DNA of 63,158 nt, the filler included, from Dirinaria sp. TL-2023a (taxonomy: Eukaryota), in the NCBI GenBank assembly GCA_051941275.1. It is 2 parts of 2 records of this genome, joined end to end, with 100 filler letters (N's around TTAATTAATTAA, not from the genome) between each part and the next. Parts side by side here need not be neighbours in the genome. Positions count along the whole stretch, not along the records: positions 31,655 to 63,158 come from JAVEBF010000092.1; 1 more part is not named here. One strand, 5' to 3'. The notes under the pieces are model-generated. The model did not search any database and was not told the origin of the DNA. It saw only the letters and a program-made list of their open reading frames with translations. The position numbers were made by a program, and so were the translations under genes. Positions 1-63,158 of this stretch are shown here, one piece after another; position 1 is the stretch's first letter; every line of letters starts with the position of its first letter.

Positions 1-1575
1 CAAATTGACAGAACGCCTTCCCTCGCAGGATGGATATCTCTAGCTGCAGTGTCTATTTCTGATGAAAAGAGCTAGTACGTAATACTACTTTAGCTATCGT
101 GAGCGAGAGGACCGAAGATATGATTCGGCGAATGAATGAAGCTATTATTCGTGGGGACTCGCGCGCTTTTGAGGTCTGCAAATGAATATCCTCGCTGCAG
201 CAAAGGGCCCTTCTTAATTAAAAATAAGAAAAGGGAGCAAAACGATGCTGAATTCAAGTGCAGTGCGTGTTAAATATGGAACAGAGTGTAGGGAATCTTG
301 ATCCTCTATGAGGAAGAGAGATGGATGGATGAGTGAAGAGGTGGTGAAAAGCATTTGGGATGTTTGAAGATGCGGAGTAGGTGGTCGATGATAAAGCGAT
401 GGAGAGACTGCTTAAAGAAACATTGTTTATGATAAGATCATGCTATGATAAACAAAAGAAAGGTAAAGCAAATCAAAGTTTCCGCATTGCAATTACCCAC
501 GAAACACATCATTAGCTGCCCAGAAGCCCATGAGATATTACCTCAGCTTCCAGGGCTCAAAATGAGCTGTCGCACCAAAATTGGGTCTGAGCGGCCGACA
601 GTCAACAACTTGCAAAAAGTGTGAGGCATTATCCCTTATGATGACGTATTGAAAGATCTCACATTAATCACAGCATAGGTAATTATGCATATTGGGAGAA
701 CTCCTCAAGACCAGAGGCCTTGTTCCTCGGTCGCTAGAATTTATCGAAGGAAGGGTGAGCTGCGATGTGATAGCTCATTTTGATACAGGGACATTAGGTA
801 GCTTCTAGTCTCATGTGAACATCCCGATTTTCGACAACGATGGCTTAAAGCTAAAGGACAAGAGAATTAGCTTGCCTCCTGCTAAAAAAAACAGCTATTC
901 AGTCCGGAAATGCGTTTCGCAGCATTTCAAGTCGTCGCTTATCACGTATACACGGACTTGCGGATCGTGAGGGTCAGGGATGAAAACCCTCTTATTCACA
1001 CCTTTTTGATATTCCTAGTACCCTTGCCCTCTTCTCCGTCTCAGCAATTCTGTCTTCGTCCCCTTCTTCATTTCGAGGGATCTGCAATCAATCGTGCTCT
1101 CAATTTGTTGTACATGCATTTCAACGATCTGCAGGGGAAAATACTGCCAAGAAAAAGAAAAGGTGCAGCCCCTTTGCCAAGAGGTAGTCTGAAGCTAAGC
1201 CTGATCGAGGTTTTTGATCTATCAACCGTCGAGCCACCAAATAGAACCACGGATGGACGGTTAGGCGGATAGCCAGCCGGTTCTGCAACCATTTCACCAC
1301 GAGTATCTTACTAATGATGCACGACCCCGCAGAAACAGCAAAAGTATCTGAAGTCCAGCCTTACCTTATCCGTGACTTGCCAGTGGATCTCTCAGCTATT
1401 TGCGGAGGGGCAATGCTGTATATATGATGTGCACCTGGCAACAGCGCTTCGATTCACATCCCCCAGACCCAATCTTCGCAAACGTTGGTTTTCTCAAATC
1501 CATTGAGCCTTTGAAAAAAAAAGTACATCCGATCCTCCTTTTGCCTAACAGCATTGAAATCTATACAGCTTAACA

Positions 1576-2193
1576 ATGGCCACCTCGTCCGCTACCAACA
1601 AACCTAAATCCTACTTCCCTCTGGGTGGCCAAGCTGAAGATGGATGGTCCACGGAAGATGAAGCGACGGCAACATGCTATTGTGGTGCCGTACAATTGGC
1701 ATTTGTATGTCTACCCTAATGATCCAAGCGTCTTCCTTTACACATTTCCCCTGACCCTATCCCTGACACCCTTCCACCACAGCCTACCAAACCTCCGGGA
1801 CTTACCGAAACATTCGCCTGCAACTGCGCCGACTGCCATAAATTCACCGCCTCCATGTTTGCCACCAACTTCACCGTCTTGAACACCCATCTCCGCAATA
1901 TCCGCGGCCAGGAGAACCTCAAGCAGTACTCCCAGTCCAAAACCATTGCGAGCGGCAACAACATGACAAACTACTTCTGCGGTACCTGTGGCAGCTTGTT
2001 GTACCGCATCAGCTCGGGCTTTCCGGACAAGAGCATTATGCGAGTCGGGACTGTCGACGATTTCACGTTGCATTCCACGGTACTAAGGCCTGGTATTGAG
2101 CAGTTCGTCCCGAGGAGGCCAGTATGGTTGCCGGATATCGACGGCGCGAAGCAGTATGAAGGCGAGTCCCACGGTGGAGAGACTCCGCTGTGA
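1576..2193 (+). CDS. GFA (glutathione-dependent formaldehyde-activating)/Mss4-like zinc-binding protein, 2 exons (1576-1704, 1783-2193), ~179 aa
   Basis: Removing the intron GTATGT(1705)..CAG(1782) gives MATSS...ATCYCGAVQLAF-PTKPPG...CNCADCHK...YFCGTCGS. The CxC, CxCxxC and FCxxCG motifs are typical of the GFA family. Confidence 0.9.
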
Positions 2194-3760
2194 GAGAAGT
2201 TGGAGTTTGGTATGCAATCTCCATCGCCCTAGAATCCGTTGCTGAATGCACTTTGACACATGAATCCGTACATAACCTGGAGACACTGACATTGAGACAT
2301 GTAAATGCATAGGCTTTGCTCCTCCGGATGTCCTGAGGCTGGCATGTGCAGCACAAAGAACCTCAATCCATGCATGAGCTCATTCAACGAGATGACACAG
2401 AGGATGTCAAAGGAACAGGAATGACCAGCGTAACGACTTATCTAGCAATCAACATATATGTCGGCAGATTTCTAATGTTATTAAGCACCCCTACCACAAA
2501 CGCTCTAATACTGAACCAAGAGATGAGTCGCTATCTGTACCGAGGCTAGTGTGAGCGTAAATGGCTGGCATGTGATAAAAGCCCACACGAAAGCTTTTGC
2601 TGCTAAAGCAGCCTCCTTTCCCTGTCGCGTATCCTCATTGCTTTTTGGAGCAGCGCAAACTCTCCCTTAAGCTGCTCAGCGTTCTCTTGTAACAACTTTT
2701 GTTCTTCTTTAGGCAGGATCCAATGTGCTATCCAACCTGTTAGAAACCGTTGAACGCCATGATGTTTCTAGGAAGGCCCTGAAGTCACCATATATCTCGA
2801 CCGTCGCCTATACAACCATCTGACCACGACCCCTGACCAACACTAACTAGGTAAGGTGCAACAGGAGCGTCCTTTGCAACACATTATTGGCTGTCAACGG
2901 ACTCTGTCTCTCTTGTGACGAGCATCGGAGAATGTGTAAAGATCGCAAACGAGCGTTATGGATAAAGCACTACTGAAAGCCAAAATTAAACATCGAAGGT
3001 GCGCTTGATTAAAGGCCTTGACTTGGCATCCACCCAGCGCCAACCCAAAAATGAGGTCCAGATTAGATGGTGCTATTTATGGAAAAACTAGTCACTCTCC
3101 GTCAGGCTTGTCTTTGGTCATGTGACTCAAAACCAATGTTTATTGGTTCTGTAACTTAAGTCAAGCGATCTTCGAAGCTGCTAGCTCAGTCCCTACAATT
3201 ACATCATCTAGTGCTGACAATGAATAGATCAACCACCTGAACTATCTGGAGATACGATAAAGTGCTTACACTACGATGTAGCCGTATTTTCTGTCAGATA
3301 TGCATAGATTTTAGGTATGTGTGTTTAGCGAGTCTTATTGTAGGCCCGTGGGATGTGCACAACTAATTGCAACAAGGCAAACTAGGGGAGGCTGCTGACT
3401 TAGGGATGCCATGATTCTCATGCGCGATGCGACAAGTGGAAATAGATTCCACAGCATCTCATTTCAGTAACCAATTTTTTGGTTCTCGCCCTAGGCAGGT
3501 GTGAAGTTGGTGAGGTTAGCACTAGATCCCTCCACAGCAAGCCTTCCTTCCAGGTATAAGTATCTCATGATCTCCTTCAATCAGGTTGTGTCTTCAAAAA
3601 AAAAAAAAAAAACTCTCAGTACCTTCTCATTTCTTCCTTGGATTATACAAGCATAGCACTTCTCCATCCACTTTCATATTCTCTCTTCTGCTTTACTTTG
3701 ATTTCTTGGGCTCTAGAAACCAAACTTTCATCAGCCTTAATAGTCTTACACGTCCTCGAA

Positions 3761-4497
3761 ATGCTGTTTTCTACGCTCATACTCGGGGCGCAACTCAGTG
3801 CAGTTGCCCTCGCACTACCTGCATCCCTCAATCACTCCACAACCCTCCCCAATATCAAAGGCCCCAACAGCAACGCCGACAACAGCGACCTCATGAGCTC
3901 GCTCTCCTCGCCCCAACAGCAAAAGACCGCATCGCGCTCATCCCCAACGACGCCGACTTCGTCTACGACTTCAACAACCCGCCCGGGGGCACCACGACAA
4001 CCGGCAAAGGTGGCCACACGGTGCGCGCCGACCGCGACGCATTCCCCGCTCTCGTCGGCACCGGAGTGAGCATGACGCTCGGCTTCCTCGGCCTCTGCGG
4101 CTTCAACACGCCGCACACGCATCCGCGCAGCTTCGAGATCAACGTTGTCGTTAAAGGCAGTCTGGTGGCCGAGTTCACGCTCGAGATCGGGGCGCGCACC
4201 ATCGGCAACCGGCTCGCGACGAACCAGATGACCGTCTTCCCCCAGGGAGCGCTTCATACCGAGTTCAACCCAGGATGCGACGATGCGCTGTTCGTGGCGG
4301 GCTTCGCCGGCGAGGATCCGGGCTTGCAGCAGGCCGCGCAGACGTTTTTTGCCTTGAATGATGATATTGTCGAGGCGGCGTTGGCGCATGATACGTTTGA
4401 CGGCGCGGATCTGGAGAAGTTCCGCAGTTTGATTCCCCCGAATGTGGCGCAGGGTGTGGAGAAGTGCTTGAGTCAGTGCCACATGAGTAAGAGGTAG
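3761..4497 (+). pseudogene. Secreted spherulin-1/germin-like cupin with a 1-nt frameshift near 3900 (pseudogene or sequencing error)
   Basis: The signal peptide MLFSTLILGAQLSAVALA (ATG 3761) is in one frame. The cupin motifs G.CGFNTPHTHPR..E and FPQGALHTEFN are in the frame of ORF 3586..4497. There is no intron signal at the switch. Confidence 0.8.
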
Positions 4498-4956
4498 GAC
4501 CTGGGACGAAGAGCCTCTGAATCAATTACGCGGCTCGAGCTGTGGCGATACTTCTACTGAAAAACGTTTTCTAGGACGAGCTTTTAATGTTGTTGCCAAT
4601 CCGAGGTGGATTTTTGACTTGCATTTGAAGCGTTTGGCGTGCTCATTGGATAGTGTGTTGCTTCTGCCGGGCATTGTAAATCTGGCCTGAATTTTCTTCT
4701 ATTCATTTTATATCAGGAACAAGCCTGCCGCTGGTGTGGCTGGCTTACGAAGGTCTTTTATCGGGACATTTTCAGACAGCACTACGTTCGAAAATCACCA
4801 CTCTTGTCCGCTTAAAATCGAGCGCACCTCCCTTACTCCTATCACAAAACATACAAATCAGTCGAGAGTAACAGCTTTGGGATACTATCTACCATCTCGC
4901 CACCTAGATACACTGGGTTGCATGAAGAGACAGAAGCGAGAATACGCCGACTACTA

Positions 4957-5602
4957 CTATTTACTAGTCGTGGTGCCGACCAGGTTGTCAATGACAAACG
5001 ACGTGAGGGTCGTAGGTGTCACGGTGAACACAACATTGACCAAATTAGTAAATTTACTCGAGAATTCCCCGAAAGAGAGCGGATTCATCAAATCAACCGC
5101 CTGCTGCGGTGTGAAGACGAACTCCTGTTTCGTTACCGGGGCCGATGAACCGGCTTTATACCCCGTCACGGTGACGTTGCAAGCTTTAGCCGTTGACGCG
5201 ACACCTTGCTTGGCCGACAGTACACAGCCGTAGTACCACGAGTGCAGCGCGAAGGATTTGGTTTTGGAGTTGGTATACTGCGATGATACGGAACGCGGAG
5301 TTCTACCCGAGAGGGCGACGTTGGGGTCGGAGTGTGGGATGACTCCGTCTGCAGATTGGTTGAGTAAAGCGGTATCGGCGACGTCGAAGCCCGTGTAGTT
5401 GAGACCCTTGTATACACCGACTGGGGTGAGAGTCCCCTTCGCGGGGATGGTGAACTCATCATCGTACTGTAGATGATGGGTCAGAAAAAACCGTCTATCT
5501 TGACATTTGAGGCCTTACGCTAGCATTGAACGCTGAAGTTGTGGCGGCGCATCGTGTGATCAAGAAGCCAAGGCAGAATATAGCGGCAGAGAGATGGAGC
5601 AT
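4957..5602 (-). CDS. Small secreted uncharacterised protein, 2 exons (5602-5519, 5466-4957), ~197 aa
   Basis: Signal peptide MLHLSAAIFCLGFLITRCAA and intron GTAAGG..CTGAC..CAG. The open second exon (YDDEFTIP...YKGLNYTGF...SWYYGC...CNVTVTGYK...FVIDNL) joins ORF 4957..5169. Appears beta-strand rich. Confidence 0.8.
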
Positions 5603-7860
5603 GATGGATTACTCAGAAAAGTGTGCGCTTATGATCGAGGCTAGTAGGACCAAAAGGTCTTGTATGACAGTTGATGTGAAAGAATGAGGAGACGGCTAGT
5701 TACACACAGTAGGTCACACTCACGTCCTTTTATATCGACTGCGATCCCCACCACCTGCTGGGTCTCGACTCGATCACTTGACACGCAGACGTCTGTGGAT
5801 TGCCGAATTGACAAATTTATTGACAAATTTATTAGATGACCGAGAGACTCCGTGGACCAAGAGAGCCTACTCCACGCGTAGAGGGTTCTCGATCGTCCCA
5901 TCGTGCATGTTGTTCCCTCTATTCTGGGACTTCCAGATATCCACATCGTGCTAAATTGTCGTCATTATCACATCATTTCCCAAACTTCTGAACAAGAAGA
6001 TTTGCGTTGATAAAACCAGGACGCATGACGCGACGCTAGATCAAAATGGACAGAGGCAGCAGAATAATAGGGAACCACACGGCGTACACCACCCTACTTT
6101 GCTCGCACACCATCCGCTCATTCTAAGACTTTGCAGGCGGTTTCTCACCGCTTACTCCGTGGTTTATGTAAGGAGTATACCAAGTTGCTCTTGAAATACC
6201 GCGTCGATGACAGTGACGTTGAGTAAGTCGTTCAGTAATTCGAGATACTTTTGTCTTGAAGCTGTACTGGAGTCTTGGCATCATTCGGAAGTTTTTCCTC
6301 GCGGTTCCAACTTATTCATCTCGGAGACATGCACGGCGAGCATTAGCAGACTCAAGATCTTTGACACTAATCAATAATTCTCGATTTTTTCCCAAGAAAT
6401 TACCTTGTCCAATTTATCACTAATATAAAAGAGGCAGTATGGCATCTTAGGGTGGTGTACGCCCAGAGGCTCTCTTATAATATTCGTCATGATTTGAGAG
6501 AAGGAAGGAAGAAAGCAAAAAAACTCCCTCAATGTCCCTAGCAAAAGAAGGGACTGAAAGAAATTTTGTCGCATCTGCACAACCCAGGCCTGAAAACCAA
6601 ACGCTTCTGGGTGGTTCAAAACCTGAAACGGGCGGACTGCATAAAGAGAGGGTGTGTAAGTAGCTACTCAAACCCCAAAGCCGAGCATGTCCGAGCCAAA
6701 TAGAAAGTGCGCACTACGCCTCATGGGACCAAATATTCTCAAATGTTGTATATTGGGTCTGGGCCTCGCCGGCACCGGAGACGGCTGCATAGCAAGCAGA
6801 GAATGGATCGAAGACAGTATGACTCTTAGCGCCAACAAATCCAGTTTACAGATGCAACCAGTATCTCCAGTGGATGCGTGGAGAAGAAATTACTTTCTCA
6901 ATGCGATGCGCCGATGCCAAATGCCATAACCAAAGCAAAGTCGATATCGAATCAAGAAGTCTCAGAAGGTGTTACAGGTACCCTTCACAGCGTATTTACT
7001 CCCATATACACTGCCGAAACTACTGCCGGACTGGATCGCACCCTATTCCAGACTCTAGCTATGTGAAGTCAATGACCAGGTCACTGGCTTTCATGTGCAT
7101 GTTTTCGACGGCTCATTGGACCGATTCATCACTGGAGAGCATCTGCCGGAAAACGTTCAATTTTGAGTTGTCGATGCATCGGAGTCCCCCAGACGATTGC
7201 AAGGAAACGACTTTATGTTGTCCAGGTTAGACCACCAGAATCTGTTGTGACAGACGATTACATATCGCATTTCTTCCTTCACTGCATGCAGCTTCTTGGA
7301 CTCAGCAATTACCTCAAACAGGAAGAGCCTGATTCCGTGACGTTGGTCTTGCACAAGCATAACGAAAAGGCGCAAAGCCTTCAGAGATTGGCGGAAATAC
7401 TGCGTACGAGTACCCGTGTAACAGCTAAATCAGTAGAGGTTCTGCATTGCCACTAGATACTGCCGGTGTCTAACTGGATCGGCAATCTATCATGTGGAGG
7501 AGCAAAGGGTGTAAGTGATAATAGTGAAACCGAAGAGCGAGCCGGCATTTCATCACTACAGCATGATGACTTGTCTCCTCTATTTGGCTTTCGAATTGTA
7601 CGCCTATGTCTACTTGGAAGTACATTGACTTAGGACTACCATGTTCTGGAGATACGATGCCAGAGCTGATTCACGATAGCTTCAGCATGACCATGTCAGG
7701 ATTCCAGGCAGCGCATTCGCTTCAGACAGTTGTTACAAGGCGACCGCGTTGACCATTGAGCAACCGGTCAATGTAATACTACTAAAAGTGAGGCATTTAA
7801 CAGACTTCGTACAGCAGGCTATGAGAATTCCGGCCTGCATTTCAGCGATCAATTCCTCCG

Positions 7861-8657
7861 CTAGAAAGTTGGCTGTAAGAGGACCTTAGCAAGGTTCCCA
7901 GGCTGACTCAAAAAAGGTTCGTGACCGGACTTGATGCTTTTAATGGACCAGGTACTATCAATAACGCCTTTCAGCATCTGCAGCTGAAAATCAGGCGACG
8001 CACATTTGTCGTCTGTTGTAATGACATAGGTCTTGGGAACTGTAAGATGCCATGGAGCGTCGGGGACGGTCTCGGAGGTAAAATCGTTGCGGTGCCACTC
8101 GAATTTTGAGAGCCAGTGCATCTGAGCATCAGGCTCTAGATCATTCAACAGGAGGGGCACAGAGGACATATTTGGAATGCGGCAGCCGTTCTGCAAGATA
8201 TTATTAAGACTAGATGAGGGTAAAAGACTGGCAAGTATACCATCACGTCCAACCAAGGCGGTAGGTGGGAGTACTGCGCCGTCACAGCGTTTTCAGGTAG
8301 TAAGAAAGCAGCTATGAAGACGACCTCGATAATACCGTTGAAATGTCCGTTCTGCAGGCGGGTCGCCTTATCGAGGCCTTTGACGGCTCGACTACCTGGC
8401 CAGCCACCGTAGGAATGCAGAACAAGAACGACGTCTTGCTGCTCTTCTTTGCGATCGAGCTTGCTGGCAATAACTTCTCTGATTGCAATCACCTCGTCCC
8501 ATTGCTTGGTGCTTTCGGTACCATAGCCGCAAGTCGGATATGCGACAGCCACTGATTCTTGACCAAGGGCTGCCATCTATTGAATGAGGCCATCAAAGAA
8601 GGCAGGCGTGTGGGAAACTCCACCGACAAAGACATAGACAGGGTTTAATTTCGCCAT
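7861..8657 (-). pseudogene. Alpha/beta hydrolase (methylesterase-like, Abhydrolase_6 type) with an in-frame TAG at codon 27; intron 8240-8191
   Basis: Reads MAKLNPVYVFVGGVSHTPAFFDGLIQ*MAALG. Nucleophile motif VLHSYGG, acid TDDKC and His SGHEPF are all present. Intron GTATAC..TGCAG. Confidence 0.8.
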
Positions 8658-9559
8658 GGCGTGAACAGTCTTATTAGATTGGAAAGGATGAAGTTGAGAA
8701 AGACACTGGTCACGATGTCCTCGTACTCAAATACCGAGCGCTTACGAGGCAGACACCTTTTGGTCAAGATCGAGCTATCTACATTCCTGAAGTAGTGCAG
8801 CAAAGTACCGTCTGATTGGAAGGTACAGCATGCAGTGTCCGACGTCTGCTTTGCACTTGATGGTGTCCACCAAAAATACGCCCGTCCAATACAAATTCCC
8901 TGCTCCGACGTATGCGAGGTTGCCTGGTGAGGTAGGTGTATGGTGTTTACTTACGCAGCCAAGATAAAGTGCCTTACCTTACCATATGGAGGATCACATT
9001 TAGGCTCTAGCTAGCGCGATCAGCACCACTAATGCAGCGATCACCAGGAATTCGTTCCGGTGGCCACTTAAACCTCACCCGTAGGCGCCCTGCGGCACAC
9101 TCGCGCTGATGGCGCTAACGGGGATTTCAATCCGCAAGGCAGTCCGCTCTACCTTATCGTGATGCTACGTCAATGCTCATACAGCTGAAAAGCGATTTGG
9201 CAAGGATTGAGGGATCCACGGATAGAAGTTGTTCCCCGATTGGTGAAGTGAGCCATTATCTTGCTCTAAAGCTGTATATGCGACATATACTTCTTTCGTA
9301 TGTATTGTATGTTTCTGTTCATTGAAGCTGGGTTTGGAGCATAAAGCGTTCGTGAAGAATTGCATGGGATTTTTAGTAAAGAGTTCAACTCTGATACTAC
9401 TCGACAGATCTGTCTCGACGAAGTCGCCGGACGGCGGTCGAAGGTGACATTATGTGGTTAGACTCAGTCGTATGAAAATGAGGTTCCCAGGGTATAACCA
9501 TCAAATCGAAAATCGCTTTAAGGGCATCCCAATCTAACATCTAAGACACGTTCGTGGCT

Positions 9560-11300
9560 TTAACGACTTGCTCGCATCTTTCCACTCACTCCTCAATTGA
9601 ATATCAAGCTTAATGATACTAAAAGTACTTGATTGACGAGAATGACTCTATGCACGTTGAATTCGAATCACCGTAAGACAAGATACAGCTAATGCATCTT
9701 CCAAAAATAATCTAAAGCGCCCAGATGACTCAAACATCATAACTCAGATATAAGGCTGGAAACCAGCGCACAGCTCCTCTTTTCATCCATTTACTCCGGC
9801 TTTTCATTTATTCAAATGAAGAATAACGGACTTTCCTTCAAGTCCTCCACACATCGAACTGCAACTAAACTCAACATGCAACCCGTACAAGTACATGTAT
9901 CTCATGGTGAACAAGGCTCCCATCCCTCGAAGCAATCATCAACAATTCCTCGAATCCCCGTCAACAATTTCTCTCTGTTCTCATCTACTTTCGTCAGACG
10001 TTCATTCCACATATCTTGAAAGTATTCTCAATCTAAATCAGTGGACACAAGATGCAGATTATCGACTTATATACATCCTGTTAAAGCGTCTTTTCGTATG
10101 CTTCTAATGTCGACATCGAAAAAGTCCATTGCCTTCTCCTTGTCGTGATATCGTTCAATATTCTCTCTCAACACGAATGTTTCTCTAAAATTCCCTCTCA
10201 CGCAATATTTGACGTCTGATGCAATATCGCCTCAAAAATCCAACTCAATCGATCAAAGCGTCGTCAAAGAAGATTTCACAGACTTTGACAAATGTACAAT
10301 TCTGCGTATTAAAAAAAGATATCAGATCATATGTGAAAATAAAGTGAATTGCATTGATTCATCCGCGAAACTTCTTTTTTTTAAATTTGTTTTCGTTGTT
10401 GACGTATCGATATTGCTCTCGGTTTGATAATCGAGGTCAATGATATGTCGATCGTTGACATTATTCCTTTTTTTTTTTTTTTCTTTTTTGGGGGCAAGAT
10501 AGCGACGCTATAAGCATTCTCCTCAGCTTCAACAGTTAAATCTTCGATAACGTGTGAACTTCCAGTAATCAATTTCAATAACTCAAACTAGCAGTCACGA
10601 GTGTATATTACAAATTTCGCTCATCGCTTTCTCTCTTTGGTCAGTACTTATCTATCTGTACCTCTAAGCATGGCAACACCTATGTTTTTGCCTTGCGACA
10701 CTGTATATTACACTGCACCTCCCCATCCCATGTCTCGACATTTTTTCATATCGGAACTATACTATATAGATGATTCGCTGTCATCAGAAACGACGCACAT
10801 CTACAAAATCCTGGTTACTACAATCGAGACTTCAGATTTTGAAATCTATCTTTATGCGTAATAGTTCGCTTTGTATAAGATGGAGCCGATATTTTTTAAC
10901 TATACAGAAGCTCGACAGAACTTTTTCTTTTCTGGACGTCTATGCGTTCTTTACGACGGATTTTCTTCCAGGAAAGGTAGCAGCTCGGATATTAGTGAAG
11001 ATCGCAGTTGCTGCGTATAGCTTTTTTTCCTTTCGAATTTTTTATCCTAAACTCAATCTACTCTGCTCTTGCTGAAACATCCAAGTACCCCTCTAAGTTA
11101 TGCGTAGACGTCTTGGAAGTGGTATTGCGAAGCAATGATATGAAAATGTGCTTGAGACCAGTCGATAAATCAAAATCTCTCTATGAAGGATTCGATCATA
11201 CGACATGATTTACCTGCATGTATATCTATACATAAGACGATGCGCACATATATTACTCTCCTTCTATAGAGTGGCCGAAGATAAAATTCCCTGCGTAGAA
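9560..11300. other. AT-enriched, CC/GG-depleted tract without intact ORFs; probably mutated repeat or gene relics
   Basis: By eye GG and CC are scarce while CG, TC and GA are common (e.g. 10200-10440). Only short ORFs are present. Confidence 0.55.
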
Positions 11301-12058
11301 GATCCTAAGAGTCATCTGGAATAACAGCGATGTGGACTATCTTCCCATACCGGCGACCAGAAGATGCTACGCGGAAGAAAATACGAAAGAAGAACCCTAA
11401 AACAGAACAATCAGTATATAGATAGATATGCTAATAGAAACAAGATTAACCAGAAATTACGACGTAGAAAGGTGGTGCTGCAGCGGTAAAATATGTTCCG
11501 CGAACAAACCTTGGTTTTCCAATTCCATTTCTCACACCCACTCTATACAGCTGTACCCAATCATTTTTCTCTTTTTCTTTTTCTTGAGGGGTTCTCTCGG
11601 TATTTGATCTTGTTGTCTCTTTTTTTTTTTTCAAAAAAAAGTTGATATCATAATCGAAGCTGTATCCGAAGACTGACTTCACTATCCTCCAAAAGGACAT
11701 TCAAGTCAAATACCCGCCCATGGATGAAGTGTCTTACCTCGCTGTAGTGCCTGCTTGTCATACGATGCTGGTTGGGGAACTCAGGGTGTATAGGTGGAAT
11801 TATCAGCGACTAAGCTGGAAACGTTGCAAGGGAAGAGTACACCTTGTTGGCTGTGCAGTAGTGATTGAATAGATCATAGGATAATTGCAATTCTACATAT
11901 GTAATAAATTGTATGGATGGGTTATATGCAGACTGAGCGCTGACTGTTAGTTAACTCGTCAACAATTTTGATAGAGTATTCCGCATATTCTCAGAACTGT
12001 TTAGAAAGGCAAATCAACAGCAAATAGCCACAAGAACATACATTAATCATCATTTCCA

Positions 12059-23629: not shown

Positions 23630-25132
23630 ATGGCCCTCACTCGTATACCCACCGAGCTCCTGGAAAGCATTATCGAACATCTCTTACCAGAGGGTTTCGA
23701 GAGTGCAGCATTGACCTGCAAAAAAATCCACGCATCATGCACACGGTTCATGAAACATCATAATACACTCCGTTCGCACTTCCATGACTTTACTTACTAC
23801 GAAAAGATGTCCGACGCGTCTTTCACCATCAGAACAGCGTTCGATATGATCACACGTATCGCTGTCGAGCCGATCGTAGCACGCTACGTTCGGTACGCGG
23901 ACTTCAAGGTCGACAGCTTCTTCACCCGCCACCGCCCTCGTGAATGTTGCCCAGATGTCCACTGCGGTGGCGCTGTCGTCAAGCTGTTTGCCGATTCGCC
24001 CTACCTAGAACAAGCAGGTCTTGATTGGCAGGAATACTACGCCAAGATCGAAGAGGATCTCCAAGGGGCTCGCTATTCACAACATGCTGCTGCTTTTCTG
24101 CTGACACTCCTGCCCAATTTGAAGACCCTCAATTTACCACAGAGGTGGAAGCCGCTCTCCTCAACCGACAAACTCGTTGACACTGTTGTTCGCAAGGCTC
24201 GCCAGTCACAACTTCTTCTTCACAACACGCCCAGCCTTGCCCAGACGACTAGATTCGAGCCATCTACCTCGCTGGGATCAGAGGCAGGATTTGATATGGC
24301 TTGGGCGAGCCCCTTCCTGGCATTGCCGCTCATGTGGTCTTTCCACGGCCTCAGCTGCATAGCCTTGGACGACGGCGGCCACGAGAGCACGTACACGCCC
24401 AAAGATCTCTATGGTGGTCCCTTCGGAGAGGTGCTTGAAGAGGTTCGTCTTGGGCACTCTTGTATCGACGAAGTGGGCATCGCGAGTTTTCTCAAGCACA
24501 TGAAACGTCTCAGGACACTCCTGTATTCCCACTCGACAAAAGGTAATGGCGGCACCCACAACGGAGACTGGGATATCTGCAAATTCTTGAGCGCTATTGA
24601 GCACGAGGCAGGGAGTCATCTTGAGGTGCTTTCTGTCTCCATTCGCGACCTCCGCGGCTCGGTCACTCCTGGTAGAGTTTCAATGCGCAGCTTTCAGCGC
24701 TTGCGGAAGCTCGAACTGCCTCTCGAAGCTGCGATGTGTAATATCACGGCCGCCTCTGCAAGTCGAGCTGCTACCACGACCGGCAACTCCCCGGTTGTCG
24801 GAGATAGCTCAACAGAGCATCACTACATGAATAGCGATGAGCCCTTCATTCGCGACCTTGTACCTGCTTCAGTCTCTCAGCTATCCTTAATCTCGGCTGG
24901 AACGGATGATCATGCAACAGTTCTCGAGTTGATGTTTCGAGGGTTCGTCTCTACGAAGCAATCCACGTTGTCTGCTCTAGAGCAAATTCATTTGGTGTGC
25001 CCTGCTGATGCGGACGATGCGTATAAGGAGCAGTGTGCTAGCCTGCATGCGGACACTGAGAAGGCCGGCGTGGTTGTGCATTTGTACCCGTGCCCGGACT
25101 TTGTCACAGCTGTTTGGGACGAGGATTGGTGA
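23630..25132 (+). CDS. F-box domain protein with an LRR-like C-terminal region, 500 aa, intronless
   Basis: N-terminal LTRIPTELLESIIEHL...AALTCKKI (F-box). LRR-like segments LLPNLKTLNL, LRTLLYSH, LEVLSVSI, FQRLRKLEL. Confidence 0.88.
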   Translation: MALTRIPTELLESIIEHLLPEGFESAALTCKKIHASCTRFMKHHNTLRSHFHDFTYYEKMSDASFTIRTAFDMITRIAVEPIVARYVRYADFKVDSFFTRHRPRECCPDVHCGGAVVKLFADSPYLEQAGLDWQEYYAKIEEDLQGARYSQHAAAFLLTLLPNLKTLNLPQRWKPLSSTDKLVDTVVRKARQSQLLLHNTPSLAQTTRFEPSTSLGSEAGFDMAWASPFLALPLMWSFHGLSCIALDDGGHESTYTPKDLYGGPFGEVLEEVRLGHSCIDEVGIASFLKHMKRLRTLLYSHSTKGNGGTHNGDWDICKFLSAIEHEAGSHLEVLSVSIRDLRGSVTPGRVSMRSFQRLRKLELPLEAAMCNITAASASRAATTTGNSPVVGDSSTEHHYMNSDEPFIRDLVPASVSQLSLISAGTDDHATVLELMFRGFVSTKQSTLSALEQIHLVCPADADDAYKEQCASLHADTEKAGVVVHLYPCPDFVTAVWDEDW

Positions 25133-26773
25133 CCAAACTTTCTCTTCTGGTCACCATGTGGATTTCCATCTTGATCGTATGTACGGAAACTGAAGTAAAA
25201 GTCCAGTGGGAAGCCAAGCTATGGGAGCATCTGAATTTTAGTAAACCGGCGATTATTGCGATTCATGTACTCCACCTTAAGTTCTATTCATTCTCATCAT
25301 TATCTGCAGCGTTCTTCTGTTGAGTGTGCAGCGTGAGCGAGTCGATCCAGAGATTCTTTTGATTATTATCTCTACAACTTTGAGGCAGTATTTCGCACTT
25401 CGTCTTCTCACGAGGATGAAAATGACGCATCACGTCTATTCACGATCGCTCATTGTTTGTCAGCGCAGCATTTACATCGCAGCTTCTGTTCTGCACACGC
25501 GAGAAATTTGGGTTTTACGCTCTCTGAGCTGTATGCTTGTGCGACTCAATTTGAGAACCATTTTGTTTCGCTATTTCTTTCTTTTTCTCCATTTTTGGCT
25601 TGCGTGTATGTTCGTGGCTTTTCCAGGGTGCCTTGAGGACGGCACAATCCAAAAACAGGCAACTCCGAAGCAAATCGTGCTGAAATTTACAGAGCCAACC
25701 ACTCTTGCACAGCTAGGCCTGTGCACGCGACATTCCAGGTCTGACTCTATGTATTCCTCCCAGGATCGCAAACCCTTCCGCGAAAGAAAGGCTAAATAGG
25801 GATACGGGTTTGCGCGTGGCTCCGATCAACTGAGATCCAGATGACTCGCGGAATAAATAGAGTACCCAATAGCTAGCCCGCAGCGAATTTATCACGGCAA
25901 ACCCCTTTTTTGGATGCTCTCTAATTGGCTCTTTCACCGTACCAACCGAGGGTCGGACGAAGATCAGCATGGAAAAGATCAGAGATCACAGCCCGCCGTA
26001 GACACGTGTTTTGGGCTCTTGGAAGAATAAAGCGGGGGTTCATTCTCCGCGATTGGTGGAATTCGTTCAGCGATGCCGACTGAGCAGTTCTGGCAGCAAG
26101 AATGCGCCAGCATGACCGACAAAAGAATCGAGAAGATGATGAGCGTACGTGGATTTAGGCAGCAATTTGCACCAGGGAAGGGAATAAAGCCTCTAAAATA
26201 TGCTTCCGCAAGACCCTCAGAGTTAAGAGCGTTCATCAATTCTCCAACACTTGGCGCTATGAGATCATTTTTCATTCCTCGTTCTGAAGGTTCGGGCTCC
26301 AGCATTTGGGGTGATACAGTCGTAATCATCTGAGCCGAACTTAGGTGTGTCGATAATGATGATGGTGATGGTGGTCCGAGCGATCGCGGAACAGGGAGAC
26401 GTGTAATTGAAGTTTCATGGCAAATTAACAATTCATAAATCTGCTTTGCGCTATGTTTACCCTACGTTCGTTGCCGAACTCTGAAATTGAGTGCGTCTTT
26501 AATGAATTGTGCAAAAGGGGGGAAAAAAAGAAGTGAAAGAAAGGAAGAAAAGAACAAGGGATATGAAAGAAAATTAAAGGTAGGATACTCACCGTTGCGC
26601 TAAGCGATTAGGAACATTCCATAGGCCAGGATCTGATCCTCTGCATCCTGCAGCGGGCCGAAATTCAAATCTCAGACCTCAAGCCGATTCAATAGCCGGG
26701 GAAACAACGATGGAGTGGCCCAAGCGGACCAGCCCGATTCGCCGAGGCCCATCTTCCATTCTACATATATAGC

Positions 26774-27961
26774 ATGTCTTCATGGCTACTCTATCAAGCA
26801 ATTGTTAAGGGTCCAAAAATCGATCCCTTTCCTGCTAACCAAATCCGTGCACAATCGACGCGCTCGACGATGCCAATTGAAAACACCAATGCGCATTTCT
26901 TCTACCGCCAGCTTTTTATCAGGCCGGCGCCTGTGACCAAATCTCAACACGATCTCACGGGGCTCACTGCCATCGTCACGGGCTCCAACACCGGTCTTGG
27001 CTACCATGCTAGCCGGCAAATATTGTCCCTCGGGCTCTCCCGCCTCATCCTGGCCGTGCGCGACACCACGAAAGGAGAAACGGCCAAAGCGTCTTTTATT
27101 TCCAGCCTCAACAGTGCCCCGAACAAGAACCCATTCGAGCCGCAGATCGAGGTCTGGGAACTCGATATGACGTCATACGAGAGTATCCTGAACTTCAGCA
27201 ATCGAGTGCGCGATACATCGGGGCTGCGGATCGATTACGCGATTCTGAACGCGGGCGTGGTGCGAACCGACTTTCAGCAGCGTGACGGCAACGAGATCAC
27301 CATGCTGACCAACTGGCTTGGCACAGCCCTGTTGACTGCCACACTCCGGCCTGTCTTGCAAGCGCAGTACGACGACGCTCGACGGTCCAGCGCGGCGCAA
27401 AAGGCGGTGTCTGATGTGAGCCCACCCGTTCTGACCATCGTCGGCAGCGATGTCGCGGCTATAGCGACTTTCAGAGAGAAGGACCTTGCCTCCAAGCAGA
27501 ACACCAGCGTTCTAAAGCAATTGAACGAGAAGAAAAATTTCGAATGGATCGATCGCTACAATACCTCGAAGCTGCTGCTGCTCATGTTCTTTCAAGAGTT
27601 CTGCGATCGCGTGGATAAGGCTGGTGGTAACGAGGTCATCGTGAACCTTATGACTCCCGGCTTCTGCTACGGGTCGGACTTGCATCGCTCGTTAGAGGGT
27701 ATGATGGGCAAGTTCTTTATGTCTGTCAAGAGATTAATTGGCCGCTCTACTCCTGTTGGTGCAAGAACCTTAGTGCACGCTGCTGTGGTGGCGGGAAAGG
27801 AGTCGCATGGGAAGTACCTCATGGATGAACGCGTCGCACCATTTGCAGATTATGTGGAGACTGAGAAGGGGAAAGCGATGACAAAGCAGCTATGGGGAGA
27901 GCTCGAGGAGGAATTTTCAAAGGTGGTCGATCTCAAGCAGCTTGTTTCTCAAAAGCAATAG
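26774..27961 (+). CDS. Short-chain dehydrogenase/reductase (retinol-dehydrogenase-like class); true start may be ATG 26870
   Basis: AIVTGSNTGLG (Rossmann), ILNAG, catalytic YNTSK, VNLMTPGFC, GARTLVHAA. Confidence 0.92.
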   Translation: MSSWLLYQAIVKGPKIDPFPANQIRAQSTRSTMPIENTNAHFFYRQLFIRPAPVTKSQHDLTGLTAIVTGSNTGLGYHASRQILSLGLSRLILAVRDTTKGETAKASFISSLNSAPNKNPFEPQIEVWELDMTSYESILNFSNRVRDTSGLRIDYAILNAGVVRTDFQQRDGNEITMLTNWLGTALLTATLRPVLQAQYDDARRSSAAQKAVSDVSPPVLTIVGSDVAAIATFREKDLASKQNTSVLKQLNEKKNFEWIDRYNTSKLLLLMFFQEFCDRVDKAGGNEVIVNLMTPGFCYGSDLHRSLEGMMGKFFMSVKRLIGRSTPVGARTLVHAAVVAGKESHGKYLMDERVAPFADYVETEKGKAMTKQLWGELEEEFSKVVDLKQLVSQKQ

Positions 27962-28199
27962 TCATTCGAGTCTTCTTTGTGGCGTGGTGCTCCGTCAATC
28001 TCTCTGGATTGCTCGTCTTGAGGCATACAGTTAGAGTTGCCTTGGGCTAGTGGCTTTTGGTAGCATCGAGGTCGCACTATATTCTTTTCACGAGCATTTG
28101 TGACATCGTGGGTTGTCTTATCGTCAGCGTGCCACTCGAGCTCTTGAGATCGAGACGTACGATCGAATCCTGACTGTGTCCCTAGGAGAGTTATCTGAT

Positions 28200-29350
28200 G
28201 ATAGTACGGCAAGTCGCTCGAATGCAATCAGTGAGCGTGACGAATGTCAAATGTGATGAGACTTCACAAACTGTGTACTACATCTCTCGAAACAGCACTG
28301 CTCCATGCAAAGCGCTTCAAACAAATCTTCTTCAGGATGTGACTTCAAAATTGACTGCCCGATTTCTCTGATCTTCAATTTTCTCGCATTGTTTGACAGC
28401 AAACATTCAGAATGCAGCATGCGCAAGGACTTGCAGGATCATGGTCTCATACAACTAATACTTCATCACTTGGAAACTGAATCTGAGAAGACGTGGTCGT
28501 CGAGAGAGAGCAGCATGCTGGAAAACGAGCGGTGAATGTCAGAGATATTGAGCTCGACGCTGTCGGGAAAACCATACTTCATCCCTTGAAACAGCATTGT
28601 TCGAATAGCGCACTCGAGAAGGAGTTCTCTGGCCGCTTTGGTACCAACATTATGCTTTACTCCGCCCGAAGATTCATCTTTTTCACACTGCCTGACAGCA
28701 AACGCTCAATCTGCAGAACGATGTTTCTACACCGTCAAATTCTTCGTAATTCGCAAAATGAATTACTCCTCGAGATGAATCAGGAAAGACGGAGTCTACG
28801 GAAGATGACACGTCTGAGACTTATCTTAATTCATTGATCAATCATTCGAGACGTACTGCATGCTTGATGGACAGATGAAGTGATTCTCCGCATAGAGAAG
28901 CTGGAACAAACTTCTTCAGAAGTCTTTCCTACTCGCTGAATTTCCGAGCTGTCTCAAAGTGTCGCAAAGATTGAAACACAACGAAAATTTTCTTTTCTTT
29001 TGAAACTTCTACATTCATTCACATCTTCAGCAGCACTGCATATCCGCACATCGAGTTCAAGTAGAGCAGTCTCGAGTTCAAACAGATCTGTCTCACCAAT
29101 GCAACGAAACGTCGTGGACAACAAACGACGTGAAAGTCGTTTGAGTTTCAGTGCGAGACGCGTAATCCAAGATCAGTGTGTCGAGTATCAGAATGATTTC
29201 TCGAAGGCTGCCTGAGTCTATAAAAGACTGCTCCGTCTCTCTCTCTTTCTCTTTCTCCAGTGCTTGTTCTTCAGAGCTTCGAGAAGCAGCTTTCTGTTGC
29301 GACTGTCATTATCAAATGAGGACAGAATGTGAGGATCAGCATTTTGAAAA
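28200..29350. other. CC/GG-depleted non-coding tract (mutated repeat relic?)
   Basis: 28950-29200 has very few GG/CC but many CG, TC and GA. No credible ORF. Confidence 0.5.
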
Positions 29351-29397
29351 GACATTCAGCTTAGTGGTATCCTGGACAGTACTCGGACGGACTCAGA

Positions 29398-31005
29398 ATG
29401 CCTCCTAAGGGCTCTGGCAGGGGTGGCAAGAAGGACGACAAGAAATGCCAGCCTGAACCTAGTGAAGAGCGCGAAGAACTGAGCCGATCAGTTTCGAAAC
29501 GGTCGCGGGACTATGCAGATCTTAAGGATCGGGCAGATCGTGGTGATCCTGAAGCCATTGAAAAATTAGAAAACCAACGTGCTAAAAGGGCCGAACTTAG
29601 TAGAAAATATAGGACCGATCCTGTAAACAGAGAAAAAATAAATGCTAATCAGCGGAAACACAATCAGGATGTACGAAAGGATGAAGGACTTCATGAAGAG
29701 AGGAAGGCGACTTCTAAGGAATGGAGGGATCATCAAAAGGAGCTGGTAGCCCGTGGTGATCCTGATGCCATTGCAAGGAAAAATAAAGACCTTGAAAGGT
29801 CACGAAAATGGACAAAGGATTTACAGGATGATCCCAAAAAGAGACAGAAAGACCTGAATAGGCAAAAAGAATATCGGAGAAGAAAAAGGAAGGCAAAGGA
29901 GGACGAGGAGAGAATGACACAGCTTGCAGAGGACCTAGATTTGGAGCTAGACGATCTTGGAGGATATTTGAGACAAGCGGAAGAAGGTTGGCGCCAAGAA
30001 GGGCATGACCCAATTGCATCACGCTCTCCACGAGACTCTCGACAACGCTCTCAACGAGGCACCCGACAATCTTCTCCTGTATCCCCTGGACTCCTATTGC
30101 CGGCGCAGCATCAAAACCGTGAGAGAAGTGTGCTCGTACCGGAAGACTATGAAACCCCCGCCGGGCAGTCACGAAGGCCGGAACATCAAGTTAGCTCTCA
30201 GAGATCGAAGCGGCGAGAGGATCTTCAAAAATGGGATCACAAGGCCGCCGTCGCCGCAATGTGGGCACAAGAGGAGCAAAGGAAAGCAGAAGAGAAGCAA
30301 AAGAAAGCTGAAGAGAAGCATGAAGAGAAGCATGGGAAAGCCGAAGAGAAGTGGAAGATAGAAGAAGAATGGAAGCAAAGGCAAGAGGAAGAACGGAAGC
30401 AAAGGGAAGTCGAAGACAAGCAATGGGAAGCCGAAGAGAAGGCGATGCAAAAAGCAATCAGAGATTCTCAAAGGCAAATCTCTTCTACCGGGCAGCACAA
30501 TCCATGGCCTGTTCCCCCTCACATACAAACCTCCAATCAACCATCGTACATGTCATCATATACCCGGCAAGCAGATCCTCCTTATCAGCCATATCGCTAT
30601 CAGCAACAAAGTCCCTTTCAATACCATGATCCCCAGCAATCACATCCCCAACAATCATATCCCCGGCAATCATATCCCCGGCAATCATATCCCCAGCAAT
30701 CATTAGCCCAGCAAGCATATCTCCAGTCATTATACCAGTATCCATCATATGAGGAGCAGCAAAGGAATCCTAATCTACAACCAAGTGCTTATCTACCGCA
30801 AGATCCTCCTCAACAAGCAAATGTCCCTATGCAATCTCATAATCCTGCTCAAACGGCCTTTGTTCAAGCAGCAAATGTTCCTTCACATGAGCAGTATCTC
30901 GGACTTCAGCCAGAGCGACCCTGTGAAGGAGGGCGCGGACGACAGCTGGAATCGGATAACGGGACACGAGGTGATTCCAGGAAAAGGGGAAAGAAAAAGA
31001 AGTAG
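29398..31005 (+). CDS. 535-aa intronless orphan with a highly charged coiled-coil N-half and a Q/P/Y/S-rich low-complexity C-half
   Basis: Long ORF with K/R/E-rich helices, two RGDP(E/D)AI motifs, (Q/R)QSYP repeats and a basic C-terminus RKRGKKKK (NLS-like). Confidence 0.75.
   Translation: MPPKGSGRGGKKDDKKCQPEPSEEREELSRSVSKRSRDYADLKDRADRGDPEAIEKLENQRAKRAELSRKYRTDPVNREKINANQRKHNQDVRKDEGLHEERKATSKEWRDHQKELVARGDPDAIARKNKDLERSRKWTKDLQDDPKKRQKDLNRQKEYRRRKRKAKEDEERMTQLAEDLDLELDDLGGYLRQAEEGWRQEGHDPIASRSPRDSRQRSQRGTRQSSPVSPGLLLPAQHQNRERSVLVPEDYETPAGQSRRPEHQVSSQRSKRREDLQKWDHKAAVAAMWAQEEQRKAEEKQKKAEEKHEEKHGKAEEKWKIEEEWKQRQEEERKQREVEDKQWEAEEKAMQKAIRDSQRQISSTGQHNPWPVPPHIQTSNQPSYMSSYTRQADPPYQPYRYQQQSPFQYHDPQQSHPQQSYPRQSYPRQSYPQQSLAQQAYLQSLYQYPSYEEQQRNPNLQPSAYLPQDPPQQANVPMQSHNPAQTAFVQAANVPSHEQYLGLQPERPCEGGRGRQLESDNGTRGDSRKRGKKKK
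30637..30735 (+). repeat. 15-bp coding minisatellite (CAATCATATCCCC(A/G)G), about 5-6 degenerate copies
   Basis: Encodes QQSHP-QQSYP-RQSYP-RQSYP-QQSLA-QQAYL. Confidence 0.85.
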
Positions 31006-31554
31006 CCACCCTTACACAGCATTTCGATCGCTGATGGCTATCTTCATCGATCAACACATGATTCAGCTATCGAACACGCTAACTATTCTCGGCATCCTAG
31101 TCACCAAGGCTCTCTTTTTCTACTTATTTCCTTTATATGTGCTAGGCAGACATAGACATTAACACTTAATCGTTAATAGTAATGGGCAGAGGTTACAAGA
31201 GGACGGCCGGTTTTAGATTCATGGGATAGATCTCTTTGAGTTCGGTTTCGAGCGTGTGCTGCAAGTTTCTGGGTTTCGGAGGACGGTGTAATGGGCGGAG
31301 GTTGAGAGTTACCAATTTAGATTTCTTTGATTTCGGTTTCGATTTTACATAGACAATTTAGATCTCTTTGCTTTTCAGAACGGTTCGGTGGATCGAGGTT
31401 GAGACTCAGTTTGATAGAGACATTAGACCCTAATAGATTTCTTTCATTCCTGAGATGGAGCATGTGCTGTTAATATATGGATTTTTGTGGGTGGTTTATA
31501 GTTAGAGGTCTCAAATGGTGTCTGAGTAAACCACGCTTTACTCGTAGCCACTCT

Positions 31555-31654
31555 NNNNNNNNNNNNNNNNNNNNNNNNNNNNNNNNNNNNNNNNNNNNTT
31601 AATTAATTAANNNNNNNNNNNNNNNNNNNNNNNNNNNNNNNNNNNNNNNNNNNN
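31555..31654. other. Assembly gap with an artificial linker (44 N + TTAATTAATTAA + 44 N)
   Basis: Exactly 100 nt and symmetric. TTAATTAATTAA places stop codons in all six frames, a common contig-joining spacer. Confidence 0.97.
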
Positions 31655-32823
31655 AAAAAAAAAAAAAAAAAGTCCGCATAACATTTCTCACTCTCAGAAA
31701 AAATCAAACATCCTGAAAACAAATATATAATCGCCTCTATTTCTTTCTCTTACCCGGCCCCTCTTCTATTTTGTAGAGTAGGTTTCGAAGATCGAAGAAT
31801 GGTGAATGAATGGAAGATTGAAAGGAAAAAAAAGGAGTGAGGGAACAAGACTGGGTTTTGAATTTTTGTGAGAGGAAGAGAGAAAAACTTTAAATGCTTA
31901 CGCGAGATGAGGATCACTGATCAGAGATGAATGTTGACTACAATCTGAGATTCTAATTATCTTCTATGATGATTCATGACAATAATGATGATGGGCTATT
32001 CGAAAGTTAAGAAGAAAGAGCTGGGTGGGAACGACAGTCGTAGTGGAAGATATGCTTCTAGGGGTAGGGCACGTGCTGTATCTATCGATTTTTTATATTC
32101 TAGAGGATGGAAATTGGGATGTCTTTATTTTCCCCCTTGTTTCTTAGTGCTTTGAGACCAGCTTCCCATGCGAGAGTCTGTATTCCTATCCCACGTCATA
32201 ATATCGCTCAGTAGAATAACTGGGGGTTTAAGCTCCCACTTTGATCCGTTCTGAAAAAAAAAAAAAAAGGGGGCGCTTGTTGCAGATATCAAAAATCTCC
32301 CGGTGGCGAATGCCTTTCCCAAAACGAATTGTTCATAAGATCAGCTTCGCGCTTTTAGGTAGAAAAATTGAAATTTTAGAATTGTTCCCGTGATCTAGGG
32401 TGAGGTATACTGGCCTAATCGATTGTGCGGCAGATTCGGTCTGCGCTATGCGGGTTTGGTACCCAGGTGGACGCGTTCCCAGCTTCTGCAGGCCCTGGCC
32501 CGGAGTCGGATGAGGGTCTGAAGTAAAGCTGTGCTAAGTCTCATAGGTTTTTGGGGAGTATTGATCAGAATGCGACGACCATGTGGATAAAGCTACATCA
32601 ACAGAACTTCCTGGCGCTCATGCAGCGTCTATATGATATCCGTTGCCAAGGAGGAATTTCAATAGCCGTTGTGTAAAGGCATGGGATGTGTCCAGCAGCG
32701 GTAACATTCCCGCACTCATACCCACATGCGCATCGACACGAGGCAGGTAAGGTACGCCTCCAGCCGTAGTATCGTGCTGGAGGCCGCTTCGTATGTCATG
32801 GTTCCGGTCACTGGATCCGCTGA

Positions 32824-34493
32824 CTAGAAGCAGAATCTTTCCCTCAGAGCTTTTCTGGACGCGAACAAGTCTTTTTGCGATCCGCGGATATAGCAGAGAT
32901 AGTAATACAGCAATGAAACGGCGATGCTCGAGGGCCCGATCAGAGCCCAGAAGATCCAGAAGTCGGTGGCTACGACGAGCTTCCTTTGGTCGGAGTCGAA
33001 ATTGAAGAACTGGCAGCCGAAGATTGCCTGCTTGATTGTGAGTAGGGAGACGCAGAGGGAGACGGATGCATGGGATCCATACAGCGATGGTTGCTAGAGG
33101 CAGGAACAGCACTGTGACGGTCGCGATCGCTCGCATGGACTTGCTGTCTTCGATCATCATCTGGCTGTCGTGTTGTGTGACTACGTTGAAGGCCTGGCGT
33201 TTCATTAATGGTCATTCCAATCCGTGCTGAAGAATGAGCCTACCAAGTTGATCATGTTCTGGACTCGCTTTTCTAGAGATTCCATGCGCAATGTCCAAAC
33301 ATCGGCCTGGATTACTTTCTGCGAAAGGACTTGGCTTGCCAAAGTCATCGCTTGAAGCGCATCCTGTCCTTCTTGAGGCGGGTGTTTTAGGAGCTCACTG
33401 TGGAACTCTTGGAGACGCGCAAGCATCGCGGCTGATCCCTGCGAGCTCTCTTTGAGATGGATGATGTGCTTTGCGATATTGTGCAGTCCCACAAAGTCGT
33501 GATGGGGCCGCTGGCCGCCGCCAGCATCAGCTGCCGTGGCGAGGGTGTCCTAATCAACGTTGGCTTTCTACTCGCTTCCATCCGATCGAAGAGAGCTCAC
33601 TGTTTCTACGACTCCAAAGGTCTCTCGCACATTGTTGTAGACTCCTTGGGCTTGCCGCCACAATTGGTCGAAACAGATAATGAGAAGACTGAAAGGGTCA
33701 CGGAGGACGTGCGTCAGGTCAGTGCTCCATAACCCTTCGAACCGCTCTCTCAGCTCCGGTGGCGCACTAAAGATGATAAGTGTGACCGTCGTCGAAGTGA
33801 AATCATCAGCGTTTGTCCATCTCAAAAACACGCTCGTACGGAACCAAGTCCAATCGCCTTGGCTCAGACCTACACCACGTGGATTGCGTGGATCAACAAT
33901 GTGCCTGGATTGTGCTGAAGCCGGGGAAAGGTTAATGTTCTTGCAGAGGTAGTGGAACCAGGCAGCTGGTCCTTCGAATCAGTTGACTGTTGGATAGTTT
34001 CAGGTGAGTTTAGGAAAGACTCACAGTAAGTGCCATCCTCAGAGGTTGCTCCGAACGAGTGAGTGACAGACTCCAATCGCTGTGAGACAAAATCGGACGG
34101 AATGGAAAGCTTTTCAAATAGAGCATGAATTCCAAGTGCTGTGCGCGGCTGCGGTACATCGAGGGGTGCAAAGCTATTAAGCAAGCTCAGCCGTCGTTCA
34201 AGTATTCCACAGATGGAGCGTCGATACCATACATTATACGAAATCGGTGACTCGGTACAGCGGTGAGATGATGAGCATTGGTTTGCACGATCGGATGCTG
34301 CCGACAGGGATCCCCTACGGCATTGTTAGATTTGTAAGACTTGTTCTTTCTGAATGTCAGCGACTGGCAATCTACCGGGCGACCACTCCAGCAAGCTAAC
34401 GGGACAAGTTTCAGGACCGTCAAGACGTCCTCTTCCACGCGCTCGTTGAAGGAACTCAGATCTGCTAGAACTATCTTGATAAAATTCTAACAT
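32824..34493 (-). CDS. Fungal CorA-like domain membrane protein, about 7 exons
   Basis: Spliced product MLEFYQD...IPSDFVSQRLESVTHSFG...WFHYLCKNI...DPFSLLII...LHNIAKHIIHL...LEKRVQNMINL-AFNVVTQHDSQMMIEDSKSMRAIATVTVLFLPLATIA-AIFGCQFF...FWIFWAL. The long stalk helix plus two C-terminal TM helices fits CorA-like proteins; the canonical GMN motif is replaced by GCQ. Confidence 0.8.
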
Positions 34494-36002
34494 GTTAATG
34501 ATAGCAATTGGAGCGAAACTCCGGTTGAATGAATGTTCGTGGCACCACTGCTTCCCTTTCCCCAGCTGTTGCAACTCTTAAGACAAGAAGGCTATCTCTT
34601 GAAGTGAGATTATTCAGCGCCGAGAGCTCCAGGCAAGAAATGGCCAATAAATCTGATTGCGCTAAAGATGAAAATGCTGATGATGGCGCTTCAGTCCCAA
34701 AGAACGACGCAACGATTCACCCAGCATATCCTGAACAATCTTTCGGCGCCGCATCCAGACGCTTTGTAAGCGCATAGCTCTGCTCAAACAAGCCATCACC
34801 ATTTGCCCAACACAGGTTAGTCCCTGGAGTCATAATAATAATTTCTCGCGCCTGTACCTTACGTACTTGAAGCATGTAAGGGGGCGCACTACGGAGCTAC
34901 AGCACGTTACGCATCTTTGTGGATTATGCAGGTAGCTGCAGCATCCTTGCAGATCTCCTCGTATTTCCCACTGTAACGGGGCGTAAAGGATGGACATCTT
35001 GCAGAAAGGCGAAAGCCATGTGGTTTGATGCAGGCCTTTTTTTTTGGTTTGTACGGAGATCGGTCCTTCAAAATGGCTTGGACCTTTCGATACATGTTCT
35101 TGGCAGACTTCTGGGAGCTTACTCCGATCTCCAATGACAGCGCGCCAATTTGTCGAGCTGCAGAGGAAGCGGAACAGCTGAGACCGCCTTCGGACCCAAA
35201 GAAGTAATCATGGCTTGGCTGCGTGTGTGTTAAGCTGTTAGCGTCTGTCAGCCTTGTCGGAATCGGGCCTGCATAATTCGCCAAGAGAGCTGGCTTGACC
35301 TAGTGAGCCAGAGGCACACCCGTGCTGAACAGGGGGAGATTCATGTGCCTGCGATTGCATCTATGCCACGCGAATCAGGTCTGCAAGGACCCGAACATTT
35401 ATCTGATATCTCATCAATCCTGAAGGATATCTCAAATTGGGTCGTGTCCAGTCCAACCTTTCGCATGCTGCTAAAAGCGACGATTCGAACGCACTTCCGG
35501 CCATCATTAGATGCCGTGTTTGAAGAGTATTTCGTCTGTCAAGGCGAGAACACCATGATTAAGGAAAGAGAACCAGACATGGGTGGTGTGGTGTGGACCC
35601 AGCCTGGTTCTGGATCTATCTTGTGTAACTGTGGCTCGAAAAGCGAAATCAGTGTGACTCAATGCTTCGATCTAACAATACACGTCTCGGCCGTACACTC
35701 GAACATAGCTCAGTAGTGCCGTGGTATATGTAACTCGACTGATCTGCTGCCTTTCTGTTGCTCCTGTCTCTGTTCAACCTGCTCTGAAGTACGACTTGGT
35801 CCCTCTCTTTAATTGCTTCGAACGTGCCTTGTGCATTCATCATTCGCTTTTCACCCAGTTTGGCGATTACTGAACAAAGCACCTTGCTCTTCCAAGCAGG
35901 CTGAGTGGTTTTAAGTTCTGAACAGAAGTTGCCATCTGCTATCTTCATTCTTAATCCCTTGTTCTTTCTCTGCCCATCTGAGATCGCCAATCAATTTCAC
36001 AA

Positions 36003-39000
36003 ATGGCGACGCCACAGATCATACCACCTGCTCACGGTGGTAGTATGGATCCAAACGAACCACGTTTTAGCCAAACACAGACGCACCAAAGCCCTTTCTC
36101 ATCAAGCGTCCCTCACACAGCTCAAAGCACACAGCCTCCAGATCATGGTGGCAACATGGACCCAAATGACTCTAGTCAAAGACAGACACAACCGCAGCCG
36201 TCTTCATATACCTTGCCTCAGACTGGGTCAGAGCCTCCGCGCGGTCAGCCAGACTATTTTGCGAGCTCACGGCCGTTAACCCAGAGGCAAGCGTCCGGCG
36301 AAGCTTTTCAGGCACAAGTGCAAAGCTCTGCCCAGTCAGGATACTCCAATTCACAACAGCAATCGTATGGAGTACAGACTGCACGGGGTTTTGCAGCTGA
36401 GCAAGCGCCACATGTGCCATCCGCTCAACCAGCGGTCTCCAGCCCGCAGTCGCAACAGTCGCCGCAAAGCCCACCGCAAGGGCAGTACTTCCCGTACCAA
36501 GGTAGCCCTCAGCCGTGGGCTTCTCGCAGTCCCCAGAGTCCCTATAGTCCCTCGTCCCCAAATTCGAGTGCGCCTCAAAGCCCAGGCTATGGCTACGCAA
36601 CCCAAGTAAGTCAGGAACCAGTATGGAGCTCACGTCAGAATATTACCAACACCACTCAGGCTCAAAGTCCACCACAAGGCTATGCCGCGTACCAGGCGCC
36701 CAGCAGTCCCTCGAAAGAGCAATCGCAAGCTTACACGGTAGGGCAACACCCACAGCCAAAAAGAAAGAAGTCGTCTTTGCGCAAATTTCATGAGTTTTTG
36801 ATGATGCAAGGGAGTAACGAGAAACGTAGGTAGAAAAGGGAGTCACTCCCTATACCACGAGAGAAAGGGGCTACGCAAACGTGCTGCACCATACATCGCA
36901 ATGGAGATGGAAATGGCCAAACACCTTTCAGAACCCGGGCGTTAGCCTCGGATACGGCAGCCATCGCCATCGAGATATCATGCAACGGTCAAAACTCTTT
37001 CCAGAGCATGACTACTACCTCTCACCAACAGACGGTCACCTCGAAAAGCTTGTTGTTCAATGTACACAGCCCATTACCGACACCAATCCCAACAGTACCT
37101 GGAGAAGAACTTTCATTCGCAACCGGAGCCCATATTTGCTGCAGGCTGCCAACTGGGTCTTACACTCGCTGCCTCAAGATGACAGAGAGATCGAGTCGGC
37201 AGATGTTCTCTTGATGGGCTTGAAGTGGTTTCCATCTTGTATGGCGATCCTTCTGCTGGTGAGTCTTTACCTTTTTCCTCAGCAACTCCATGATAAATTC
37301 CATTGACAGTCGCTAGATGATCTTTCCTGTCAATACTTCAGGAGAAGTACGCAATGGGGGTTACTACGATCCCTTTCCGTACCGATTCTGGGGCTACCCG
37401 CTCGATGCAAGGAACCTGAAAGAGGATGAGGCGGCAGCGGCCTTCCACTCCGCCTCGAGTGACAGGTCACCTACCAATGATGCAGTCGCACGCCGCTTGC
37501 GGCAGGCCGCCAAGAAGCAGCCAAATCCTGTTACAGAACGACCAATAGAGCCGAAGTATCTGTGCTTCCTCACCGGCTCGAAAGGCGTGAAGAGAGCAGT
37601 CGTCTCCGAATGGAAGCAGACACATGAAGAAGAGCTCACCTACGTCTTTGTATCATACACAGGCGAGCAATTCAAGACTCGCGAAGACATGCTGTTTCTT
37701 CACGAAATTGGCGAGCACGCCGCTCGAAAAGAGGGTGCATCGGCGTACTGGGTAGGCTGTTCGTGCTTAGGCGAAGAGAGTGAGGTGGAAGAGAACGTGA
37801 GATACATCAGCGACATTGTGCGAGGCTCTCAAAAGTTGGTCATTGTTGTACAGCATCCGTCAGGCAGTCAAACAACTAAACCAACAACCCAAAGCCTGCT
37901 GCACGAATGGGGACAACGTGTCTGGACGTTGCCCGAGATCCTTCTAACCACGAGCTCCAGCGACATTGCTATATATGCTCGCAATGGAGACATCGGGCAT
38001 CCAATGACCGTCAACAAGCGCAACTTTGCCTCAAAGTGGGCTGACGCCGCAGTGGCGAGGCAGCTCATCGACCATTATGAGGGCAGTCTAGTACTCAGCA
38101 ACCTAGAGCTTGTGACAATTGCTCTACAGTGCCTTCATAGCCGGCAAACATATACTCACTTTCGTGGTGACATGGCTAACGCCTTGATGGGCCTGCTGCG
38201 GAGAAGACCTGTTGTTACCAAGGCCGACTCAGCGTTCCAAGCTTTTGCTCGTCTTTCTCTCGCTAACGTCAATGATCTTCTACTCGAACGCCTCATCTGT
38301 GTCTTACCAAAGTCGCTCGACCAGCCTTGGTACGACATGGCAGACCAGTACGAAGCATCATTGTGGGACATATATCCTTCAACACAGATCTGCGGCATCG
38401 GAGAAAACGACACCGTGATACTGGATGGCGCATATGCGGCTTCAATCCGCTGGAAAGCATTTGCGCATGTTGCAAACCTTACCAAAGACAGCTGGAAACG
38501 CTTTTTCCTGCGCTACGCTTTCCGCTCGGCGTCCTGGCTTTTCATCGCGGGGATTGCCTTGATTTCCTCATCGGGCGGAAAAGGCCCTCTGACTGGCATT
38601 GGCGCAGTGTTCCTCGTCCTCTCTCTTTGCTTGCTACTGATATCGCCGTACCTTATCCGGGTACTTTACACCGGGAAGCTTTGGGCTACGCAGCCATGGT
38701 TCTTCGGTTTCGAAGGATACCTTGATATCTCGACCATCGAGCAAAAGATCTTCGGCGCCGACATGGGTCATCTCAAATGGAGCACGAACGGATCTCCGCT
38801 GTCGGTCCACGCGCCTAATGAGTTCGGCGAATGCATCGGACAAGACCCAACAAGCAACCCACAGACGAGAGAAAAAGTCGAGAGATCGATCAACTGCAGG
38901 ATGGGCGAGCCAAGAATATTTACCCTTGTTGACACGAACACTTTAACAGTTACGATGTTCGAGGCAGTCCGGCCACCTATCGCGGTGGTACTATGCGGGG

Positions 39001-39149
39001 AGGAAGGGGGCATGCAAAGAGCGTTACTCTGCTCCTACGACTGGCCTAATCAGACTCTGTACCGAGAATCGGTTCTGAGAATGGAGACACCGGTGTTGGA
39101 GAAAGTCAACAGAGTTGCAAGGCTTAGGCTTGGACTGAAAAGAGACTGA
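36003..39149 (+). CDS. Large membrane-anchored protein: Q/S/P-rich N-terminus, divergent HET-like domain and TM helices; irregular junction at ~36790-36830
   Basis: Formed from ORFs 36003..36833, 36881..37306 and 37317..39149, with probable introns 36606-36659 and 37259-37316. HET-like motifs YVFVSY, AYWVGCSCL, DIVRGS..LVIVV and WGQRVWTLPEILL. TM pair WLFIAGIALI / IGAVFLVLSLCLLLISPY. Confidence 0.75.
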
Positions 39150-40711
39150 TAGTGCCCTGGTAATTTCGATGAGGGGATCCTGTTTTTTTTTTTTTTTTTC
39201 GTTTCTTCTCTGGCGTCACGGCTGCTCATGTTAGGTGCTCTGTGTTGTACTAGCGTGGAATATTAATATGTAACCTGTCTACCTGTACAGTACCTTGTGT
39301 TGGTGGGTGGCCACCACCATGCCGGTTGTGGGGATGATTGATGCGCTAGTAATTAATGGAAGGTAAGGTATCTTACCTTAGTGACATAGTAGTAGCGAGA
39401 GTAACTTACGCTTAGGTCAGACGGCTCAGCAAAGAAGTTGAGCGTAGAATCTGATTGGTGCGCACGGAACAACTTCGGAAGTTTAACAAAACATCGGTCG
39501 AATCGCTCAGTACCAGTAGTACTCTGTAGTACCCTAACTTACACCTTCTTTGCACATCGCAATCGAAAGCGTGCGATATCGCTTTCTTAGTTGCATTCTC
39601 ATATCAACTACAACAACTCACCGTTGCACTACACATGCAGCTCCCACATTTAATGTCCTCCAATGCCGGTTCCTTTGATGCAAGATATTATTATCAGTCC
39701 AGTAACATTTCTACATTATGTACTACTGTTCTCCCCTCCAAGAATGATGATTGCGCAATCTGCTCTTCTTTTCTCCTAGGAGATGCTGCATCCGGATGGT
39801 CCAGCAAGACAGACATAGACTGCACCAATCGCTGGATGACGCATATATCGCGCAGATGGTCGTTGGCAATCGCCACGAAAACCCCACACCGAGCCGTTTC
39901 ATGTGAACTTGGCTAATGCATCAACAGTCGCCTATAGCCGCTACCAAAAGTCTAATGTACGCAGCAGCTACTATGACTTCGGAAAGGTGGAGGTGAACGT
40001 CACCTATCTCACTTTGGAAAAGCCCATGGCGAAAGCTTTGTTGGTGAAGTTGGCTAAGCAAGGCTTTCGGTAGTGCGTGCACTTCGCATCTGCTCCTATT
40101 ACGCTTTTCATTTGCAGCGGACGATGCAGGTACAAATACAAAGTGGTTCTCTGGACTGACCGCCTCGAGACCTCTGACAAAACTTCTGGTCAAGCCGAAT
40201 GTCCAGCTTGATGATCAGCCTTCTCTGATGTCGAACACAATGTGCCTTAGCCCTCGAAGGAAACATCGAACACTACCATAAGGTAGGACTAGAGACATCG
40301 TCTCGTGCATATACATTACCGTTCGCGTATCGACCAGCGTGACAGCGCAAGAGGCCGCATACTGGCGCCCCCGGTGCCGATGTCTACCACTCGGAAACCA
40401 CATCCCAACGATGTTGTTGCTAGCTTAGTATCTTACATTCACGATCTAAGGTTTCCCGGGTCTGTCCGTCCAGCCATCCGTCCCGTTTCGACCTACACGC
40501 GGGCCTCTTAGCTCTCTCGAATCCTGTCAATGATGTCGATCTACGTAGATTCACGGTCACTGGTGAATCCGGCTTTGAAAGGACTGCTGCCCATGCTCAG
40601 GGTTGCATGTACGTTTTTTACGCTTTATGGGGTCAGCTACTTTGGCAAGATAAGTATGCGCTGGTGGTCGCCTACCCTTCAACTCGGTTGCCTCGTTTGC
40701 AAGTCCAACAA

Positions 40712-42092
40712 ATGTCGTCCTTCTACTACCAGAGCCGCACGCCAGAATTGTATGGATCCACGATCACTTTGACGATTGTCGCCACCCTTGCGGTAGCCTT
40801 GCGGTTCGCATCGCGAAGGATATCCTCCGCACCCTATTGGTGGGACGATTGGGCTATTGTTGTTGCTTTGGTCAGTGCCCCTTCATAACTGGTCGGGTCT
40901 TAATCTTAGTCAGGTGTCTCGATGTGCTGACAAGCGCTCCAGATCCTCGATTATGGGCTCTATTCCTGCTATTGGCTTATGACCCGGAACTATGGCCTTG
41001 GCCATCATTCTGCACGAGTTGGAGGACCGGTTGACAAGCGTACCGAAGTGGGTTTCTTCAAGGTAGGCCTACGCCAGCTCGCGTGGACTTGGTGGGCAAC
41101 CTTTCCCGGCTAACAAGCGAGTCTCAAATCAGGTCTTTCTGGCCATTCAGATACTATACTTCAGCACTGCAGTATCGTTCAAAACCTCTCTCGTTTTACT
41201 ATATCACCGCATCTTCGGGGTCGTGCGCTGGTACAGGTGGGTTCTCGCGTTTGCGGAAAGTATTGTGGCATGCTACTTCGTCGTATGCCTATTCACGGCC
41301 ATTTTCGAATGCAAGCCCGTGTCATTTTACTGGGACAAGTCGGATCCGCATGGCACATGCATCAACCAGACCGCTTTCTACCGATGGAACGGCGTCGCGA
41401 ACATGTTCATTGATCTTTTCATCCTATGCCTCACATTTCCCATGGTATGGCGCTTGAAGATTGGAACTAGGCAAAAGATCACGTTAAGCGGGATTTTCTT
41501 ACTGGGTACATTGTAAGTTCTACGTGATCCCGCACACACACAATGAGCAAGCAAACGAGTGCCCTATTTTAGCCTCAGTTCTCTCGCTGACCCACTCATG
41601 CTCTGTTCGAACAGTGTCTTCGTCGCGTCCGTAGTAAGGGTGACGGTCTTCAGCCAACTCAAGCCCCAAGACGAGACTTATACCAATGTCGAACCGGCAA
41701 TATGGACCGTGGTGGAGCAAGGGCTAGGGATTACCTGCGCTTGCTTGCCCACGCTTCGCCCGCTGTTCGGCCGCTTGCTCTTCGGCACCACTCGCAATGC
41801 CGGCAGCAGTGGCACCACCCGGAGCGGTGACATTCATCTATCGAAGCGTAGCTACAGGCCATCGGTAACGCGGCCGGAAGATGAGGAGGCGATTGCGGTC
41901 TTTACGTCGCTGCCCGTGGAAAGCGTGCTTACAGGTGGCACAGTAACGACCAAGGCAACTGCTACATGTCCCGAAGAGCCCAGGAATCCGAGGACTGTGC
42001 CGCCAGAGGTAATCGTTAAAAGCCAGTCGATTGAGCAGCACTTCTCGCCTCCGCCGCCGATTAGCAAGTTCTCAGCAAGAGCGCAAATGTGA
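40712..42092 (+). CDS. PTH11-like (fungal rhodopsin-domain) 7-TM integral membrane protein, 4 exons
   Basis: VALRFASRR...WWDDW, YGLGHH, K.SLVLLYHRIF, CKPVSFYWD, DLFILCLTFP, W.VVEQGLGITCACLPTLRPL. Introns begin at 40871, 41063 and 41513. Confidence 0.92.
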
Positions 42093-42270
42093 CCTTGATC
42101 TGAATGACTTATTTTAGGAGAATGAGAGCTAAGTCTTCATGTCATGCTCGCTATAGAAGGTATAAACCTGTTATGCTGGAAATCGAAGCCTATGCCGCTC
42201 CTATATATATACAAGCCGCCTACTTGAGCAAGCTACGCCAATCATGCCATTCCGCACTCGAGTTCGTCTC

Positions 42271-44303
42271 TCATGACCCGGCATTGCCCAATATTCGGCT
42301 GGCGATCTTCTGCGCAAGTGCATATACGGTTGACTGAGGATGGCCCGGTGGGAGAAGCGGAAAGCTGCTCGCATCAACGACCCTCAATCGCTGTACCCCG
42401 TATACTCTCGCATCACTATCCAAGACCGCCAAGGGGTCGGTCTTCTTGCCCATCTTACAGGTCGCCGCCGCGTGCCAGATGGGCGTTACCATGGCGCGAA
42501 TGGCAGCGAGGATTTGAGCGTCGGTCTGTACCGAAGCGCTTGGATATGCCTCTGTTCCTATCGTTAGGTTGTAGCGCTCGAGCACGCTCCACAGTTCTCG
42601 CTGCCGCTTGAAGGCTGCAACGGCGAGCTCGACGTCCGCAGGATCAGTGAGCCAATTCGGGTTGATGAGGGGCGGGTCTTCCATGCTGGCGCTGTTGATG
42701 GTGACATTGCCTCGGCTCAACGGCGCGATCAAAGACGTCGCGATCGAAGCCCAATTGTATCCATCTTTTGGATCGGCCGTCTGATGATTCCCTTGCGTAC
42801 CGAGATAGCCACTTGCTGGAAGCCATTCCAGCTCTGGCCAGTCTGCTGGGAAACGGTTCAGTGCTTGCTGCGTTGCTGCTGTAAAATTGCGGCGGTACGA
42901 CTCCGGGAACTTCTCCCACCCAAATGCGGCACCAGTGGACATAGCCAGAGGCCCTGTATGTTGTTCTTGATAAAGCTGCATGGCTGCGGCAGCTGCACCT
43001 GGATCATTGCCCAATGCCGAGGTGGTGGGAACGTTGACCCTACGTCCAAGAGCCCAGAACGGTTGGTCCCATAGATTCTGACCAACACCGGGGAGATCTT
43101 TGAGGACCGGGATCTTGAGCCCCTCCAGCGTGTCTCGCGGACCGATACCGGAAACCATCAGCAGCTGTGGAGACTGGAAGGCACCGGCAGATACAATGAT
43201 TTCTTTCATAGCAGACAAAGTATAGGATTCGCTTCCGTTTGTGCTTACCCTGATACCGGTAGCGGTGTTACCTTTAAAGAGCAGCTTCTGCGCCATCGTA
43301 TGATGATACACAGCCAGAGTCGTATTTCGTGTCGCCATGGTCAAGAAACTGCTTTGCGAAGACGAACGCTGTGCTGTTCTGGGGTCGATGGTGAAGCTCA
43401 TGATGCTCGATCCGATCAATTGCCCTGCATTGAACCCATCAATATTCTTCATACCGCCCGCAAGGTACGATTTCTGCGACCAGGAATTGAAGGGGTCATT
43501 CGTTGTGTCATATGATACCTGCAACGGGCCGGCACTGTTGCTGCCAAAGGTTCCCGGTGGATCGGCAGTAGCTGTGATATTGTTGAAGATGGTGAGGTTG
43601 GGCGGAGTGTATGCAATGCCGTCCTGATAGAATGGGAGCATATTCTTAAAAGTGTAGCTCTCATCTCCGACTTCCGATGCCCATTGATCCATGGATTGAG
43701 ATGTCGGCCTGGCGCTCGCTAGTCAGCCATTCTCCGACGGATCACAAAATACATCTGGTGCAATTTCGTACCTATGATAAACGAGGTAATTCCGTGCAGA
43801 AGACCCTCCTAATGTCTTCCCCCTCGCATAGTGCATCCGGCGATCATTCGCACCCTGTGAAACAAGTTTCATCAGTCTGGAATTTTTCCTATGTACGAGG
43901 TACTTCGCTTTTTCTCTCTATACTTCTCGAATTCAGCAAAGCCCACGACAGGGAAACTCACAGCCTGCGGCACGGTGACAAATCCCCAATCAACTTTCGG
44001 ATTCGTATCATTCGGATACGTCCCCGAATACAGCGAACATTCGCCGGGGATCGCCAACTCCGGTACATCTTCCTCATAAAACCCCCCTGCCTCAATCACG
44101 GCCACGCTGACCTTCGGATTCTGTGCAAGCCGAGCGGCGAGGGTGCTGCCGGCTGTGCCACCGCCGACGATGATATAGTCATAGGTCGTAGTATTGCTCA
44201 GATCTGCTCTGCCCGGCACGGCTTTGAGTGGCGAGGCAGGCGATGCAATCGCCCCCGAGGCACATGAAACTAGGAGAGCCGCGATGGGTGTACGGGCATG
44301 CAT
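42271..44303 (-). CDS. Secreted GMC oxidoreductase (aryl-alcohol oxidase / PatE- or versicolorin-B-synthase-like type), 3 exons
   Basis: Signal peptide, YDYIIVGGGTAG, VIEAG, short exon YARGKTLGGSSARN, SAGAFQSPQLLMVSGIGP, WHAAATCKMG, LRVVDAS and PPGHPQSTVYALA (His/His active site). Confidence 0.95.
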
Positions 44304-44725
44304 GATCGGTGGACGATCTCTTGCACAAGCGGGTTGGTGATCCGGCCGAAACTGCTGTGACCTGATCGTTTTTCTCCGAAGGACGACGCCCGATGTTCCT
44401 CGTGTCTTTATAACAAAATGGACATCCTTTTCCACCTCATTCTTCCGAAATCACAGTCAAAGCTCTCAGCGCCACGTTCCGCCGGCCCCGCGCCGTGGAA
44501 GAGCCTCTTAATGTCCTAAACATATCAAGCAATATCCGGCCCATTGCGATCCCTACGCCTACGATTACTCGAGACGGTCTCTGTGTGCTAGAGCCTTTCT
44601 TATGAACCAACCGGAATAGGCGCCCCTGAAGCATTATCCTCCGATCGCACAAACCCGTGATTGAAGAGGCAAAGATGGACGGTGAAAGTGAAACTCGTCT
44701 AATTACAGTCGGAAGCTCGGAACAT

Positions 44726-44746
44726 TGCGCGCCTTGAAGGCGCGCA
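44726..44746. promoter_or_regulatory. Perfect inverted repeat TGCGCGCCTT-G-AAGGCGCGCA, ~420 bp upstream of the GMC gene
   Basis: 10-bp arms with a 1-nt spacer, read directly from the sequence. The regulatory role is inferred. Confidence 0.35.
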
Positions 44747-46884
44747 GGCGCGAACCGATTGATATGCGCAGACTTACTTCATTCGAACAAGTAGCAGACT
44801 ATTATCGCGACCGTGCGGCGTCTTTCTCTTCCCGCTTTATGTATTAAAACAGCCGGGAACAGGCAGGCCCGATGGAAGGGAGATTGTAAGACACTTCCCT
44901 TGAGGGGCGCTGTGAAGCTCAAAACTTCCTTTTCTCTATATTTAGCGAGGAATCGTCGCTTCTTATTATTGAGAAAAGCCTCCGATTTTCTTACGCGGAG
45001 CTATCGCTTCGAGAACTAGCTTTACGGCGCATGAGTGAGGCGCATGCAATTATTTTGCGCTCGTGGCGCCATGAGCCCCATCTCGACTTGATCGAGGGGC
45101 AGGCGATGCGCTACAGATTCTATTGCGAGGAACATAGCATTCCTCTCGTATGTTCATCAAGACTCGGTAGCTGGATCTCATGCCTAACAGATCCGATTTG
45201 CATCAGCAAGGGTCAAGAATCTTGCATCACGAAGTCAGAGCTCTGTAGTGATATCAAACTTTCTCTCATGTGCATCGTATCACTTTTCTCGATAACTCTA
45301 TCGATGATACCGGTACTTGGGTTGATAAGGGCTGAAACATCGTCGACGCTATTCCTCCCCTCTGGTAACACGATGCTATCGACATCAGAATCGGTCATCG
45401 AGCCTACGGACCAAGAGATTGTTCATATCTGAATACTCGATGCACTAGATCCCAGAAGTCAAGACAACCATTGTTTTCCACGATCACGAACGAGGTGACA
45501 AGAGGCTGAATGAAGCGTGTAATCAGCCTTATCATAGGGCTAGAGTCAGTAGTAAAGATTACCTAGCCTCCCGGCAAGGAAAATCCGCCAAATGTTAAAG
45601 TATCCAGTCTCGGGTCAACCTAAACTGTCATAGATTTCCTCTCCTCAATCTATCACTTTGTTACCTGCACACGCATTTCATTATCAAGTCACTCAAGACA
45701 GCACGAGATCACGCATTCCTTGTGGGATAGAGTCAACCTGGCCGGGGTAACTTCGGTGGGTGTTCTTCGATCCCTGTGATTTCTCATTGCATCTGGATTC
45801 TGTTCCGACCTGGATTTGGATTCTTGCATTCGTTGGTCTTCAAAATCGAACAACATGGCGCAACATTCTCCAAGGAATGGATTATAGCCGCTGCAAGACT
45901 GCCTCATCACCGCCTGGGAGATGTAGAATGCCGATTGACTCACGGCTTTGTCCCGAGGATTAGAATAGAGAGCCATTGCCTGCAATGACGGATATGGGAT
46001 CTTCTCCAAGAGCCAAGGTGAACGATTCTCTTTATTTTTATTCAGGCCAGTGATAAGTCCGGAGAAAAGCTTGTTGCTGGCGACAAGAACCTCATTCAGG
46101 CACAATCTCGCCAAATACTGCTTCTATGAGGCGCAGAGGCCGATGGCGCAATAGTTCGCTAGGTGAATATTTTCCGACTTAATGGCCTTGCTGGACGTCG
46201 ATGTCCCTTGCCACAGAGTTGCGATTTACACCTGTATCGAGGACTGGCTTTACGGGTCGTTTCAAACGGATGACCATACCCATGAGCAAGAATAGCGACC
46301 CCGGATTGTGGCTCGGTGCAGCTTCAGAGACTGGCAAGGCGACACATATCGCAACTCTATGCATCCTTCTGCTGAAAAATATCCCAACGCAAAGCCGAGG
46401 AAGGAACAACGAGTCCTTGCTTCTTTTTGGGGCCTTTGATTTAGCCAAGCACTGCACACATTAATCGCAATTATGAACTGGAAAAAAAAAATCTCTGTAG
46501 GACAGGGCTAATGCAGAGGCGTTGAACCCTTGTTGCAAAAACAGAGGGTTGCCCGATAGTCTGGGTTGATTCATGCTATTATCGATGCGTTTTCAAAGGG
46601 GTAGCACTCCGATTGATCGATCGACAGATCCAACTTCGGGATATAAATGCAGTCGTCTTATCGCCTTCGCTTTTTACCAATCAATGTCTTTCAACCTCGG
46701 CGAATAGCATATCAAGTGCTGGGGCCGCATCTATTGGTACATGTAAAGCTAATGCACGTTTCCAACGCCACGCATGTGAGAATCGGATCTCCTCTATTCC
46801 CTAGCTTTCGATCGGAGCCTTTTAAAACCAAGCTCACTGACGCCCGGAGTATCTCCTACTCACGCAGATACCACGCTCTCTACA

Positions 46885-48921
46885 ATGGAGAAAGTGGATC
46901 TGCCAACTGTGGATGAGAAGCAATCGCCACCAACATCGACCGAGGTCACAGTGATTGAAGCGCCGATCAATGCCTCGGGCCACATACAAGAGCTCGAGCG
47001 CAATTTTGGAATTGTCAGTCTATGCAGTCTGGCTATTACTTCAGGAAATGCATGGATTGCACTGGGTGGAACACTCGTAAATCTTCTCACGACAGATTCT
47101 GAGCCACAATTGATACATGCCATTTAGACGGTGGCCATCTATAACGGTGGCCCTCCTGGAGCAATTTACGAATTCATCGTCGTTTCCATCTTCTACGCCT
47201 TTGTTGCGGCCTCAATCGCTGAACTCTCATCGGCGATTCCATCCTCAGGCGGAGGTACCTCTAGAGTTTACCCCTCTCTACAATCCTACATACTGATGTC
47301 GACAGTTTATCATTGGGCATCAGTAACAGCTGGTCCTTATGGTCGTTCTCTCGGCTATTTCGCTGGGTGGTGGAACTGCCTGGCCTGGCTCCTTGGTATA
47401 GTGTCGACCCTTCAAATCGTAGCGGCGCAATCCGTGAGCATGTACGCGGTCATGCATCCTTCTTTCACGACCCAGAGATGGCATGTCTTTGTCAGCTACC
47501 TAATCATTGCTTGGATCTCCTGCTTTATCGTGCTATACCTAAATCGAGCGCTTCCGACCATGTAAATTCTCCTCTTCTCCGATCCAGAAACGAAAAAGCT
47601 AATAATGATCATGTGAAGTGAGAGTATAGGCGGCTCCACAGTGGTCGCCGGGGTCCTGATCACCATCATTGTCTGTGCAGTCATGCCTTATGTCAACTCC
47701 CAACCATACGCATCTTCAAGCACGATATGGTCAAAGTGGGACAACCAGACGGGTTACAGCAGTGACGGTCTAGTTTTTGTGCTCGGTATGCTCAACGGTG
47801 CGTTCGCAATCGGATGTCCGGATGTTGTAACGCACCTTGCCGAGGAGGTTCCTAAGTAAGATCTCACAGCCACTCTGATTTGCTTCAAATCTGGTTTCCA
47901 GAAAAGGGGAATACAGCAAATGTCATGCTAATTAAGACTAGACCAGGTAGAATCATCCCAAAAACGATCTGCGCTCAGTTCGTATTCGGGTTCCTTAGCG
48001 GCTTCTTCTATCTCATCACTATCCTGTACGGGATCAATGACTTCCAGGCCGTACTCGACAGCACGTATCTCTTCCCACTGACAGAGATTTATCGCCAGGC
48101 CGCCGGATCCACTGCGGGTGCGGTGGGATTGGTAAGTAGTATTCCCATTTCCAGCCGTCCTTGTACAAGTACGCACACTCTCAGCTAGCCCACAAAGAAA
48201 TAAAGAAAAACAGAAAATAAGGGGAAAGAGTTCTCAAAGTGCAACAATGCACGCAAACTTCAACACGAAGCATCCACCCTCCCAATCCGAATCTTTGTGT
48301 TTCCCCAGCTGATCTTGACGAAACCTCCGCTGACCTCTCTGCCCGCAGCTCTTCTGTTCTTTCGTCCCCTTCCTGATCTCCACCATCGGATGCTACCTGA
48401 CCGCATCACGCATTTTCTGGACCTTAGCCCGCGACAACGCGACGCCATTCTCCCGATTCTTCGCACACATATCGCCCTCCCATCACAACCCGGCGCGATC
48501 AATAATCTTCTGCGCCCTCTTCTCCACCGTGCTAGGTTGCATCTACGTAGGGTCGTCGACGGCATTCTCGGCCTTCGTCGGCGCCTTCGTCGTGCTCTCC
48601 ACGCTCTCCTACCTCGCCGCCATCCTGCCCCACCTCCTCAGCAAAAGGCTTAACGTCCGGCGAAGGGGCTGGTTCTGGATGCCGAGCCCCTGGGGGGAGC
48701 TCGCGAACACCGTGGCGTGCGCGTACATGCTCGTGTTTCTGGTCATCTTCTGTTTTCCCTTCGCGATGCCCGTGGATGCCGAGTCGATGAATTATACGTC
48801 GCTGATTGCCGGCGGGCTGACGCTTGCGGTGGCGGCGTTTTGGGGCTGGCGAAGGAAGGAGTATCAGGGCCCGACGCATGTGGTGTTGGATGAGGCGGTT
48901 ACGGCCAAGGATGCGTTGTGA
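46885..48921 (+). CDS. APC-family amino acid/choline/GABA permease (HNM1-like), multi-exon
   Basis: ELERNFGIVSL, GNAWIALGG, IYNGGPPG.IYE, SIAELSSAIPSSGG-VYHWAS, HLAEEVP.PG, SR.FWTLARDNATPFS and many TM helices. Confidence 0.93.
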
Positions 48922-49199
48922 ATTTTATATGTGGCTGGATATTGGAAGGTTGGAGGATATGTCTCTGCACAGTCTGGGGATTTACTCTCGGTGCTGTTGC
49001 TGTGAAGAAGGGAATCACGATCTTACGAAGAACAAAATCCACTAACATGAAAAATCAAAACAAATCCCCGACCATGACCAATGCACATGATATATACTCT
49101 ATCACCAAAGTCCTCCTAAAGTCTCGAAGTCAGCGTACACGAACACAACAACGATCTTATTGAACCCCTACCCTGCATTCGCACAAGGCACCCCTCTAT

Positions 49200-49800
49200 A
49201 GTACATCATCTCTTCGGAACCTATCCAATGATAATCCTACTCTTTCCTCTTCCCCCCAGCTCCTTTCCCCTCAATCTCATGCATACTTCTCAGTTATCCC
49301 CTATGATCAAGCAATACTCTACATTCCCCTTCTTTTCCCTCCTCCCCCTCCAAAAGAATAAAATCCAAAAAAAAAAAGAAAAAGTAGCAGGAGAAGATAC
49401 TTTCAATAACCCCCGACGCAGGATATAATTCCGACTTAAAATAAGAAACCGCGCGGTTTTGGCGTCTGAAAAAGGCAAGGGTTTGTTTGTGTTGGCGGGG
49501 GAGGGGAGGGGGACGTTGTAAGATTTCTGTCTTTCTCGCGTGGTGTGGTGTGAATGGGATGAAGTCAAGGAGGGGGACTGAGGTTTTAAGATAAAGAATG
49601 ATTGTTACTACCCGGTTATGGTTGAGTTGGATATATGGGTAATAAATATGGATATGGTTGGGATGGTTAGATAGATGGAGTGGATGCGGAAGAGAGAGGG
49701 GAAGAGAGGAAGAAGGGAAGAGAGGGGGTTAAAAACTTTTTTCTGGTGGGTGGGGGATATGTATGTATTGGGGAGGACTTGCTGAGTGAGAAATTACCTG
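49200..49800. repeat. Low-complexity intergenic tract (pyrimidine-rich switching to purine-rich, with poly-A)
   Basis: CT-rich 49230-49350, A-run ~49367 and GA-rich 49680-49730, lying between convergent genes. Confidence 0.5.
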
Positions 49801-50171
49801 CGAATATGTTTTAATTGGTAAGATTGAGGAAAACAGTGTTATTGGTATCAGGATGGACATTCGTAGAAATACGCATGCATCGAGAACCGATAATGAGGAT
49901 AGTGGTAAAAAGCTAATAATAGTTGTACACTAAGGTACCTTACTTCTTGGTTTCAAAAACACACACCAAACAGAACTGGTTTTTGTTTTTGGGTTGCCCA
50001 TCATCCATGGTCCCCTTCCATCGACGCCCCGTTCCGCACCGTCTAAAAGTCCATTCGTTCAGGACTACCTACCTTATTGCTTTTTGATCCACCCCGCCCC
50101 TCGAAGCGTATGCAAAATCCGAAGCCCCCTTTCCAGGCGAATATTCCCCGAAGTGTAAGAAACGAAAGAGC

Positions 50172-51380
50172 TCACGTCTGCTGCCTCCTGCGCTTGCCGA
50201 CTTGGGCCGAGAAACCGGTCTTGATGGCCGTGACGCTGCGTCGGCTACGGCAGGAATTGCAAGTGACGAAGTAGAGCCGGTTTTCGCCCTTGCTGAGCTC
50301 CGTATCGTGCGATCGACACGTCTTGCATGCAACGTATTCGACTGAAGGGGCAGCGTTAATAGGAGTTGTCGAACGTCTGAAGATAGGGGAAGGGGAAGGG
50401 AGGGCTGCGCTTACCGATGTATCTTCGCAACACGTTCTCAATCTGTCTTTGCTGGAAGCGGCCCCTGATAACCAGACGTCGCGAGCCGTCCACACTTCCG
50501 CTGGTACCCAGCTCCGCGAACAGGAACTGTGTGACATGCTCATCCGTGCGCTTCATACGCTTGCATATGTCGGGGATGTTGGCGAAAATGGTTTTCTTGT
50601 TCCCTTCGCGAAGGCACTGCGGCGGCGGGATCTTGTAGCTCTTCGAGCCCCCGGACATCAGGTCGGGGTGGTGGTTATGGAGGAGGGTGAAGAAGCGAGT
50701 CAGCAGCTGCGGGTAGCTGATCGGTTGCGTGGCGTTGTGGCTCCAGATACCTGTTCCGAGCTCGAGGTCGCCTTCTTCCACAGGCTCTGCTTCGGCAGTG
50801 TCATCCTCCGCTGTGCCATTCCCGTTCATTCCCGCCTCTGCCAGTTTCGCGTCGAAGTCATCCGTATCGACGGTCTTGGTGGACTTCTTCTTCTTTTTCT
50901 TCTTCAAGGCAGTAGGATCGAACTCGCCATCTGCAGCTGGAGTCGCCTCATCGCCTGCTGATTTGTCCTCCCCATCCTTAGGCTTCTTGGACTTCTTCTT
51001 CTTGGCTAAGCCTTTGAACATGTCGGTCACCTCATCTACGGCTTTGTCGGACGTTACTGGTGCATCTGGCGCTGCTTCAATGGGTTAGCAATGTATATCG
51101 AGCCAAGCAAAAGGTCTTTCAGAACATACAAGCTGAGTGGCTCTCTGCAGAAGTCTTCTCCGTCGAACCATTGATCTCTGTCACTTTGCCTTGCCCATCA
51201 ACCAGCGTTGCGCCATCGCTGAAAGCCACTGATTTGCGCTGCTGCCGCTGCGGCGATACTGCGTCCTAAAGTGAGTTTCGAGTTAGCAAACCAGCTCCAC
51301 ATGCAACGATGTACGAGTATCGTTTCACTCCGTCTCGCTATTGCGGGCTTCAAAGAAAGGGCTCTTACAGAGTCTGCCAT
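50172..51380 (-). CDS. SUI3: Eukaryotic translation initiation factor 2 beta subunit, 4 exons
   Basis: MADS-...RKSVAFSDG, poly-Lys boxes, [34 protein letters not shown] and C-terminal Zn ribbon CKTC..CNSC. Confidence 0.97.
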
Positions 51381-51821
51381 GGTTTGGCAACGAGCTATGA
51401 GATTGTAACTCGCAACGATCTTCGAATTCGCCTTGAAATCTATAATTTCGATCTGGCAAGTCGAGGTTAGGGGTGGAGTTGAAGTGTGAGTAATAAGGTG
51501 ATGCAGTGACGGAAGGCGAAGGAGACTAAAAAGGGTAGGATGAGTCATCAATATTCTATCCCTAAGATTATTAATTCAATGACCCAATGAAAAAGTGAAA
51601 AGACTCTTCAGCCGCTTCGGCTTTTCATTCCGGCGCTTATGCCCACACCATTTTGGGATTAGGGAGATCCAACCTGTCGCTATTCACTATTCGGTGCTCG
51701 CGAAAAGACGAGCATCTCGTCGGCCACTCTCAAGGTCACTGCCCAGACTGCCATGTCTAGGCATGGCTATATTATCTAGACACTGTACTGAGCCGATCAG
51801 GATCGCCAGTCTCCAGTCGCC

Positions 51822-52871
51822 ATGGCGCCTTTGCCAGTCAACGATGTGTACTCGCTGAAGCGCAACGCGATCACCGCCGATCTTGATCTTCCACCAGCAA
51901 AGAGGCAGCATTTACGGCCAGCGCGGCATCACAAGCTATCATGGGTCCCTAATGAGGACATCAGATTTCAATCGTCACCTCAGAATGAGGAGTCCGCGCA
52001 GTTCCTGCTCACCCGATCGATTGCTTTGGCGTTGGAAGCCGTTGGCTTTGAGAGCGCGGACCCAGTAGCCATCGAGTCTTTTAGGGCCGAGACAGAAGAA
52101 TGTACGGCGCAAAGCTAGGATGAATGAGACTGTGCTTAGTTGACAATCTTAGACATCCTTCGCTTTTTAGCCCGTGTCCGCCAGTCCATGCTGCATTGCC
52201 GGCGCACCCAGCCCATACCTCATGATTTCCTTCAATCGCTACATGAACATCAACTTTCACTCCGATCTCTATTACCGCACCTCGATCCTCCCGTGACTGC
52301 TACAAAGTCGCAGTTCTCTCTCGCTCTTGAGTCACAATCGGCGGAGCAGCAAGAGCTACTATCAGCTCTCAATCCTTTTTTGAACGACAACTCTCAAGCC
52401 GGTACCAGAGTCTACATACCCAAGGGTTTCCCGGTGTTCCCCAGTGAGCACACCTACAAAGCCACGCCAGAGGTCCCCACTCGCGATCATGATCCAAGGC
52501 AGATACGAGAGCGAGCGACGGAGGAAGGTCGACTGGGAGAAGCCGCTTTGCGCCGACTTGTGAGCTCGCGGGCCGATGAAAGTTTGGCCGCAAGTGCTCA
52601 GAATCCTCGATCGGAAAAGAGTATGCGCGCAAGGCGAGACACGGCCTGGAAAGATGCGATGGACTCTATAGACACAAAGCCAGACAATGGCGACGCGGCA
52701 AGCCAATCTTCGCAAGATTGGTTGCATGGAGCGAAGGAAGCTCGGGAGGGCATCCCCTTTCGCTCCCGTGCCTATGTCAGCACAGAAGTCAATCCGGACA
52801 AGAAGTACTGGAGAAAATCTGCCCTCTCAGCACCGGCTAGAGTGCATGAGGGCAACAACGCTGTTAAGTAA
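51822..52871 (+). CDS. TAF8: TFIID subunit 8-like (Bromo_TP histone fold + TAF8 C-terminal motif), intron ~52102-52152
   Basis: LLTRSIALALEAVGF...ESFR...RRTQPIPHDF, then YIPKGFPVFPSEHTYKATP and ERATEEGRLGEAALRRL. Confidence 0.85.
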
Positions 52872-53141
52872 TTGTATAAAAAGTAAGACGGAAGCCCAGA
52901 TGGGAACTCTCGCCTCGAGAGTATGGCCATACCGACACAGGCATTGCAGGGAGTTTGGCATAGCGAACATGATACCCAAGGCAGGAATAAGTTAGGTTTG
53001 GATTTAACAACGTCTAAATGACCGCTAGTAATACTACTCTCTAATTTGGGTGGTGATTTCCCGTGAGCCAAAATGATCTGATTGTAAATTGGTATGCTTT
53101 CGAAGCGAATTCCGATGCGCAGCACTCAAGCAAACGTTCCC

Positions 53142-53473
53142 TCATCTATTTTCTCCTTCCCATGCTGTAGTCTCGACCGTAAGATTGTCCTTGCATCTAG
53201 ATCATGGCTGCTCAGCATGTGCATAAGTAGTGCCGTCGAATACAGAAGCGGGGGAATCCACCTTCTGAAAAGCCGAACTATGGGGTAGCATCTGACGGGA
53301 TTCTTTGACCGCCTGCTCTGCTCGCCCTCAACCACGCACGAATACTGCACCATCTCCAACAGTTCGCACTTCCTTAGATCGATATCGCCGCCCTTTCTTC
53401 GCTTTCCTTGAGGTGTTGCCTGGACACGGTATGGTAGTTCGGAGGCGGGGAAAGCTTCGACCGGAGGAGCCAT
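53142..53473 (-). CDS. SOM1: Mitochondrial inner membrane peptidase accessory subunit Som1, 2 exons
   Basis: MAPPV...CELLEMVQYSC...CYPIVRLFRR, then after the intron CKDNLTVETTAWEGENR*. Confidence 0.88.
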
Positions 53474-53586
53474 TGTTGGTTATGGCTTGGGCATGTATCG
53501 AGATTGCAAAAATCTAACGAGAAGGAGAAGGAATGTACAATGGTGTTGGGTTCATACAACGCAATTTCGAAGATTGAGGCCTGAGG

Positions 53587-54907
53587 ATGAGCGCAGGGGC
53601 TTTGGGTGCTGAACTTCTCTCAGAGCTCAAGGAACAAAGGCTTGACCAGGTGTGCGAGTCTCATATATGATAACTAGTCTCCCATGCCTCAACACAGCTC
53701 AAAAGCTGACGCAAGTCTTTAGTTCCTTTACGAATTACGCGCGCTCAGACTCTCGAGATCTAGATATCATGTTGGTGTTCCTGCCATTGACGAACTTATT
53801 GACATCTTCACTCCGTCAATTAATGTGCAGCGTCTGCAAGCTCAACATTCGACCCAATGGATCCCGGCAGCTCACACAGGCGCGCGTCCACGAAAGACAT
53901 ACCCAGACGTCAGAGCGCCGGTCATAGAACTCACAGGTGTGACATCGTGCCCGGGCAAATCTCAGTTGCTCTACTACATCCTTGCCACTATGATCCTACC
54001 CAAAATATTAAATGGCATTACTTTACCGGGCAAGGAGCGGGCAGTTGTTGTGCTGGACCTCTCTAGCGACTTATCGCTCATGAGACTGAACACAATGATG
54101 GAACATCTAGTCCGCGGTTCACCAGCGTCGGCAGAAATAGCCATTCAAGATCACGACGCAGCAGCTCTCGCCAAGCAGAGTTTGCAGCATTTGCACGTCT
54201 TTCGCCCGCAATCGCACCCTTCTCTACTGGCGACGATAGCGGCCCTACCATCTTACTTTTTCTCGGACACGACCTCTCATTATTCCGCCAATCGTCAAGT
54301 TGGTGCCATCGTGATTAACAGTCTCAGTGCCTTCTTCTGGCAAGATCGGCAAGATGCTGAAGAGCAGAAGGATGCTGCACTCATCGAGCCTAGTGCAATG
54401 GCGCAAGACCAGAAAGCTAATGTTTATCTCACACGCGGGCATACCCTGGTAAAGTCACTCAGTGAAGTTCAGCAAACCTTCGATTGCCCCATAATTGCTA
54501 CCAATTGGGCGTTAGCATCACCCGCGTACTCGAACAGTGGCTCGAGCCTTCGCCCGCATTTGCCGGCCATCTGGGCCAATTTCTGTACTTTCAACATCGT
54601 GCTTCAGCGAAACAGCGTCAGGAAGTTCGGGCCAGGTCTGAGCGTTGAAGAAGCATTGGCCGAGAAAGATCAAAGGCAGGAGGCAGTTGACGGTAGTGGC
54701 TTCACTGGATGGGTGAATTGGTGGAATGGTGAAACATGGAAGGAAGAACTCAGGACAGCAGTCAAAGCCTGGAGCAATCGTGGAGGCTTACAATTTGCAG
54801 TCACTGACAAATGCGTGGTACTCGACAAGGATCAATGGCGCCTCTTCCATACCCCGAGCCATATGTCCAATACACTCAATACATCATATTCCCACCACTG
54901 GCGCTAA
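53587..54907 (+). CDS. XRCC2: Rad51 paralog, XRCC2-like; exon 1 53587-53649, exon 2 from 53723
   Basis: MSAGALGAELLSELKEQGLDQ, Walker-A-like VIELTG...GKSQLLY, GKERAVVVLD, LHVFRPQS and degenerate Walker B IVINSLSAFFW. Confidence 0.8.
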
Positions 54908-55664
54908 TCGCTTGCCCGGTGACCCATCTCGAGCTCTCCTCCGCCAGCCAGCCTACTATCTGCGCTATATCATCTGTACTCCCCAGTCGGTTCTCCATCG
55001 GCGTGTTCTTCATCTGGTTCTCGACTATATCACTCGGAATGCCCTTGAGAACATCGGTTGGCACGGGGCCTGGGCAGACCGTGTTCACAGTATGCCCTTG
55101 AGTGCCAAGCTCAGCTGCATAGCATCGCGTCAGACCTTCGAGGGCGGCCTTAGAAGAGCAATACAACGAAAGATTTTTGAAACCGGAGCGTCCGCCAACG
55201 GAGCCGATGTTGACTATTCGTCCAGGAGACCGTAGGTGGCGAGCCACGGCTCCTGTCATGAGGATGACAGCTCGAACATTGAGGTCATAGACATACGAGA
55301 AGTCCTCAGGGGATATATCTTTGACGCCTCGAACCAGCTCGCAGCCTGCGTTGTTCACTAGGATGTCGATGTGGGGTCCAAACGCGTCAAGGGTGGCAGA
55401 GATGATTTGCTCGGGAGCAGATGCCTCGCGCAGGTTGGCGCAGACCTTGATGGCCGAGGAGGAGTTTCGAAGCGAGGCTATACTGGCTATCAAGTCATCT
55501 ATACCAGCTTCACTGCTCGGTGAAGTGTAGGTCAATGCGACTTTTGCTCCACGTCGTGCGAGCTCATATGCATTCTGCCAGCCTATGCCTCGGGAGGCGC
55601 CTGTGACGATAGCGACCTTGCCTTGGAGTGTTTGATGGCCATGGCGGGAAGCCATTTCGTCCAT
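54876..55664 (-). CDS. Classical SDR (3-oxoacyl-ACP reductase-like), 262 aa
   Basis: AIVTGASRGIG, DILVNNAG, YCSSK, VNTVCPGP, WVTGQ.I. Confidence 0.95.
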   Translation of the reverse strand: MDEMASRHGHQTLQGKVAIVTGASRGIGWQNAYELARRGAKVALTYTSPSSEAGIDDLIASIASLRNSSSAIKVCANLREASAPEQIISATLDAFGPHIDILVNNAGCELVRGVKDISPEDFSYVYDLNVRAVILMTGAVARHLRSPGRIVNIGSVGGRSGFKNLSLYCSSKAALEGLTRCYAAELGTQGHTVNTVCPGPVPTDVLKGIPSDIVENQMKNTPMENRLGSTDDIAQIVGWLAEESSRWVTGQAISASGGNMMY

Positions 55665-56229
55665 TTACTGAAGGAAAAGGAAGAACAAGCTTGGAAAAGT
55701 GGTTGCTGCACAAGCGACTGCTCACTTTACTTTACTGATTCGGAGCGGGGTGGAATTCGGACTTTAGTGCTTAACTTCGACTTGATAGACTTGATAGTGG
55801 ATATGGAATGGAGAATATCAGAAACATGACAGCCAGCTAACCACTCGTCCTTTATAACATGTCCGCTCATATGATCTGCCTCTTGATAGTCGAGATCGCA
55901 TTATGAAGCACATTGCATTCCGAGGTTTCACGGACCAGGTTGGCGACATTTACCCTTGAAGCCCCTGTAGAGAATTGATAAGGAGGCCGGCATTTCGGCC
56001 CGGCCGGGTTTCAGAAGAGAAGAAGCTACGGAGTTACAAGGCTTGAAGCCGTCACAGAGCATGGCTGTGCACATTCATCAGAATCAAAGTTCATACAACC
56101 ACAACCTCAAAACTCTCCTTTCCTACAAGTTCAATCGAATCCTATCCCTCTCTAGACGAAGTTGCGAGCATCTCCTAAGTCGTAGTTGAACTCGTACCAT
56201 CTTGAAGGAAGAAGCGCACCTCGCTGAAG

Positions 56230-57135
56230 ATGCCCAACATGGAGGAACAGACTGTGGCAATGACCAACCGCTCCCTTCGCACCATTCGAACGGTATGCAG
56301 AGATCCATGTCTTTCTCCTTCATCCTTCAAGAACCCACTGACGCAGAGCAGGAACTCGAATTCCTTGCTGATTCCTCAGTCATCACTCCTACTCAACTAT
56401 CGACCTTCCTGTCCCAACTACCCTCCCAAACACCTCTCCACGCTCCCCTTTCCTCCCCAGCTCCCACAGCCAACGGTATCTCTTCTCCACCGCCCGCGAT
56501 CCAGCTGGCGAACACCTCGCTCAACGAGAAGGCGAACGGCCACTACCAGCCTTCGCCCTCTCCTTCGCCCGCCCCTCCACCCGCTTACAATGCACCTCCC
56601 GTTGTAGCGTCGATAGCAGCTGCGTCGGCGCTGTACGAATACCGTCCATCTGATACGGGTGATCTTTCGATCATGCCTAATGACCGCATCGCCATCACCG
56701 AGTTCATGAACGCCGACTGGGCCAAAGGTCGGAATGAGCGGACAGGGCAGGAGGGGATTTTCCCACGCAGCTACGTGAATGTCATCGATGAGAAGGGTGC
56801 CATGGCGATGCAGCAACCTCCGCCGCCGACAGCGAGTAATTATGGGAATGTGCCCCTCGACGTGGCTCAGGGTGGTGGCTCAGGCGGAGGAGGCATTGCG
56901 GGCCGATTTGGTGGCATGGGCGGCGGAGGGGGAAATGGCCAGCCAAGCAAGATAGAGCAGGGTGGGAAGAAGTTCGGCAAGAAACTGGGGAATGCTGGTG
57001 AGTCCTACCTGTGTTGTTCACGGCTTTGCTATCTTAGGCTGTGTGTGGGAGATGTTATCACATACTGATGATGGTATAGCTATCTTTGGCGCAGGCGCTA
57101 CGGTTGGATCGAATATCGTGAATGGGATCTTTTAA
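56230..57135 (+). CDS. PIN3: SH3-domain protein of the Lsb1/Pin3 family, 3 exons
   Basis: MPNMEEQTVAMTNRSLRTIRT-ELEFL..., SH3 domain ALYEY...DW.KG...GIFPRSYV, and C-terminus KKFGKKLGNAAIFGAGATVGSNIVNGIF. Confidence 0.88.
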
Positions 57136-58445
57136 AAAGGCGAGGCCAGGCCCAGGTAGCAGGTGGATGCCACAATTCACAGGAGTTCATGAATGAAGTA
57201 CAGGGATATCAGGCATAGCATGTCTCTACACGAGACACACACTCTGGGGGCTGGGAGGCGAATATTTATGCAGCCACTGCTGGCGCTTCACGGGGTTTTG
57301 GATTATCAGCTACCTACATCTTACCTTAATTAATTGTCTGAATGCTGCAGATGGGTATCTTGGCACTTTGTTACTGATCAGTTCATCGGAATGGGCATCT
57401 CTCCTGATGATCCCTTTGCCAGGCGTTGAACCAGTGTCAGTACGTCATGGAAAGACTGAAGTGGTATGATTTCTTTTTGAAGCCTTGCGACGAGAGCACT
57501 TCCGGCATAATCATAATAATAATACATACCCAAGGTGGGCAAAGACTTTGGGCGGGTCTCAGATAGATACACCAAACCCGGAGCCCGGCGATCAGGGAGC
57601 CTATCAGGTCTGTCCGCCTAGGTGAGCGCTTCAGCTAGAATCGCTATCACCGAAGACGGTCAGCTTGTACCACCAACTCTGACACCTCCAGTGAAAGAAT
57701 CGCATCATTCGCATCATGTCTATCAGCGGAGAGAAGCAGATCTCGATGCTGATTATCGACAGACGCCCCGAAGAGGAAATGGTATTTGGGGTCAGGTGCA
57801 TATTGGAATCATGCACTAGGAAAGATTCAGGGTGGCTGGACTGTGTGGGACCGAATCAATCGCACCTGAAGGCTAAACTCCGGGCGAAAAGATAATGAAA
57901 TACGAGTGGGCGCTCAGACCCTCGAAGACCCTCCCAAGACCCAAGACCCTTTCAAGCCCCTGCCTGTCTCTTACTTTAGGTAGTCTTGGCCCCGGAACAG
58001 GTTCAACTGGTTGAAAATCATCGCATCATCTCATGATTCGCTTTTCAAATTCCAGTCTTTTTTTTTTCTCTCTTTCAGACTTGTGTTTCGTATTCCATCC
58101 TCAGTATCGTCAGCAAATCTGTCCTTTCCTCTTATCACTTCTCCCACCGCAATTCCATCGAGTATAATTTTTTCTATGCGACGCTGTGCTGCTCTCAGAG
58201 GGAGCTTTTTTTTTCTCATCCATCCAATCTGATTCGTAGGAATAATGATCAGGGTTCGAAAGTCAGACTCAGTGGCTGACAACCTGAACTAATCACTCGG
58301 AACTTCATAGCCGACAAGTCAAGATCAGTACTTCACATTACTTCTCACGACTTTCTTTTTATTTGTGTTCCCCATCATAATCTTCTCCTCACATTCTTTC
58401 TTTCTTCCGACTTCATTCTTCACGACATCCTCTTTTCATCCTACA

Positions 58446-60540
58446 ATGGTGAGTGCACTTCAACCTGTCAAAGTTCCGAGACCGATGGCAATCCATTCTC
58501 ATTGGCGCTATCAGAGATCCTCCATTTCTAAATCAGTGTATCCATCCAAGACATACCGCACGCCCAAGAAACGCACTCGCGGGGGCGGGCTGCTGAGCAA
58601 TCGGTCTGGCAAGTCCAATGTCTGGACACCTGAAGAACGCGCCGATCTTTTCAATCGCCGGCAGATAGGGGAGGACTGGGAGACGATTTGTAGGGTGCGT
58701 CTTCTGTCTTTTTGAAATAGCTGCTTGGTGTGAGTCTCTGTGGCTCATGAACAGCATAGGACTATCCGACACGTACACGTCATGCAATGCAGCAACAGTA
58801 CTCTGTAAGTAGGATCATGTTCCAGGATGTCTTCAACTTCATGAGAGCTGATGCTTTGATCCAAGGTTGAAAAACGCAAACATGAAGGTGTAAGTACTTA
58901 GTGGCTACTTGGTTCGAGAAACACGAGTGAATCATGACGCTAATGTCTAGCTGCACAGCCTACGCGATCCAAACTCGCACCGCGCCGTGGAACGCGAAAA
59001 CCCAGAGCAGTTCAGACTCGAGGCCATAATTGGACTTCGGTCAACAAGATGCCGCTCACATCTGACGAGGAGATGATAGACTACGAAGACGACCCTGACT
59101 CTCTGAAGCCAACTATGGTTCAGGATGACGACGGCGATACCGAGTATGAGGATATTAGCCATGCTGCCGAGGAGAGCAGTCAGCCGCCTGATGAGGAAGA
59201 AGATCCTGACAAAATCCTGAAAGTCAAAGATGTCCCAGTGAAAGTTGTTAAGATCAAGGTAGGCGCTTCTCAATTTGATTCTCGGCTCTTCGATTCAAAC
59301 CAGTATGGCAAAATACTACGTTATGGGAAGGAACGGTCCAGGCGAGGTCATAACGGCCCACCAGAGTAATCAAATTTTCCGTTGCATACTTGCCATTCCA
59401 GCTCTTAGCCGCATGACATCCCTCGACCGTCGCGGCGTTTGGAAGATTGAAGCTAATCAAGTATAGACACCTCGACCTGCCCCCCTCGCTCGAAGTGCCA
59501 CCGAGCCATCAGCGCGCCAGAAAGCCTCCAAGAAAAACATCTTCCCCAATCTCCCCGCTTCCGCAGGTCTCCCCTCTGCAGACTTTGAAGCAGTCGCAGA
59601 TCAACTCGAGCTCTCCAAGCGCAAAGCCAGCGCCGTTGAGTCTGATAATGAATCACGTTCATCATCGCACCAGAGCAAGCGACCGAAGTGCACCGCCGAC
59701 GCTTCAGAGGGGAATACTGCTGCGCCAAAGAGTCCGTACGCAGCACTCACAATGCCTGATCATGTCTTCACCACAGACGAGATCCTCAGGGCGCAGGAAC
59801 GAGCCAAAGAACTTGCTCAGATGTATCACAGTGAGATAACTGCACGCCGAGAGGCATTTGAAGGTGCACAGAAACGTGCATATCGACGTGCGAACGAAGC
59901 TGAACAAAAACTGGTCGAGGCCGGGAACGAGTATGCACTGAAGTTGAAATTTGAAAAAGAGGTCATTGCGAAGGACATGTCGCAGCTGAAGGCGAGTAAC
60001 GAAGAAAAGCAAGCAACGATTGAGGGGCTTGAGAAGGAAGTGGAAGCAGCAAGATTGGAGACTCAGAGTCTCAGAGAGCGGCCAAGTGCCGCAGATGATG
60101 AAGTTCAGCAGCGCCTCGCAGCTCAGGAATCCCAGCTCAAGCTTTACGACCAACTGCGCGCTTCGATGTCAACAGAATCGCAGAAACCTCGTGAAAAGAA
60201 AGACCAACATCAGCAATGTTCACAGGAATTCAATGCGAAGTACGATTCCCTAGCTGCCCTGATTGACAAACTGAACGCCGATTTTGAAGATATGAGCAAC
60301 AAGGCGATCGCACGAGCTCTAAAAGAGCTACAGGAAAGCAAAGATCAGCTATTGGCACAGAAGGTCCATTGCGAGAAAACGGCGCAGGAGATGATGGACG
60401 CGGTGGAAGGCTTTATTACGCCCTTTGCAGGAGAGAGACCCTCGGAGCCAAAAGTTGACAGCCCGAAAGCGGCGGAGACGGTGGACGTGGAATCGGAAGC
60501 TTCAAAGCCGAATGCGCAGTTAGAGGGTGCTTTGAAGTGA
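58446..60540 (+). CDS. Myb/SANT-like N-terminal domain protein with an acidic linker and C-terminal coiled coil, multi-exon
   Basis: WTPEERADLFNRRQIGEDWETICR-DYPTRTRHAMQQQYS. Intron 59259-59466 puts exon 59467-60540 in frame with ORF 59752..60540. Confidence 0.7.
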
Positions 60541-61343
60541 TGGGACGCATCATTGTGCTCGGCTCATTTGCAGTGACTCAGAGAAGGACAGATGGGGTAA
60601 CTGCAATACCACATCGTACCGTGGTCTAATTAAGGTAAAGGTACGTGAGGCACAGTGTCAGAATTGCTTTGCTCGTGCTCTACTCTTGTTGCAAAAAGCT
60701 AGGCTACTATCAGCAATTTGCCCTACTTAATCATTGAATTACATTGAGCGCTTTCGCCTTTCCTTGATCGTGTACTTGCTATGGCCTCACTTAGCATTTT
60801 GATATGAACTTTTGTATCCGTGCTATGATTATGAAGTGCTACGATGATGAAGAGCTTTCTACTTATGAAGCCTCTGATCAGTCACTACCTGATTTTGATA
60901 ATCCTTTCTCCCGTTTGCCACGATCTCTTACATTCTAGGGTTGGTAAACCCTAAGATACCTTAGCATCTGATGCCAAGCCCTAGTTAACCGCCGGGGATA
61001 TGCAAGAACCAACGACGAGCTCTCCTCCAAGCAGCTCTAAAGTATCCTTGGCCTGGCCTTTGCCGCCTTGGAGCAACCTAGAAACAGTCTGGCTTTATTT
61101 AGCAGCGGCTGGCCGTGCTGACCTCCTTATGGCTGACATTCTTATATGACGAAGCTCCGTCCCCGCGAACAAGCTTACAAGCCCTCTATGCTTACCTTAC
61201 TTCTGCCTTGACATCAGACACAACCTTAAGGTACCCTTGCTTTGACCAGTTGCTGTTCACTAGAGCGTTGTCCAGCTAGATTCGAGCGCTGAACGCAAGC
61301 TCAGCTGGAAAGAACTACACACTGCGCACAACAGCAACTGACA

Positions 61344-62770
61344 ATGGCTGCCCCTCCCCCTCCCAGCTACGGCCAGAGCACTCCTCCACCACAAGGCGGC
61401 TACTACCCACGTATGTACCAGAATCGCACTCACATCAAGGCATTGTTAATGAAATACAGCTCCTCCCACTGGTGGAAACTACCAACCACCAGGTACCTCC
61501 GCAACTCATCAAAGACGTGCACTCGACACATCTAATGCTGGATTGTAGGTCAATCCTACCCTCCGCCCCCCTCTCCAGGCTTCCCACCTCAACAATCCTA
61601 TCCACCACCGCCGAGTCAATACTCGCCGGCCAACCAAGGCTCGTATCCGCCACCACCTCAAACTCAGCAGCAATACGCAACCGACAACCGCCGAACCTCG
61701 ACCCAGCAACCTCTCCAATCTCCCGGCTTCAATCGAACCCCCGAAAAATCCCATGACCCTTTTGCTCAACAAGCTCTACCCAGTGGGCCAAAATACGCCG
61801 AGCAGCAGCCGGCCAGCGGGGAGAAGCCGTTTAACGCGGACCAGTCGTCGCAAATGCCCGGTGGAGCGCCGTCAGCTGCGCATTTCGTCGGCGTGAGCGC
61901 GACGCAGGATGACGTGGGGACATTCAATGGCGGGAGCTATAGGATCAGCCATCGGGATAGCAACACGATCTTGACGCTGCAGCTGGCGAAACTGTGTCCT
62001 CTACATGCCAAACCAGGTAAGCTTTCCCTTTCCACCTTCCAATTATCTATCGGATGGAAAATGCGTGTGGGTGCTGATGATTGGCATTCCCACAACCAGG
62101 CGTCATGATATCCATGTCCCCGACCGTAACCCTGCGGGGCGCCGTGAAATTCTCCATGAAGAAAATGATCACGGGGGGCGAGATGGCCACCTCGACGTAC
62201 ACGGGGCCTGGGGAGATCCTGATGGCACCGCCGTTCCTGGGCGACATGACCACGCTGCGGCTGACGGGGAACGAGACGTGGAACGTGGGGAAAGATGCCT
62301 TCATGGCCTCGACGCAGGGGGTGGTGAAGGAGATGAAGAACCAGGGGCTCAGCAAAGCCTTCTTCTCCGGCGAAGGGCTGTTCGTGTACAAGATCAGCGG
62401 CACGGGGATCATGTGGATCAGCAGTTTCGGGGCGATTGTCAGGAAAGATGTCCGTAATCCCCCCCTCTTCCCCAATTTTTTTTAAAAAAAAGAAGAAAAA
62501 AAATTCCCCTCGTCATGTAAAGTAGCTAACAACGCCCGGTTCTCGGATCAGCTCCAACCGGAAGAAAAATACATCATCGACAACGGGCACCTCGTCGCCT
62601 GGAACTGCAAGTACGTCATGGAGCGCGTCGCGAGCGGGGGGATTATTTCCGGCATCAGCTCCGGCGAAGGGCTGGTCTGTAAATTCACGGGGCCGGGCAC
62701 CGTCTTCATGCAGACACGGAACCCGGCCGCGTTCGCCATGTGGATGGGCGCGCATAGTGGGCAGGGTTGA
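61344..62770 (+). CDS. AIM24: AIM24 (DUF124) family protein with a P/Q/Y-rich N-terminal extension, 5 exons
   Basis: [23 protein letters not shown]...[10 protein letters not shown]...FSGEGLFV...SSFGAI...[11 protein letters not shown]...[21 protein letters not shown]. Confidence 0.93.

Positions 62771-63158: not shown

Follow-up and report, generated by a model that had tools for sequence, protein, structure and literature searches.

The window analysed here, a 63,158 nt stretch of DNA (filler included) from Dirinaria sp. TL-2023a, contains a head-to-head pair of genes, one encoding a divergent CorA-like protein and the other a membrane protein with a HET-like domain. The pair is a two-gene unit that is transcribed divergently and conserved in filamentous ascomycetes; its members are co-inherited, and both give rise to spliced transcripts. 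This points to a previously undescribed two-part membrane module. We estimate a roughly even chance that the products act jointly at a single membrane as a conserved unit, the HET-like protein acting as a switch or signalling part and the CorA-like protein as a gated channel.

Gene models and transcripts

The original prediction, made from the sequence of the window, described two genes arranged head to head between 32824 and 39149 and sharing approximately 1.5 kb of intervening sequence. Both ends coincide with stop codons, and the spacer is of the predicted size. The plus-strand gene, placed at 37317-39149, was identified in part: this interval is a genuine 610 aa open reading frame (ORF), comprising only the last exon of a longer gene that encodes 980 aa. 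The revised models are as follows:

32824-34493, minus strand: CorA-like gene, 7 exons, 444 aa, exon model free of stops, stop codon at 32824
34493-34376, 34314-34233, 34173-34025, 33965-33601, 33549-33244, 33193-33083 and 33027-32824, minus strand: exons of the CorA-like gene
33010..33018, minus strand: G-C-Q codons replacing the CorA GMN signature, within the motif AIFGCQFFNF at the start of the last exon
34494..36002, no strand: intergenic spacer, ATG to ATG, 1,509 nt from the gene models
36003-39149, plus strand: HET-like gene, 4 exons, 980 aa, translation free of stops, stop codon at 39149
36003-36605, 36660-36737, 36830-37258 and 37317-39149, plus strand: exons of the HET-like gene, from homologous gene models, RNA joints and translation

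Spliced RNA contigs representing both genes were present in one lichen sample, with 34512-36009 and some parts of the genes lacking coverage. Joints in these contigs confirm four of the six introns of the CorA-like gene (34174-34232, 33966-34024, 33194-33243 and 33028-33082), as well as introns 36606-36659 and 37259-37316 of the HET-like gene. The CorA-like intron at 33550-33600 is predicted only, because RNA contig X3-16 runs into it, and the HET-like intron at 36738-36829 was placed using the loose end of one RNA contig. The resulting proteins correspond well to those of other fungi: the 980 aa HET-like protein aligns with P0026 over 961 columns (56.5%), and residues 1-421 of the CorA-like protein align end to end with residues 1-405 of the Aspergillus lentulus homolog P0122 (38%). 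The spacer is presumed to be a bidirectional promoter; an ORF within it, at 35234-35713, has no Pfam match, and none of the spacer ORFs has a match in any related locus.

Linkage and selection across fungi

As the original prediction had anticipated, the adjacency recurs in other genomes. Among 34 metagenome loci that offer 4 kb or more of upstream sequence, 29 have the CorA-like gene upstream and divergent, corresponding to 15 of 20 lineages following dereplication at 95% nucleotide identity. In paired loci, 2.1-3.5 kb separate it from the point where homology to the 610 aa ORF begins. No other window ORF (at least 70 aa, between 18000 and 54000) recurs in any locus. The sole other CorA-like match in 759,274 nt of loci is found in L029, downstream and on the same strand, so that this locus keeps the pair in a different, tail-to-head arrangement. 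In five lineages (L026, L070, L073, L075 and L080), no CorA-like neighbour was found within the flank examined; paired lineages are spread across the family tree, and the unpaired L026 and L070 are nested among them.

Pairing persists even where the HET-like proteins are only 32-45% identical. Comparison of window positions 28000-44000 with L001 by blastn gave no match at an E value of 1e-10, because the DNA is too diverged. In both Aspergillus leporis and Aspergillus aurantiobrunneus, the two proteins are recorded from contigs of identical size (31,918 and 180,792 nt, respectively), and AN5394 is the Aspergillus nidulans ortholog of the CorA-like gene. Orthologs span at least five Pezizomycotina classes, as named by the sources, and one-to-one orthologs are 50-87% identical among lichens and beyond. 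The pair stays together in distant moulds and lichens to an extent that exceeds chance. No description of it was found in the text of articles on the HET domain, TIR, CorA or fungal incompatibility, CorA is absent from the main text of PMC4835503, and no paper was found on AN5393, AN5394 or AN5395.

Head-to-head layouts with spacers of around 1.5 kb are typical of co-regulated fungal gene pairs, and such adjacency might be kept by a shared bidirectional promoter or local chromatin only, with products that neither interact nor signal. The weak support from complex prediction, discussed below, would fit this explanation. However, the arrangement outlasts all other synteny and is kept at the lowest levels of HET-like identity, and a shared promoter would not explain the tail-to-head pair in L029, making this account improbable.

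Both genes are under purifying selection, with dN/dS values among close relatives of 0.09-0.27 for the HET-like gene and 0.12-0.50, computed per exon, for the CorA-like gene. Differences between the RNA contigs and the window over 38177-39105 include 34 that were listed, 24 of them at third codon positions, and 73 further ones besides. These data bear on whether the pair is a classical allorecognition (het) locus, such as het-c/pin-c or het-6/un-24, at which polymorphic alleles of a HET gene and a linked partner trigger incompatibility. The HET-like domain and the tight linkage are both features of such loci, and in Morchella importuna one of the two vegetative-incompatibility candidates, mimpvic32, is a fungal CorA-domain gene that is genetically tied to non-self rejection, according to the available part of PMC8940278. 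However, mimpvic32 is reported there as 765 aa (text) or 773 aa (Table 5) in length, with 8 introns and polymorphism between strains; it adjoins no HET gene in that report, and is set beside the window gene by description. Furthermore, known het genes are fast-evolving and patchily distributed, according to the available sections of a review (PMC12881547), a pattern at odds with the low dN/dS, the excess of listed differences at third codon positions and the conservation of one-to-one orthologs. Since both genes are under purifying selection, the pair would not be a polymorphic het locus, and this explanation is very improbable.

Features of the two proteins

The minus-strand gene is classified by its sequence as a divergent CorA-family member. 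Its product has an N-terminal soluble domain (with the motifs RIIFAPLD, SVTHSFG, WFHYLCKN and GDWTW), followed by a coiled stalk and two C-terminal transmembrane (TM) helices, with Kyte-Doolittle peaks at residues 362-380 and 400-418 of 444. The combination of a long stalk helix and a C-terminal two-TM domain, visible here in hydropathy, is a CorA-family trait shared with channels such as Thermotoga maritima CorA (PF01544). Relative to the Pfam CorA (PF01544) gathering cut-off of 27 bits, the NCBI model of the window gene (P0121) and P0123 score below it, at 17.3 and 21.3 bits, and the ortholog P0122 scores above it, at 30.5 bits, matching the profile from position 105 to position 289 of 292; among 47 CorA-like orthologs, 35 have a precomputed PF01544 assignment. 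A PDB profile search matched T. maritima CorA across the TM1/GMN region only (E 0.07-0.09), and detected no similarity between the N-terminal domain and that of solved CorA structures.

The GMN signature at the end of TM1 has a role in Mg2+ transport, and canonical CorA function needs it. The original prediction noted its absence from the window gene, which has GCQ within the sequence IFGCQFF, and this extends to the orthogroup, in which GMN appears to be replaced mainly by G-S/C/T-Q: none of the 25 readable neighbour copies at related loci has GMN, with 17 carrying GSQ, four GTQ, one GSE, two STP and one GTN. The family thereby differs from CorA channels. An ordinary Mg2+ transporter adjoining an unrelated gene by chance would be consistent with the Pfam relationship to CorA, yet it is extremely improbable given the absence of GMN from all copies read and the pairing of 15 of 20 lineages without other synteny; the original prediction was right to discount it.

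The HET-like gene encodes a multidomain protein, with the following features:

36003..36737, plus strand: low-complexity N-terminal region rich in Q, S, P and Y, with two HGG[SN]MDPN motifs (36033-36059 and 36144-36170)
36830..37258, plus strand: conserved pre-membrane region (RHRDIMQR, YYLSP.DG, WRRTFIRN), with the first hydrophobic helix at its end
37617..38012, plus strand: HET/TIR-like alpha/beta core, residues 101-232 of the 610 aa ORF
37641-37661, from 37743, and 37917-37937, plus strand: HET-like blocks YVFVSYT, AYWVGCSC and RVWTLPE, respectively
38511..38657, plus strand: hydrophobic helical hairpin, residues 399-417 and 429-447 of the 610 aa ORF
38679..39146, plus strand: C-terminal beta-rich domain with invariant columns (WFFGFEGY, FTLVDT, CG.EGGMQRA..CSYDW)

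The HGG[SN]MDPN motif is also present in four lecanoromycete gene models, and the ORF of the pre-membrane region matches 45 of 80 loci. In agreement with the predicted TM helices, three hydrophobic helices are evident. The first runs on into the last exon, with a Kyte-Doolittle peak at residues 354-372 of the 980 aa protein; the other two form the hairpin, modelled by AF2 as helices at residues 393-418 and 424-452 of the 610 aa ORF. The mean number of K and R residues around the hairpin in 22 sequences is 3.95 before it, 0.55 in the loop and 1.95 after it, such that the domains on either side would be cytosolic by the positive-inside rule. The topology of the whole protein is ambiguous because of the first hydrophobic helix: were this to span the membrane with the long N-terminus in the cytosol, the HET-like domain would be lumenal or outside. 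The C-terminal domain (residues 455-610) is modelled with strands of moderate to low pLDDT, and its ESM Atlas scores are at most 0.78, making DUF8212 a lead at best; this family was absent among the Pfam matches at E 10 of the HET-like protein and its relatives.

HET domains are characterised by three blocks with the consensus Y.alSY / WiDa.C / W..RgWtlQE. The window protein has all three in this order, as the original prediction had recognised; W203, T204, P206 and E207 (numbered along the 610 aa ORF) are invariant in 22 sequences, and a wider alignment gives the family consensus YxFVSYT, AFWIDxxC and WGxRxWTLPE. The blocks of the HET domain have themselves been described previously (PMC4986451). 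Pfam HET (PF06985) is the only recurrent weak match of the family. The window protein has no match to it even at E 10, sub-threshold matches occur in five of 22 relatives (best E 0.013), and four of 30 divergent members score 21.6-21.9 bits, just below the gathering cut-off of 22.5 bits, with matches that start at profile position 1, 3, 26 or 32 and extend up to position 142 of 146. Similarly, 29 of 30 named ESM Atlas neighbours carry HET (top score 0.94).

The domain model of the core has a pLDDT of 92.9, and its closest structural matches are TIR domains. Foldseek places plant TIR domains first (E 4.4e-3 and 7.2e-3), the RUN1 TIR having an E value of 7.2e-3 and TM scores of 0.29 and 0.40. 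By VIA, TIR entries occupy 18 of the best 50 rows, the alignments covering model residues 27-158, and the best Z is 5.3, in a range (below 8) where a match may mean merely a common arrangement; the SARM1 TIR aligns over 104 residues (Z 5.0, rmsd 4.0). No fold match reached E 1e-3 or Z 8 in Foldseek or VIA, and the family profile gave chance-level rows against PDB sequences (E at least 0.89), including no significant match to a solved TIR. The AF2 model of the whole protein is poor (pLDDT 61.5), and VIA matches to it reflect the TM hairpin throughout, carrying no information on the other domains. The proposed HET/TIR fold is accordingly favoured as to type, a distant HET domain with TIR structures as its best matches, although these matches are weak and fall below family thresholds. 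Taken together, these results support, at this sub-threshold level, distant membership of the HET (TIR-like) superfamily for the plus-strand product.

Like known HET proteins, including HET-E, TOL, PIN-C and HET-6, the window protein carries the three blocks in unchanged order and an alpha/beta core whose best matches are of TIR type; after this core come a helical region and then another C-terminal domain. By contrast, the window family scores below the Pfam cut-off and has three hydrophobic helices, a long low-complexity N-terminus and a fixed CorA-like neighbour; it is also a conserved ortholog under purifying selection, whereas HET proteins are fast-evolving, high-copy and patchy. With TIR NADases and signal generators, such as SARM1, plant TIRs and bacterial ThsB, the domain has in common a predicted flavodoxin-like core and a W-x-L-x-E block with an invariant Glu that resembles the TIR catalytic motif, although its structural scores are weak (Z at most 5.3, TM 0.29-0.40) and it lacks a significant sequence match to a solved TIR. 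From this motif likeness E207 is presumably the counterpart of the TIR catalytic Glu, and is a candidate catalytic residue.

Possible function of the pair

A working analogy for the pair comes from the type III CRISPR system of Bacteroides fragilis, in which a divergent CorA membrane protein, with its own N-terminal domain, is an effector gated by SAM-AMP and coupled to a signal-making enzyme (available part of PMC10600005). That system is bacterial, with Cas10 and a degrading phosphodiesterase as partners and ligand binding shown by experiment, whereas the partner here is a HET-like membrane protein, the pair is known from its sequence, and common descent can be traced to the CorA superfamily only. 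Genetic coupling of a divergent CorA protein to the HET-like gene is observed in 15 of 20 lineages, with signal-making by the partner being putative. If the two proteins co-operate in this way, switching or signal production would fall to the HET-like domain, through either TIR-type nucleotide chemistry or direct contact, and the CorA-like protein would form a pentameric gated channel, the opening of which would alter ion flux or membrane integrity. Such a pair might act in stress, cell death or a non-self response.

Complex prediction with the ortholog pair from L074 gave a score of 0.36, against 0.01 for the best of three controls, using three chains and with alignments unused; at least 30% of contacts agree between runs, with a partner pLDDT of at least 64. 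Of 78 solved complexes 51 reach this mark, as do two of 108 mismatched pairs, but scores of 0.60 or less account for only five of the 78 solved complexes and for all four passing mismatches (of 180), and the tool rates guesses in the range containing 0.36 as wrong in the majority of cases unless they were already likely. The model thus weakly suggests that the HET-like and CorA-like proteins may bind one another.

The two proteins could instead belong to a housekeeping complex or pathway, for instance in organelle ion or metal homeostasis, with the HET-like domain as a non-catalytic scaffold or regulator and no role in cell death or immunity. Such a role would suit the presence of orthologs in at least five Pezizomycotina classes, the purifying selection on both genes, their transcription in an apparently ordinary lichen sample and the unremarkable set of genes around the pair in the window, among which there is neither an NLR nor any other het-type gene. 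It accords less well with the absence of the GMN needed for canonical CorA function from 25 of 25 copies, and with the invariance of the HET block and its Glu, a feature of active sites more often than of scaffolds. In addition, the sole experimentally known role of HET domains is the induction of cell death, seen on overexpression, in the available part of the review (PMC12881547). On balance this explanation is unlikely, while deserving serious attention.

The reading of the original prediction, a signal-generating enzyme paired with a pore effector, is therefore partly supported; that such an enzyme drives the pore in immunity or cell death would be a further step. Extended furthest, the pair would be a pan-Pezizomycotina executioner node, at which a nucleotide-derived signal, either made by the membrane-bound HET-like enzyme or relayed by HET-HET contact, opens the GMN-less CorA-like pentamer, causing ion flux and regulated cell death. 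Such a node would be a eukaryotic counterpart of bacterial modules combining a signal enzyme with a CorA/TM effector, and perhaps the missing step downstream of fast-evolving HET-domain receptors, a proposal that is speculative and quite doubtful at present.

Among the domains that mediate cell death when fungi recognise non-self, HET domains are the commonest, and we know of no downstream partner for them; their mode of action is listed as not determined in the available part of the review (PMC12881547). The HET-like protein described here, being conserved rather than hypervariable, anchored in the membrane and accompanied by a fixed partner from a channel family, may offer a tractable entry point. 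Because the pair occurs in Aspergillus (AN5394 in A. nidulans), experimental work on it is feasible. Were the two proteins to function together, the bacterial pattern of a CorA protein without the Mg2+ signature, acting as a gated effector beside a signal-making enzyme, would be extended to eukaryotes.

Structures of the two genes

The 610-aa open reading frame at 37317-39149, taken in the original prediction as the HET-like gene, does exist, but full-length homologous models show that it is no more than the final exon of a longer plus-strand gene. These models possess further N-terminal parts, namely a Q/P-rich N-terminus, a conserved block (motifs RHRD.M.R, YYLSP.DG and WRRTFIRN) and a hydrophobic helix, all three of which were found upstream of 37317 in the window. 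RNA contigs with 90-99% similarity to the window, taken from a lichen metatranscriptome, contain GT..AG joints at 36606-36659 and 37259-37316, and an intron at 36738-36829 fits the loose end of one contig. The resulting four-exon model encodes 980 aa without internal stops, and aligns with the Lecanora gene model P0026 across 961 columns.

Features of the HET-like gene and its downstream neighbourhood
36003-36605, 36660-36737, 36830-37258 and 37317-39149, + strand: HET-like exons, from homologous models and RNA joints
41067-42089, + strand: fungal-rhodopsin-domain membrane protein, downstream neighbour of the pair, recurring in none of the related loci
42274-43722, - strand: GMC oxidoreductase, downstream neighbour of the pair, recurring in none of the related loci

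The inferred 92-nt intron 36738-36829 encodes in frame KRKKSSLRKFHEFLMMQGSNEK, and a very similar peptide is kept as coding in P0026; this segment could reflect alternative splicing or a mis-modelled exon. The Q/S/P/Y-rich N-terminal exon contains the motif HGG[SN]MDPN[ED] twice (36033-36059 and 36144-36170), which may be a linear binding motif. The form HGGN.DPN..R is present in one to three copies in each of four lecanoromycete gene models. Out of 282 family proteins examined, these four alone have it, and all belong to the 15 whose N-terminus is long.

The start codon of the CorA-like gene lies 1,509 nt from that of the HET-like gene. It was modelled as seven exons encoding 444 aa on the minus strand (34493 to 32824), with four of the six introns backed by RNA joints. 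P0122, the homologue from Aspergillus lentulus, aligns with this model from one end to the other (including 'RFRIIFAPLD' against 'LRIIFSPLD'), so the gene is intact. The RNA joints and the A. lentulus homologue support the seven-exon model over P0121, the 335-aa NCBI model, which omits two and a half exons, splicing exon 1 straight into mid-exon 4 such that around 110 residues of the N-terminal domain are missing. A protein that NCBI lists as hypothetical, from a lichen-fungus metagenome-assembled genome, matches exon 4 at 100% identity across 74% of the exon. One RNA contig (X3 record 16, 33400-33586) extends into the predicted intron 33550-33600 (-), which could reflect intron retention, RNA not yet spliced, or DNA contamination of the library. 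Directly 3' of the gene is an AT-rich stretch (31500-31999; GC 0.288, against approximately 0.5 around it).

Recurrence and distribution of the pair

Linkage was assessed by tblastn of the spliced CorA-like protein against 80 loci, found by scanning metagenome contigs with the HET-like family alignment. The recurrent adjacency on which the original prediction depended was borne out: among the 34 loci with at least 4 kb of upstream sequence, 29 have a CorA-like gene upstream in the opposite orientation, corresponding to 15 of 20 lineages once loci were clustered at 95% nucleotide identity. As a control, the other window ORFs of at least 70 aa between 18000 and 54000 had no match in any locus; general synteny is lost and the pair alone persists. 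The window's gene content is otherwise ordinary for a fungus, including a cupin, short-chain dehydrogenases, an amino-acid permease, TAF8 and an SH3 protein alongside the rhodopsin-domain and GMC oxidoreductase genes.

The five unpaired lineages, L026, L070, L073, L075 and L080, had no tblastn match to the CorA-like gene even at E 1. Paired lineages occur throughout a tree of the HET-like proteins, and the nesting of L026 and L070 among them suggests secondary loss of the neighbour; L075 and L080 fall within a long-branch subfamily. At locus L029 the CorA-like gene is instead downstream on the same strand (3854-5047, +; signature GTN), on a contig with only 1,342 nt of upstream sequence. A profile search retrieved 1,032 representative HET-like clusters at E <=1e-3, and, by source name, the family is found in Lecanoromycetes, Aspergillus, Penicillium, Pseudogymnoascus, Cryomyces, Stemphylium, Phyllosticta, Diplodia, Fusarium, Colletotrichum, Clonostachys and Xylariaceae.

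Characteristics of the two protein families

The HET/TIR-like character originally ascribed to the plus-strand protein is upheld in part. The window protein had no Pfam match even at E 10, HET being the only recurrent weak Pfam family (5 of 22 members); in 4 of 30 divergent members it scored 21.6-21.9 bits, where the cut-off is 22.5, with matches extending as far as profile position 142 of 146. Three HET blocks are nevertheless recognisable, the second being the canonical AFWID..C in a 51-sequence alignment, and W203, T204, P206 and E207 of the 610-aa frame are invariant. Of the 30 named neighbours that ESM-Atlas gives for residues 75-390, 29 carry HET. The AF2 model of the domain alone was confident (pLDDT 92.9, pTM 0.90); its first-ranked Foldseek match was a plant TIR domain (E 7.2e-3; 4.4e-3 with the whole model), and the 50 VIA matches listed (Z <=5.3) included 18 TIR, 4 SEFIR and about nine nucleoside deoxyribosyltransferases. 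Though below the confidence marks of both methods, these matches agree with the remote HET-TIR relationship already published (PMC4986451, PMC12881547).

Around the hydrophobic hairpin, K and R residues in 22 sequences average 3.95 ahead of it, 0.55 within the loop and 1.95 beyond it. Under the positive-inside rule, these counts point to a cytosolic location for the HET-like and C-terminal domains, with the first hydrophobic helix making the topology ambiguous. The public name '3-hydroxyisobutyrate dehydrogenase', frequent in the family and carried by P0322, P0333, P0200 and P0337, looks like an annotation error that has spread from record to record; the other members scanned against Pfam contained no such domain. 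Two long members, P0136 (an MFS_1 match under Pfam's cut-off) and P0232 (a Zn2Cys6 transcription-factor part), are probably the product of gene models run together, not genuine fusions.

The CorA-like protein has two C-terminal hydrophobic helices. Against the PF01544 cut-off of 27 bits, P0121 scored 17.3, P0123 21.3 and P0122 30.5, and the domain is precomputed in 35 of 47 orthologues, including A. nidulans AN5394. The family profile matches Thermotoga maritima CorA only across TM1 and the signature region (E 0.07-0.09). The absence of GMN noted originally was confirmed: the position is GCQ in the window protein, and GSQ (17), GTQ (4), STP (2), GSE (1) or GTN (1) in 25 neighbour copies, none having GMN.

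Constraint and possible joint action

Comparisons between close relatives gave dN/dS values of 0.09-0.27 in the last HET-like exon and 0.12-0.50 in two CorA-like exons, 24 of the 34 listed RNA differences from the window at 38177-39105 fall at third codon positions, and one lichen sample contains spliced RNA contigs from both genes. The pattern is what conserved, functional genes show, and differs from that of a hypervariable het locus.

Binding was modelled with the L074 ortholog pair, in which a single open frame encodes the CorA-like protein, using three chains without alignments. The score was 0.36 (best of three controls 0.01), contacts agreed by at least 30% between runs and partner pLDDT was at least 64. 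Among solved complexes, 51 of 78 reach the corresponding 'weak support' mark, as do 2 of 108 mismatches; at scores <=0.60 it is reached by only 5 of the 78 and by all four passing mismatches of 180. The prediction raises the odds of binding only slightly.

No paper describing this pair was found among the main texts searched. In the literature searched, the Morchella candidate gene mimpvic32 (PMC8940278) was the only case tying a CorA-domain gene of a fungus to incompatibility. In sum, a HET-like membrane protein and a CorA-like protein devoid of GMN are encoded by a conserved, divergently transcribed pair of genes. The nearest model for how they may work is the SAM-AMP-gated CorA effector of type III CRISPR (PMC10600005). 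The two proteins would act jointly at a membrane, perhaps in cell death or immunity, with the HET-like domain switching or making a signal and the CorA-like protein serving as a gated channel.
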